DNA of 64,000 bases, taken from Patellaria atrata CBS 101060. Lineage: Eukaryota. Numbering within the stretch: the stretch's first letter is position 1; each line of letters starts with the position of its first letter. The translations under genes were made by a program, and so were the position numbers. Below the pieces are notes generated by a model. That model worked only from the letters and a program-made list of their open reading frames with translations. It made no database searches and was not told where the DNA came from. Shown here one piece after another: positions 1-64,000 of this stretch. The stretch is from contig MU006096.1 in NCBI GenBank assembly GCA_010093705.1, positions 518,004-582,003 on the forward strand, read 5' to 3'.

Positions 1-470
1 GTAGCGCAGTACTTCATGTGCCTCTGATGTGTACTCGATCTAGGTACTGTTAGGGGTCAAACAAGTTTTTAGCCAGTCTAGAGGCATTCGAGAAATATAA
101 TTCTATATTAACGAAATGGTTAGGATAGCAATAAGGTCAAAGACGCACGTGAATAGAACTTGGGCTTTCACGTCGCTACTTTAAACGCTGACTTACAATA
201 TCTCAGGGGTCAAGTATCCATTCAGATCACCAGAAGAAAGACAGTTTTCTGGACTTAACATAGAAGTAATCCTCTCTATCCATCTAGAATGCTGAGGTGA
301 CCAGTATTGATTGTAGGCAAATGCTGAGGCTGGTGAAGTGGAGTATGATGACAAGAATTAGCGGAGTGTCGGGCTAGAGCTCGGCAGTAGGAAATATCCG
401 TAAGCGGACTGTGTATGCTTTATACATAAGATTTTCGTCCACATTTTCTTTTGACATTTAATCGTAATTT

Positions 471-557
471 GCCCGCATGGCTTAGTGGTACAGCGTCTCA
501 CTCGTAGAAAGTCATCTCGGTATGAGAAGATCGGCGGTTCGATTCCGCCTGTGGGCA
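471..557 (+). tRNA. tRNA-Thr(CGU) with a 15-nt intron
   Basis: Acceptor stem GCCCGCA/TGTGGGC plus A73; D-arm with TAGTGG; anticodon stem TCTCA/TGAGA; anticodon CGT at 503-505; intron 507-521 at the canonical 37/38 position; T-arm GGCGG-TTCGATT-CCGCC; downstream T-runs fit a Pol III terminator. Confidence 0.95.
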
Positions 558-772
558 CGTGATCATTTTCTTTTGGCATTATTTTTGCAGTTTTTTTGTC
601 TAGATTTGTAAGATCCTCTGTAGCTTCGATAGATGTTGTCCTTTACCTATGATTTTGGCTCAAACTGAGGAGTTGCACGCGCACTATGGGGTGGCCGAGT
701 TTAAATCTAACTTTCCCCCTTTAGGATTAGCCTGCCTTGGCATACTCATATACTTCACTCGCCCGAGAACTT

Positions 773-926
773 CTATCCTTTAAAGGCCTGAAGATGCTAC
801 CAAAGGGCCAGAGAAGATAGGGAAAAGCAGGTAGCAAAATCATTGGAACACCAAAAAATAAACCTAGTTGAGTGGTCCACGATACTAACAAGCCCTTGGT
901 AACATCTTCAGGCTTTTAAAGGATAG
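773..926. repeat. ~35-bp inverted repeat around an ~83-bp spacer (MITE-like)
   Basis: 773-808 ctatcctttaaaggcctgaagatgctaccaaagggc matches the reverse complement of 892-926 (ctatcctttaaaagcctgaagatgttaccaagggc) with 2 substitutions and 1 indel. TA lies at both outer ends (774-775, 924-925). Confidence 0.7.
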
Positions 927-2475
927 GAAAATGTAGGATTCGGGCTTCGAAATCCAGCCTTTAGAATAAGAGGTTCGCCGAAATCAATTACGATTCCCCC
1001 ATCAATCACTTAGGGTTTATTCTACCTATCTTCCTAGTTACGCTACTTAGGGGCCTCGAGCCTACGCAATCTCATGGTGTCGAGTTCCTAGGTGTAAAAT
1101 ATATTCCCGACTTTAGGAATTTTAACATTAGGAATTTCAACTTCAGGATTTACACTGGACGTTCAACGAATTATGTATTATTTCCTAATCCAGCTACTTA
1201 GGATCGCGTTTTCTTTCCACCATAAGATACGCCATAGAGACCCTCTCTAATTTCGACTTCAGGAATTCGGACTATAGGGTGAGACGTTCAACGAGATTGA
1301 ATGCGAACATCTGAATATGCAACTAAAGTCTATCTAAGGACTACCTTATATAACTTCCATGGTCCGGAATTAATGAAGTGTGGATGTAAATTTACATCCT
1401 ATTGTACCTATTCAATACCATCCAGTCTAAGGTTTCCCATCTCAAACATAATGCTGATTCTATGGTTTGGTGGATTGAGTACGAGACACGGAGTTGAATA
1501 CTAGTACTTATTCGAGGAGATCATATATAGGTTCTGGATCAGGAATTAGCCAGTTGCTTTCTATATATCCCCAGAATGAGTTCACTTCCACATTTCCCCA
1601 TATTCCCAAAGCTCTTGAAACTGGTGCTGATGTGATGAGACCTGCTACTGTTTTCTACCCGGTCCCACTGGGTCTCTATTATACCCCATAGGAGCTTACA
1701 ACCAAGTGAACCAATACTTTAAGGGTTAGTCATATGGGCAAAACAGAACTTTGGTGTCTTGACCTATACTCATACCGAGGATATCCTATTTCCCAATCAT
1801 TTTGTACGCATATTGGTTTCTTTCGACTTAAAAGTACGTTCTAGTCAGAAGATGCCATTTAGCTCTCCTTTTTAGTCGTAGAAATCCTCCTTATTTTTGT
1901 AACATTGTCCAGTTAATATCTCTTATCCTAGTTGGCGCATATTGTGCAGTGCTATCTGTGATATACTCTGTTAGTCCCACTTGGATCCAGTCACGCCATG
2001 GGACCGTTTGCGAGAAGTCTGATCAAAGCTGTAGATAGACTTATCTCTCAAATGACTTGCTCCCATATTTCAAATGATATGTTCTCTCAAACGTCATGCT
2101 TCAATTTTTCAAACGACATTCTCCAACCTCTAAACATCATACCCCGATTCACAAACCGATTCCAGGACGAAGACTCACCGGGAACGCGTGCACAAGAGAA
2201 TGTGGGGGCTCTGGGTCTAGTATGATATCAAGGAGAACATTTATCAAACGAATCTCAGGGATACATGCATGAAGTGTACCTGTTTCAGTTAACTCATGTT
2301 CAAGACTCTGCCCCTCCCTTGGACTTCATTTCTTCTAATTACCTATCAATCTGAGATCGTCTCACTTCACCGCTTTGAGATCTAACCAGCGTCGCTAAGG
2401 CGCAACCCATATCTTCATGAGATCTCATTCAACGTTCGATCTCGTCAAGGTTTAGCCCTCAATACTTATTCTGCG

Positions 2476-3696
2476 ATGTTCACTCTTTGGCAACCCAATA
2501 TGGATGTGAATCATGATTCCACAGCTGATTCTCAACCTCCCCGAAAGAAAGTATGCCGCAACAAACCTAACACGCTAGTCAAATCCTTTGAAGATGCGGC
2601 GGAATCTATACGGACTCATATTGATAAGATGCACAAAGCGAAGGATCCGGCTCGAGAGCTCACGATTCTGAGGATCGTCTAAAGGAAGCGAAAACCGATT
2701 TTGCGACTCTCATAGCACCTTTGACGTCGCTTTTTGACGAGGTTTAACCTTTGCATCAAGGAGAATTAGGCATACCGAGAGAGATTCAGAAGCCTTTGTC
2801 AGAAATTGCCAATTCGCTTCACAAACTATATGGATCCAAAACTACCTCTCGTAAAATACTGTTCTTGGTATACAAATTAGCGAAATGGGACATCCCGCTC
2901 CATCCGAATTATCATAAGGATTTGAAAGAGACAATGGAGAAAAGTACATCTGGGAAGCGTCATTGAGAATTCATTTTCACTAACAGATTCTTTCGGAAAC
3001 TCGCCAGTATATCGAAAAGGAACAATCCCCGGATCACTCCTCAGCTATTATTCCAGATCCGTCTCTTAACCCGGCTCAATGTCCGACTACTATCTCCAAC
3101 GCCCAAGTCAACTCTACATATGAAATAAGAGAAATTCCAAGAACCTATAGCGGGAGCGCAAGACGAGTATTACTAACTCTCCAACGAAATCCGTCAATCT
3201 CTGGGGCTTATAGGAGTCTATAATATCAAAATTGAGGTTGCTCTCTGAGAAGAATGGGGATGGATTATGGGACGACGGAAAACAAGCTGGCATTCAAAAG
3301 ATAACAAGCATGTGAGTATCGTGCTTAGGAGCATAAGTGGCAGACGCAAAACGTACCGTCGGTATATAGACAGTAGACGATCATTTAGCGAAGAGTTACT
3401 CCATATGCACAAAGAAAAGAGTACTATAGATACTCTTGCTAGCATAGGAACAGATTTGTACCTTCACGGTGATACTGGGATGTTCTGTTGGGATGCTTAT
3501 TGACGAAGAAACGAGCACGAAGGGCAAGGATTCCTCTTGTCATTGCTTAGGATATACTCCTTTGAGTCTTGTTGCTTTGGCTGGTTCTACTGAGTCGATC
3601 GGGACTACTGACATGGCTGCTGGTGCCATGGATAAAGCACAATTGATGTATCTAAAGCAAAAGCATACTCTGGACTTTAGGCCTCAAGCTAGATAA
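2476..3696 (+). pseudogene. Possible decayed gene with ankyrin-like fragments
   Basis: A chain of short same-strand ORFs broken by stops and frameshifts. 3' pieces read GYTPLSLVALAGSTES...MAAGA and TIDTLASIGTDLY, resembling ankyrin repeats. No intact model could be built. Confidence 0.3.
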
Positions 3697-4295
3697 TAAT
3701 CCTCTACGAGAACTGGTTGATTTCTTCAAACCCCGTTCGCTTATGTCAGCTTCTCAGTCACAGAGTCGTTATTTTCGAACGTTCCATTGTTCACAGTATG
3801 ATTCACAAGAGGAGTAGTCGGTACTATTCCGGGCAAAAGTGCTGGAGGAAGAGGATATGTTGAGGCGATGTATACTCTGTCAGATTTGAGTACCGGTTTC
3901 CTTGTCGTGTCGTTTTCCTACTGTATATACACTCGACCCAGGAGCGGATTCGGACTACACCTGAAAGGAAAAGCGAATTCTATGAAGGAGCCCCTACAGT
4001 ACCGCGAGATTGACCGCACAGTGAATTGAAATTGACAATACACTGGAATCAACAGACTAATCGTAGTTACAGAGTATGCGTAAAGAGGGGGAAGGATGTC
4101 GACCGGGACACCGGAAGGAGCAGGTAAGAAGGTACTGTACTTACGACCATCCGGGATGGAGTTTGTGGACATATTATTGAAACAAGTAGGGTAGCGGAAG
4201 TAAGTCTAACAAGGCATCCAGCGCTCACATGCCAGCCAAAACTTTCAACGACCAGAAACGGGTTTGGTAATTCTAACACTTACTACTTGCTTCTG

Positions 4296-5281
4296 CTACC
4301 CCTTGACAACCTTGCTAACTTTGTATTCCACCGTGATCTTGCCGTCCTCAAAGATGAAACGGCCTGCAGCGACAAAAACCATGGTCTCGAGGGACTTAAA
4401 CTTAGAAGAACCGGTCTAACATCATAAGTATACTTTCAGCTTTGGAATGATGATACATACCTCAAATTGGAAAGTCACGACTATACATTTAATTTAGTGA
4501 GCGCGAGGATTAGACACCAGAACAGATCACATACAGGAGTCCCCCCAAGGAGTTGTTTCTGCATCCGATGAACCTGTGAGTACTTTGACTACTGCAGGAG
4601 TCAATACGACATTTCCCTGATAATACATGGCCAGAAGCTTTTACGATTAGTAAGAGAGAGATCCGTCAGAGTCTTAGAAAAGACAAGGTACATACTGCGC
4701 CGTCCTTGTCCCTATAGTAGATGGAATCAGCTTATATTGAACCACTGATCAGATAATATTCTTTACCTCAGTTGAGACCGAACATCAAGTCGCATATGTT
4801 CACCAGATGCATCGTTATGTATATAATCGTAACCGACACCATGTCTACCGATATCAACACACGTGAACGGCCTTGGTTAAATGAAAACGGGCGAGTAGAC
4901 GTACAATTCGGCTTCAATTGCAGGTTCAAACCCTGGCTCAGACTTGACTGTGCCTCCCACCATGGGCTGAAGTATATTTAGATTATAGCTCATAGAAAAT
5001 ACCTTACCCGAGTATTCGCAGCTGCATATATACTTTTACCATTGGAATGTAGCGAGATTTAACCTACCACAACAGACAACGGAGTCCCCTTGGATGCAGA
5101 ACCTTGATTCTTTCAGCTACAGCCGTCTAACGAGGTAATCATCTAAGTATTTGCTTACCAATTTGAAAGGGAGCATCGATCAAGACCTACAGCCGTGTCA
5201 AGTCTCGATATATGAAAGATTCGAAAAATCAAACCCTACCCTGACTGTAAAAGCCGGTTGAAGAGCAGGATAGTCTGTCAT
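4296..5281 (-). CDS. DUF3237 (UPF0311) family protein, ~167 aa, 9 exons
   Basis: Manual splicing across 8 GT-AG introns gives MTDYPALQPAFTVRVLIDAPFQIGSASKGTPLSVVPMVGGTVKSEPGFEPAIEAELHGVGYDYIHNDASGEHMRLDVRSQLRDKDGALLAMYYQGNVVLTPAVVKVLTGSSDAETTPWGDSFVTFQFETGSSKFKSLETMVFVAAGRFIFEDGKITVEYKVSKVVKG*. The motifs GGTV, GxDYI...RLD, FETG and FVxxGRF are typical of DUF3237. Confidence 0.88.
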
Positions 5282-6708
5282 CACGAAGGTTGTACAATCT
5301 TTCTATAATTCGATCTACCCCTGAAACTGGAAAATAGTGATACAATGCTTAAAGACAGATAGACGGACAAATAAGTATATACTGATATATATAGAGGATG
5401 CGGAACATTGAAGAATGTCGAAAATTGGGTCATGTCGTTGAGTGATTTCTCATCATCCCCGCCTCCAAATTCTACTTAGCCTCGAACCTTTTCCCCCTTT
5501 TCTCCGAACCTACATTATTAAGCCTCCCTCCGAAAACTGGGAAAGACCAACGCGTCTACTCCGCAATTCATACACCTCATCAGACGGAAGGGATTCGGTC
5601 AGGAACAGGCAAAGATGACTCTCTAGAACTGGTGCGGAAAAACGACTACGTTGCTCAACATTTATCGATGATTGTACTGCAACCGTCCCTGTAGTCCTTC
5701 CAGAAGCAGGGAAAGAAACATGCAGCTATAGTCTCACTATCGCTAGAAACAACATATTCTTCCCGTTAGCAGAAGAGCTACCTACTCATCCACGATCTTT
5801 TTAGACGTCCGGTCTTCAACTAGCATGCTCTAGGTTTCCTGCGCTCGTGGAATTTGCATCTTTCTGCATGGTTGGACTATTACTTCGTTCCTCTAGTCTT
5901 TACAACCCGTGGTTCCGCTCCCATAGTCATACCACTGATCGAGAGGGGATAAATGAAGAGAATAGAAGGAGAGAAGTAGGTGCCTTTACAGTACTTCTAA
6001 CTTAGCATGAACCGAAATATTCAGAATGACAACTGGAATCGGCAACTCATCCCAGCATACTGCGTTTTCAGGTAGGCTTTTCTTCGTATGATTTCAATAC
6101 TCTCACCAAGCATCTCGCTTGAAGGAATCAAACTTCCTAGATATTCCCCCTCCAAGACGTTATAATTCCTAGTCTCACCCTAGAGTTTCACGGAAGGGCC
6201 GAAAAGTGAATACGCTTCCAAATCCCTTGCTAGAAATGCCGGGACCAGGCCGTAGAGCCGATCAGGACGATCTGTCAGGGGAGTATCTGACCCCTTTCCG
6301 TGTCAGCGTCAACCTTTGCATCTCGAGGGAGGATTCAAAGCGTTGGATTAAAGTTTCGTCCAAGAGGGTTCTAAGCTCCCCCGGATCTCTAGCTGATTGA
6401 TACCCAATAGAACCGTATGATAGATTCCATGATCGCGGAAGCGAGTAATCGAGGTCCAGATCGCGGAAGCGTACTAGTCATGGTGACGATGGCGCGTTTT
6501 CTTCCGTTGATAATCTACCTTAGGTTTGAGTTTTGCTAACGTCGTGCCCAATCGTTCCTCATTCTTGACATTTAACACCTTAACTTCTCAGTCACAAATT
6601 TTGTTTCCCTATCTGATCTAAGGATCTTTTCTTTCCTTGTTCTTTTCCTCATTCCTTCGTATACTGCAATTCTTTCTTTTCAACCCGGTCCTCTACTACA
6701 GACCCGTT

Positions 6709-8216
6709 ATGGTGGAACAGCTTCAAGATGCCGCATTGGCAATAACCATTCTATTCCCTGCAATATCGACAATCTTTGTCATCTTGCGGCTATGGTCCAA
6801 GTTTGTTTTACGGCGTCTCCATTGGGGTGAGTGCCTTTACATTCCACCTCTACTCACCTTGTAAACCACGGGTGCGCTGTCTACCTACTTGTATCTTATT
6901 CCTGCAACTATTCAAGGGTTTTGTTAGCTGACATTCCAATCATAGATGATGCTCTCATTGTTTTGGCTTGGTTATTGATAATTGGGCAGACTGTATCTGT
7001 TTATAAAGGTACGGCTAGATTATTCCGTGTCATTGACCGCTCTCTCTATGCTCGGTTCCCTTTGATTAAACTTGAAATGTTGTATAAGAAGCTTCGAAGG
7101 AAAGGCTAACTTTGGATGGTACTCCGTACAGTCATAAAAGTCAGTTATATTGGCTACCATATCTATGATATTCCTCAGGTCGATCTACACCAGCTCACCG
7201 TTGGAAATATCTACAATTTCGCCAACCAGCTATTTTACTATCCGATTTTGTGCATCATCAAAGCCGCGGTCATCATTTTTCTCTTGCGTATCGGGGACAA
7301 CCGTCCAGCCGTCAAGATATCTTTGCAGGTTCTCTTTGCGGTCAATCTTATGATGCTCGTAGCTTTTTGGCTTACCGATTTATTACAATGTACACCACTA
7401 AAATATGTATGGGAATTTATAGAGATGGATATCGAAGCTCAGATAAAAGCAGGGGCAGATGAAAATGGAATGCTGAACGGGGAATTGGTAAAAGGGGGAA
7501 AGTGCATTGACCAAGTCGGCTTTTTCATTACCAGTGCTAGTCTTCACGTTGTGACGGACGTGATAGTACTGGTGATCCCTATGGCCATGGTGTGGCACTT
7601 GCGCATGGTGATGAAGAAGAAGGTCGCAGTCATCGTCATACTAAGTCTCGGTTGGGTGTAAGTTCCCCTCCGAGTTCCCCACACCAGGCAAGAGTATGAA
7701 AACTCACCATATCCCGATAACAGAGTGACCGGCGTCAGCATCGCCCGTCCCATAATCTTCAAGCGCGACCTCAACCCCAACCGCCCCGACCCAACCTACG
7801 GCGTCGGCATCACCATCTCCGGCATCGAAGTAAATCTCGCTCTCATCGCCGCCTGCGCTCCCGCCCTCAAAGCCCTCACCAAGCGTTTCGCGCCCAAGAT
7901 CTGGTCCAACTCCTCACAGACCCCAAATCCATACCAAACCGCCTACGGCAACGGCAATTCCATTCCTCTGCAGAGCGGACACGGCCAGGGTACGGTACAT
8001 CGGTACACGGGCCACCAAACGAGTCGCGCGGAGGGGGGTTACGTGAAGGGTAGGAAGACCACGGGGATGAATTTGGAGAATGATAGTCAGGAGGAGATTA
8101 TGATGGATCACGCGAAGAATGGGATTATGGTTAGGACCGAGATTGCCATGGACGAGACGGATGTTGCGGAGAGTCAGAAGAGTCGGGACAGTTTGAACAA
8201 TGCTAACAAGGTGTAG
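6709..8216 (+). CDS. PTH11-like (fungal rhodopsin-domain) integral membrane protein, no CFEM domain, 3 introns
   Basis: Spliced motifs FVILRLWSK...WDDALIVLAW, IIKAAVIIFLLRI, LQCTP...W, VVTDVIVLVIPMAMVWHLRM..KKKVAVIVILSLGW and IEVNLALIAACAPALK are hallmarks of PTH11-type GPCR-like proteins. Confidence 0.88.
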
Positions 8217-8623
8217 TTTGTGCATGATTGGAATGAGGGGGGATTTTTGTGGGATTTTGTATATATATTTCGTGTGTCTGGTTTAAGGGAGATCGTGCGC
8301 TGAATCATCAAAATTATAGATCCCCCCTCGAAAACGAAGAGGGTAGTTGCATTTGGTACAGACTTATACATCAAAAGAAAAGATTCAACTTTCAGCAAAG
8401 CTTAAATCGGTGATGGAAGGGTCCCACTCGGGTCCAAATGCACCACATCACAGAACACTAGTAGACCTTCACTATGATAGGTAATAAAATGATTTCATTT
8501 CACTTGTCTTATTTTTTACAATGACGGATCTGTGCCTTCTCACGAGAATACTTTGACGGCCCATTCTGCAGGAAATATATCAACACTTGATATAGTAAGC
8601 ATCAGACCCCATACTCCACCGCT

Positions 8624-9758
8624 CTACATAAAATCCCTACTCCCAAATCCTCCAAATGGATTTGGTGGTTGTCCTCCAATGCCCCCGGGACCACCCCTCG
8701 GTCCCATTCCCGGACCTACATGATCATACCTCGACCCAGGCGGTACTTGCGGATCATAACTGTCCTGGCCCCTTCTGCCGGCCAAATCATCGAATGTGGG
8801 ATGCATGCCTCCTCCTCCAGGACCTAGATACGGTCTCATTGGGTCATTTGGACCCAAACCAGGAGGGTAGAGATCCCGATCACCTATCCGTGGGAAGTTA
8901 CCTTGACCTAGAGAGCCTCGTGGTGGACGGTTGATTTCATGTTCGTCCTCGAAGCCTGGGGGTAGAAAGTCTCCCGCAGGGAAGGGGGGGCGGGGAGGGG
9001 CGGCTAGAGGGTCTTCAAAGGGATAGGGACGGGCGGGATGTGGTTCACGATCGTCTCTTAGCGGGTCGTAGTCCCGCGGACGCGATTCTGGATGATTGTC
9101 CCTTGCCCGTTCGGTAGGTGTCTCACGGCTTTCTTCGTATCCTGCCTTGTGGATTCCTGGCGCAAGCTTCTGTATTATGCTGGTTTGAAGCAATGACCCT
9201 AAATCCCCGAGACGTCCCGGGGAGATAAAGATGTCTTGGATGATCCTTTTCCAATCTTCTGACGAGCGCGTCTCTGATGTGGACAGGGATGATGATAAAG
9301 AGGATTCTGATATGAAGTCTTTGACGGTTACGTCGAATGATGCGATCTTATCATCTCCCAAACCTATTCCTTGTATAGCTGCTTTTCCACCTAACCTATT
9401 TATTTTTACTAAATATTCCATAGCGGACTGTGGGTGGGAATATCGGAACGCGTAAGAACTCGAAGAGTTCCACTCTGCGGGTAAGGGTAGTACTTCTTGC
9501 GAGCCTGAGGTTGTATCTACGGTATTGTTGTTAGAATTCGAAGTTGAACAGAACGCAGATTACTTTACCTATGCTATGATCTTCTCCAAGTCCTCTTAGC
9601 TTGAAATCTACCGCTGTCATAGCGGCGTGTATTGCGAGAGCAACTGCTTCATATGGTGTCTTAAGCGGAGATGCGCCATCCTTGGGCAGGCTAGCGGCCA
9701 TAGTACTAGTTAGAGAATCCACACTCAGCGGGTTACCCGCCCTGTTCGATGGAGCCAT
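8624..9758 (-). CDS. FUB1: Proteasome inhibitor PI31 homolog, 1 intron
   Basis: N-terminal FP-type domain (YEAVALAIHAAMTAVDFKLRGLGE; YAFRYSHPQSAMEYLVK) and a Pro/Gly-rich tail with IGDRDLYPPG, GGMHP, PPGSRYD and terminal DFM. Confidence 0.88.
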
Positions 9759-10818
9759 GATTAGGAGTTTAAAGAGAAGTATGAGGAGCGCCGTAAGAGG
9801 TTACGGAAAGTTGCTATGGGGAAAAGTCTAGAAGATGAGAGCTGAGTTGAATCCGAGTGTTCAAGTTGTAGAACTAAGTGTAAATGAAAAGGGAGACTTT
9901 AGGTTTCTGAAGAATTATAACTTAAAGATCCAAACAATGTAACTTAGATAGCGAAGCTGGGCTATGACGAAGGGATGAATGCCTGAAAGTGACAAGGATG
10001 AGGTGGCTGTGAGTGCGGGGTGTGGCTAAGCCCTCTGATCCATCAAGATAAGATAAAAGGCTTGGTGTATATCTCATACCTACTACATAATAATTCACCA
10101 ACCACTTTCTTTTTAATGGCCGATCGCTAATAGCTAATGGCTACCTTCATAGCTCATATATCCACTGATATTAAGACCTGGAACCAGTCAGTCGTCGTCC
10201 GAGCAGGGCGGTAAAATATTCATCCCGGATCTAGTTCTATGCATGTCCTGCGAACAAGAACGAGAGGAAGAATATCATCAGTATCTAGCAAAACCTCAAG
10301 AAGTATATCAATTTATGGTTACATATCGGTGTCTAGAAAGGATCAAGTATCAAAAACGGACCAGCTCAAATACGAGCTCCACTAGTTGGAACAAAAACAC
10401 CATACGAATCACCAACCGAACACACAAATATCTTGAGAATCAGCTGTTCTACCATAACTACAGTTCCATCAAGTCAGCCACCACTCAGACCACTCTTCTA
10501 GCAAGCCTTCAATCTGCAAACATTGCAGATAACCCCCGTTCCAGTCAAGCCATCAATTGCACAAGCACCCTCTTAGCAATTGACCAAAACATCACTAAAT
10601 AACGACCTATTCGAGCTAGCCAACCACATCTTCGAAATCCAAGTTCTAGCCAAAACGCTCAAACCCACCGTCAAATCCGTTAATATACACCAAGATCACT
10701 TCCGCAACGGTCTCTTCTAAGCGCACGTGTCTCCATGAACAAGGCCCTCGTCGTGGTTACCCTCAACAAGGACCACATATACCCCTCCATATTCTCACGT
10801 TAGGATCCACGTCGTGTC

Positions 10819-11817
10819 CTAGACCTGCAGCGTCAGCAAACCAGGGCGGTAAGGCAGCTTGCCGTAGTCACCGCCGGAGTTTGGCGCTCGCCCCTGATAG
10901 AGCAACTGTAGATTGCACGGGTCAATCGGCATTGTCTGATCGGCATTGGCGCGAAGGAGCTCGCCATGACTGATATCGTTGGTCCATGTAACGCCAGTGT
11001 TGGCCTTGCCGGCAAAAGGCCTGCTCTCACTTGTAGCCTGCGGTGTCCACGAACCGCCCAAACTGGTAGCCGTGTATGAGCGGAAGTACCGCCCGTTTGC
11101 TCCAATAGATTCTACAATCATAAGGTATATGTTCTGGCCTTGGACGCTGTAAACCTGGACTGCTTCGAACAGGTTGTTAGTGGTGTCGCTCATGATAATC
11201 GTCGACGATGAGCCGAAACTCGACGGGAAATTTCCAATGGGCATCGAGGCTCTGTAAATTTTGCCGTTGTCACCCGCGAAGAATAGCCACATGGTCGTGT
11301 TATCAGCGATCAGTGTTTGATCGATAGGACCGGTGCTGGAGCCAGAAATCGATCCGGAGAAAAGCGTCTGTGTCGATGACCATCCATTCGCATTGGTGGG
11401 ATCACTTGACGTACGGTAGGAGAACGAGGTTGGACCCCATTGAAAGGCGAGTACCCAAATGCTCTTCGGGGCGAAGTAGAAAAGTGTGGGCGCGACGGTG
11501 CCCGAATTCATCTTGTTCTGGCTTGCCGATGCCATGTCAGTCCAGTTGGTGAAGAGACCGAAGTTCATTGAGCCCCAGGCCGTTCCCGTGTCATGGGTCG
11601 TCGCATACACGAGATGCTGGCCGTTGTATGGGACGGCGGTGAAGTCCTTAAGGGAAACCCATCCCGATTTCGGGTTCGCCAGTGGACCTGTTGATGTCCA
11701 TCGGTACGTCGACGGAAGAGTGCACGTAGGGACTGTCTGCGCTACAGCGACTGCTGCCAAAGCTAGCAGCCCGGTGCTGGCTGACAGTACACTAATAGTG
11801 GTCTTTATAAGTCTCAT
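10819..11817 (-). CDS. axhA: Secreted GH62 alpha-L-arabinofuranosidase
   Basis: Signal peptide, then [56 protein letters not shown] and LLYQG motifs of GH62. Intronless; ATG at 11817. Confidence 0.95.
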
Positions 11818-12007
11818 CGTAACAATTTCTTCTCGCAAGGATAGGTAGAAAAAGAACAAGAACAACTGAAGGATGGCTGAGATTGTGGACCATTGGGGTT
11901 AAAATACCTTCATACATGGCTCTACTGACACAATTACCCTGGATATCTCCCGTGCACACAGTGATCAACTGAAGAAGAATTGTATAGTATCATCTCCCAG
12001 GGGTGTC

Positions 12008-12047
12008 CCCCGCTTACTGTGCAGTTATAGTACGCTTTATGGCGGGG
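12008..12047. promoter_or_regulatory. Pair of oppositely oriented CreA/Cre1-type SYGGRG sites upstream of the GH62 gene
   Basis: CCCCGC at 12008-12013 and GCGGGG at 12042-12047, about 200 bp upstream of a hemicellulase ATG. Short motif, so a chance match is possible. Confidence 0.35.
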
Positions 12048-12622
12048 TATTTATCGTTCCGTATACTTATCCACCAATGATATTTAATTTCATCCATCAA
12101 TGTAAAAGGTAAATCAAACGGATATACGCTTCCGAATCGTTATTGGTAAACGGATCAGAATTTCTCCGTAATATGGAGAGCGCTTCTACCTAGGAGGGAG
12201 GAACCGAATACCCGTAATTATACGGAAGTAATAAAAATCAATATCTATACTAGGTATGTCATTAGCTTCTCAACTGTTAAAAATACTCCAGGGTGACTAA
12301 GCTTTGTTTTCTACACATTGTAAAGAAAGCAAGGAAAAGTCTGTTCCGTTAAGGTAATGGAATATTGAGAACCTCCCATTGATATTTCGATAAGCTTCAA
12401 GATCAAATGGAGATGAGGATAAATGTTCACATCAGTCATAAATCTGACCCTATCGCACTTGAACACTGCTGCAGTCCCACATTAAGATAATAAGGAAAAT
12501 TACGAGGAAATAAGAATGGAATTGGCTTCGGAAAAAAACAGGGGTATCGCCAAACGCCCTAGAAATGCTTAGATGAGGAAACATGCAAACGTGAAAGGCT
12601 GTGGAGAAGAAAGACCTTAGCT

Positions 12623-14147
12623 TTATTGTTCCTCAGCAATTGACTGTCCTAGTGCACCAAGTCGATCTTTGGTATCTTCGAGGACTCTATAAGTGCATTG
12701 TTAGCACCAAGCCACTCTAAGTGAGATGTAAAACTTACGAATACTGGTCTGTCAGTACCCCCTCACCACCCTTATCTAGGTCAATCGTGAATACATAAAA
12801 CTGGCCCTCACTTGTGACGACCATCACTTGTGGTCCATTTGCACTCATTGCCACGGCTGTCTTCAGAGCTCCCGAAGATGCATTGGCGCTCTTTGGTACT
12901 CTTACCCATGCAAAATCTCGTGCCGGCTCCCAGATCTCCTGAACCGCACTGGGAAGATATCCACCTAATTTCGCTGCAAAACCCATTCCAACATTTTGTG
13001 ATGTTCGACGGATCATACTTGCTAATGTTGGATTGCTTTGTTTTCTCTCTCCGGATGGAGTAATCATGCTATCGCCAAGACCTGCGCTATCATCCTGATC
13101 TTCACTTCCCGGACTCAAGCTTCTGTCTCGAGTTCTGGAATTGCTCGATTCAGGACGTTGTGCTGAAGAAGTACTATTACTCCTACTATGGCTACCAGCA
13201 TTCGGTGTAATAAGGCGGAATATGTGTACCGTTTCCGTGGCGGAGGAGACGCACAGTAATGTGGATGTTGCATTGAAAGACATGCAATATATTCGCGCAG
13301 GTATTGAACCCCTGCGGAATTGGTACAGCTTTTGGGCATCGGGAACGGAGAAAACCCGGATAATTGTGCCCTTTTCCGAAGCGGTAGCAAGTAGTGTTCC
13401 TTCATTATTGAGAGCAATACATGATAATGGAGTTTGATGTGCTTCTACTACATTTACAGCCTCTAATTTTGTCGCATCAAATATTAAGACTTCACCAGTA
13501 GTGGGAGACACATGGCTTCCTGAGGGTGGTGCGTGCGATGGAGGGGCAAAAGCGGAGGGAGCTGTCTTTTGAGGGAGTGGATAGACCAGATAGTTATGCT
13601 CATTTGATGGTGACAGTGCACATATTGCTAGGAAAAGTTAGTATTCCGCCAATTCAAGTGGGTTGCAAATGTACCATGTGGATTGGGTGATGTCTCTACG
13701 GTGGACAACATATTCATATTACTGATATCGTATATGTAGATAGCATCTTCCAGTATAACGACGAGGCGCTTCCTATTCATCCTTACCGCTAGAACTCTCG
13801 CAGGGAATGTCAGCTCGCATATTGTTGATTGTCTCTAAGCTCTATCAGCCTACAGATATCATACCCGTCTAATAACGGCGTACCTTGGTGTTCTGTATGC
13901 GCAGTAACCGTGGCGATAGTATCATGGCGACTAGTGATGTGGAGAAAAGCATCTCGAGTATGGATATATCTCCATCTCTATTTTCATAACACTTGGAGAA
14001 TTGGTCGGTATAGAACAATCGGAACCCCTTGTTTGTCCCTAGAAAAGCGGTTAGGGAACAAATTTAACCCTCAATAAGTGATTGTCTCTTACCAACTCCT
14101 AGCATACTATTATCTTGATTGAACGTGACAAAATTCATGGTAGTCAT
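12623..14147 (-). CDS. ATG18: Autophagy-related PROPPIN Atg18, 4 introns
   Basis: Spliced start [12 protein letters not shown]...[10 protein letters not shown]...ICELTFP...[22 protein letters not shown]; phosphoinositide-binding YQFRRG motif; last exon [20 protein letters not shown]. Confidence 0.96.
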
Positions 14148-14577
14148 CGTTTCCGATTGAGCTCTTCGTTCACATGCGAGTTATTGGATTGTACTCCTGT
14201 AGACGTAGTGCGAAGTGGTGCTTTCAAGCAGTCGCGCTTTCGAAGGGATGATTGTGTTGTTAGCTCAACATCGAGAGAGATATACTGCTAGGACATCAAA
14301 AGGACGGAGTTCTCTAAGCAGTCATGAATCTTCTGCGGGGAGCTTGATGTTGAAGTGTAACCTGGGCTAATATCTGAAAATGTCCGGAGCTTGGACCGCA
14401 TCTCGTCACGGGTAGATCTTACCCCAGCCACAGTTCACAAGCCACCAGGAACTTCCATTGAGGTCGGGTATGATTTGCTTTTAACACCTCACCTCCCACC
14501 ATCCTGTCCTATTTGGCTCTATCATACTATGTTTAACTTTCTTTTCACTTAATAGAAGCTCTTTTCGCCGACTTACT

Positions 14578-17500
14578 ATGATGAAGAAGCTCCCTCGTAT
14601 AGGAGCGAAGTCTCCTAAAGAGCGACGGGATGAGGCCATAATAGAGACCAACAGTCACAGCATTGTCTCGAAACGCAGTGTAGAAAGATTATATTATGGA
14701 CCGAACTCGCAATTTTTTAGACCTTTCGTGCAAAAACCAGAGCGAAGGTCACCTTTGATAAATAGAGGATATTGGCTACGTATGCGAGTGATAGAGCATG
14801 TCGTCCAGCAGTTTCTGAAGAGGACGTCCGGAAACTCAAATACTATTATCAATTTAGGATGTGGTTATGATCCTCTCCCATTTCAAATATTACATCAGTA
14901 TCCAAAGCTATGCCTTCAAACCACATTCGTCGACGTAGACTATCCACAACTCATGCAAAAGAAAAAGGAGATAATTCTAAATGACGATCATCTCAGCAAT
15001 ATACTCAAAGGCCATAAGGTGGATGATGATTCAAGTGAAACTGCTCCTCTTATATCAGACCATTACGCAGCGGTATCATGCGATCTTAAGAATTTACAAC
15101 CTTTAGAACAATTTCTTAGAAAATCCGGTCTTGAATATTCCACCATATTATTCATCTCAGAGGTTTCAATCACGTATATGGATGTTAACGCTTCAGATTC
15201 TGTCATTCGATGGACTAACCGGTACAAGGAAGGTAAGCTAAGGACCATCTACAACGTAGAGACTAATCATGCTCTCCTTACACGTCATAGTATGTTTTTG
15301 TCTTCTTGAACAGATACTTCCCGATGGTCCAGGGCATCCTTTCGCGGAAACTATGCTTAAACACTTCAATAAATTACAAACGCCGATTCATGCAGTTCAG
15401 AAATATCCTAGAATCGCAGATCAGATCTCTCGATTCTTAGAACTCGGTTGGCCCAACGTCGAAGCTAGGACTCTATGGGATTTGTGGGCTGATCTATCGT
15501 TCATATCACCCAAGGAGAGGTTAGCTCTAGATCTGGTTGAGCCATTCGACGAATGGGAAGAGTTTGCCCTGTTCGGGCAACATTATTTCCTTCTTGTGTC
15601 TACTACAAAGTCAGACAAACTCCAAGGTTTATCACAGTGTGCTCGTGGTTCCCCAATACCAAGCATGAGCACTGAAACACAACTTACAGATACTATTTCC
15701 CAGATTCATTTTTCTAACGTATACAAGTCGGTACCTCAACGGTACGGCTCGGCGTCCAACTTTGGCCAGACTCAAGTTGTGCTCCACGGTGGACTGGGGA
15801 GAAAAGGCCGTACATCTGAAGCCACAGTATATTCCGAGTCATCCAGTGAACCAATTATTTTAGGCTCTTCCAAGTTTTCTTTGATGTGCCATACTCTGAC
15901 GGAAATAGGAGATGCTGGTTCTCGTCGGTATTTGCTTGTTGGAGGTCGTACTTCTCCCAACAGAGTAAGTCCTTGTTGTTGGTTAACCTCAGGGGGAAAT
16001 TATAGACCAGTTGCAGATATACAACCGGCGCGCTACAGACACTGTGCTATTAGACTAGGGTCCATAACTACACGTCTGCATTCCTGGGGTGTTCTTGTAT
16101 TCGGTGGCAAAACTAGTTCTGGTACGGTTCTATCTGATTGGAAATTGATGTTAGATGGGGAGGAATGGAGAGATATTACTCCTTCTGAAGGGTCCCCTGG
16201 ACCGAGCTTTGGAGCTTGTCTCATCGAAACCGCACCAAATAGGGGTATTGTTCTTGGTGGAATGGACGCCACTGGCCGGATTATGGAGAAAATATGGCAT
16301 TGGCAGTTAGACCTCACGATGGAAAACCCTCTACAAATTGAGGATATCACTATAAAACTCGCTAAAGGACAGCTACAACGTTGGGCAAGATTTGGTGCCA
16401 ACATATGTAGATCGAAATGGGGAATTCTGCTGATAGGTGGTATTTCTACAAGCCATCTAGTTGAGGAAAGAGAAGAAGTCATTCTTCTAGACAACGAACT
16501 TGCAAGCTATTGCACATTTCCGTATTCGAGGGAAGGTCCCAGGCCATTGTTGATCGGAGCAAGTTCCGTCACCATTTCCCCAGGAAAGATCATGGTTATG
16601 GGGGGTGGAGCAGTGTGCTTTTCATTTGGAGCTTATTGGAATTCAGGTCCATATCTACTTTGCGAGAGAAAAGACGAGACACTTGAAGCTAACAATACAC
16701 TCGAAGATACATGGAGCCGCTACAATAACAATACCATCTCTGGTGAGATATCACAGAAGTGGAGTTCTGACGACCAAAAGAAAGAAACAATTCACCGAAA
16801 ACCTCGGGACGGAGCAACACCCAATAAGACGTTGACATCCTTCATAAACATAGTTCCGAGAGTTCGATTAGATTCTGTGATAGAATTTGAAAACATCCTA
16901 GCCAAAGCTCATCCCGTCATCCTAGAAGGACTCGAAATCGGATCCTGTATACGTCTGTGGGACTCGGAATATCTAGAGAGCAAAATTGGAGGCGATCGAA
17001 CTGTTGTCGTCCACGATTCACCCTCGAATAGAATGACCTTTCAAAACAAGAATTTTAGCTATTCAAAGATGCAATTCTCGAAATTCATAAGGTCTGTTTC
17101 GAACGGCGACAAGCTTTACCTCCGATCCTTGTCTGCCAGTAAACCAGTTGCAAAACCCACGAATCTCAAGGACGACTTCCCTACAATTGCAGCTGATTTC
17201 CGCTTACCAGATGTACTACAGTATGTCCGGGATAACATACATAGCTCACCCCTTCGCATTTCAGGTCCAGTCACTTTATGGCTCCATTACGATGTCCTTG
17301 CAAACGTCCTATGTCAGATCCGTGGGGAGAAGGTACTGCGTCTGTATCATCCTTCAGATGTCAAGCATTTGAAGATCGCATCAGGAGCATCTAGCTCTGA
17401 CATTGACGTCTTTACGACGGATAGACTCGAGGTTCGAGGAGTTCATGCATACGAAGCACAGTTACATCCTGGGGACATCCTCTTTATACCTCCCTGTTGG

Positions 17501-17734
17501 CCACATACTGCTAAGCCTACGAATGGTCTCAGCGTCGCAGTAAACGTATTCTTCCGGAACTTGGAAACGGGATATGCTCCCGGGAAAGATGTATACGGTA
17601 ATCGGGATTTGCAAGGATATGAGAATGGTAGAAGAGATGTAGAAAGGATCAAGGAATCTTTCAAGGACGTGCCTAAGGATGTCGCTCGATTCTATCTAAG
17701 TCGACTAGCTATGGAGTTGATGGGGGAGGAATAG
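14578..17734 (+). CDS. PPM2: tRNA wybutosine-synthesising methyltransferase Ppm2/TYW4 (LCM domain + Kelch + C-terminal JmjC), 1 intron
   Basis: LCM motifs SKRSVERLY, RRSPLINRGYWLR, INLGCGYD, VDVDYP, EPFDEWEEF; Kelch-like GG repeats; JmjC with LWLHYD...WPH. Confidence 0.93.
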
Positions 17735-19515
17735 GTTACGTCTAACGTATCTAGTACGACGTAAGAGGCCATTCCTACGGTGAATATCCCTGGGCTACTG
17801 GGCTCAATTCCACTTTCAGACACTCTTACGGTCTTTTACAGTTACAAGTAACACTGTGGTGTTTTTGGCGCTGGTAGATCTTATACCTAGTTTTTTAGAG
17901 GGATGATCGGTGGGGGAAACAAGGGAACCCACGGCAGGTGGGGACCTTAGACCTTGGGAAATTGCTACCGCACTATACCTGTAGGGGTTATTCACGCACA
18001 GTTTTGCCCTTTGATCTCTGCTCTCTTTAAGCGATAGAGCCCACTTTCAAGCGTACCATTATTGGGGATTGCACTAGAAAACCTTGGAAGGTACGGCATT
18101 CTGTGAATTTTATACCCCGTTTCCACAAACTCCAAGGTATTCTGTACCCCCGAACACGTAGAAAGTCCCCTTGGAAGACTTCCATTGTTATCTGTCCACA
18201 TTATTCAGTAGACTAGCTTCTCCCTTGTACATTGTCTTTACCTACTGTACAGGCTACTCTAAGTACCAGCGTCTATAAAAAGTGTAGAGCGCGGGGAATG
18301 GAGCGGGGCAAGGTGAGCGAACCCTTATTAACCCTTGGAACTGGGGAACTGCTAGTGAACCTTAAGGACTGTTAACACTTCAAGATATTCTGACGTGCAT
18401 CCATACGCAGTTTTATGACAACTCTTAAGCTTACGACGACACTAATGCTATGAGAATGATTAGAACTTCAATTTTTATGCCAGGGATGGGCGATAAGCAA
18501 TCGAGAGGATCGCGGTGGTCAGGAGTCAGATAAGGTGCGGATTCGATAAACCCCCTCTCCCCCCCTTTTGTGGCTTGTGACATATTTGCCACTCAGTAGA
18601 ACTAAGGCGGTTACCTTTAAGTAAATGTTGATCACAGTAAAGAATACAGATGAGCTACACCTCAGCGACTCAGTAGCGAAGTAGGTTGAATAGCTGCATT
18701 TTATCGCATCATTAGACATGTTATTCTCAAGGTAGGCCAGACCAATGCGTGGCGTATAGCGAATAAGATGCGTGATCTAAGTGGTTGTGTGGATGCTTGA
18801 CCAGTTCCCGCGAAAGCATCCAACTCCTCCTTATTATGCGGGGGAAATGCCATTGTGCCATCTGTGCCATCCTTTGTACGACGTCTAGAAACCATCTCTT
18901 CTTCAACAAAATCCCCAAAGGGTCCCCTTTTCTGTGACACGTTCACATAATTCCAAACATATATCATTTCAACACCATGCTGCCATTCATGACGCCTTCA
19001 GCATAACCTGCAGGCCTGTCTTATCGGGCTCAAGGCGTAACACTTCAGCAGCCCTCATCACTGGCTCAACCCAATAGGTCTGCTCTTCACAATCCTGCTA
19101 GAATCGCGCAGCGAAACTTTTATCTTCACAGTGAATGTGAGCATTGCCACCTATTTATCCCTGAATCATCTCAATTCCACTTTGCATGTCCAAACAACGT
19201 ATCATATCGAAGATCACGAGGTTAACGTTATCGATTGTCCCAAGAACATTCCCCACCGCAGTAACGCGTCCGTCTCCCACTTGCGACATTCACAACCAAC
19301 ATATGCAGCCAAAGTAGCAGCCTCAGGCTTCAATCAGCCCTTAGAGGCTTGTATCAGGCTCTCTAATTGTCAAAAGTTCACCAAGGCATCACATCGGCCC
19401 GTCCTCTCGGTCTCCCGGGTAACGAGTATCCCCCAACACCCATTCCGTGTCCATCACCTTCCTCTTCCGGATCGGTCCCTTCGACATTCGGACAAAGTAG
19501 GAAGACTTTCAAATT

Positions 19516-21893
19516 TTGGCAAGAATGGCCACAGTTGTGGCAAGAGCTCAGGCCATACCAGCAAGATCTGGTACCCCGCCTCCGCATCTTACTCTAAATA
19601 CATCGGTTAGAGGTACGCCTGCCGCCGTGCCGAACAAACATCTTCCAGTCTGTACTCCAGGCCCAAAGCCATCGTCAAGAGGACTTGAAACTCCTCCAGC
19701 ATCACCTCCCATCAAAAATGTAGCCCTCGAAGCATCTTCCGTTCTGCAAGCGGTCGATCAATTTCAAACGGTTGTCGGAGAGCCATCAGTTTACTCCATC
19801 GATGCAGCTACAGTTGCAAAGGCCGTGGAGCACATGGCTACACAGGCACTGCCTGATCCAAAACAGGTGTTTCCATGGCTCCACGGTCTTCATGCCGAAA
19901 ACCAGATCCAGCTTGCCTTCTTTGTCGCCCGTCGACGATCATTGAGAAAGGTACCAAAATGCATTCGAGGAATTACCATCGTGAAGGCTGGTGGAGACTT
20001 GACCCATTCGAAATTAAAGGGTGCTATTGCTCCCGAAGAGTTGCTCTTTGCTACCAACGATGAGAAAGAGACTGCCCGCTTTCTTGAAATCGACCCAAAG
20101 GATGGCTTCTCCGTCCGAAACTTTCAGATCCAGACTTGTAAGATGGCAACCGTGTCTGATATCATTGTATACGGTGACGAGCAGACTCCCAAGGAAGAGG
20201 TGTTGAAATTGGCTCAAAAGATCGCAAAGGCGCAAAAAGCTTGGAAAGTAAAAGTTCAAGTACCAGCCGGAGAGACTCAATCTTTCAATACGTTCGTTGT
20301 AAAAGGTATGATGATAGATTCTAACTTGGGTTGTCGAGATCCTTTTTCTCACTCGGCCCTTGGTTCGATATCGCTGACAGTTAATAAGATCCGTTCTCCA
20401 AGTTCGAGTATGATTACGATGAACTCGTTGCCTTAGACTCTGAAGGCTGTTTAACCGGCAAGGTTACGGATTTCTGTGAGTAAAGTATAGTCTATTATTA
20501 CCTAGTATATACTGACCAACTCAGTCTACTGGGAAAGACTGGAGATGTGTACCATGTCCGAGGCATCCGAAATTAGTAAGAATGTTTACCTTGGTCCAAC
20601 ACCTGATCCGACGTTGAGCGTGGAAACCGGACAAAAACTTTTAGAATTTGATATTCTTATTGAAGCGAGTGACCTAGCTCAGGTACCGGATTCCAGATCC
20701 CTTAAAGCTCTTAGACGGGTTTTGAACGACGATGACCATCCGGTTCTTCAGATTGAGTTTCCCTCTTCTGGGAGCATCATGCCCCCAACATGGTCTCAGG
20801 CGGAGGTTGATGGGTTGATGGAAACTTGTCAATGGATTTACCAATTTGCGAATCCGAATGACCCTGCTCGTGACTCTGATGTTGACAGTGACGGAGATAG
20901 CGTCATGGGACCTCTTACCACTCAACCGCAAAAGGTTTTGATTCATTGCTCGGATGGCTATACCGAAAGCTCTCTGCTTGGATTGACGTACTTCATGTAT
21001 GCGGAAGGTCTTCCGGTTCATGAAGCATGGGTACGACTTCATCGGGACAAAAAGCGTAACTTCTTTGCATACCCGTCAGATGTTGCGCTTTTGACGAGTA
21101 TCCAACCTCGCATTCTTCAAGAATCACCCCGCTGGAAAGGTAGTATCCTCAATATTTCGGAGCCTGCATGGCTAGGGCGTATTGATGGAAGTCTTCCCAG
21201 CCGGATCTTGCCTTATATGTACCTGGGCAACCTGAACCACGCCAATAATCCGGAGTTACTGAAGGAATTGGGGATAACTAGAATACTCAGCGTTGGAGAG
21301 TCCATAACTTGGCCTAAGGATTTGACAGACAAGTGGTCTGCGGACCGGCTTCTCTACATCGACCGCGTGCAGGACAATGGGGTCGATCCTCTTACTGACG
21401 AATTCGAACGCTGTTTAAAATTTATAGGTATCGTCTCGTCCTACTACTTTTTGAGTCTTCTTTGGTGTGCTAACGAGGATCACAGGTCAGGGTAAGCGTG
21501 ATGGTACCGCTACTCTTGTACACTGCCGTGTAGGAGTCTCCCGCTCTGCGACGATTTGCATAGCGGAGGTAATGAAAGAGCTGGGGCTATCATTTCCCAG
21601 AGCTTAGTACGTGCCGCCACTGGAATGTTTTATCTGTGACATACTGAACTTAGTAGTTGTTTCGTTCGCGCAAGACGCCTTAATGTTATCATTCAACCAC
21701 ATCTTCGATTTACGTACGTTATTACTTTCGACTCCAGTGTACTTCCAGAGCTGACAGCTATTGTAGATATGAGCTTCTTAAATGGGAGGAGTTTCAAAAT
21801 CAGCAGCGTGGCCAACCCCTTCGCCGTGAGCTCGAATGGGCTACTGTTGCTCGTGAGATTGCTCTGATGAATAAACCTTATTCACGACAATGA
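19516..21893 (+). CDS. PPS1: Dual-specificity protein phosphatase Pps1, 5 introns
   Basis: VFPWLHGLH..N..Q..FF, FSVRNFQIQ, first phosphatase-like motif HCSDGYTESS, GSLPSRILPYMYLGNLNHA, catalytic HCRVGVSRSA, C-terminal RRLNVIIQPHLRF..ELLKWEE. Confidence 0.93.
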
Positions 21894-22670
21894 TGGTGCG
21901 CCGGTATCCCGTCTCTAACGGAGCAGGATAACCCTCTGCCTCCTTCTCTACACTACGATATGATACATCTTCAGATGTATTGCCTTTCCTTGCTTTTACT
22001 TTTGCTCCTTCTAATTTATTACGATTAACGAGAACATGGCTATGGGATATCGATCTATTCGAAGCGAGTATATATCGCTCATTTCAGGAGATGTAGTTTC
22101 TGCGCAGGATACGATGGATGGATAATGACGGAAGAGGGTTGGGGACTGGGTACCGGCGTCCCGGAATCTTAGGACCATTTTTTGGGGGAGTCTGTGTTCT
22201 CGAAATCTTTTTAGTTTCTATCAGCGTCTGGGATTTTTCTTTGTATCCATGTCTCTTCTTTTTCACATCTTCTTTCGCTTCGTGTATCTTCTTATGGAGG
22301 AAGATGCTTTGGAGATGTCTTGAAGGCATGTTGTATGAGGGCGTGGTTTGTCTTCATTTTCTCAACTTGTGGCATCTGATGGGGCAGCAGTTTTGTGCTC
22401 GTAGTATAGGTAGTGCAGCAGCATCCCCTTTTGCAAAATGGGTTGAATTCACAAATATCACGATAACCGTACCATGTGTTTTATTACGAAACGTGTGTGC
22501 ATATTCAATTGATCGCCTAGCAAATCCTACCCTCGAAGAAAAATTATCCGATATGGAGTAGATCCTCCATCTTAAAACCCCCCCCGTAACGACAGATTCG
22601 ATTCCAACGTCCGCACGTACGCCATGAACGCCCAACTCCCCAATAGAGCAAACAGCAGACCTAACTACAA

Positions 22671-23430
22671 CTACGCGGCTTCCGGGTCCGCGGCCCGCAC
22701 ACTCATTCCCTCGTCGATGTGCGACCGCTGCACAGCCACGTTCTGCGAGTCCTGCTCCCTCAGCAGCACGGCGAGGACCTCGAGCGGCGGGTTCAGGCGC
22801 AGGCGGTGCGCGCGCTTCCAGCGCGTGATGCGCGGGATGCCTATGCAGGGCTGTGGGATCGGATGGGGGCGTTAGCGTTGAGTTCTGGGATGGGAGTGGG
22901 GGTTTGAGGGTTGAGGGACTCGGGAATATTTGGGGTACACATACACCGTATTTCCCCGTGACGTCGAATTCGCGCAGGATCTTTTCATACAACGAGAGCT
23001 CTTTCTGGTGGATGCGCGGGGCTAGCCGCGCCTCTTCTTTCGCGCCCCAGTACTTTTTTATCCGAGCTTCGGAGAGCTTTCGCGCCGCTGTTTCTTCGTC
23101 TGTTGGGGGGGAGAGGGCTTCTTGTGCGCTGCGCTCTTGGATCGCGGTTTCGAGGGTTGTGGGCGCGAGCGTCGGGGATGGTGAGGTCGTTAGGGGTGTC
23201 GGTGTTACTGGGCGGGATAGTTCTGCTTCGGCGCCTTGTGTGACGGGGGAGGGTTTAGAGGATTCGGAGCGGAGGGAGGTTTTAGATGATTTCTTGGACA
23301 GGAGGTCTTTGCCTGCTGCTGTGGAGGAGGGTTTGGTTACCTTTGTCGGTCGGCCGTGGAAGGTTAGGGTTGATTGGATCGTGTTTGGGGTGCTGGTCGT
23401 GCGGCCGGTGGAGCGACGTTTGGGCGGCAT
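22671..23430 (-). CDS. POLD4: DNA polymerase delta subunit 4 (p12/Cdm1), 1 intron
   Basis: PIP-like QSTLTF; spliced ILREFDVTGKYG|PCIGIPRITRWKRAHRLRLNPPLEVLAVL is the p12 signature; ends DPEAA*. Confidence 0.92.
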
Positions 23431-23777
23431 CGTGGTGGTGGGGTTTGTCTAGTCTAGCACTGTAGAGATGTGTTTTGTGGTTCTATTGAGGTAGGTTTGT
23501 AGATATTGCTTTGTGGAACTATTGAGGTAAGTTTGTAAATGTTGTTGATATAATTTGGTCGATGCTCGATGCTTAGCATGGGGTGACGTCCAAAACTTCG
23601 ATCGGTTTGAACTAGCGCTTGTTCGGTTGCTGGGGCAATTCCAGAGTACGCGAAACTCGCGGGGTCACTGGATTGCGAGATGCCAATTTAGGAACATCAC
23701 AGCTTGGAATATACTTCAATTTCTTTCAATGATCTCTGTTTTACCTACTCTATAATCACCGAAACCAAGCGTTCAAT

Positions 23778-25027
23778 ATGAGTCCTACTGATCATTCCCC
23801 CGCACTCTCCAAGCCCGAAGCCGAAGCCCTCCTCCCCCGTTTCAAGCTCGGCAGACTGCTCAATCAAGGTACTCCATTCCCGAATCGCGCGCACCGTAGC
23901 TCACCGAACAGTCTCCAGACCAAGTGGGCCGGCGAATCGTTCTTCAAGGGACCATCGACGATGAGCCCGCACTGCTGCTGGCCGAGCGAGCCGCCTTCCC
24001 CGCCGACGCAACGCATCTAGCCTACTTCGCGAGCGCGCTGGAGAACGTCAAGAATCTGGGCGCCAACGACATCTATTTCTGGTATTTGGCCTCGACCGCG
24101 CACTCGTCTGGAAATAGGAGAGAGGGGGAAGGTGAGGGGGACAAGCTGCAACCACCGGACCTCAAGATCAATCTGATTTACCCTTGTTTGCCGCAGCATG
24201 TTAAGAAATACACGCCGCAGGGGTTGAGGGTCGTGACTGAGACGCCCGAGGTCTATGAGAGGTGGATCAGGCCGTACTATGAGCGGAAGAGGGACAAGGG
24301 GCAGGTTAACTGGGTGTGGAATATTCTGGAGGGTAAGACGGAGCAGGAGGATGTGATGTATAGGGAGAGTGGGGAGGAGGGCTTTGTAGTGTTGCCGGAT
24401 TTGTGAGTTAATCCCGTCATTGATCTGGCCTAGGATTGTGAGTGAAAAGGTATAGGGATGGCGCTAACCGGGGGAATCGTCATAGGAACTGGGATCGCAA
24501 AACGATGGAAACCCTTCATGTCCTCGGCATCGTTGAGAGGAGGGACATTTGGTCCGTCCGGGATCTCAAGAAGAAACATATTGTTTGGTTGAAGCACATG
24601 CGCGATAAGTTCCTCGATGCGGTCGTGAAATTGTATCCTGATATCGAACAGGATCAGCTGAAGCTTTACGTTCACTGTAAGTCTTGTCTATTCGCGGTGC
24701 CTCGAACTTTCCTCATGATCCATATGGTCCACTTCCATTGCTGAACCTTTGATAGACCAACCCACATACTACCACTTCCACGTTCACATAGTCCATGTCG
24801 CGCTTGATGCTGGGGCTACGCAAGCTGTAGGCAAAGCGATCGGCCTCGACAGCATCATCGCCCAAATAGAGACAATGGATCCTGGTAGCAAAGGCGACGA
24901 GGCCGGCATTGCTGATGTGAGTTTGACTTATCATGTTGGCGAACAGACGGAGTTGTGGACGGAGATTTTCAGCGTTTTAAAGGAGAAGAGGGAACCGTAT
25001 GATGGTCAAAATGTGGGAGGGAGTTAG
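23778..25027 (+). CDS. DCS1: m7GpppX scavenger decapping enzyme (DcpS), 3 introns
   Basis: LKINLIYP...HVKKY, VTETPE, WVWNILEGKTE, LPDLNWD, SVRDL, and HIT-type YVHYQPTYYHFHVH after splicing. Confidence 0.95.
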
Positions 25028-25149
25028 AATTTATATTTTGAGACGCTGTGGTATAATCATAGCATCTTATAGAGAATGGAGATATTTACATTTCCGTAAC
25101 TTACAAAACTATTCCTGAAATTTGGGCATAGGTGTCAGTTTCTAGCTCT

Positions 25150-25955
25150 AACCACACGTTTGCTTTCATTTCATTATTAGCTACAATTTGAGGACTGCTT
25201 TGAATGCGGATAACCCAAAGCTAATGCCTTGCTATTTGGTAACCCTATCGAAGTACCTTTACCCAGGCGTATCTACAACTTGATAGATTAATTGGGTGGC
25301 CCATCATCGGAGGGAAAAGTGGCCTGTTCAAGCCGCACTTTTGACCCACGTTGTTCTCTATTTCAAATCGCTTTTGAACCTCAAGCATCATTTTCTAACA
25401 GTAACTCAAACTCACTTTTTGTAAGATTCAAGTACATTGTTCCCATAGGGTCACTCAGGGCTGTCCTTCCGGCGTAGTCCTTGGTCTCTATTCAGCGTTG
25501 TCGTTCCCACTCCGCTTGGTCCTTGGTGTGGTGTCACCGGGCCGGTTGTCAGGGGCAACCGGGGCCTTAGACACCACACTTCTTTAATATACCTTATCCT
25601 CATTCTTCTTCTTTACATATTCTTCTTTTCTTTTTCAATATGCATTTATCCTTTCCCTTGAAATCCAGTTTTCTTGACAGCAAATCTTCTTCCCGAGCTT
25701 CGCCATACACTCAAGCAGTTAAGTACTTCAAGCAATTTTTTCCAAAAGTTCAGGCTTACGACTTGACCCGCGTGGGCTCAACGACTGAGAGTTATGAGCG
25801 CTAGCTACCATACTCTCGCTGTAAATTCCACAAACGTCATCTTTGATTTAGATTTATTATTTAGATTTATGCACCATTGGTCGAAAGACCGGGACCTGGG
25901 TGCCTTGTGCATTGGCCCAGGTGAAGACGGGTGGGTCCGTCTTCCCTTTTTTTTT
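25150..25955 (+). ncRNA. Candidate telomerase RNA (TER); 5' end approximate
   Basis: Template-like TAACCCTA at 25240-25247; enclosing helices 25188-25198/25474-25484 and 25208-25216/25458-25466; pseudoknot candidate 25370-25431; P6-like 25874-25899 and P6.1-like GTGC-CTTGT-GCAT 25900-25912; terminal hairpin 25923-25944; T9 tract directly followed by GTAAGT, then a branch site with no nearby AG. No long ORF. Confidence 0.6.
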
Positions 25956-26784
25956 GTAAGTCTTGACCCCTTTCACACATTGAAGGCCGGCTAACTTTTC
26001 AACACACATGACGCTTCTATGGACGGATGTACTTTGCTTGACAGTTATTGTGGTGGGAACTGGAACTTAGTTAGAGTAGATAGAGAAATCAAAGCTTTGG
26101 ATGAAATAGCGTCTTCTATACTTTCATACAATTCTCTTTTTCGTGATAAAACAACGTTGCTTGGTGTTGAGGTTGGCATGGTTGGGTTGAGGTCTGAACA
26201 GAGTCACGACTAGTTTAGATCTAACCGATATGGTGTGCGATGCTTATTAATAAGGGCAACCTTCTATCTACCTTTCAGGTTATATTCACCTTTCCACCTA
26301 TCCACTTGCAAATGTATGCTTTCGTTCCAATGATAATAAGGAGTTTCCAAGCTCAGTTCAATCAGTACTAATGTTCTGAGTTTCCTTAACATACCACTTC
26401 CTTCCTTACCGCGATTTTCTTAGAACTGGTTCGACCGCCGCTTCCTGTCATCCTTTTCATGAAACAACTATTTTAATAACTTTACAAGCCAGGAGAAAAC
26501 TTTTGAACTAGAACTTTGATGCAGAATCCGATGATTTTGTGTTCTTTAGCAAGCGCTATAACAAGCCCTTTAATATCACCACCGAAACCGATTAATTAAC
26601 CATACTTTATTTGACTTGGCACATGCAAATTCCCGTGAAAGAGCCAGGTATACACAACTTAAGACAACGTAGATCAGATCATTACGTCGTCCTTTAAAAC
26701 TACGCATTCGCCATGGGAGATTTCAATTGCTGTAATAATAGTATTGCAATGGAAACGGCTTTTGATGTAACCTAGGATATAGCC

Positions 26785-28327
26785 ATGATGTTGTTCCCTT
26801 CTTGTCGCATACTCATTTCCCTTCTCACTTTCTTTTTGATACGACAAGCGCATTCGAAACCGACTACTTCAAGTCATTTTGAATGGCTCCAAAGATGCCT
26901 CGCACGCACCCAACTCTCCTTCTCTACAAATAGCACGGGCGTCTGCTCTCGGCCATGTGGTTTGATTCCATTTACAGACTATCTTCCCTGGACCCACCAG
27001 CCCGTGTGCGTCAAAGCACGTAGCGAGGAAGATCAACGGGAACATAGCTTTTGTCTGTATACGAACGCAGACTTTCGAGATGGACGCGGATTTAGCATCA
27101 TCACCACGGCTGATGTTGGCACTTATATTTCTGAACAACCTATCATGTGGGATCGGGAGAGGTGGCGCAAGAAGACTATAACCTTTAAGGACCAGCCGTA
27201 CAAGATGGAGGATATGGCTGAAAGAGGACTCGGACTTCGCGCCAACCAGACTATTACTTACGGTCGGGTCTTCATGGAAAGTTCACCGACAATCGTCGTA
27301 ATTCGGTCCGCCTTGGATTTTATGACGAGGGAGCAGCGCCACTATATGTTCAGGCGTGCAATCAAGCAACTTCCAGTGAAGACGGGAAATATGATTCTCA
27401 AGTTAGCAAAAAGTATGGGAGGTGATGAGCTCGACGATGTGTTCAAGACGAACGGAATTGGACAAATCTACGGGGAAGATATCAGGCATCTTTCAATACT
27501 GCCAGAGGTAGCTGTACGCAATCATCATATTCTTTTGCTTTTATGATGTTCTGAACCATCTACTAATCGGTTGTATCAGCGGATCAATCACGATTGTCGT
27601 CCAAAGTAAGAGTCCCACTCATCCAGTTCTTCTAAATACTTACTGAAAACATGTAGCTCTGCATATCGCTTCGATGACACGACGCTTAAGCACGAAGTCT
27701 TCGCTATCCGTGACATCAAACCCGGCGAAGAAATAACGGTAACTTGTATGATTCCCCATAGATCCATTCGCCTTCCCCCTCTAATTTTGACCAGACGTTC
27801 CTCCCGAAATGCCTTCCGATATGCGCAACTCCTTACTTCGCAACCAATGGAACTTTGATTGCACTTGCTCCCTCTGTGCCGCCCAGGACTTCACCCTCGC
27901 AACCTCTGACACCCGTCTTCGCACAATCCAAGAATACGCCTCGGACCTTGCTTCCGTATCCAATGACCCCGAACTGTTTCTCGAAAAGGTAGAAAGAATT
28001 CTGGAACTATACGAGTTGGAGGATATTATCGCGCCAAAAGCAAGGTATCTGGAGCTCGCGGCATATGCGTGCAGTCAATTGGGCTTGGAGGCGGCGACGA
28101 AGAAATATGCGAAGAAAGCTTATGATATGTGGGATGTCATTGCCGGAAAGGATAGTTGGGAAAAAAAGGGTATGGGGGCGTTGTTGAGGGATCCAAAGGC
28201 GCATCCTAGCTGGAAGTATGGTCAGGGTGAAAAACAAAATGAGAGTGCTTCTGAAGACCCAACCGAGTTAGGGAACGGGAATGCTTCTGAGCTATTTAGT
28301 GAAGTTCTCGAGCCGACAAAGGAGTGA
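26785..28327 (+). CDS. SET-domain (Set5/SMYD-like) protein with N-terminal signal peptide, 3 introns
   Basis: RGLGLRAN (SET-N); spliced EVA|RINHDCRPN|SAYRFD...FAIRDIKPGEEITVT|Y; post-SET WNFDCTCSLC; TPR-like helical tail; hydrophobic leader MMLFPSCRILISLLTFFLIRQAHS. Confidence 0.88.
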
Positions 28328-28666
28328 GGTCGAGAATGAATCGGCAAGAATTAAAGTAAGAATCGTCCCCATATCAAAACAATATCATTGTCAGAGTTGA
28401 AAAATATTCATGACTTGAGGAGTAGGAGGACGAGATATTTTATTATCCATTCCAATTCAAACCAGTTCCCTCCCGCTCTGACATACAATGAAGATGATGT
28501 TACAATATCCATATTAGTCAAGAAGTCCTTCGCTACGCTTCCCTTATACAACGAGAACGCAACGTTTTGTCGAAATCCAGTTCTAATGTGTTGATCGTCT
28601 CGCGCAATAGAGAGATATTTCCAATCCTAGAAGCGTATGTTGTCAAGGTGTGCTCCGAATGCCCAC

Positions 28667-29645
28667 TTACTTCCTCTCCCTCACAAGCTTCAACAACTTC
28701 CACACAACCTCGTCCTCGTAGTCGTCCAAGCATCCATCCACATGCTCGTCTTTCCAACCATCCTATATGAAGTCAGCTCAGTCTCACCCCTATCATGCAA
28801 CCAGTTACCTCAATAAACAAAACTCCCATTCCAGCAATCTTCCACGCATTTACAGTCTTCTCCATATCCAATTTCTTCAATCCCTCCTCAACCTCCTTCC
28901 TCTGCGCATGCGTCACTTTCCCCTCCTCATCCTCCTGCAACCCCCAACGACTCTTCCTCCCTTCCACGCCCTTACTCCCACCCCCAGAAACAAACAATCC
29001 CCCCTCAACGCCCTCATCCCACCACCTCCATAGCTCCCTCACCTCCCTCGTCCTTTCGGCAAGTTTCTCACCTAACTCCTGTCCCCCGTTCGGCTGGGTC
29101 AGTGTATACCGCGCCGTCATGGCCCCGGCAGCCATCCCCAACGATCCCCACGCATCCGCCCACTCCTTCCCGAACGCAGCCGCCTGTGTCACGGCGAGCA
29201 CGGCCATGTCTTCGCCGAAGAGGTTGCCGCTTCGTAGCGCCTGGCTCGTTCGCGCCCGCAGCTTCAAGACGTGCAGCCAGGCATCCAGATACCCCAGCGT
29301 AAGCGCCAGGACCGGAGCGGGGAAGAGGGTGGTGAGGGAGGACGGGAGAGAGGAGTTAGGACTGCATTCGAGGTGCGTGAGGAGGGCCAGGAAGAGGCGC
29401 TGGGTTTCGGTTGCTGCGGAGTGAGATGGAGTCGTTGTTGGCTTGCTCGCTGTGGGTTTGCTCTCTGCTGCTGTGGTGGTGTTTGGTTTCTTCGCTAGGG
29501 AGTGGGTGGGCTGTGGAGCCGCTTTTGCGGCGCGGACTGCGTTTGGTGTGGGCTTTGGCTTCTGTGTTGATGCGAAGGGTGGTTGGTAGTTTCGCAAGTT
29601 GGGGAAACTGAGGGGATGGACTCTGAATGTTGCGGCGAATGGCAT
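28667..29645 (-). CDS. Hypothetical protein with a putative C-terminal ET (extra-terminal/BET) domain, 1 intron
   Basis: Long ORF from MPFAATFRVHP. A 46-nt intron at 28808-28763 (GTAACT...GCTGAC...TAG) joins a last exon, giving KVTHAQRKEVEEGLKKLDMEKTVNAWKIAGMGVLFIEDGWKDEHVDGCLDDYEDEVVWKLLKLVRERK*. Confidence 0.65.
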
Positions 29646-30689
29646 GGTGGCGGGAATGGTGTTTAGGTTGAAGCTTTGAGCTTGGTGTTGCTTGTATGCG
29701 GGTGTTGGTCTGGGTAGATGAGTTGTGAGAAGCGGGTGCGTGGACTTTGATGGGGTTGGGGCTGGTTTGAAAAGGTGCGGAGATGTGGGCGTGTCAATAT
29801 TGCGGCTGCGACGGGCGGTTCTTATCGATATAACGCTCTTCCATTGTTTCGATGTTTTAGGGGTTTGTGATTGAGTTTCTTCACACAAACACCGTAACCA
29901 CATTATTAAGGACTTCGGGAATCGCCATCAGGCGGGACCTGACTTCAAGGCTTGATTGTATCATAGTTAATCTAAATAAAATATCTAGGAAATATGTCAT
30001 ATAAAGAACATAGTTTTCGTATCTACTGTGATATTCGTCCCATTTATACCGAAAAGGGGAATCTGATAACCATTCTCTTTTAGATTTCGTAAGCAACAAC
30101 TCCATCCACTCAAGTCACAATCCCGGGTCAAGTGACATAGCAATCTCAATGTGTAGTTTGACTATCTCAGCTTTGTCTCAATGCCAGCATACCATTGACC
30201 AGACGTTCCAGAACCCGTAAAGGGGAGTACCACATAGTAGAAGGCGTATTTACTAAAAATATTTTTGAAGTTATATTAGTTTCATTCTTTTTTCATTGGT
30301 GCACCCTTTGGTGTGTGGTGATTTGGGATTAGGATGGGCCAGAGAGAAGCGGAGAGGACTCAGTTTTAATAGAAAGTGTGTAACTATAGTACATAGTCGC
30401 CGAGTATTGTAACAAATCAAGATGAGTTTACAACTAGAAAGTGGCCTGTGAACCGCTGCATCTCCAACCACCCCTTATCACCTTAAAGAAGATAAGGCGC
30501 ATGTCCGATTTAGGAATATAGGTCTGCACTATATATTCAACTGAAAAAAATAAAAAAAACACTCAATGACAGCATGGGTAATAGCTAGGAATTTCATTTG
30601 TCACTAGTCAATCCCCCATCGGTATAAGGTTGACGGTTCGAGTCACGTCAACGCAATGTTGCCAGATGTATCACATGTATTCTTAGATA

Positions 30690-30752
30690 TTTGATATCTG
30701 ATTTTTGATTTTTGATTTTTTGATTTTTTGATTTTTTCTTGATTCTTTTTTG
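30690..30752. repeat. (GATTTTT/GATTTTTT)n simple repeat
   Basis: About five to six successive GAT(T)n units visible directly. Confidence 0.8.
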
Positions 30753-31493
30753 TTTTTGCCATTGTTACCTGCGATATACCCTGTCTCATATTACAATCTC
30801 TCCTTTGATCTATCATGCTTAGCATTACCACACTGATCATGTTCCTTGAGAGACGGCTTTTTTCTGCTTTGACGTGGTCCAAAAAGAGTGCTTCAACTGC
30901 GACGACGGTTAAGTGGAGTAGGAAACACCTTCTTCGATAAGCAAAGGTTAAGGGACATAAGGGAAGAAAAAGGAGAAGGGTGACTCTGACGCGTTAAGTT
31001 TAAAAAAAAACACGGTTTTACTTCTCGACTTATGTTTTGTAGGCGCTGATACTCTGAATGGTTCATCTTTTTCAAAATCATATCCACAGGAGAGGTTGAT
31101 GACAAAGTAGAGAAGGATCCCTTGACGAGGGACGCAAGTTTATAGAGGTATTTACCCAAGAGTGTATGGTGAGAGGGTGAAAAAAAAGCATCTCACTTAG
31201 CCATGAAGATGCTTAACGAAAGGCGCGAGTTGCGGCTCTTGAGTTCCTGAATATGCTTCCCCGTAAGGACTTTCTGCAAGATTATATCCCGTCATCTCAC
31301 CATATAGGCAAATCTTGAGGGCGTAGCTCCCCGTATTAGGGCATTCTACTATCTATTGCCTCATATATCATCCACGAGCTGTGTGGTATTCAAGCTCCTC
31401 AGATTCCGGGTCAACTTCATCCTACACCTGAATGATGATGTTCTCGCGTCTTCCTAACCCCAGAATCGATCTCAGTTATTCTTCTCCGTGGTA

Positions 31494-31550
31494 CTTCTCG
31501 GTTCTCCTTCTCGGTTGTCCTTCTCGGTTGTCCTTCTCAGTTGTCCTTCT
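31494..31550. repeat. 13-bp minisatellite (cttctcggttgtc) x4.4 overlapping the protease stop codon
   Basis: Units start at 31494, 31507, 31520 and 31533; the fourth has a G>A change. Confidence 0.85.
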
Positions 31551-33336
31551 TCAAATGTGCATCATGGCCTTCCACAACCTCACGCGAGGTTTCGCGTACT
31601 TGGCCTTCATTATTAACATCCATAACAGCCATCTCCTGAGTAGGCGGCATGTCTCCCGGCAGCTCCTGTGGCATAAGTGGTGACGAGGGTAGTTCTTGTG
31701 CTTGACCAGGCGATGGTGGTAACTCGTGTGCCATGCGAGGTGATTGTGGCATCTCCGCTGTAACCTGATGCGCTTCTCCTGGAGCTTCTATCAATTGGTT
31801 CTTCAGCTCTTTCGCTTCTAACTCGGGTTTTGAGACCTCTCCATCCTCGATCCCTCTTCGATCCTTTCTATATTTACGGCGCGCAAAAAATGTCACTAGT
31901 AGAAGAAGGATCACCACACCGCCCACTATTCCAACAGAAAGCCCTGCGATGGCCCCACGACTGAAGGTAGGACTAGAATCATTCTCGCTTCCCACTCCTT
32001 CAGGTGCTTGCATCCATGCTCCTGCGTTATCTGAGTGATCTCTGAATACAGCATCGGATATTGGACGGATATCGGATTGTTCGCTCCCAAATCGCGCCGC
32101 TGCAAGGAAAATACGAGAGTTTGCATGTCGATGGTCAAATGACATATAGATGTTCCGTAAGATATTGGCTCCCAGATATACGTTCCCGTTAACATGCTGT
32201 CCAAAAGCGAAGAATGCATTCGGTGGTAAAATTTCAATGAAACATCGCGCTTCTCCATGATCATTAATGCCGTCCGGATGTATGAGCTCGCTCACTGGAA
32301 TTCTGAGTGACACTCCACCTCGTATGTAAACTACCAGACTCTGATTATAATTGACATTGTCACAATTAGTCGTGTGGAAAGCGTCATTTTCGCCATCGGA
32401 AGCGACATTTACATGAACCCGAAAATCCCCGCCCGCTATCGATAGGGAGGAGTATGGTTCTGCAGGCTGTAGTAACGCTTCAATATTAGAGCCCACCCCG
32501 ATACTGTCATTAACATGTATGCTGAACCCATTATCACCACCTTCAAGACGAACATCTTCTATGCTTATCATATTTCTGCACTGGGGCCCGCAGCTATTTG
32601 ACCCTAGGGCCTCTCTAGTAGGTAGAGCGTGCAGTTGACCAGAAAATTTATCGGTATCAATACCTCCGAAAAGAATTGATCCGACGGATGTATTATGGTA
32701 ATTCAGCCATATGCTATACGAAGCTGTGCTCAATATTCCAGAATCAACAATGCCGCCCAATATGCTGAGTGGCCTAGGTCCAGTTAATTCGTCATATGTA
32801 GCCCAATCGGTAGAGTTAATTGCTTCTCTTGGAGAGAGGCCTATTTTTCCCATTCGAGTAGTCCAATTGCTTAACTTTACCCCTGACGTATCATAATACG
32901 CTGGGGTCTGTTGTCGCAACGTTTGGTTATATAGTCTGACGCCTCCGATAGAAACCGTTTCAGAACCGAAATCACATGTTGGATCCCAAGTTGGAGGAGA
33001 GGGGAGAACGTGCTCGGCTGTTAAAGAAGAGCGGCTATCATACAATCCCCAAGAACACATATGCTGACTATATTCCTCAGTACAACTCCAGGAGTCCGAA
33101 TTATCTGTGCTCGGCTTATTTACAAGGATATCTTCGGAGCCCAAGTCGAGTTTCAAGCTAAGCTCTTGGGCTGGCGTCCCGATGCTAACGTTGATGTACG
33201 CGGTTCCTTCTTCTGTGTATTTGATAGGAACTTCGAAGGGTCCAGAAGAACAGGCAGTGGGAGCATAGAGAAAGAAAATCAGAAATATAAGATTTATGTT
33301 GAATGTCCACTTGGAGTGGAACCCGTTTAAAACCAT
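31537..33336 (-). CDS. Type I membrane pepsin/yapsin-like (A1) protein with degenerate catalytic motifs
   Basis: Signal peptide; YINVSIGTPAQELSLKLDLGS, YSIWL, GSILFGGIDTDKFSGQL and YLGANILRNIYMSFD are yapsin-like; TM helix GAIAGLSVGIVGGVVILLLLVTFF; cytosolic 10-aa ELP repeats. Confidence 0.85.
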   Translation of the reverse strand: MVLNGFHSKWTFNINLIFLIFFLYAPTACSSGPFEVPIKYTEEGTAYINVSIGTPAQELSLKLDLGSEDILVNKPSTDNSDSWSCTEEYSQHMCSWGLYDSRSSLTAEHVLPSPPTWDPTCDFGSETVSIGGVRLYNQTLRQQTPAYYDTSGVKLSNWTTRMGKIGLSPREAINSTDWATYDELTGPRPLSILGGIVDSGILSTASYSIWLNYHNTSVGSILFGGIDTDKFSGQLHALPTREALGSNSCGPQCRNMISIEDVRLEGGDNGFSIHVNDSIGVGSNIEALLQPAEPYSSLSIAGGDFRVHVNVASDGENDAFHTTNCDNVNYNQSLVVYIRGGVSLRIPVSELIHPDGINDHGEARCFIEILPPNAFFAFGQHVNGNVYLGANILRNIYMSFDHRHANSRIFLAAARFGSEQSDIRPISDAVFRDHSDNAGAWMQAPEGVGSENDSSPTFSRGAIAGLSVGIVGGVVILLLLVTFFARRKYRKDRRGIEDGEVSKPELEAKELKNQLIEAPGEAHQVTAEMPQSPRMAHELPPSPGQAQELPSSPLMPQELPGDMPPTQEMAVMDVNNEGQVRETSREVVEGHDAHLKKDN

Positions 33337-34042
33337 GATGGAATATTTTAGTAATAAAAGAGCCGACGAGTGCCGTCAGGGTTAGCACCTAGCGATGTGA
33401 ATTAGAATTTTCGAGAATTGAAAGAGAGTGATCCCTATACAATGATAGATTAGCAGACTGCAAGAGCTATTCATAATGTATACGCTTCGTCCCACATCAA
33501 TCAACAAATGTACCACGACGATTGAAGCTTTGATGAAAGCCAACATGATCCAATGCAGCTCGGCATTTGCATTTCAGTAGGGTGTGATGCGACAAGAATG
33601 CGTCGATGGCAGTGTATGCGTTGCATTTTGATACTACAATACTCTTTTCGAGTGAACGTTTTGTGAGCTGAGTGGTCAAGTTGTGTCAAGGATCTCAATT
33701 TGAGCAACCTTTCTCTGTTGTTGCATGCTACAAATCGTTCAAAAAGTTGGTATGAGGGTTACACCTCAACAACGGAAAGAAAATGTAGGCGAAAGGGACC
33801 AGAGACTCGGGACCTTCTATATTGCTGATAAGTGGGTTAGCCCTTACCCATGACGTGCTGGTGCGCTGTCTACGAATAAGGGTCTTGTTCAGGTCGTGCA
33901 CGGTTTCAGACCGTGCACAGTCGCCCCCCCAAAAATCGCACCCCATAGAGTGATTTTGAAAATGATGCAACTCGCTCTATATTGGATATATCTATACTAA
34001 ATTTTATGATGTTGTGAATAAGAAGCTGTACTTTCCGTCTAT

Positions 34043-35908
34043 CTATATATTAGGGCTCTGAAATCTCTGTGGCAGTCGTGGTTGCCGTCGGGGCCGACCA
34101 GTCGTGGGATTGACCGTTTCTACCTCTACTACCTCAATAATATTATCTAAGAGTTCTATNNNNNNNNNNNNNNNNNNNNNNNNNNNNNNNNNNNNNNNNN
34201 NNNNNNNNNNNNNNNNNNNNNNNNNNNNNNNNNNNNNNNNNNNNNNNNNNNNNNNNNNNNNNNNNNNNNNNNNNNNNNNNNNNNNNNNNNNNNNCGTTTT
34301 TTGCCTCAGCTACCCTCTCCCTCTCCTCCTTATCTTTTTGTCGTTGAAGCTTGCGCTCTTTAGCTTGTTCTTCTTTCTCCTCTCTACGTAGCTGTTGCTG
34401 AAGCTTATTATTTACTTTACGAGCTTCTTCTGCAGCTTCATCTTCCTCCTTTTGCCGTAGGAAATCGCGCGCTTGGGTAATTTTTTGAGGGCTCCAAAAC
34501 ACCACGCCACTATCATCTATGCTAATTACTCGTTGTAAAAGAGGCTTCTGCCGTTTACGTCGCTTCTTCTCGCCCTCAAGAGCCTTAATTAAACCGAAGT
34601 TCTTTTGTTGGAGGATAGTATTAGAGGCAGAGAGGCATTGACACTTCGCCTTCAGTTCTTCGACGACAGGGTGCATTACATCAGAAATAACGGTCTCTAG
34701 TTTCTTCTCTATACGTTTCCAATCTTTCTCCGATAACACTGATTTAGCTGATTCACTTGAACTTGGTCTACCGCGTATTTGACTAACTGGTTGCCTCTCC
34801 GGCTTTGCTAATCCTTGTAGCACTTCACTCGGATTATACGGAGAGATACCTTTTTTTTAAAGCTCCCGAGGATGTTTTTCTCTGTAAAAGCCTTCTGGTA
34901 AGCGGGCCANNNNNNNNNNNNNNNNNNNNNNNNNNNNNNNNNNNNNNNNNNNNNNNNNNNNNNNNNNNNNNNNNNNNNNNNNNNNNNNNNNNNNNNNNNN
35001 NNNNNNNNNNNNNNNNNNNNNNNNNNNNNNNNNNNNNNNNNNNNNNNNNNNNNNNNNNNNNNNNNNNNNNNNNNNNNNNNNNNNNNNNNNNNNNNNNNNN
35101 NNNNNNNNNNNNNNNNNNNNNNNNNNNNNNNNNNNNNNNNNNNNNNNNNNNNNNNNNNNNNNNNNNNNNNNNNNNNNNNNNNNNNNNNNNNNNNNNNNNN
35201 NNNNNNNNNNNNNNNNNNNNNNNNNNNNNNNNNNNNNNNNNNNNNNNNNNNNNNNNNNNNNNNNNNNNNNNNNNNNNNNNNNNNNNNNNNNNNNNNNNNN
35301 NNNNNNNNNNNNNNNNNNNNNNNNNNNNNNNNNNNNNNNNNNNNNNNNNNNNNNNNNNNNNNNNNNNNNNNNNNNNNNNNNNNNNNNNNNNNNNNNNNNN
35401 NNNNNNNNNNNNNNNNNNNNNNNNNNNNNNNNNNNNNNNNNNNNNNNNNNNNNNNNNNNNNNNNNNNNNNNNNNNNNNNNNNNNNNNNNNNNNNNNNNNN
35501 NNNNNNNNNNNNNNNNNNNNNNNNNNNNNNNNNNNNNNNNNNNNNNNNNNNNNNNNNNNNNNNNNNNNNNNNNNNNNNNNNNNNNNNNNNNNNNNNNNNN
35601 NNNNNNNNNNNNNNNNNNNNNNNNNNNNNNNNNNNNNNNNNNNNNNNNNNNNNNNNNNNNNNNNNNNNNNNNNNNNNNNNNNNNNNNNNNNNNNNNNNNN
35701 NNNNNNNNNNNNNNNNNNNNNNNNNNNNNNNNNNNNNNNNNNNNNNNNNNNNNNNNNNNNNNNNNNNNNNNNNNNNNNNNNNNNNNNNNNNNNNNNNNNN
35801 NNNNNNNNNNNNNNNNNNNNNNNNNNNNNNNNNNNNNNNNNNNNNNNNNNNNNNNNNNNNNNNNNNNNNNNNNNNNNNNNNNNNNNNNNNNNNNNNNNNN
35901 NNNNTCAT
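34043..35908 (-). pseudogene. DDE_1-type transposase, gapped and frameshifted
   Basis: ATG at 35908. Visible pieces: WPAYQKAFTEKNILGSFKK/GISPYNPSEVL (frame change in the T-run near 34851-34858), KKRRKRQKPL, VFWSPQKITQAR, and C-terminal GRPRRQPRLPQRF...*. Confidence 0.8.
34160..35904. other. Assembly gaps (N runs 34160-34294 and 34910-35904)
   Basis: N characters in the sequence, both runs inside the transposon. Confidence 1.
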
Positions 35909-36234
35909 ATTGGTGGTGGTGGAGTAAAAAGTAGTCCTTATTATTCTCCGGATACGTGTATTTTGAGAACTAAATTTTGGTGGGCGACCGTGCACGCTTT
36001 GAAACCGTGCACAGCCTGAACAAGACCCTTAACTAGAACTACCGCGAGCAAGACCTCATTTTTTGTTAGATAAACTGGATCTGCAGGTGCACTGAATATA
36101 TCGCTTGATTTGCTACTACTGAGAGATGCGGACTATTTGTATACAGAACGAAGATAACGAGCATGAATCAAAGGAAACAGATAAAACAACACAGATAAAT
36201 GTTGTGTTAGAGATCTGTTTTGATACAGTTTGAC

Positions 36235-36570
36235 ACAACGACCTTAACAAAGGGAGATGGAGAGGATATACTTGCTCAAAGGGAGGCTACGCAGCAGGTA
36301 GAGCGTAAAAGGCGTCAAGGAGGAGCGCAGTCAGGCCAAAGCCGACAAGCTCTTACACGCTGTAGCCGCTGCAGAGAACCTGGCCATAACTCACATACAT
36401 ACAGGAAAGATACTCTCGATACTACTTAACCTATAACAGTAATATATATACAATACTTTGATAGGTAGTTGAGTTATACGCTTGTGGAGGTGCAGAAAGT
36501 TGCTGGGGCTGGCGTCTCGCTTGTACTGGCGACTCGCTTATACCTACGCTATCACATTTACCCAATAGTA
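36235..36570 (+). mobile_element. 3' remnant of a second Fot1/Pot2-like transposon, RIP-damaged
   Basis: TLTKGDGEDILAQ...RCSRCREPGHNSHTY is a degenerate C-terminal CCHC knuckle (RCxxCxxxGHNxRTC). It is followed by an AT-rich 3' region and a possible TIR remnant near 36530-36570. Confidence 0.7.
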
Positions 36571-37081
36571 AGCCCCACCATCTAACATTTTTTCTAACTC
36601 GACACGTGCTCGACGACCTAAGAGACAGAAAGTTATTATTCACTTACAAGCTTGTCAGATGCTAATGAATAAAATAGTGATATATACACTATAGCATAGC
36701 TAACTTCTGGATTTCATGTTTAAGACTCTGATTGGATATTATCATATTGGAGGTAAAATTGAATCTAACGAGGAAATACAGGGCCTCTTAATGCCCCGAA
36801 ACCAAGCTGGTGTCACTTTTTGACCGTACATCAACCTCTGGTCTACGAGAGTACAAAGTGTACTATATTTTCCAGGTGGTGGGTATCCGTAAGTTTTGTG
36901 CATCGTGCGCGCTCAAGCTTAAGCTTGCCCTAAGAAGCATTCTTCGAAAAAAAGTTCTGTTGATTTGGTTGCGGCGCCTTGTTAATATGTATCAATATGA
37001 ATGAAATGGTCATCCGCACCTTCAAAGGGCAATGATGCAACAAAATTCAAGTTCTATTAGCGATTCGTAAAGATCGCCTTT

Positions 37082-38149
37082 TTGCATGCCGATCAGAGGA
37101 TATCGAGTCTTCGGGAATCCTGGGTTTTTGACCTCAATCTCGACCGTTTTCTCTTGCTATCAGCATTTCTCGGGGGGTTATCAAGTGGAATATCCTCGCA
37201 GGTCTTCAGACATGACTTTACCGAGCCGTCATCTTCCTCGGGGATCAACAACAAGCGCTACCAATCGACCCAGCGAACAAGGACTATATATTTCTCCATA
37301 TAACGTTTAGTCCGATCCAACCTACGTATCGCTGCCATCGCTCGACCTCTTAATATTACTCTTTCAAGATGCGCGAGTTTCTTATCTAGGTGAGATTGTG
37401 CTGCTTAGACACCGTGTTGAAGATGTGCGATCAGTGCTGACTTGGATATGATGTTTTATGTAAAGTCCGAAGAAGTGGCCCTCAACCCTTTTTCCGCCCA
37501 TTTTACTTTCTGCTGAAGTTCTCACACCTCTGTTGTCAAACGCGTTTGTCCTTTACTCGCTTCACCGAGTTCTGCTTCTGCAAGTTTGACGGATTTACGG
37601 GCTGATTCAACCTATAAGGCTTTGTGAACGATCTTTCCAAATGTGTCTGACTGCATATATCCGTATATTGCAAAAGAGGTCGGCAGCTCCGTGAAATATC
37701 ATAGTTATCTGGTAGATATATGGTCCTTGGGCGTTATTGCGTTGGTATTGCTCCAAGATCTACCCAGGGATATCTCCCGAGAGCATATTAAATCGTCCAT
37801 GATCAGACGGAACACAAAGCTCCTACTTGCTCACGTCGAAGAAAAACAGCAAGAATATCCAGGTCCCTGGTTAGACCTGATCGCGGCCGGAATGCTCCAA
37901 AAGGATGCGAAGATGAGGTACACTGCTAGAGAATTCCTGGAAGAAGTTGAAAGATTCACCACGTCGTCCGGGGAATATACCCATGCCGGAGCCTTGACAC
38001 CGACTCAGACATTTCCGGAACACACCAATATAGATCTTTACGCCTTGGATCCTGAAATCCCTGGGCCGAGAACGCTAAAATACAAGCGTCCACGAGCATC
38101 TCAAAGCTGCTCTCCGTCAAACACTCGGAGCAAACGTCAAAGAGTATGA
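37082..38149 (+). pseudogene. Decayed Ser/Thr protein kinase (C-lobe readable; upstream part eroded)
   Basis: 37643-38149 has YIAKEV (APE to AKE), VDIWSLGVIAL (subdomain IX) and MLQKDAKMRYTAREFL (XI). No intact N-lobe or HRD. Upstream WVF...GISSQVFRHDF weakly resembles an FHA segment. Confidence 0.55.
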
Positions 38150-38873
38150 TTTCGAACAGGAACCGCACACTCCTACGCACCACCCCAGCTCCCAACAGCG
38201 TACTGTACGCGACTCAAAAAACGTGGCCGGAACCTCTATCAGCAAGTCATCTTAGTCGACCTTGACCGATATATCCCTCAGAGACTGAAAATAGAGTTAG
38301 ATACGTCATTGTCTTGTACCCGCACTTCTCGGTGTTTTTGTAGGATGGAATTGAAGCCGGCTTGAGCGGAGCTAGATCTCGTGAGGGAATTCGATGAAAA
38401 TACGTGCCAAGCTACGATTGTGTCTATACATATTAGCAGCCGTACACCGAATTCTGTCCCGCAGCTGTTCAGATTCGGTGATTATCTATACGTGTCGCTT
38501 TATCGTACCAGGTCTTTCGGGGATGATGGGTGAGATACAATGTCTGGAATGGTCAATCTGTCTTTTACGCGTTGAAACTGATATGTTCGTTTCGAAATAA
38601 CAGAAGGCTATGGAAAGAACGTTCGGTCGTGGGAAGATGTTACCTTCTCCCTCACCAGAGCAAATGTAAGATAGTTCCTGAGTTCGGACACAACATAAAA
38701 TTGAGTATATACAGAAGCACGATTCCTGCCGCCGAGATAAATACAAGAATGAGGATATATCCATAGCAACGCCTCTATGATGCAATCCCATGCTCCAGAC
38801 CGAATGCAAAACCCTCTATTCTTCCTCATCCGACTCCACTTCCGCAGTCTGTGCATTGCGTTAGCAAGTGTAC

Positions 38874-41800
38874 TCATAGAGAGTCTTCGGTATGAGAATC
38901 ACTTACATCTTCGTGGAAAGTCTTCCCCTCCGTCGTGGGTTTAATCATGCCCACCCTGATACAAAAATCGCCAAACCTCTCCCCCTCGTTCCTTTCAATC
39001 GCATACCTCTTCAACAACGGCTTCATGATCTCCAGAATCTCCTCCTCTTTGATACTGCTTCTATACAGTTTGTTCAACCTCTGGCCATGATACCCGCCAC
39101 CAAGATACATATTGTAGGCCCCGTAGGCCTTACCCACGAACGCCACTTCCGCGAGCCACGGCCGCGCGCAACCGTTCGGACACCCGGTCATGCGCATGAC
39201 GATGGACTCCTGTCGAAGTCCATTCTCCTCGATCACACCTTCGAGCTTGGTGATCAGTTCGGGGAGGTAGCGCTCGCTTTCCGCCATTGCGAGACCACAG
39301 GTCGGGAAAGCGACGCAGGCGGAGGAGGAAAGTCTGAGGCCAGAGAAGTTGGTGTTATCCAATTTGTACTTCTTCAGCATATTCTTCATCGCCGCTAGAT
39401 CCTCGTCTGCTATTCCACTGAGTATGAGATGCTGGTTTCCCGTCAGCCTAAACTCGCCCTTATGCACTTTTGCGACCTCGCGCAAGCCGGTCTTCATGGG
39501 GAAATCCGCCGTATCCTCTATTCTCCCGTTCTCGATAAAGAAGGTGAAGTGGTTCTTGCCGTTCTCGTCTTTCTGCCAGCCGAACGTGTCGATGTTGCTG
39601 TCGAACTTGAACGGTTTGGGATCTCGGAACTTTTCGCCCCAGAGGTCTTCGACTTTGCTGCGAAAGACGTCGGGGCCCATGTCGTCCATGGTGTACTTTA
39701 GACGCGCGTGTTTGCGATTCTTTCGGTCGCCATGATCTCTTTGGACGAGCATGATCTTCTCGCAGGCGATGTGGGTCTTGTCGGCAGAAACGTAACCGAG
39801 CATGCTACCGGTCCTGGGATATGTCTTCTTGTTGTTGTGTGTGACTCCCATACCACCACCGGCCAAGACGTTGAAGCCTTCCAATCGGCCATTGGATCCC
39901 TTGATCGCGATGAGACCGATATCATGGGCATAAACATCCGTATCGTTGTGTGGCGGAATAGCAATAGTGATCTTGAACTTCCTAGGAAGATACGTCGGTC
40001 CATAGAGCGGTTCGTGATCGACAACTGCATCTCCTGCGATCTGAGTCTTCCCGTCGTCCTCCTTGAGCCAGATCTCATGATATGCCGTTGTCGACGGCAG
40101 AAGATGATCACTGATCTTTTTCGAGACGGCGTGAACATCCGCGTGATATTGCGAATGTTGCGGCAAGCTGCTGCACATAACATTACGGTTAACATCACCG
40201 CATGCTGCGATCGTGGTCATCAAGGCCCTATTGATAGCTTGCATTGCAGGTCGTAGTTTGCCCTTCACCACACCGTGGAACTGGAAGGTCTGTCTCGTCG
40301 TCAATTTCATGGTCTCATTTCCCAATTTCGTACTGATTTCGTCCATTTGTATCCATTGTTTCGGAGTAGCAACACCACCTGGTAATCGGCACCGTATCAT
40401 AAAGGAATACGCAGGTTCTAGCCCCTGAGCTTTGCGTTCATCCCTAAGATCACGGTCATCTTGCATGTAAGTACCATGGAACTTGGTAAGTTGCTGATCG
40501 CTTGCAGAGATTGCTCCAGTCGATGTATCTTGCAAACCTTCCTCGATAGTACCACGGAGGTAGTTCGAAGCCAGCTTAATATCCTCATTAGTAATTGGTG
40601 GAGGTTCCTCAGGGAGACCTTCCACATTTGCAACACCTAAAGCCTGCCACAACTTCGGTTCCCACTCTGAATAGCCGGTTTGGTATGCATCGGGGTCCTG
40701 ATCGTCACCGAGGCCGCACTCAGTCAGCGCCTTCCCGCCTAAAGCAAGTAACCGAGTGTGTAGATCCTTTCCAGGTTTATTATAATAGATCTTGTCTTCC
40801 TTTCTGGGCCAGTAATGACTATCACCTAGGGAGAACACGGCGAAGTTGACAGTTGCAAGATCGATATCCGTAGAGTTCCTTACAGCTTCCCAGAATGAAC
40901 GACCATTCTGCGGGAACTCACCTTGACCTGCAGTACTGGTAATCAGGGCAATGTTTTCCTCTGTATTGAGATCCTCTAAGGGATAGTCATCCATTGCCAT
41001 GACTATGGTCTTCAGGCCTCGGGCTTTGCCTCTATTACCCAACCTCTTCGCGAGATTCTCCGCATTTCCGTTGTCAGACGCAAATAGGATTGTCAATGGT
41101 GCACCCTGTAGTCCCTCGAGCAATTTGCCGTACGCATCCTTCGCTTTGCGTTTCTGGAGTTGTCTAACTTCCGAACCGTAAGAGCCAGATAGGTTGGCAG
41201 AAAACTCGGGGTTCCTCTTCATCACCTGCGACAGGTAGTTGTCTCGCCTTAAGAAATCCTGGAGTTCCTTCTTAATGCGCTCGGAATCAAGGTAGAAATT
41301 CTCTTCACCCTGTTCCTCTCGTCGCGGATTCCATCTATACAAAGGCCAGTAGCCCAAATCAACAGCTTTCTTAGTCTCTTGAAGGACGGTTAGCGGAGAG
41401 TCAGCTTCCTGATTGTAAGGCAAGTATGCGAGAACAACAGAGGGCCCATCGAACTTCTCAGCTTCTATCAAAGCCTGTAGAACTTGGGTATATGAACTGT
41501 AAACCGCTACGGATGCGACATATGCATTTCCAAAGTTCATCGCATATAATCCAATATCTTTCTTTCTACGAGATGCGTCGGCAGCTGCTCTTTCAGAATA
41601 GGGTTGCGAGTCAATGATAAGCATGTTGACATTCTCTCCTGAGGCAAGCACATGATGGACACCGGAGTTTCCTAAGTCGTAAGCCCATGCGTCCGAGCCG
41701 ATAAGCCATTGAGCCTCCTTGAAGAATAAGCCTTTCCTGGAGAGCATGTCTGTCGCAACGCGTGATCCATCTGTACTTAAACGTGTAATAACTTCGGGAG

Positions 41801-43595
41801 CAAGATCATTGGCTTTCTCAGCATCTTCAGCAGCTAGAGCCCATTTCGAAAGCCATTGCCGGGGTACGTCTGTGGTGAATTCTGCTGACTTTGCCGTTTT
41901 CTGGGCCTCTTCAACGAAGCGCTTTCTATGGGATGATCTTGCAAGTAGGGAGCCAAAACCGAACTCGGGATTGGACGATATCTCAGAGGAAATACCAGCG
42001 TTGTTGGCACCCAGGCGATTGGCAATGTACAAACGTTGACCAAATACCTGATCCAGGATCTTAAGGTACGCATTCTCCAAGCTTGGTTGCTTGAGCTTCG
42101 TCTCCTCATCCGAAAGTTCAGGGCCTTCAGCCTTTCCAATTTGCAGATTTTGGATAGGGGCGTCAGACAAAAGATTCTGAAAGATTCCTCTGAGCGCTTG
42201 TCGAACGGTCGACTTTTCGATGTATCCAAGTTGGTGGCCAACAATGATGGGCCCAGCGCCACCTCCAGCCTTTAGTGACATAAGAATGTCCAGTAACAGT
42301 GGGCCCCATTTCGTCGTTTTACGCTTAACCTGCTCGAGAACAGCTAGTCGTTGGACAGTTTTTGGAAGGATTACTGAGATCTTAGCTCCTAACCATGGAC
42401 GGTATAATCGAGCAGTGAGTAGTCCGGCATTTGCATACTGTTCTAACGGACTTGCTTCATCCATTTCTTGGCCGAACATGGCGGTGTCGGCACCGAAGAC
42501 AAACAGAGCAGCATCCGCGTCTGTCGGACCTGAATATTCAAACGCGCCATAACTGCGACCCGTGCTCTCTTTGACCGTGGTCCAGATTTGGGTAGCAAAG
42601 TTATAGATGTCTTCGGATGAGATTGGTCTTGGCGCAACGGATTCGACTGTTGTTGCTGAAGACTCTGAAGGATGGCTTCCAACGCTGCTATCTCGTCGTG
42701 AAGATCCACTTGCTGATCCTACTGTGCTTACCCCAGCTGACTTGTCTCCAACTGGACTCACGCGCCCTGACGGTTCCCCCTTAACAAGAACAGCTTGACT
42801 TCTCGGAACTCCAACTGATGCGACTCTTCCATCTTCCGCATAGATACCAGTCTCTGTTGACTTTCCCCTCTGGAAAGATCTCACAGCATTAAGGTCCAGG
42901 ACACTCTTCACCAGCTCCCGACTTTCAAACGAAATCGGGCCATCTTGCTTGACGCTAGCTGAACCAAAGAAGTGTATCACACCCTTCCCTGATTTAATAG
43001 CTAGTGCATGTGCGGTAAGAGCTATGTCCTGTACCTCCTGAAGTGACTCCGACTGAAGGAAGGTGAATCCTGATTGTCGTATTGAGGTAATGTCGGAGTA
43101 GTCCGGATATCCTGATGGGTGTAGAGATACATGAAGTACAACTGGGTACTGTGCGAGCTTGTAGAGGTGGGGGATTGAACGGAGTAGAATGGAAGAGCTG
43201 GTGGTTACGGAAACGAGCTTCCCTGATCTTACCGGTCCATAGACGGAAAGGAGAGGATCGGCATTATGCCTAACGGGTAAGACCTGTGCCGCTTTCAGTA
43301 AGAACTAGTTGACATGCATTTTGGTAAGTCTATACCTCAGGGATGCCATTTGCGACAACTCCTGGTGCTTTATTCGAAGCATACTTCTTGAGAAAACCTG
43401 AAAACTCGGAATCGCTAGCGAGTGAAGGCTGAACTGAAACAATTACATCACTACAGATATATGCGATTCGTGCAGCTATGAGGATTAGTTCTTGTAATAT
43501 TGTAACATAGAAAGGTAGGGCGAAAACATATAAAGACGTCTTGAGGGGGAGTATAGGTGCTTACCTGCTTCTCCAGCAGTCGAGATGGAGCCCAT
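38874..43595 (-). CDS. MET5: Assimilatory sulfite reductase beta (siroheme) subunit, 2 introns
   Basis: Spliced start MGSISTAGEA|AARIAY; PFOR-like region (WLIGSDAWAYDLG); flavodoxin (LFASDNGNAE, STAGQGEFP, LGDS); NIR/SIR domain (KFHGTYMQDDRD, LTTRQTFQFH, ACGDVNRN, LPRKFK, CVAFPTCGLA, MTGCPNGCAR). Confidence 0.97.
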
Positions 43596-44861
43596 AGCAG
43601 CAATTGAATCCTCCCAGAAAGAAAGGAACAATCACACACAGAGAATTGAATTTGAAGGAATTTTTTAAAGCGGGCATGACATGCGGGGGACCAAAAAATT
43701 ATATAGATTGAACGTGATGTGGTAATAATTGTTTAGAAAGCAGTTCTACGGGCGATTTGATTGGTCGGATATCGCGTCAGATTCCACTGTGAGAGACTAG
43801 ACCTACGATTTACTCAACTTGCCGACAAAATCTCTTTACAGACACATCTCAACCCCATTACCTACTTACCTACTTCTGCGTGTATATATCACATACAGCG
43901 TGTCGGGTGCTGCATCAGCTTATCCATTTTGCCTCTGGGCGACAAATGTTGAAGTACTGGTACTAGTTCTAATCCAGCATGATTGTTCAACACTGTTCTG
44001 TACGAGCAACACCTCCAATATTTTCTAGAGAACTCAATACGCAATTCTCCCTAAGCTTACGATGTTGAAACAATGGGCCTAGAACATTCCCTCTTGGTTA
44101 CAGTATAACGCAAGGATAGCTAAATCACCTTGGACTCGACTCAACTCGAACCCGTCGATCATACTTTAAGAGCCAGATATATTGTGTCTGCCTGCTTTAC
44201 CGCACCTCCTAGTCATTACGAGCAGTACCCGCAGTTACCTTGACTTTGATCTTTGTAGGGCTGTTCGGTATGTCTCCCTCGGTGCGCCCTACCTGGGTCC
44301 CCTCAGTATAGAGCATACAGTAAAGGGTTTTGTCCATATCCCCCCACCCTCACGCTCTCAACTTAGCCACTGACCCCGGATGCATTTGTAGAACCGGTAT
44401 AACCGTACGGTATTTACTCAAGTATCTACTTAAGTAACGTTGGGTATGTCAGATATGCAAGGGTTCTAGAGGGAATGATCCAGCTATTGGTCCAGCGAGA
44501 GCTACGGATCATCTTTCTGACACCAGATTTTTGGGCCGAGGCACGAAGTTCTGCTGCGATTCCGTATTGGTTCTGCGATCCTCGAATTCTGCAATCATGT
44601 AGGATTATCTATATACGCTTCTAACCTTGCTTAAACGTAATATATCTATTTTTTAAGAGATAAGTATTCGAGGTAGGCCTTTTCTTTCCTAAGCTGGACC
44701 CTTCCTCTCGTCAGAACCTGAACCTTTGATACTCCGATCGACAACATCCCTTTCGCATTGAGGTTTGCCGACCTCGTTACAATTCCCACCGTGTTCTAGT
44801 CACTTCTTGCAATCCTCTTAAAACGTTCCACTGGGTCGGCATCTATACTTAAGGGCCTTAT

Positions 44862-46088
44862 ATGGACCGTATCTCAGAATTGGATGGTTCTATTCGTCTA
44901 ATTGAGGAGCATTTTCAACTTTACCGGCCTCATATCGACGTCTACGAAGATATCGATCACGAGTTCGACTATGGATGTTCCTCCTTGATGGTAGCAATAC
45001 TTCTTCGAGACGAGCGACTTGCTCGAGAGCTCCTTGCTGAAGGTGCCGATACTCGTACCCAAAACCAATACCATCAGACCGTCCTCCATTTCGCCTGTGC
45101 TACAGGTATCATCCTCAAAGATCTCTTGAATACGGACGCAGTTCTTGATCTAAACGCGACCGACGATTTTAACCAGACTCCCCTAATCGTCGCCGCCCGC
45201 TGTAATTCCTTCCGGACCGTAAGACGATTGATTCCGCTGTCGCCCGATGTCCGACATAAAACTGTCACAAGGAGATATACCGCTTTACATTGGGCGGTTC
45301 TCTCAGGTGATGTCAATATCGTGCAAGCTATCACCCTTGTCGACCAATTCCCTGCCCATCTCGACTCTGTCGGCTATGAAGGCTACCCACCACTACTAGA
45401 TGCAGTTCGATCAGGCAGAGTGGAAGTCCTCGCCGCACTACTGAAAGCTGGATGCAATATACACGTATGTGACAGGAAAGGAAACTCGGCCTTGCATCTA
45501 GCACACGATGCTCCGACTGCAAGACTTCTTCTTCAAGCTGGACTAGATGTCGATTCTGCTGGACCTAACGGACGTACTCCCCTCATGCAGAAGACTATAG
45601 AGGGTAATATACCCCTGATGGCATTTTTAACGCGCAAGAAAGCCGATTTGACTCGACAAGACGATGACGGATGGACAGTACTACACTACGCATTGACCCA
45701 GAGTGCAACCAAGCAGACGGCTACATTAGACCTCCTCATGTTTCTCGTCAAGCACGGCGCTGATCCCTTTGCCTTGGATTGTTGCAAGTGCTATTGCTCT
45801 GAAAAAAAGGGTTGTTCGCCAACACTTTTTGCTCACCAGAGTGGATCATTAAAGATCTGGCTCGACGCGCTCCTTGCTCTAGGTTTTAAAGGCTACAACT
45901 ATACCGAACGGGATATCATTCGTTTCCAGCATTTCGAAAAGTCGAATAGGAGACACATTTGCTGTCAAGCGTGTCTACGTGTTCCGCCAGAGCCTACACC
46001 AACCTTGACCGGTCCTAGTAGAGTCATCGGCGAGGTTGACGATGATTCTGCCTTTGACATTACTTCCCCCCGAATGGTTGTAGTGTAG
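44862..46088 (+). CDS. Ankyrin-repeat protein with a Cys-rich C-terminal segment
   Basis: About eight ankyrin repeats (TVLHFAC, TPLIVAA, TALHWAV, PPLLDAV, SALHLA, TPLM, TVLHYAL), then CCKCYCSEKKGCSP and RHICCQAC. Intronless. Confidence 0.85.
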   Translation: MDRISELDGSIRLIEEHFQLYRPHIDVYEDIDHEFDYGCSSLMVAILLRDERLARELLAEGADTRTQNQYHQTVLHFACATGIILKDLLNTDAVLDLNATDDFNQTPLIVAARCNSFRTVRRLIPLSPDVRHKTVTRRYTALHWAVLSGDVNIVQAITLVDQFPAHLDSVGYEGYPPLLDAVRSGRVEVLAALLKAGCNIHVCDRKGNSALHLAHDAPTARLLLQAGLDVDSAGPNGRTPLMQKTIEGNIPLMAFLTRKKADLTRQDDDGWTVLHYALTQSATKQTATLDLLMFLVKHGADPFALDCCKCYCSEKKGCSPTLFAHQSGSLKIWLDALLALGFKGYNYTERDIIRFQHFEKSNRRHICCQACLRVPPEPTPTLTGPSRVIGEVDDDSAFDITSPRMVVV

Positions 46089-47131
46089 TGAGCTTATACC
46101 TCGTTTACACATTATGTGCGGCACATTCATCTGACCACTCTTAAACGAGTCCAAGACGTTAGTTACTATCCATTCTCAACCGTAGCATCAGTATTCGAAA
46201 GCTGAAAATATATCAGGGGCTTGGAGCCGTACGAAGAATCCAGCTGTACATATCAGCGTGCTGTATACCTGAGGTTAAAAGGATCTTTACTTTTGCTGTA
46301 CGGTGAAGTCGAAAATGTGCCTGAAATTCCACCGTATAGGCCACCCATATGGATTAATATACTTAGCGCTAACTTTTGCCTATACCTCTAACTATTCGTT
46401 ACATCAAAGGCCAAAGGCTACCAGGAGCGATCTACCGTATGAACAACCTAACTCTGCAGTTGCGCTTACTGTACGCTCACGCTTGGAAGTGACTATGACT
46501 CTACTGTACCAGAAAGTTGACGACGTTCGAGGGACCCGTAGCGGTACAATTAACTTGGCCTTAATTATCTTAGTTCTTCGGTCTTCACATACTCTTAACA
46601 AAGTTTTGGGCGAGCTTATCGAGGCCGGGAAAGTCAATATTGATAGGGGATAAATAAACCAGTATGTTAAGGGAGGGTCTTCACTACTATTTCCATTTAG
46701 TTTCGCTCATATAATTAGAGCGCGCCATCAATGATCCATGCTAGAGTGGTACAGCAACCTCGCGCCCACAACTTAGATTGTTCCCAGTGTCCTTGACGCG
46801 ATTGCGTCCTATCCTCCATAATAGTATATAGCACTTCCAAGTTTCCTCGGATGTTCCGTGAGGTCTAATGGGTTTACTCCTGTAGCTATTCTTGGTAAAA
46901 AAAAAAAAATAAAATCATAAGGACACAGCTGGGTATCATAGGGTAGATAATCACTATATGACGATCTATAACATTGACATCATAGCTTCCTTCGCGTACT
47001 TGATTGACATCAAATATAATGTTCACACGAACGAGTGTCCGCAACACATTGCTCCGCCGATCATACACATTCCTCTTGTATCAGGGTATCAAACAAACCT
47101 CACCTGCTCCCATCCCTCCCTACTCTACCAT

Positions 47132-47953
47132 TCACGACACCTTCCGTCCATTGACTCCATTCCTCTGTCCCTTCATCTCCATCTCCAACTGCAAAGCCGC
47201 AGGATCCTCAACCTCCGTCTCCATCACTCTCGCCACACTGGGATCCTCCTCCTCCACATCATCAACATCCATCTCCTCAACCGTCGTATCCCCATCATCA
47301 TCCTCCCGCTTCGCAGGATGCGCATGAGGATGTCCATTCACCGCCGTAAGCAGCTGGTCCTGCAACCTCGGCCCCGAAGACGACTGCGGCCGCGTCGCAA
47401 GCGTGCTCTGCCCGTTCGTCGCCGAAGCAACAGCTTTAGAAATCGCTTCCTTCGCCTTCTTGTACGTCGTGGTGCGGGGTACGACGTCGGACAGGAACTC
47501 GAGGTTGTCGATGCGCGCGACGGCGTTGGCGACATCTTTGTATTGGATGTTGCGCCGGGGCTTCCGCTCCGCTTTTACCACGTTGTGGGTTTGCTCTACC
47601 AGGTACTGGACGAACATCTCGGTCGCAACGGTTATGACGAAGGCGGCGTTGTTGGAGCAGGAGGCTATGTCGTCGTCGGCGTGAATGATCTTTTTGACGC
47701 GCGCGACTAGGGGGAGGTTAGCTGGGGATTGGGAGGGGTTGTGGGAATGTGAGATTATCTCCTAGTAAACTCGGGGAGTGAAATACGACTAGGAATAAGT
47801 ATTTACATAGAAGAGACAGCAGAAGCGATTTTGAGCTTTCTAACGATTGCGTGTGTAGATCTTGGAGTTGGTGGGGGGATTCAACTTACGGGGTAAGGAT
47901 ACTGATCCAGTAAACTCCGATGGAGGAGCAATAGGAGTATTGTTGTAAGGCAT
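47132..47953 (-). CDS. Histone-fold (CBFD/NF-YB/HMF) protein, Dpb3/Dls1-like, 1 intron
   Basis: Spliced MPYNNTPIAPPSEFTGSVSLP|LARVKKIIHADDDI...ATEMFVQYL...RRNIQYKDVANAVARIDNLEFLSDVVP plus an acidic tail. Confidence 0.88.
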
Positions 47954-48123
47954 GATGATTATAGTGTGAATGTTTTAATTCTTTCCTTGGAGTATACCCT
48001 TCTTGTATGCCTGGCTCTTGCTAGTACTATAGATTTGTTGCGGGGACAGTAGAGGGTAAGGATCATGCAAAAGCGGGCAATGGGAAGAAGACAAAGGTTC
48101 GTAATGCGCTCTTCGTGGGATTT

Positions 48124-48170
48124 ACGCGTAATTATCGTTATGTGGAGATTGTATAGACGAAATGACGCGT
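48124..48170. promoter_or_regulatory. Two MCB boxes (ACGCGT) in the divergent promoter
   Basis: ACGCGT at 48124-48129 and 48165-48170, 170-220 bp upstream of the Dpb3-like gene. Confidence 0.45.
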
Positions 48171-48379
48171 GTGAATTGGAAAGAGGAGCAAAAATCATGG
48201 TGGATGTTCCTCAATTTCGTTGCCCGCAATGTCACCTCCGAGTGGGTCCGTGCTTCCAACTTCAAGTTCAAGCCTTCATGAGAGGCGGGAGGTATCAAAA
48301 TATGTTCCCCTTCACAGTTTTACTCCATACGCCCCCTAATGAGGTATAATAATACATCCTACAAAGGCTACACGATGCG

Positions 48380-51319
48380 ATGAACCGTCGATCGAGCTCC
48401 ATAACGACTCGTAGACCTCTTAATCGCGCCGCATCGCAGCATTCCGTCAGCGGCCGTCTTTCTATCGCGGAACAAGGACGAGATGCTGCCGAGACGAGAG
48501 CTAACCAAGAGATCAACGAGGAGATAGACGAGATTAAGAGATATGAGGTGTGTGCTTATATACGAGCTTCTCCTATACCCTATGCTGATCTCAAGTTAGG
48601 ACTTTACGACCATAGGTATGCCGCTATACTCACTCAATATTCGTGTCCTTTCCGCTTAGAGGTATAGATTGGGTACAGGATGCAGCAAGCGAACAACTGC
48701 GGAGAAAGAACCGAAGGCTAAAAAGAGCACGGTCTTACGATAGCCCCTGGGGCTTGAGACGAAAGTTTGAAGAGGCATACGATGCTGGACAAGGCTGGAT
48801 AGTATTCACTGTTGTCGGTACGTTGAAAGTTTAACAAACTTACAGAGATGTAGCTAAAATAGCAAAGGCGCAGTAATTGGTCTTATTGCCGCGGGCCTCA
48901 ATATCATCACAGAGTGGTTGTCCGATATCAAGCTTGGTTATTGTACAACAGCATTCTATCTTAATGAGAACTTCTGTTGCTGGGGAGCTGAAAGCGGTAA
49001 GTAAACTCGACCCAGTAAAGTTTAAGTCTAACAAGAAAGGCTGTCCGGAGTGGCGTCGCTGGAGCTCTTGGGGACTTGTGAACTATATACTTTATATTCT
49101 ATTCTCTGTGCGTATTCCGAACTTCTGTCCACCATCATCCACGCATACGGTCAACTAATAGCTATAGATTTTATTTGCATTTACATCTGCCTTTCTAGTT
49201 AAGTCATATGCACCCTACGCAGCTGGTTCTGGGATTTCGGAAATCAAATGTATCATCGGAGGTTTCGTAATGAAGGGCTTTCTCAGTGGAAGAACTTTGT
49301 TGCTTAAGGCCATCGGACTCCCACTCGCTATCGCTTCCGGTTTGTCCGTGGGAAAGGAGGGACCCAGTGTGCACTATGCTGTCTGCGCCGGTAATATCAT
49401 CTCTAGATTTTGGGACAAGTATAGAACAAGCGCATGTAAGAGACGTGAAATCTATAGTGCTTGCGCCGGGGCGGGAGTTGCGGTTGCTTTTGGTGCACCG
49501 ATAGGGGGGGTTCTTTTTTCGCTCGAGGTACTTCCCATATCCTAAGATTTCCATCTCCCACTAATCTAGAATTACAGGAAATGTCTAATCACTTTCCCCT
49601 GAAAACCATGTGGCGAAGCTATTTCTGCGCTCTTGTGGCTACTGCCATTTTATCAGTAAGCGTCTAACTCCACCAATGCATGAGTGGTACGCTAATCATG
49701 TCCACAGGCAATGAATCCTTTTCGTACTGGACAGCTTGTCATGTTCACTGTTAGGTATGACCGCGATTGGCATGCGTTCGAGGTTCCATTTTACATCTTC
49801 ATTGGGATATTTGGCGGACTTTACGGAGCTTTTGTAACCAAGTGGAACCTTCAAGCCCAAGCATTTCGGAAAAAGTATCTTAAGGACTACGCTATCCTTG
49901 AAGCCACCTTGCTAGCTGCCTTCACGGCTATCATCTGTTATCCGAACCTATTCCTCCGAATAGACATGACAGAGAGCATGGAGATACTGTTTCAGGAATG
50001 TGAAGGTGGTCATGATTATGATATGATTTGCGAGTGAGTGACCTTGATCAAACACCGGGTGGAAACATTCAACTGACTAGGTCAGGCGCAAAAACAGATG
50101 GGCTATGGTGACTTCTCTGGCAATTGCAACAATCATTCGGATCTTTTTGGTTATTATCACTTACGGGTGTAAAGTACCAGCTGGTATTTTCGTCCCATCA
50201 ATGGCCATTGGCGCATCCTTTGGCAGAATGGTAGGAATATTGGTCCAAGCACTGCACGAAGCAGCGCCCAATTCGAATTTCTTCGCGGGTTGCGAACCAG
50301 ATGTGCCTTGCATCACACCTGGGACTTACGCTTTCCTCGGTGCAGCAGCCTCACTAAGTGGCATTATGCACATCACAGTTTCTGTCGTCGTTATCATGTT
50401 TGAGCTTACTGGTGCACTGACATATATACTACCTACTATGATCGTAGTAGGCATTACCAAAGCCGTGAGCGAGCGGTTCGGCAAAGGTGGCATCGCCGAC
50501 CGCACCATATGGTTCAATGGCTTCCCATTCCTAGATACTAAGGAGGAGCATACATTCGGCGTCCCAGTATCTCAAGTAATGGAGAGCCACGTTACAGTGC
50601 TACCAGCCTCCGGCTTGGAGTTGAAGGAAGTTGAGAAATTGATGACAGATAATAAATATCAGGGTTATCCCATTGTGGAAGATCGCACTTCAAAGACCCT
50701 CATCGGTTACATCGGTCGCACCGAGCTTCGCTACGCCGTCGATCGAGCGAAAAGAGAGCAGCATGTTTCTCCATCCGCCAAGTGCTTCTTCACTCCATCT
50801 ACTATCAGACCCGCAGTCACTCCCAGCACAAACGCACCAGCTATCACATTCGACACGATTGCCGCGACGAGCGGACAAGCCACGGTAGATTTCAGCAGAT
50901 TCATCGACCCGACCCCCTTAGCTGTCCACCCGCGCCTCCCTCTCGAGACCGTAATGGAGCTCTTCAAGAAGATGGGTCCGCGCGTCATCCTGATCGAATA
51001 TCGCGGCCGGTTGACCGGTTTGGTCACCGTCAAGGATTGCCTCAAGTACCAGTTCACAGTGGAGGCGCACGAGAACCCCAGAGAGGAGGATTATCATGAG
51101 CAGCAGGAGAAGCTGTGGCGGGCATTTAGTAGAGTGGGGAGCTGGATTTCACAGAGGGTTATGGGTGCCAGTAGGGGCAAACTGAGGATAGGAGATGGGA
51201 GGACGGGGGATCTGAGTTTGGGTCCTTCGGAGGGGAGTAATAGTAGGGAAAGGAGCAGTGCAGATGATGATGCACTGGAGTTGGAAGATAGATTCACTGT
51301 AGGAGAGAACAACAGATAG
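48380..51319 (+). CDS. GEF1: CLC-family chloride channel/antiporter with CBS domains, multi-exon
   Basis: [61 protein letters not shown] and C-terminal CBS pair. Confidence 0.93.
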
Positions 51320-54248
51320 ATCAACTGGATGCTGTACCGTACTATACGGTATGATACGGTTCCTAACGGGTTAAATGCGCGTAAAAGGGGTTCAGGCCTC
51401 TCTACAACCTCGTTTATTCACTTCGATATTTTGTAATCGCTGACCTTCTACTGTATCCCTGGCTGATTCGCCGCTCAGTAAAACTCCCTACAATCGTATC
51501 AGAACATATAGGAAAGAGCAGGTGCGTTGAATTAAGCATCCTGGCTCCCTCGGCCATGGAACCACCCCCTGTAGAGGTACTACTGTACTATTCTCATACG
51601 TGAACGCATTTACTCTGGACAATTAGGGAGACCTCATTTCGCCTATGGTATCCCATAGAAAGTCCAAAGAGTAGGTCCACGGATATCACTTGAGCTGCAA
51701 CTCAGCATCTCCACGTCCTATAAAGCGCTCACGAGTCTTCCACTCGTCCCTCACATACACAGAACTCCTGTCCTCAAACCACACCCTCACCTGCCTTCTT
51801 GAGCTTCCCCTCACCAGTAGTAGAACCTATCTCGCCTACCCCCTCAAACCAGGGCCCCCCCCTTCCCCGTCTTCCTCAAGCTCCCCTCTCAACCCCCTTC
51901 ACCGAATCCCTGTTTCCAAAATCAAGTTACCAAGGCTAATCCATGTTCAGCATGCAATCGACGCAAACGAGGATCGAAACGGGAAGCAGAGCGTCTGGGC
52001 AAGGAAAGAGACAAGCGAGCTGGGCATAAGCTGTTGACCACTGTTCATCTGGCTGTTGATAAAGAGAGTTGAGGTGGGTCTGCAGGATGGTTTTGAAGTA
52101 AGGTGAGACTGGAAAGGGGGCGTGGGTGGTTGTGAGGTAGGCAATTTCGCTTCCAGTGATACCTCTTTTGAAGGGATTCTATCTCTTGTGCTATTTTTTG
52201 TGGTATATGGGTTCGGGATGCTGAACGAAGTATCTGACACCACGCCCCCAAGCGCTCCAAATCCCGCCGCGGCAACTTCTCAGATGTAGATTCGATCTGG
52301 TTTCTTTACGCTTCAGATGAAGTGTGTGTTCATTTGCCATGGGGAACTATTTCGTACAGTACCATCATATCTCCGGCGGTGATCCAATGACAGAGGATGT
52401 GGCGCAGATCCTGCACGGTGAAGTATGTTTGTCTCCTTTTCCATTACAAGTCATGCAAAATGCCGTGTGGTGCAGGAGTATCGAGTCATAGCAGTCGGGG
52501 TACGGATGGAGAGGAGAAGTCCATACCCTGTCATCCGGGAGCGGCGAGCGTTTAGGGAGCCCGGTGAATGAGACTTCTCTGGATACCCAGGAGCCCGGTC
52601 GAATAGCTTCCTGAAGGCGATGATGTGCTTCAGGGAGGCCACAACATCCACGTCCTAGGCCGAAAGTCAGGAGCTTCTGAGCTCCGGCCCCTTAATATTG
52701 CTCCCGCGCTTGTAGTTCTTGCTGGAACTGGACTCTGATGTTTTGGTAGGTACTAGCGCGACGTCTGAGACGCAAACACTGGCTGATTAATGGACTGCGA
52801 AGTATGGGTTGAGACGGGCTGCTATGGAGGCTTCTTTTGTAATGCAGACTGGAGAAAATTTTTGAAAGTACGATTTGTGAGAATTGCGAGAACTGCGCTA
52901 CGCTATTTCCTTACAGGTTTGAAACAATGAGAATGTACATATTCCAGTCTTGTTGCGTCATCCTAGAATTACTTACTCACTATACACTAACTCTCAAGGA
53001 GACCCCGACTATACTTTACAAAACAAGGGAGAACTGTACGGGTTCCCCCAAACGTACAAATGGGTTGAAGGTTTGGACGATAGAAATCTTGATACCTACC
53101 ATTTAGCAGCCACCCAGTTTATAATTTCCAAGCGTACAGATCTGGAGACCTGCCAAGCGTACTAGGGGAAGGAATGTCGTAAAAATATGCATATGTATAA
53201 TAGAGTATCAATACAGCGGAGACCTCGTAGTAGGATTCCTCGCGAACTGTATGCGCACTTTTAGGGATGATTCCGACTTCATTGTACTGTATAGTACATG
53301 CAAAAGGAGAATTGCACGGTGGCATCCGGCCGCGTAAATGGGTCGAATACACAGAGTCACAGACAAGAAGAATGTTAAGTCCTCCCATTGAAGAGCCATC
53401 CAGTCGACTTTTCCCACAGGACAGATCCCAAGAACCGCCAACTGTAACTTCGTCGATGATATCTTAATCATCAGTGCAAAGTACCTTATTTCCTCAAGGA
53501 GACGTCAAACCGAAAGGGTACAGCCAGGACGATGCAAAGGTTAGCTCCCTCCTGATAGTTGACATTGATATCGCGTCAAAAGTGCCTGCGGCCAGACCCA
53601 ACGGTCGCTAGTGCGGAGGGAGCGTGGAGTTAAGTCGTTGATCTAAATTCTAGTGTGGAGGTCGGACATGTGGGGGAGGATCGGTGTCGGGACTTATTGG
53701 GGTCGAGGATGGTGACAGGACCTTCAGATACCTTGATGTTCAGTCTGTACGGATTATCATACATTCTATCGATTGATGGTGGGATCTGAAGTTGGAGGGT
53801 TGTTGGTGTTGTATTGTACTGCACTGTACGGTAGAGGATTTTGCTAAAAATCAATGCGGAATATCTCTACAAGAACATAAGCCGAAAATGCCTCAGTGGG
53901 CTATCAGCATTTTCTGTCCTTGTCTACGTACCAATGTAGTATCACGTCCAAAATACGGATAAGTTTATCCGATATTCCATGAGAATTCACGATAACACTC
54001 AGGCTGGGTATGGGCTGTACTATGATCATTGTACTGCACAGTACAATGCTGAACTAGAAATTACCCCAAAATGCCATATTGGCCAGAGGTCTAACAATGC
54101 TAAAAGACAAAACCGCCACCCAAAGAATATGGATACCGTATGCAGTATGCCTTTTGAATGCTCCATACCTAAATGTTAACCAACACTCTGTACGCCATAC
54201 TGATGCTCAATACCAACTACGTCACCAGTACAAAAAAAGAACCTATAT

Positions 54249-57200
54249 TTACATGATGCCCTTAAGGCCACGGAAACCACCAGTCTTCCCGGAGGGCTTA
54301 TCCGTCCCTTTCCCTTTGTCTTTGTCCTTATCCTTCGGCTTCTTGCCGATGTTCTGTGCACCCCCTGTATCCAAATTAGCATATCGTATAGATATGGGAC
54401 ATGAATTATGCTACCTCGTCCGTATACCCTCACCTCAGATTTAGGGGTGATCTTGTCCTTTCTCTCCCTTTCTTTGCTACTGGTAGTCTCTACACTGAAT
54501 GAGCTCTTGTTACTACACTTTACGGTATCCTGGGGTAAGGGGCTAGTAGCGTTGTAGTTCAGACTCAAGTTGGCTTCGTACTCAGCCGCAAAATCGACAG
54601 GCGCGGGCATAGTAGACATAGTAGTGCTAGTAGGTGGTGCTTCGAGGCGGCGTTGCAATGACTCCTGCATCTGTCGGCCTTGTAAATGCTCGTACCGCAT
54701 AGGACGGCTACTTCCGCTACGGCTAGGTGCGCGCCCCATTGAAGAAGGGCTTTGGTACTCGCTGTGATAATCGGCATACTCGTCCTCCTCACTACGAGGT
54801 TCTTCCGAGAGGGCGCGATGACGGGTGACTCGGGATGCGTACGAGCCACCAAAGTTACTACCGGCTCGAATACTACTCTGTCGGCTAAAGCCAGAGGTTG
54901 ATGCTTCGCCGTCGTATTGTTGAATATCGCTATGGCTATTCTGTCGCGTAAGACGATCTCTTTGCTCTCTTTGTAGCGATAGGACTTTCATATCGAGTTC
55001 GGTGGTCTTGCTAAGTAATTCCTGATTGATCTTGTCTAGACGTCTGTACTTCGCCCTTTCTGCCGCAAGCGCAGAGTCAATTATGGATTGAACGGAGGAT
55101 GGGAGATGCCCACTAGGACTCATAGGAGATTGCGAAGTGGTTGGTGATTGTACCCGGGTTTCCAACTCAGTTATCTTACGTTCATACCCTCTACGTGCAC
55201 GTTCTCGTTCTGTGTTTGCGGCGTTTAGCCTAAGTTTCAAAGTGTCGACTTCAGTGCGGAGGAGTTCCATCTCCTCTTTGGCCTGATCAAACTCCAGCTC
55301 TCGAAGCTCGTACTCACGGAGCTTCCCGTGCAATGTCTCGAGCTCCTGTCTCAACGCGTCAAGCTCGTTTAGGTCTAGCTGAAGAGACCGTAGCTTTTGC
55401 TCAGATTGAAGTTCCCGGGATTCGCTGTCCGCCAAAAGTTTCTTCAAACGTTCGCACTCCTTTTGGAGTTTTTTGACTTCTTGAGAAAGAACATCCTCTT
55501 CCGAAAGCCATGTTTTATGTTCGTCCCTATACCCTCTGACTTTGGTGCTGAGTTCACCCTCCCACCTCTTTGATTGATTTCGATTTGTTGTCGTCTCTTT
55601 CCTGAGTTGCGCGTATAATTCATTCGCCTTGGCAAGTTTAGCTTTCAATGTGCGGTTAGTGTTGATCAAGTTCTGTGTCTCTGCTTCGACTGTCGCTTCC
55701 CTGATGTGCCTCCGTTGAAGTTGACCGATATGCGAGAGATGTTGTAGCTTTAAATAGCGTTCAAAATTCAAATCATTACGGAGGAGCATAACTTCACGCT
55801 GTAAAGCAGCAAGATTCTGCTGCAACCCCTTTTGTGTTGTCGCGCGGGTCTGCGAAAGCGTTTGAGCGAAAGCTTCGAGCGGGGGGGACCCAACACTTGC
55901 ACTTCCAGCCAGCACGTTGTCTTTACGAAGATTCGACGATGATATCTTGCTCAAGCTTGGGATTGGCATCCCTTCGTCACTAGCCCCCTTCTTGGGCGGC
56001 AATGTTGGGCTATCTGACGCCGGATCCTGAATTTTCGAAGATGGAGACGGAGCTCTGGAGGATTTAGACGCTGGGTGACTACGTATGGTTGACGGTTTTC
56101 GGGGAAGTGGTGGGGGTTCAGACAAATTTCCAGGAAACGAGGAGATCGTAGATACGACTACAGTTGACTGAGTATTGCGCCAGCTAGCGACGGACTTAAT
56201 ATCTGAGGGTGATGTTGCATCATTGCATATAGTGGATTCATCGTCTAATCCGAGAAGACTATCAGCGGGAATATCGTCCCTCACAATCTTAGGTTCTGGT
56301 ATATCTGGAAGTTTAGACGTCGGAGGGGGCCCAGGGTCATTCAAAGAAGCGGACACTGCAACACAGAGTCCCATGCATTCCGTGACCACATCAGCAGGAT
56401 CACTTCTGAGCCATCGACTTTCGCTCAATTCGTCTTCAATCGTCATCGCACAGAAGTTGGGATGTAGGAGGTGAACCTGGCGGAAGGGTTCTGTTCGTTT
56501 GCGGAGAATATCCTGGTCAAATTCAAGGTCTTGAGCCCCTGGAAATTCGAGAGTCTTTAGCAATTTCCTCGGTTTTCTGATAAAGCTCATGAAGTGCAGT
56601 GGAAATAGTCCATACAGAAAGGTGAAGTAGTGTAATAATTCGGGTGGTGTAGACTCCGAGTTATCAAAAGTATGGTACAGCTTCTCCCACTGTACATCTA
56701 CTTCGAGTTCGCAAAATTCCGCCCCAGAGGTAGAATACTGCGGTTCGTCTAATGGGCCCTTATTAGTCTCCTCAGTAATCCTTGTAGCAGCGAATTTCTC
56801 CCAGCAGAGGATCCTGTAATAAATGAGGAATAGTTTTGGTAAATGAGAGACAAGCGCACTTGTAATGTGCGGAAGAAACATGATCAGAATGGTCAAAGCG
56901 AGATAGACGACTGTTGCGGACGTGTCAATCATGAGACACTTCTCAAGATGTTGAATAAGTGGTGTTTGAAGGACCAGGTGAAGATGTGGTGGCTGGGCTC
57001 GTACAAAGCTACAAAGAAGACTCAATGCTTGCGCGCGGTGGTCCTTTCGTAGGAGGAGATCATCAACGGCAATGAGAAATTCCTATGATTGCAAATGTTA
57101 GCGCATGTCTACTGAAAGAACTAACTGTTATGTACCTTCGGTTTCTTGCGGCCGAATGCGAGTAGTACTGTCTCAAGTTCGTGAGCAACAAACTCATCCT

Positions 57201-57799
57201 CTGGTGAGATGCCGTCTCCATCTGCAGTAGGAATTCGAGCCCTCGAAAGATATGCATCTAGAAGCTTGTCCGTAAATCTTAAGGAGAGCTGAGCAAGGTC
57301 GCCATGATCGTCTTCATCTGAGTCGTAAACCAAAATACTCAAGAGGATGTCCCTTGCATCCTCTATGACGTCTCTCTTGTGGCCTATCGCATCCACCGTT
57401 GGTCTTATTATCAGCGCCCACCACTCTGACCATCTATCTTCTCCAGTGATTGCTGGTCGAAGCTTCTTAAGGATATGGACGAATAGACCGTGCTTTTCTG
57501 GGTTGCCCACCACATACTTGTAATAAATGGATAGGAGCTCCTCCTGCAACTTTGCTGAATCGTGATCTTCAATGTCTTCGTGTTTATCTAAAAAGAAGTC
57601 TATCGTCTGTTGGGTCTCCTCCGAGAGTGGAAGAGGTACGGTGGAGGTAGAGAAGACGCCATTGAGTACCCTCACGGCATCTTTGAGCGAGCTATCAATG
57701 CGGGGATTAGCAAACATATCGAATTGAGTTCTAAGTCAAAGAAAAGAAAAAGTAGAAAGCGAGAGTTTGACGAGTATACTAGACATACCCAGAAGACAT
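54249..57799 (-). CDS. TSC1: Hamartin (tuberous sclerosis 1 homolog), 3 introns
   Basis: Micro first exon MSSG; QPPHLHLVLQTPL..L.KCL.ID, YFTFLYGLFP, HLLHPNF, LLRNDLNFERYLKLQHLSHIGQL, long coiled coil, terminal RVYGR|GGAQNIGKK. Confidence 0.93.
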
Positions 57800-60328
57800 G
57801 CTCAGGTCTCTGGACTACCTAGTCGAGCCAGTAATATTGAAAATCCCTGTGTTGCTTCCAAACAAACGGATATGTATTCACCACAGAATCGTTATTCTGC
57901 TACTACTAGTTTTGCGAAGGTGGATAACTGGAGTGTTGCGCAGGTTCAAAACGCCTCGGTGGGGGTGCATGTGAAGATATGGCCTTCATGATCTTTTAGG
58001 AACCTCTGAATATCAAGTGATTTCCCGCGTCGTGCCGCAATAACTTAGTACCTGCCCGCCGTGCCCAGTACGATCGAAGACAAACACACAGCCGATCAGG
58101 AGAGGGAAACGGGTGTGTGGCTGATAGTTCTAGTGGGACAGAGGTGAGAAGTTCGAAGCGCGTTTGTGGAGAGCCAAAAAGTAATCTAACTGATGGCGAA
58201 GAGATGCTGATCAACCCTTGCCTGCTCTCAAGACGAATTTACTGGATAATCACTGACAGAGTGAACATGGTCCCTTAGTCGACATGCAATTGATCTGAGT
58301 GATCCTGCACCCGACGTCGTAGTCCCTGTCTGTTTCTTCCAGGTGTTTTCTCGGCGGAATCGTATGAGCATCTCTAGGATTGTTCAAGGGTAGCATCATA
58401 GCAGAGGCACTGAGAGCGTTTACAGGTAATATTTTGTACAGAAAGGGGTTGATATCTTGCCTATGCTGCTTATCGAACCCTCAGGGTTCTTGGGCTTTTC
58501 ATGGGGGTTCAGCCATCGGAACAGTATGGTGGGACTGGACGGAATACAGGTAAATTGCTTTTTAATAACAACCTTCAACCACCAACCACCATGCATGATA
58601 GAATTCACGCATGATGACAAAGCCATTTCTGTTCACTAAAGGGTAGCTACGCCCGAGATGAATTTCGCCATACATATCAGGGGCCAATATCTACTGTACT
58701 GTACGTTATCGTAGCGAATCTGAAGAAATACAGGTATCTTTCTCTTGACCTCCGACTGAACAATGCACTGGACACTTTCCATTCACAGTTACTTTTACTG
58801 TATTACGGGACTCTATTACCATGTCTGAAAGTACTTCTGTGTCCAAGGTACAGTAGTGTTTTTTGCTCTCCTTTTGGCCGCGTTTTACAGCCCAGGCAAC
58901 GAGACCTCCGTAATAATCGTTATGCTGCACGGCGTCTGACGCTCGCATCGAATTCAGGTACTGTACAGTAAAGCACAGGACCTGTGGGACCATTAACCCA
59001 GTGCAGCTTGCAGAAGTGGACCAGCGGGGGAACCATCATCAGTCTTCCTACATCAGTCTTCCTACATACATAACTCCCTCTTCCAGTACGGAGTAACTCA
59101 CAGGGCTCCTTCAAACGGTGGCGTCGTCGTCAACTTACTGTACTGTAGGTTCCCTATCACATCCCATCAGGCCGCGGGGTGCCAAGTCGTTTGAAGGAGT
59201 GGGAGGAAAAGGTTTTTTCAACGGTCGCCCGTGCAGGCGGGAGTGATGCTGATCATCTGGAGCTGTTGTTTCTCACGATGACGCCCGGAGGACGTCCTGG
59301 CAAACAGTCAGTGTACTGTAAATGTACGAAATATGGAGCTCCCCACAGATTGTTACACGGACACCGTGCACACGTCCGGATGAACTGCACGAAAGTTCAA
59401 ACGTAGCATTGCATCACATCCATGAGAACGCATTTCGTCTGCCGGTCTTCTCTCTTGTTGGGAATCACCGTCGGCTAAGGTCAGGAAACCTTGCGTTGGA
59501 TCCTCACAAAAATGCACCGTGAAGTCCAATTCAGACAACAATCCTCCACTTTCACTGCGCAGCACCTCCGTACGTTTGGCTCTCCTGGGTATGTTTCATA
59601 TGTTCTCATGGAATCGTAGGCCTGCGAATTGTGGATCCTATATTTTGTCTTACGGAGAGACGTCAAGCGATTTCCTTAACAGGCGGAGGACCTAAAAATT
59701 GGGATGATTTTAAAGCCATCTGATGAGACTTTCAGAGTCTCCGTAAGCATCTTGCGGCGCTAGGGAAACATCATAATTAGGGTCTCTGGGCATATTTAAC
59801 AGAGGTCACAGGTTGGGCTGGGCCGAGAGAAGGAGGCGGCCTTAACTAAACTATGGAGGATGTTGCTATATAAACGGCAGGACGCCTTTCACGTTCGCTA
59901 CCGTTTTTTGATGTAGAATTTTGGGGCGAATAATAAGTATAGCAGACGAGTGACGAAAAGTCGCATATGAGACGTTAAGATATGTAGCCTTTGTATACCA
60001 AGAGTCTCAAGTAATTGCGGATAGGGTATCTTCCTTAGAATGTCTTTCTAGTTCTTGAGATGCCAAAACCATTGATCGAGGTGACCATATCTTGTAGTAC
60101 TGTTCAGAGAATAGGATATTTGCAATGAAGCAAATTTGACCATCCCCAGGGATGGATGACTTATTTAATTGGAAATTAAGCTAGAATTAATAAGTTAGTG
60201 CAATTCACTGTTTCACAGCCTGGTGGTTGGTGCCTAAAAGGGCGGCGTTGTTGAGATATTACCTATTTTCTCATAATCAAGCAGTTTACAAGAGATTGCT
60301 AAAACATAGCTTTAAATAGACTGAATCA

Positions 60329-61317
60329 GTGTTATTGCGGAAGATTATACTCTTTGGGGATTCATTGACGGAATGGTCCTTTGAAGAACACAGTTTCGGG
60401 ATCTTCCTACAACAATACTATGCTGGAAAAGCTGATGCGGTGAATAAAGGTCAGAATCTCCTAGACACTTCAAGATTTCAGCTAATTCTAGTTCGTAGGT
60501 TATGCCGGGTGAGACAACCAATCTAGCTGGACAGTTGTCCATGGAGGTTCTAATGTTAGCTCGAAAGATTCAACACCACATGGTTGAAAAAAGATTTCGA
60601 GCAGATGCACAAAAGTATGACGAGCCACCACTTTTCATCACAATATTCTTAGGAGCAAATTATGCGTGCCTACCAGATCATGGAATGGCGTCCGTACCCC
60701 TAGAAGAGTTTGAAGAAAACTTGCGAGCTTATGTAGACGTTGTCCTCACAGCGAGCGGGTGGGAGGGAACAAAAGTCATCCTCATAACACCACCACCAAT
60801 CAATATTCGCGCTCCTCGCCAGAGTAACATTAGTATCGGCCCTGTAGGACAACGATCTTCTCATAGCAGAGAAAGAAGGTATAGCATGCCAGACCTACAT
60901 GAGCAATAAGAAATATGCAGAGAAGGTCATGGGAAATTGCACAATCTTATGGTGCCGGTGAGACTGCAAATTTGGTAGCGGGCCTGGACTTTTGGAAGGG
61001 CCTTTGCCAATGATGCCTTGGACAAGAAAGGCAGAGCAAAGATCCAAAATGGGGAATTTGACTATGACGAGGATCGCCTACCTGGTTGCGGTTTAAAAAC
61101 AGCATCGGAATTTCAACAGGGCATCTTCACAGATGGCCTGCACCTAGATCGCTTGGTGAGTGATCCAAGAGTCTTTGACAGTATAGTGTAAATCATCTAA
61201 ATTTAACTGCAGGGTTACGGGATTTTATTTCGCGAATTCATGAACTTGCTATTGGCGAAGTGGCCTGAGCTAGCTCGAGATCAGGTAGAAACAAGAGTTA
61301 CAGCGAGATCTAGATGA
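60329..61317 (+). pseudogene. IAH1-like SGNH/GDSL esterase with multiple frameshifts
   Basis: Blocks LFGDSLT, GYAGFNT, FLGANY (GAND expected), ILITPPP and FTDGLH...GY...KWPEL are present with 3 introns. Four frame changes are needed (about 60610, 60860, 60931, 60999) and no in-frame ATG was found. Confidence 0.8.
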
Positions 61318-61576
61318 ATGTATTCACCAAGAGTGCTAACTGCATGGATGAGGGTATTAAACGAATAAGAGATATTACGAGGATCTAACCTACCTTCCTC
61401 GTGGCCATATGACCTGAGAATACATGTTCAACCGGGTAGTCTGATGTTAATCCCTACTAAATAGAATGGTAGTTTCCGATCCAGGAAGGGAGACGAGAAT
61501 AAAATCCTGTTGGTAAATTTGAAGTGCCAGTGGACTGAGGAAACAGCCATTTTGCTTAGAGAAGCGTTCGAACATG

Positions 61577-62744
61577 TTAACCGCGATTCATTGTGTTGCC
61601 AGAGCCTTTGGGGTTGGCTTCTACAAACTCGTCCCATGCTCGTGCTTTCATAGTCTCTTCGTCTGCCTTATCCATATTATCCTCATCCGGCTCCGGTCGG
61701 AGACCAGACTGCTCTCCGCCGCCTTCAATTATACCCCCGCGCCGTTTCTCTTCTTCTAGGTACTCGTCTATTGTCATAGTAGGCAGACTGTGATCTGGTC
61801 GGAATACACCTGCTTGGAGTCTCTGTCGGTTATCTAAAAGCGTGAATGGTCGTAAGGGCTTCCCGTCTTTACTCAAGATGGGGCCATTGCCTGTAAGACT
61901 GGTTATGGGTAGGTCTAAACGCTCTGAATAGCCATCCTTGGAGCGTGAATCGCCATCACGTAAATCGAGGGGTCTTGCATCCTTTCCTGGTTCTGGTGGT
62001 GGTGGTGCAAGAGAGAGGACGTGAAGTTCCTGTGCTATCGATTCCAAAGCTTGGAACGTTTGGTGGACGCTTAATTTTAAAAGAGAGAGATAGAAGTCTC
62101 TCGTAGCCGCCTCGTCATTCTGAAGAGCCGATGGGTTCTGCTGCAAATGCTACAAATCTAGTCATCAGATCTGATCAAGCAATATGACCTAGAAAAGTAT
62201 ACCTCAAGCTTCTTTTTAAGCTCTTTCTCCTCCCTGAATCTTGCTATCTTAATATCTCTCCTCGCTGCCGCATCCGTAGTGGAAGCTGTTGAAAATGCGT
62301 CAGGAGCATCTTCGTATTTTTGATACAGGCGAGAGTCTGTTTTGGAAAGAATATCGTAGGAATCCAGGCGTTTTAGAAACCTCTCGAGGTGTGTGCGCGA
62401 CCGATTGAGATACGACTTTCGATCTCCACCTGTTATCTTGAGAACGAGCTCTGCGAGATGAAACTCAATTATCAGATACCTATCATTCATCAGCTTTGAT
62501 ACGTGAGGGATTGGGCGGTTTAGGCTTACTGGAGATCATTAGAGGAGATATCATCTAGTGTTTCATTCGAACTAAAGAGGGATATCTGATCGGCCGCCTT
62601 CAAGCATTGCTCGTACGTAGTTATAGCAGAGGTAAGTTTCTCCTGAAAAGTTGACGTGTTAGTATCCCAGGAGAATTCCAGATCTCTTCGTTTACTTTCA
62701 GCTTCGAGGAAGTAATTTCGAAGACTACGTGATTCTTCTGCCAT
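61577..62744 (-). CDS. TAP42: PP2A-associated protein Tap42/alpha4, 2 introns
   Basis: SLFSSNETLDDISSNDL, RRDIKIARFREEKELK, GKPLRPFTL, VFRPDHSLPTMTIDEYLEEE, KARAWDEFVEANPKGSGNTMNRG. Confidence 0.96.
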
Positions 62745-63166
62745 TATTCTCCCAGAAAGTGAGGTTTAAAAAATACAACCTGGAAGTACCACGTCCCAGA
62801 GAAGAGCGGAAGGCGGACTAAATCATGCCAAGACAACAGAGTTTCGGTTCAATGCATTTCGCCGAACCGAGAATCTTTTCCCGTGTTTTAACGGGTAAAC
62901 GCGTTGTACCGTGAATAAACACAGACTTCGCACCGGTTCCGACTATTCGCATAGAACATGGCTTGACATCGTGACAAACTGCATAATTTCTGCACATCGG
63001 CAAATGAGTGACCAGCAAGTAGTAACAGCGTGATAAGGACACGCTTTACCCTACCGAAGATGGCTCATCTGTACGACGGTGTTGAATGGTCAAACATATA
63101 TTTACCTCAAGCCACCACTAACCAGTCAGTAGAAACGATACTCAACTTGAAATTCCGAATCTTAAG

Positions 63167-64000
63167 ATGGCCGTAGACGATGTCGACTATGACGAAGATC
63201 AAGAGCTGGTCAGAGCCAGGGAAGGAGAACTTGGAGATGACCAATCTGATGAGGAAGACAACGGGCTAGAAGCTGCTCACACGACAAAAGAAAAAAAGCG
63301 TGAACAGAATACCATCTTCAAGAGCTGGGTCACGAAGAAGGTCGATGCCTCTTTCACCAAGGAGATTAATGATGCAATGAAGACTACTGATGATGAAGTT
63401 CTTTCTATCAGAGGGCTCCTCGCGAAGCAGGAAGGCACCAACATCATCAAAGATCCCCGGGAATACCAAATGGAGCTATTCGAAAGGGCAAAGCAAGAAA
63501 ACATAATAGCTGTTCTTGACACTGGGTCTGGCAAGACGTTGATTGCTGTATTGCTCTTAAGGCACATCCTGGATCAAGAGCTCGAGAACAGGGCTGCAGG
63601 GAAAGCGCCTCGCATTGCATTTTTCTTAGTAGGTTAAACTGTTCCCATATGTATAGAGCGGACACTCATTGCGTTGATAGGTCGACTCAGTGACTCTCGT
63701 CTTTCAGCAATTCAACGTCCTCGAGACAAACCTCGACCATAAAGTTGATCGATTTTGCGGCGCAATGAAGACAGACCTATGGTCTAAACAAGTATGGGAC
63801 AAGCACTTTGCTACTAATATGGTACTCGTATGTACCGCGGAAGTCCTGGCGCAATGTCTCATGCACTCATTCATCAAGATGGAGCAGATCAACCTACTGA
63901 TATTTGACGAAGCACACCATGCTAAGAAGAATCATGCATACGCCCGGATTATGAGGGATTACTATATAACTCAACCCGACCCTACCAAATCCCCCAAGAT
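63167..64000 (+). CDS. DCL1: Dicer-like protein 1, N-terminal DExD/H helicase domain (runs off the window)
   Basis: [74 protein letters not shown]. Confidence 0.92.

Follow-up and report, generated by a model that had tools for sequence, protein, structure and literature searches.

The plus strand from about 25.1 kb to position 25955 of the window (the whole 64-kb stretch of DNA that was analysed) is quite likely to be the telomerase RNA (TER) gene of Patellaria atrata, a wood-decay dothideomycete to which protein identity assigns the window. This reading, made from the sequence, follows from an exact match to the P6.1 block of Aspergillus telomerase RNAs and from a full 3′-end processing module, which lie in the right order downstream of a putative template; neither the exact match nor the full module figured in the argument of the original prediction, which had proposed a compact TER of the species at this locus. 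The prediction as such is supported by these elements, while the structures offered for it proved to be at chance level or mismatched. The candidate TER is apparently under half the size known in related moulds; the room between the stop codon of the upstream DcpS gene (25027) and the end of the U tract (25955) is 928 nt at most. These comparisons were made with 10 telomerase RNAs of Aspergillus/Neosartorya, as aligned in the supplement of Kuprys 2013 (PMC3603654).

The locus and its neighbours

The flanking genes had been named as DCS1 and SET in the original prediction, and both domains were matched. A DcpS N-terminal domain (E 9e-26) is encoded upstream, on the same strand as the candidate TER and with its stop codon at 25025-27; downstream, exon 27610-27858 matches a SET domain with a score of 22.9 bits (cut-off 22.4; E 1.2e-4). 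All the strings quoted in the prediction are found where it had placed them, and the stretch is indeed ORF-free: the longest stop-to-stop frame touching 25150..25955 is 77 aa, and none of its 8 small frames matched Pfam at E≤0.1. On these grounds a protein-coding reading was rejected. The intergenic gap, 1.75 kb, is long for such a gene-dense window. Two sequencing runs (one sample, one study) proved to be DNA, with contigs that are unbroken through introns and intergenic DNA.

AT-rich, TATA-like elements are located 3-30 nt past the DcpS stop on the plus strand (TTTATATTTT at 25030-39 and TATAAT at 25052-57); judged by their sequence, they could be the promoter of the RNA, the DcpS poly(A) region, or both. 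The E-box and ACGCGT promoter elements that are present upstream of Aspergillus TERs are, in contrast, absent upstream of the candidate. The position of the TATA-like elements bears on an alternative in which the RNA is a TER but not the product of a free-standing compact gene; instead, it would be cut from a transcript that reads through from DcpS or from a long 3′ UTR of that gene (cf. Ustilago maydis Emi1), or would start inside the DcpS last exon, and the RNA or its precursor would be longer. DcpS has the same orientation and ends only 213 nt before the template, and the sole promoter-like elements coincide with the place where DcpS needs its poly(A) signals. The templates of the Aspergillus TERs end at alignment positions 372-437, numbered from a start that includes promoter sequence; a similar lead-in could enter DcpS. 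An mRNA-derived fungal TER also has precedent, as described in a portion of PMC9564094. Against this, the ascomycete TERs described so far are, according to the same portion of that paper, transcribed from Pol II promoters of their own and carry TMG caps, and the 3′ end of the candidate follows the ascomycete spliceosomal route rather than that of Ustilago. We consider an origin from the DcpS transcript unlikely, and a separate TER gene is the reading developed below.

The 3′-end processing module

A U tract and splice signals had been predicted at the 3′ end. They are present, and they are the only predicted feature that stands clearly above chance: a U-run, 5′ splice site and branch site in combination arose in 0 of 300 Markov-simulated windows. 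On the plus strand, GGUGAA (the Aspergillus counterpart being GUGAAC) precedes a terminal hairpin, GAAGACGG-GUGGGU-CCGUCUUC, at 25923..25944. This hairpin has a pair probability of 1.0, and each of the 10 aligned TERs has a terminal hairpin of the same size in the same position. The hairpin is followed by CC and nine U residues (25945..25955, with U9 at 25947-55), the predicted mature 3′ end and Sm/Lsm-type site, which has an unpaired probability of 0.88. This CC-U9 sequence fits the Aspergillus motif C3-5 U7-12 (Kuprys 2013, PMC3603654). The 5′ splice site GUAAGU (25956..25961; AUAAGU in the aspergilli) adjoins the U tract, and the branch site GCUAACU (DNA GCTAACT, 25990..25996, branch A at 25994) is located 28 nt past it, compared with 27 nt in A. 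fumigatus. Upstream of the module, folding predicts two GC-rich hairpins on the same strand, GGUC-GAAA-GACC at 25879-90 and CCUGGG...CCCAGG at 25894-25922.

A run of seven or more T followed by RTAAGT has its sole instance in the 64 kb, both strands included, at this site, where 0.04 would be expected; nowhere else in the window is a hairpin with a C-run and U9 found directly before a 5′ splice site. The first AG past the branch point (26043..26044, plus strand) is 48 nt away, which would be unusually distant and probably makes a poor 3′ splice site. By comparison, the branch-point-to-AG gap is 1-16 nt in 13 of the 18 intron-like sites of the window, and the median of the 18 is 13.5. The 48-nt gap fits an intron that is not meant for completion. 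Spliceosomal cleavage is described in a section of a review (PMC4993307) as processing all known filamentous-fungal TERs. A point against the TER reading is the G at intron position 1 of the candidate, since an A-to-G change at this position of the A. niger TER impaired its processing in a fission-yeast host (Kannan 2015, PMC4299874).

The same splice signals could be accounted for by some other non-coding transcript, or by an upstream 5′-UTR exon of the SET gene with an ordinary intron at 25956-26044, in which case the P6.1-like 13-mer and TAACCCTA would be coincidental. Introns of this genome normally carry GTAAGT and GCTAAC, position 1 of the intron in question is a canonical G, and an AG is present at 26043-44. 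Pyrimidine boxes occur near fungal transcription starts, and a CT-rich tract at 25585-25700 resembles them; the lack of an Rfam telomerase match (see below) points the same way. However, the SET start codon is about 740 nt past the AG, and the 48-nt gap is atypical of an ordinary intron. The arrangement of hairpin, C-run and U9 before the 5′ splice site, unique in the window, matches TER 3′ ends base by base, and the 13-mer is rare at the level given in the next section. We therefore regard another transcript or a SET 5′ UTR as improbable, and the module is best read as the 3′ end of a TER.

The P6.1 block and a CR4/5-like domain

Hairpins resembling P6 and P6.1 had been predicted without coordinates. 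A real P6.1-type block, AAAGUUCAGGCUU (AAAGTTCAGGCTT in the window), is present at 25745..25757 on the plus strand. All 13 positions match AAAGYTYAGGCTT. Of the 10 aligned Aspergillus/Neosartorya TERs, 9 conform to this pattern; the other, A. terreus, has a C at position 6. The block at 25745..25757 is the sole copy in the 64 kb on both strands, even with one mismatch allowed. Markov simulations give 0.02 expected occurrences of the pattern per window, and the chance of one such 13-mer in 850 nt of a single strand is, by arithmetic, about 5e-5. The P6.1 stem-loop of Pezizomycotina TERs has a 4-bp stem and, in its loop, a conserved U and G; it is essential and conserved across Pezizomycotina, as stated in a part of Qi 2013 (PMC3592445). 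In the candidate, the block can form a local stem of 4 bp, AAGU/GCUU (A-U, A-U, G-C and U.G), with the loop UCAG, but folding prefers other pairings and the ensemble probability of the stem is 0.001.

The other half of the prediction did not hold: no P6 hairpin forms 5′ of P6.1, where 25690-25745 has a z-score of +0.57 relative to shuffles. In Pezizomycotina TERs, P6 is placed immediately 5′ of P6.1, with a junction adenosine between the two. In constrained folds, the proposed CR4/5-like domain (25696..25780, plus strand) is delimited by an outer P5-like helix, GAGCUUCGC/GCG-U-GGGCUC (25696-704/25770-80), and contains an inner helix, GUUAAGU/ACUUGAC (25718-24/25761-67), with a probability of 0.72. 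The place of P6 is taken by a 21-nt unstructured, U-rich stretch (25725-45), after which the P6.1 block comes next, preceded by A residues at 25744-45. A P6-like hairpin, GACCC-GCGU-GGGCUC (25765-79), sits 3′ of P6.1, which is the wrong side. TERT binds P6 together with the junction, according to a section of the review cited above (PMC4993307); if the candidate is a TER, the apparent absence of P6 poses a testable question, namely how TERT holds the CR4/5 domain.

Past P6.1, AACGACUGAGAG and then a hairpin, GAGAGU...ACUCUC, are found at 25780..25817 on the plus strand, resembling the Aspergillus block AACGAAGAGA and its local hairpin in the same place. The hairpin has a probability of 0.93. 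AACGACUGAGAG is 2 edits from the Aspergillus block, and since 31% of shuffles come equally close, this resemblance is weak.

The template and its boundary

The putative template, 5′-UAACCCUA-3′, is located at 25240..25247 on the plus strand and would consist of one TTAGGG repeat and a 2-nt alignment region. The corresponding 8-mer, TAACCCTA, is present as originally predicted, as a single copy in the window and as the sole telomeric 8-mer on its plus strand. Taken alone, though, the match is no better than chance, with 1.57 occurrences expected per window and at least one in 82 of 100 shuffles. Averaged over the template, the probability of being unpaired is 0.47. Templates of Pezizomycotina TERs are complementary to more than one telomeric repeat and have a repeated alignment end. 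A possible template-boundary hairpin, CCAAAGC...GCUAUUUGG (25214..25239, plus strand), which was picked out by eye, would end directly at the template; its z-score is +0.21, and 114 of 200 shuffles fold equally well or better.

The P6.1 and 3′ elements are positioned 505-708 nt downstream of TAACCCTA, on the same strand and in the expected order. Counted from P6.1, the U-run ends after 198 nt; the figure for A. fumigatus is about 266 nt (own count on the alignment).

Helices, pseudoknot and overall fold

Pezizomycotina TERs have a template boundary helix and core-enclosing helices, and a core-enclosing helix had been proposed between 25188..25198 (plus strand) and 25474-84. The 11 pairs exist (7 Watson-Crick and 4 G-U), but a helix of this length is at chance level: 25100-25950 contains 5 helices of at least 11 bp with G-U allowed, the shuffle mean is 4.3, and 13 of 40 shuffles have at least 5. 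Its ensemble probability is at most 0.008, and the 5′ strand can pair alternatively with 25517-26. In the second proposed helix (25208-16/25458-66), 8 of 9 pairs form and the remaining position is an A.C mismatch. A further helix, 25100-07/25418-25, is also possible and is not above chance. Given the chance-level count of such helices, the enclosing helices of the original prediction were rejected as evidence for a TER. The pseudoknot of the original prediction fared similarly. Its GCTT/AAGC stem is present at 25370-73/25383-86; in the second pairing, TTGAACCT with AGATTCAA, 7 of 8 pairs form, the remaining position is a C.A mismatch, and there is no potential for U-A.U triples. This pseudoknot was rejected for both reasons.

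In Pezizomycotina TERs, a triple-helix pseudoknot, made of a U-rich loop and a U/A helix, is located 3′ of the template. As a proposal from modelling, the pseudoknot may instead be located at 25616..25663 (plus strand), in the canonical TER layout: stem S1 is CAUA/UAUG (25616-19/25639-42), the U-rich loop spans 25620-32, and S2 is UUUCAA/UUGAAA (25633-38/25658-63), with S2a adjoining S1b. This is the sole match in a layout search of 25248-25745; shuffles average 7.07 matches, and the layout is thus commoner by chance. With up to 3 mismatches allowed, neither of the Aspergillus pseudoknot blocks CS3 and CS4 was matched, and none of the 5 conserved central Aspergillus blocks is matched within 2 edits. 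GGAGGGAAAAGUGG at 25310-23 was considered as CS4-like and rejected, as it lacks an upstream U-rich partner.

One very stable local element is a GC-rich hairpin arm at 25525..25580 (plus strand), with an 11-bp outer and a 7-bp inner stem; it has a z-score of -3.78, none of 200 shuffles is as stable, and its pair probabilities are 0.97-0.99. The candidate region as a whole is more stably folded than its shuffled versions (z -1.70; none of 20 as good), which is not the case for the intergenic DNA next to it, at 26050-26780 (z +0.89). Folding cannot tell the strand, because the minus strand folds as well as the plus strand (z -2.30). A gene on the minus strand was rejected for lack of signals, the fold z-score itself allowing either strand.

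Searches for relatives

Rfam includes an Ascomycota TER model. The covariance search with Infernal and Rfam that the original prediction had suggested as a check gave no telomerase match at E≤10: among all 4227 families of Rfam 15, no telomerase family matched at gathering score, and the telomerase families gave nothing at E≤10 on 24900-26900 or 25650-26000 and nothing at E≤5 on the whole window. A metagenome scan with a DcpS exon recovered 9 loci at 50-53% identity, which have only DcpS itself in common with the window. TAACCCTA, the P6.1 block and the 3′ module are found in none of these 9 DcpS loci of distant fungi, which are too distant for covariation testing. No published description of this RNA was found among the matches listed for telomerase RNA in Dothideomycetes or Patellaria atrata.

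TERs are missing from most fungal genome annotations because they evolve so fast. Here, the P6.1 block together with the module of hairpin, U-run, 5′ splice site and branch site served as a working search key where Infernal and Rfam had failed.

The absence of conservation from the 9 distant DcpS loci, and the chance level of most single structural features, would be expected if there were no functional RNA at all, the stretch consisting of a DcpS 3′ UTR with promoter DNA behind it, and chance accounting for every motif match. This would demand that two independent rare matches (0.02 expected for one, 0 of 300 simulations for the other) fell by accident in the right order, on the right strand and within 210 nt. 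The stretch is also more stably folded than the adjoining intergenic DNA, and its gap is a long one for this window. We regard the absence of any functional RNA as very improbable, and retain the reading as a TER gene.

Proposed mechanism

The sequence elements, their order and rarity, and their match to published Aspergillus TERs are as described above; from these, we infer that the locus is transcribed, where the RNA starts and stops, that it binds TERT, how it is cleaved and how it folds overall, as set out in the following scheme. An RNA polymerase II transcript would begin shortly past the DcpS stop codon. TERT would copy the template at 25240-47 into TTAGGG repeats, and a CR4/5-type domain would contribute the P6.1 stem-loop (25745-57) that activates TERT. 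The 3′ domain would terminate in the hairpin and the U9 tract. The spliceosome is envisaged to carry out the first step only, cutting between 25955 and 25956 at GUAAGU with GCUAACU as branch site and thereby generating the mature 3′ end; the 5′ exon would be released, and Sm/Lsm proteins would bind the U-rich end. As the intron starts with a normal G, whereas Aspergillus and Neurospora have an A there, another restraint on the second step would be needed. It would most likely be held back by the 48-nt gap between the branch point and the first AG, as in fission yeast TER1.

A more specific proposal is made tentatively, and with somewhat more doubt than belief. The P. atrata TER would be below 1 kb, the shortest reported in filamentous ascomycetes, and would have kept the template, P6.1 and the spliceosomal 3′ module while losing both the canonical P6 hairpin and the long arms that separate the template from CR4/5; the AU-intron block would have been swapped for a GU intron whose 3′ splice site is distant, giving a fission-yeast-like stop after the first step, and the RNA may form one transcription unit with DcpS. 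If true, a natural RNA of about 0.8-0.9 kb would reveal which parts of the ~2-kb TERs of filamentous ascomycetes are dispensable, and the canonical GU intron would mean that, within one subphylum, the restriction of the spliceosome to its first step was rebuilt by different means.

Comparison with known telomerase RNAs

The closest resemblance is to the Aspergillus/Neosartorya TERs (Kuprys 2013, PMC3603654). Like these, the candidate has a TTAGGG-type template and the P6.1 block AAAG[C/U]U[C/U]AGGCUU, with the U.G variant that A. niger also has, as well as the weakly matched AACGA..GAGA block (2 edits) with a local hairpin past P6.1. The 3′ end has the same succession as in all 10 aligned TERs: GUGAA, terminal hairpin, C-run, U-run, 5′ splice site, a spacing of 27-28 nt, and GCUAACU. 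The two differ at intron position 1, which is G in the candidate and A in Aspergillus, and in the distance from template to 3′ end, which is 708 nt here and about 1720-1750 nt in Aspergillus (own counts). The candidate is without a CS3/CS4 match and without the 5 central blocks; the P6 hairpin GACCYC...GRGGAUC that Aspergillus has 5′ of P6.1 is missing, and the neighbouring genes are unlike those of the Aspergillus TERs. The A. oryzae TER is 2035 nt by RACE (Kuprys 2013, PMC3603654), and the candidate falls short of all the measured Pezizomycotina sizes (2035, 2049 and 2425 nt).

The N. crassa TER (2049 nt) was compared on the basis of a part of its description (Qi 2013, PMC3592445). Its template, UAACCCUAA, has the same 5′ boundary (UAACCC...) as the candidate; in that part of the description the template is 9 nt with a 3-nt alignment region, compared with 8 nt and 2 nt here, and the P6.1 loop is a 5-nt NUNGN, whereas that of the candidate is the 4-nt UCAG, which is also how the loop is read in Aspergillus. 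N. crassa has P6 5′ of P6.1, where none forms in the candidate, and no counterparts of its PK1/PK2/PK2.1 helices were identified. By analogy with the N. crassa TER, the candidate is expected to need a template-pseudoknot domain and P6/P6.1. The minimal core of the N. crassa RNA is given in the same part of the paper as 295 + 39 nt (Qi 2013, PMC3592445), from which it follows that an RNA of less than 1 kb can suffice in principle.

The Ustilago maydis TER (1291 nt), as described in a portion of PMC9564094, resembles the candidate in lying directly downstream of a protein-coding gene in the same orientation. According to that portion, cleavages within the 3′ UTR of the Emi1 mRNA free the Ustilago RNA, whose 5′ end is a monophosphate; the candidate, in contrast, has a spliceosomal 3′ module.

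The S. pombe TER1, whose 3′ end is formed by spliceosomal cleavage (Box 2008; Kannan 2015, PMC4299874), belongs to another lineage (Taphrinomycotina) and has no sequence similarity to the candidate, but it has the same arrangement of a canonical GU 5′ splice site adjoining a U-rich Sm site, a strong branch site and a long distance from the branch point to the 3′ splice site. In S. pombe, this long distance is reportedly critical for stopping after step 1 (Kannan 2015, PMC4299874). By analogy, the 48-nt gap at the candidate locus would be a putative block of step 2 of the S. pombe type.

Identification of the conserved elements

The locus between the scavenger decapping enzyme (DcpS) gene and the SET-domain gene is very probably the telomerase RNA (TER) gene of Patellaria atrata, as predicted from its sequence. 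Two of the most conserved parts of a full labelled alignment of ten Aspergillus/Neosartorya TERs (PMC3603654, supplement), the P6.1 block and the 3′-end module, were found in the window; together with the proposed template they lie on one strand and in the canonical order. By these three features the candidate very probably belongs to the Pezizomycotina TER family, as a putative orthologue of a known RNA.

In nine of the ten aligned TERs the three-way junction reads GGAUC AAAG[C/U]U[C/U]AGGCUU GUCU, A. terreus having a C at the sixth position (PMC3603654). The matching P6.1 block, AAAGTTCAGGCTT (25745-57, +), is the sole match on both strands of the 64 kb, even with one mismatch allowed; Markov simulations predict 0.02 exact matches per window. 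Its fold, AAGU-UCAG-GCUU, has the same U.G pair as in A. niger. In thermodynamic folds, however, this block preferentially pairs elsewhere.

All ten aligned TERs end with GUGAAC, a hairpin of ~24 nt, CCC, U6-10, (C)U-AUAAGU, ~27 nt and GCUAACU (PMC3603654). The same order is seen on the plus strand here: GGUGAA precedes a 22-nt terminal hairpin (25923-44), followed by CC, nine U residues (25947-55), a 5′ splice site GUAAGU (25956-61) and a branch site GCUAACU (25990-96), 28 nt beyond the 5′ splice site. The window has a single U-run that adjoins a 5′ splice site, and the combination with a branch site was produced in 0 of 300 simulations. Such a module is the signature of spliceosomal cleavage. 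Two short repeats were also noted: three copies of the 7-mer TTGACCC lie within 630 nt (+), at 25341-47 after a U4 run, 25763-69 after P6.1 and 25963-69 just past the 5′ splice site, and TTTTTGTAAG occurs at 25416-25 and 25951-60 (+).

Predicted processing of the 3′ end

Spliceosomal cleavage of TER is described as the first step of splicing alone, the freed 5′ exon, ending in the U tract, being the mature RNA (PMC3603654, PMC4299874, PMC4993307). In Aspergillus the second step is blocked by A at intron position 1, and when an A. niger intron with G in place of this A was assayed in a fission-yeast host, telomerase function was lower (PMC4299874). In P. atrata, by contrast, position 1 is G, and another block of the second step is therefore needed. 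The distance from the branch adenosine to the first AG is 48 nt. The window has 18 sites that look like introns; 13 of them have a gap of 1-16 nt, and most of the others with long gaps are not genuine introns. Because a long distance between branch point and 3′ splice site is reported to be critical in S. pombe TER1 (PMC4299874), the 48-nt gap suggests a similar uncoupling, in which step 2 would be held back by the long branch point-to-AG distance.

The proposed CR4/5 region

The most troubling gap in the TER reading is the absence of P6. Exactly where P6 is expected, from a P5-like helix (25718-24/25761-67) to P6.1, there are 21 nt that are unable to fold (z +0.57); TERT is described as binding P6 and the junction in vertebrates and N. 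crassa (PMC4993307, PMC3592445). A hairpin, GACCC-GCGU-GGG-C-UC (25765-79, +), bears the P6 stem signature of Aspergillus, GACCYC...GRGG-A-UC with a single bulged base, but lies just 3′ of P6.1 rather than 5′, the wrong order for P6. An alternative partner for its 3′ strand is 25696-704. Beyond it, AACGACUGAGAG and the local hairpin after it (25780-25817), likewise in canonical order on the template strand, resemble the conserved AACGAAGAGA block found downstream of P6.1 in Aspergillus; this match is weaker, with two edits and 31% of shuffles doing as well. A 25-nt direct repeat of 76% identity (25378-25402 and 25725-25749, +) was also noted, the second copy spanning the space of the missing P6 and the start of P6.1.

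Candidate template, helices and pseudoknot

The original prediction of a TER gene at this locus was very probably correct in its conclusion, although its arguments are mostly at chance level. Every string it quoted is present where it was placed. The proposed template, TAACCCTA (25240-47, +), is single-copy in the window, but with 1.57 copies expected it has no statistical weight. A longer telomere-like sequence, the 10-nt AACCCTAACC (23362-23371, −), lies within the frame for DNA polymerase delta subunit 4, but is coding and on the opposite strand. The 11-bp helix 25188-98/25474-84 can pair, with four G-U pairs, but is one of five helices of such length in 25100-25950 (shuffle mean 4.3); its ensemble probability is ≤0.008. 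The second helix, 25208-16/25458-66, pairs for the most part but contains an A.C mismatch. GTCCTTGGT is repeated at 25472-85 and 25514-27 (+), 42 nt apart, and the 5′ strand of the first helix (25188-97) therefore has two alternative partners. A perfect 8-bp long-range helix, CUUACAAA/UUUGUAAG (25100-07/25418-25, +), surrounds the template region with an ensemble probability of 0.76, above that of the 11-bp helix.

The pairing of the originally proposed pseudoknot has a C.A mismatch and leaves no potential for U-A.U triples, a typical feature of TERs. The Aspergillus pseudoknot blocks CS3 and CS4 were not found, nor were any of five other conserved central blocks. A search for the canonical H-type layout (U-rich loop, U/A second helix, abutting helices) gave one candidate, 25616-63, in a long pyrimidine tract; since shuffled sequence averages seven such candidates, it stays a proposal. 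Rfam covariance models, the first check suggested originally, matched no telomerase family at any threshold set; the sole Rfam family reaching its gathering score in the window is a tRNA gene (471-557, +; 57 bits).

The candidate region folds better than its shuffles (z −1.70), whereas adjoining intergenic DNA does not (z +0.89); on the minus strand the fold is just as good (z −2.30). The arm 25525-80 stands out for its exceptional stability (z −3.78).

Genomic neighbourhood

P. atrata is a filamentous ascomycete of the Dothideomycetes. A sulfite reductase frame of 1476 aa (38874-43304, −) shares 100% identity with a P. atrata CBS 101060 protein named by NCBI; because its second-best match, from Glonium stellatum, is just 82% identical, a close relative has not been sequenced. 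The candidate lies in a 1.75-kb gap with a plus-strand gene on either side: upstream DcpS (stop codon 25025-27; N-terminal domain E 9e-26; HIT motif in the last exon), downstream the SET-domain gene (exon 27610-27858; SET domain E 1.2e-4). The longest stop-to-stop frame in the gap is 77 aa, and none of eight such frames matched Pfam at E≤0.1. The two sequencing runs found to contain the stretch are both of DNA. The sole DNA found from relatives, nine metagenome loci whose DcpS is 50-53% identical, has no TER elements and shares with the window the DcpS gene alone. In the loci L002-L008 among them DcpS continues across the positions of two introns of the window's gene (24407-24486 and 24676-24757) and is flanked by different genes. 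The literature search found no description of the P. atrata candidate RNA. An assembly gap, a run of N from 34910 to ~35900, gives false open frames (340-410 aa) in each of the six frames.

TATA-like elements lie 3-30 nt past the DcpS stop, a place that the DcpS poly(A) signals must share. Conceivably the candidate RNA and DcpS form one transcription unit, for which the TER of Ustilago maydis is described as a precedent (PMC9564094).

Comparison with known telomerase RNAs

The candidate would be an unusual member of its family, given its size, the GU intron and the lack of P6. Both the predicted compaction and the altered processing signal are directly readable in the sequence and are testable. 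The interval from the DcpS stop to the U tract has room for at most 928 nt, while measured filamentous-fungal TERs have 2035, 2049 and 2425 nt (PMC3603654, PMC3592445). The U-run ends 198 nt from P6.1, against ~266 nt in A. fumigatus, and there are from the template to the 3′ end 708 nt, against ~1720-1750 nt in the Aspergillus alignment (both counted on the alignment). Such compaction appears feasible, since the minimal core described for N. crassa TER comprises just 295 + 39 nt (PMC3592445).

Follow-up and report, generated by a model that had tools for sequence, protein, structure and literature searches.

On the forward strand of the window (the whole 64,000-nt stretch of Patellaria atrata CBS 101060 contig MU006096.1 that was analysed), positions 25923-26044 carry a GC hairpin, a U9 tract, a consensus 5′ splice site and a consensus branch site in the layout of fungal telomerase RNA (TER) 3′ ends, and the branch motif is followed by 46 nt without AG (Table 1). 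The reading that we tentatively prefer is that this is a real, non-random 3′-end module of TER style, most likely acting through the first step of splicing only, and that it belongs to an unannotated non-coding RNA which is not a canonical TER. The host RNA would, on this tentative reading, be a Pol II transcript arising in the 1.76-kb gap between the gene for the scavenger mRNA decapping enzyme (DcpS) and the next gene downstream.

Table 1. Features of the cassette and its surroundings, in window coordinates.
Feature	Position	Strand	Basis or remark
Upstream gene, scavenger mRNA decapping enzyme (DcpS), 3 introns, stop TAG 25025-25027	23778..25027	+	Pfam PF05652 match, E 9.3e-26
Weak 8-nt template-like word UAACCCUA (1 repeat + 2 nt)	25240..25247	+	Flanks unlike real TER template context
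GC-richer segment with long hairpins; 10-bp arms GTGTGGTGTC/GACACCACAC at 25526-25579	25441..25590	+	
Hairpin GGUC-GAAA-GACC	25879..25890	+	
Hairpin CCUGGG...CCCAGG around a 4-bp stem, loop CUUGU	25895..25921	+	
Terminal perfect 8-bp GC hairpin GAAGACGG-GUGGGU-CCGUCUUC, stops 2 nt short of the U-run	25923..25944	+	
U9 tract (Sm/Lsm-type U-run); predicted 3′ end of released 5′ exon	25947..25955	+	Sequence reading
Consensus 5′ splice site GUAAGU	25956..25961	+	Sequence reading; intron +1 is G (25956)
Branch site GCUAACU, branch A 25994, 28 nt 3′ of the 5′ splice site	25990..25996	+	
AG-free unstructured spacer; has CAACACAC where real TER introns carry YAG	25997..26042	+	
First AG, context UUGACAG/U; candidate distal 3′ splice site, 89-nt intron	26043..26044	+	
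Next gene downstream, ATG 26785, hydrophobic N-terminus	26785..28327	+	

The preliminary description had named a T9 run directly adjoining GTAAGT, a branch site GCTAAC at 25990-25995, the letters CAC at 26003-26005 and a first AG lying 50 nt from the branch A, and each of these positions proved exact to the base when the sequence was read directly. The branch site extends to the 7-mer GCTAACT, CAC lies inside CAACACAC at 26000-26007, and the first AG stands in the context CUUUGCUUGACAG, which is reasonable for a 3′ splice site.

T runs of at least nine occur three times on both strands of the window together (128 kb of strand); the one in the cassette is the sole run on the forward strand, and one of the three adjoins GTAAGT. 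Three pairs of GTAAGT and GCTAAC 10-80 nt apart were found, the cassette included, and in the other two an AG follows 12 and 14 nt beyond the branch A. The median distance from branch A to AG was 17.5 nt, compared with 50 nt in the cassette, among 38 intron-like sites that are crude pairs of 5′ splice site and branch and not validated introns. The distance was at most 31 nt in 30 of the 38 and at least 44 nt in eight, the cassette being one of the eight. By itself, an AG-free run of 46 nt is mildly unusual (about 0.06, estimated from base composition). Chance does not appear to explain the combination of hairpin, U9, 5′ splice site and branch, for which the coincidence probabilities are post hoc.

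We consider it improbable that the locus has no current function, whether as a chance assembly of motifs or as a decaying relic. Each single motif is short, and a mirror-image arrangement on the minus strand, TTTTGTAAGT..TCTAAC at 25104, which is AG-free for 97 nt and lies inside or beside the 3′ end of DcpS, shows that look-alikes of this kind can form. The relic version of this improbable explanation, either a duplicated fragment of a true TER 3′ end without A+1 and AG or the remains of an intron of a dead gene, would account for a TER-like module together with missing TER cores. However, a hairpin and a U9 next to perfect GUAAGU and GCUAACU motifs, all spaced as in TERs, fall far under chance expectation for one window, and the four elements are intact and undecayed. 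The 10-bp inverted repeat ACTTACAAAA/TTTTGTAAGT (25099/25952) was considered as transposon ends and rejected, being at chance level for 2 kb and showing no target duplication.

The 8-bp hairpin upstream of the U-run was absent from the preliminary description. The folding energy of the 40 nt 5′ of the U-run is -15.1 kcal/mol. In 114 metagenome loci that match the pattern T7-RTAAGT-N15-45-GCTAACT the median is -3.35 kcal/mol; five of the 114 reach -14 kcal/mol or lower, three of them TER loci (L060, L099 and L003). The loop CUUGU of the hairpin at 25895-25921 fits NUNGN, the consensus of the P6.1 loop (PMC3592445, available text), and such a hairpin is expected about once per 900 nt by chance (estimate). 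Folding of the segment at 25441-25590 gave z = -2.19 on the plus strand and -1.80 on the minus strand. The upstream 896 nt as a whole are weakly folded (z = -1.55), which counts against the preferred reading, and z of about -2 was reached only by the last 80 nt and by 25441-25590, on both strands. A Pol III terminator made of the hairpin and T9 was rejected, in that upstream runs of T5-T6 would halt Pol III and the adjoining splice signals would be left unexplained.

The gap between DcpS and the next gene is non-coding. The 168-aa exon of DcpS matches a 345-aa database protein at 100% identity, and the C-terminus of that protein, ...GQNVGGS, corresponds to the frame ending at 25027; only 928 nt separate this stop from the end of the U-run. 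Contigs from two sequencing runs of one sample, both genomic DNA, pass straight through the DcpS introns without a joint. The two largest exons of the downstream gene had no match in a Pfam search. Between 25030 and 26785 no ORF exceeded 77 aa (the longest, stop to stop), and a 54-aa ATG ORF at 25640-25801 had no identical entry among 1.84 billion representatives, its one match being a chance-level match to a repeat protein. The sequence flanking 25956-26044 has stops in all frames, with no coding exon on either side. A spliced coding reading was rejected, none of the hand-traced candidate ORFs having both a start codon and a frame open across both exons.

The main rival to the non-coding RNA module, which we regard as possible although somewhat doubtful, is an ordinary 89-nt intron, 25956-26044, fully removed from an unannotated lncRNA or a very long UTR; splicing would use the first AG past the branch, or a weaker branch closer to that AG, and the U-run and hairpin would be incidental features of the exon. 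The GT..AG ends, the consensus 5′ site and branch, a normal length for a fungal intron and the 3′ context UUGACAG are consistent with such an intron, as are seven other intron-like sites in the window with branch-to-AG distances of at least 44 nt. Upstream, TTTTTGTAAG recurs at 25416 and YTTGACAG at 25669-25680, which could mark another intron of the same transcript; repeats of this length are at chance level in 2 kb (estimate). What the locus lacks are the usual distance to a 3′ splice site and recognisable exons: the strong branch is placed for an intron of 55-65 nt, yet 46 nt without AG follow it, and the would-be exons are stopped in all frames. The spacer at 25997-26042 is unstructured (MFE -3.7 kcal/mol, z = +0.65), so no fold moves the AG closer to the branch. 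An exon ending in U9, and a perfect 8-bp hairpin only 2 nt before it, would also be very unlikely for an arbitrary intron.

Control Pezizomycotina TERs were recovered from metagenome contigs, and two of them, L003 and L078, were validated via template context, the Rfam model RF02462 (Telomerase_Asco) and the junction block. The 3′ ends of the controls carry hairpin, U-run, 5′ splice site and GCUAACU in the same layout as the cassette, and in L003, L078 and their relatives L082, L109, L117, L114 and L099 the elements follow in the same order, with linkers of 30-36 nt against 28 nt here. All control TERs have AUAAGU and an AG 6-8 nt past the branch motif. The published Aspergillus TER 3′-end consensus, CGGC3-5U7-12 / AUAAGU / GCUAACU, agrees with the controls, and GCUAACU at 25990-25996 is identical to the conserved Aspergillus branch motif (PMC3603654). 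Judged by the metagenome TERs and by that publication, the layout of a TER-like 3′ end that had been proposed for the locus stands, while the TER identity implied by it is not supported. Two sets of metagenome loci were rejected for comparison: the family L007/L022/L068/L079/L081 (AUAAGU, long AG-free stretch) resembles bacterial coding DNA, and in L047 and L021 both template and junction are missing.

It seems to us quite improbable that the module forms the 3′ end of the organism's own TER, which would be a compact and divergent RNA of about 25060-25955 with UAACCCUA at 25240 as template and with loss of the 3′ splice site in place of the AUAAGU block. In its favour, the module is TER-like in all elements except intron +1, the locus is intergenic and non-coding, and the same strand carries an 8-nt telomere-template word some 700 nt upstream; moreover, one TER is needed per genome, and no other kind of RNA is known to carry such a module. 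A 3′ site changed from AG to AC could in principle block the second step (Kannan et al. 2015, PMC4299874, available text). The TER core domains, however, are absent. The triple-helix pseudoknot domain (CGGUUUUUGAGGA...UUUUG.CCGU...GGAA.CAAA..CUAGUC) was sought with RF02462, which gave no match at E <=10 on 24800-26400 or in the whole window and which matched two of two full-length control TERs (L078 at 47 bits and L003 at 21.6 bits, model positions 1282-1381). The P5/P6/P6.1 three-way junction (4-bp P6.1, NUNGN loop, then GUC) was sought with a model, R1, built from four TER loci of unknown class, whose seeds score 37.6-82.4 bits by construction; with filters off it reached at most 5.6 bits in 24900-26300, and its best score in the whole window was 14 bits at 19823-19878 on the minus strand, away from the cassette. 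Both core domains are reported to be highly conserved in a set of 73 TERs that BLAST searches identified in Pezizomycotina (PMC3592445, available text).

A TER template would span more than one telomere repeat and stand in a conserved context. The word UAACCCUA, the only template-like one in the upstream RNA, is one of 16 matches in the window at no more than one mismatch, where 12.4 are expected, and an 8-mer of its type within 900 nt has p of about 0.08 (estimate). The control TER template context GGAACTTAACCCTAAG had no match at up to three mismatches; GGAACUUAACCCUAAG, the template context common to L003 and L078, is absent; and the template-flank, junction and pseudoknot words common to the controls had no match in or near the cassette region. 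Two of five control-derived patterns had weak matches, with 2-3 mismatches, elsewhere in the window. Neither the template-word region (z = -0.2) nor the pseudoknot-candidate region (z = +1.0) is more folded than shuffles. Intron +1 is G at this locus and A (AUAAGU/AUACGU type) in all validated TER loci sampled, and at most about 930 nt are available for the RNA, compared with reported TER sizes of 1584-2425 nt, or about 1.58-2.43 kb (PMC3603654; PMC3592445, available text).

Several further candidates at the locus were rejected. GGGACCU...GUCU.CCC at about 25892-25946 was discarded as a TER junction on account of the competing perfect 8-bp hairpin and the low R1 score. The 13-mer ATCAAAGCTTTGG at 26086-26098 is identical to a portion of the junction/pseudoknot consensus but sits 3′ of the cassette, is unable to form P6.1 and holds a 10-nt palindrome, and pairings between U-runs and A-runs at 25311-25430 have the wrong topology for a pseudoknot. 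Neither telomerase RNA nor any other ncRNA family was identified at the locus by Rfam; its four weak matches on 24800-26400 (RsaD, Histone3, mir-1249 and NPPA-AS1_3) were far under gathering scores and were taken as noise. Among the metagenome loci, L050 is a G-type locus with a hairpin and has TAACCCTAA 1.7 kb upstream; it matched neither Rfam nor R1.

Under the preferred reading of a first-step-only module, the spliceosome would assemble on GUAAGU (25956) and the branch GCUAACU (25990) and carry out the first transesterification. Exon ligation would be slow because the branch motif is followed by an unstructured, AG-free spacer of 46 nt, and the splicing intermediates would be discarded. The predicted product is a released 5′ exon ending at about 25955 in hairpin-CC-U9, a terminus that would be suited to Sm/Lsm binding and protection. 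The RNA would measure about 0.3 kb with a start near the CT-rich tract at 25590-25640, or about 0.9 kb with one near the TATA-like sites at 25030-25060. The branch consensus that pairs with U2 is UACUAAC. The branch here, GGCUAACU, is the filamentous-fungal consensus and differs from UACUAAC at the first two positions, in a comparison made with this consensus; GGCUAAC appears not to be fully complementary to U2, which would count against a mechanism of the S. pombe type. According to the available text of PMC4299874, first-step-only splicing in S. pombe draws in part on a canonical 5′ site and on a branch site that lies far from the AG, and TER1 has as a second requirement a branch site fully complementary to U2. 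The same text gives the long branch-to-3′ splice site distance of S. pombe TER1 as the known route to a stop after step 1 with G at intron +1, and reports that mutation A1G in the A. niger intron led to full splicing. The cassette combines the U-run, 5′ splice site and GCUAACU of a TER 3′ module with a long, S. pombe-type distance from branch to 3′ splice site (50 nt). With these shared S. pombe elements and an apparently partial match to U2, spliceosomal cleavage is still plausible.

Spliceosomal cleavage has so far been associated with functional RNA 3′ ends only in fungal telomerase RNAs, and we know of no non-telomerase RNA that obtains a functional 3′ end in this way. That the locus encodes the first such RNA, a structured Dothideomycete ncRNA whose functional end comes from first-step-only splicing with no 3′ splice site at all, is a further step that we hold to be rather unlikely. 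We would be just as hesitant to equate a module of this latter type (hairpin-U9-5′ splice site-branch, with no 3′ splice site) with the variant having a missing or AC 3′ site, the natural existence of which Kannan et al. 2015 (PMC4299874, available text) predicted as a possibility. The available text of that study leaves two questions, namely whether other RNAs use the mechanism and whether the natural block ever consists in a 3′ splice site that is faulty or missing. The locus is a concrete and cheaply testable candidate for both, with a canonical 5′ site, a consensus branch, 46 nt without AG, a stabilising hairpin-U9 end and failed telomerase core tests. Should the RNA prove to be the organism's TER, no other Pezizomycotina TER would be nearly as small or as divergent, and it would represent a further independent way to uncouple the two splicing steps; if it were simply spliced, the finding would be ordinary.

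Among known systems, the terminal intron of S. pombe TER1 (PMC4299874, available text) resembles the cassette in its canonical G-start 5′ splice site, which has one base in common with a U-rich Sm-type site, and in a long branch-to-3′ splice site distance, the feature that holds up the second step in S. pombe; a released 5′ exon is likewise predicted here as the product. It differs in that the distance here, about 50 nt, is much longer, that the branch GGCUAAC is apparently not fully complementary to U2, and that the upstream RNA has no TER template context, pseudoknot or P6/P6.1. The TER module of the Aspergillus/N. crassa type (PMC3603654; PMC4299874, available text; L003, L078, L117 and L099) shares a GC-rich stem, a C-rich run, a U-run and an abutting 5′ splice site, and its GCUAACU follows that site at 23-36 nt, compared with 28 nt in the cassette. 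At intron +1 it has A, which has been shown to block step 2, whereas the cassette has G; in those introns an AG follows GCUAACU by 6-8 nt, whereas none occurs for 46 nt here; and their RNAs contain the conserved pseudoknot and P6/P6.1 junction, which this locus does not. With an ordinary short Pezizomycotina intron the cassette has in common GT..AG, GUAAGU, a CURAY-type branch and a length of 89 nt, but its branch-to-AG distance is 50 nt against the window median of 17.5 nt, and its exon ends in U9 after a terminator-like hairpin with no coding exon flanking it. Spliceosome-mediated decay of BDF2 in budding yeast (PMC3792478, available text) also involves first-step spliceosomal cleavage without productive ligation. 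In that system the products are unstable and an mRNA is down-regulated, whereas no mRNA is evident here and the hairpin-U9 end, unlike the BDF2 decay products, looks built to stabilise the 5′ product.

Direct reading of positions 23500-27000 bore out all cassette coordinates of the preliminary description, which had likened the cassette to a telomerase RNA (TER) 3′ end made by the first splicing step alone. The 8-bp hairpin is absent from that description; it was picked up together with the T9 run as a hairpin plus T-tail in a simple terminator scan. The interval 25997-26042 is free of AG, and the unit from GT to AG (25956-26044) measures 89 nt. Folding of the spacer at 25997-26042 gave no structure (-3.7 kcal/mol, z = +0.65) that would shorten the branch-to-AG distance.

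Positions of the cassette elements and of neighboring features
Feature	Position	Strand	Remark
Two more perfect small hairpins	25879-25890; 25895-25921	+	5′ of the 8-bp hairpin
Perfect 8-bp hairpin GAAGACGG-GUGGGU-CCGUCUUC	25923-25944	+	ends 2 nt before the T run
T9	25947-25955	+	sequence read directly
GTAAGT 5′ splice site	25956-25961	+	sequence read directly
GCTAACT branch site	25990-25996, branch A 25994	+	sequence read directly
CAACACAC	26000-26007	+	sequence read directly
First AG past the branch	26043-26044	+	sequence read directly
54-aa ATG ORF	25640-25801		inside the 1.76-kb gap
Downstream gene	26785-28327	+	hydrophobic signal-like N-terminus

The window contains three T runs of at least 9 (both strands combined), 31 GTAAGT and 28 GCTAAC. 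Only three GTAAGT-GCTAAC pairs lie 10-80 nt apart, the cassette being one, and in the other two an AG follows 12 and 14 nt beyond the branch A. A crude window scan pairing consensus 5′ sites with a downstream NCTRAC yielded 38 unvalidated intron-like candidates; among these, the spacing between branch A and first AG had a median of 17.5, was 31 or less in 30 and was 44 or more in eight, including the cassette (50). On its own, the AG-free run is no more than mildly unusual; the combination of U9 with the hairpin and with perfect 5′ and branch sites would not plausibly be accidental. We consider it unlikely that the cassette is a coincidence or a relic, including a TER 3′ end that was copied and has decayed. 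The main rival reading, somewhat less probable than the one favored below, is a plain 89-nt intron of a non-coding transcript that is not annotated, but such an intron would rarely carry U9 and a perfect hairpin at its exon end.

The gene upstream of the cassette on the same strand encodes the scavenger mRNA decapping enzyme DcpS (Pfam PF05652 match). Over its 168-aa exon it matches a 345-aa database protein, attributed to Patellaria atrata CBS 101060, at 100% identity, followed among the 291 matches by proteins of about 60-65% identity, mostly from Dothideomycetes; the C-terminus of the 345-aa protein fixes the stop codon at 25025-25027. The two largest exons of the downstream gene had no Pfam match, and RINHDCRPN, a motif in one small exon, may indicate a SET-type domain. 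With the DcpS stop at 25027 and the next gene starting at 26785, the cassette therefore lies within a 1.76-kb gap, in which the longest stop-to-stop ORF has 77 aa. No identical database entry was found for the 54-aa ORF, and its comparison with 1.84 billion representative proteins returned nothing but one match (E = 6.6e-5) to a 956-aa repeat protein; the gap was treated as presumptively non-coding.

A mirror look-alike occurs on the minus strand (25020-25108), with TTTTGTAAGT (25108-25099) ahead of a TCTAAC that overlies the region of the DcpS stop codon. Its first AG lies 97 nt from the branch A, and its 10-bp word perfectly repeats 25952-25961 in inverted orientation; it is probably due to chance but could mark an antisense transcript. 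A second TTTTTGTAAG and a second YTTGACAG (25416-25425; 25669-25680) duplicate boundary words of the cassette and could be the ends of a further intron (260 nt) in that hypothetical transcript; alternatively, the 90-nt pyrimidine-rich tract ahead of these words (25585-25680) could be a CT-rich promoter element. A tRNA-Leu gene with anticodon TAG (ARAGORN) is located at 471-558 (+) and scored 57 bits with RF00005, the sole Rfam family above gathering score in the window.

The Rfam model Telomerase_Asco (RF02462), whose sensitivity was checked on two controls, one scoring below the gathering score, had no match in 24800-26400 at E up to 10 or in the whole window at the gathering score or at E up to 5. 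The cassette was therefore compared with metagenome TERs. The pattern T7-RTAAGT-N15-45-GCTAACT matched at least 118 metagenome loci, and flanks were taken for 80. L003 and L078, two loci whose upstream sequence was complete, are bona fide TERs of Pezizomycotina: each has GGAACTTAACCCTAAG at 2.0-2.2 kb 5′ of the U-run, and RF02462 matches their pseudoknot part (L078, 47 bits; L003, 21.6 bits). A block of about 50 nt, nearly identical in L003, L078, L117 and L099, forms on folding a P5/P6/P6.1 junction in which GUC comes after a 4-bp P6.1, in agreement with the TER description in PMC3592445. These four loci and the near-copies of L078 (L082, L109) and L117 (L114) all have AUAAGU and an AG 6-8 nt past GCTAACT, which agrees with the Aspergillus consensus CGGC3-5U7-12/AUAAGU/GCUAACU (PMC3603654, in excerpt) and with the finding that A at intron +1 blocks the second step and A1G restores splicing (PMC4299874, in excerpt).

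The metagenome contigs carry apparently complete or partial Pezizomycotina TER genes (L003 ~3500-6300(-), L078 ~3500-6500(-), L117, L114, L099, L082 and L109), each having the template UAACCCUAA embedded in GGAACUUAACCCUAAG, together with the RF02462 pseudoknot, the near-identical P6/P6.1 block, and an end of U7-10, AUAAGU and GCUAACU. RF02462 reported the pseudoknot part alone, and L003 below the gathering score, so default Rfam annotation would miss such genes.

R1, a covariance model of this junction built from four junction sequences (class not identified), scored its seeds at 37.6-82.4 bits, by construction; with filters off, its best score was 5.6 bits in 24900-26300, and the best in the window was 14 bits (19823-19878, other strand). 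Word scans for the template flank, junction, pseudoknot 3′ strand and two other L003/L078 blocks gave no match in or near the cassette region, and two patterns had weak matches with 2-3 mismatches elsewhere in the window. The sole template-like word, the 8-mer UAACCCUA at 25240, counts among the window's 16 near-matches, against 12.4 expected (estimated p about 0.08 for such an 8-mer in 900 nt); the segments around it fold no better than shuffles (z = -0.2 and +1.0), and the whole 896 nt upstream gave z = -1.55. The word ATCAAAGCTTTGG at 26086-26098 matches 13 bases of the L003 junction consensus without mismatch and resembles GGAAUCAAAG, the 3′ strand of the pseudoknot; it was rejected as TER core, being located 3′ of the cassette, with a 10-nt palindrome CAAAGCTTTG inside, P6.1 impossible and no model score. 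From the DcpS stop to the U-run end there are only 928 nt, and reported Pezizomycotina TERs measure 1584-2425 nt (PMC3603654 and PMC3592445, accessible parts). A divergent compact TER would share the 3′ element order, but the lack of both conserved core domains, G at +1 and a length below 1 kb would be rare, making this the least probable reading.

Terminal stem, U-run, abutting 5′ site and branch site follow one another in the cassette exactly as in validated TERs, with a 5′ site-to-branch linker of 28 nt versus 30-36 nt. The likeness to a TER 3′ end thus holds for this order, and identity as a TER is not supported, given the missing RF02462, R1 and core-word matches, the G at +1 and the short length. 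Among the 114 listed metagenome loci with enough sequence, the fold of the 40 nt upstream of the U-run had a median of -3.35 kcal/mol, compared with -15.1 in the cassette; only five of those listed reached -14 or below (L060, L099, L003, L052 and L050), three of them TER loci. The hairpin beside the U-run is therefore a feature of the TER module also found in the cassette. L050 (~1760-3570(+), on a marine metagenome contig of 36% GC) contains a module starting with G: a GC hairpin (-15.2 kcal/mol), T7, GTAAGT, GCTAACT and an AG 24 nt past the motif, with TAACCCTAA located 1.7 kb 5′ of the module on that strand. No Rfam or R1 match was obtained for L050, which could be another G-type case. On sequence logic, we tentatively favor for the cassette a TER-like cleavage module carried by a non-canonical RNA, because a plain intron would rarely carry U9 and the hairpin, and a TER would rarely be so short, coreless and G-starting.

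A CAC 3′ site has reportedly been described for M. graminicola. The word "splice" was not found in the accessible part of PMC3592445. According to the Discussion of PMC4299874, step 2 is blocked when the 3′ site is changed from AG to AC; whether such a block exists in nature, and whether RNAs besides TER use spliceosomal cleavage, "remains to be seen" in that paper's words. Among the matches listed, judged by title and opening of the abstract, none concerned an RNA other than TER whose functional 3′ end arises by spliceosomal cleavage; the nearest items dealt with spliceosome-mediated decay (PMC3792478) and with spliceosome profiling (preprint 10.1101/224170). The AUAAGU 5′ site of the preliminary description was confirmed for Aspergilli, with AUACGU in A. 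nidulans (PMC4299874 and PMC3603654, in part), and the long branch-to-AG distance in S. pombe was confirmed (PMC4299874, in part). The S. pombe mode, in which intermediates are discarded and the 5′ exon is freed, is a documented alternative (PMC4299874, in part).

The Aspergillus and Neurospora block is not applicable to the cassette because of the G at intron +1. TER introns have an AG near the branch, whereas the cassette has none there and its distal AG is 50 nt off; a consensus branch site with no AG at the TER-intron position may allow an S. pombe-type stop after step 1. The cassette branch site is seemingly only partly complementary to U2, which weakens the parallel with S. pombe. As in S. 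pombe, a canonical 5′ site overlaps the U-run by one base, and the cassette, as read from its sequence, would fit the logic of the S. pombe mode.
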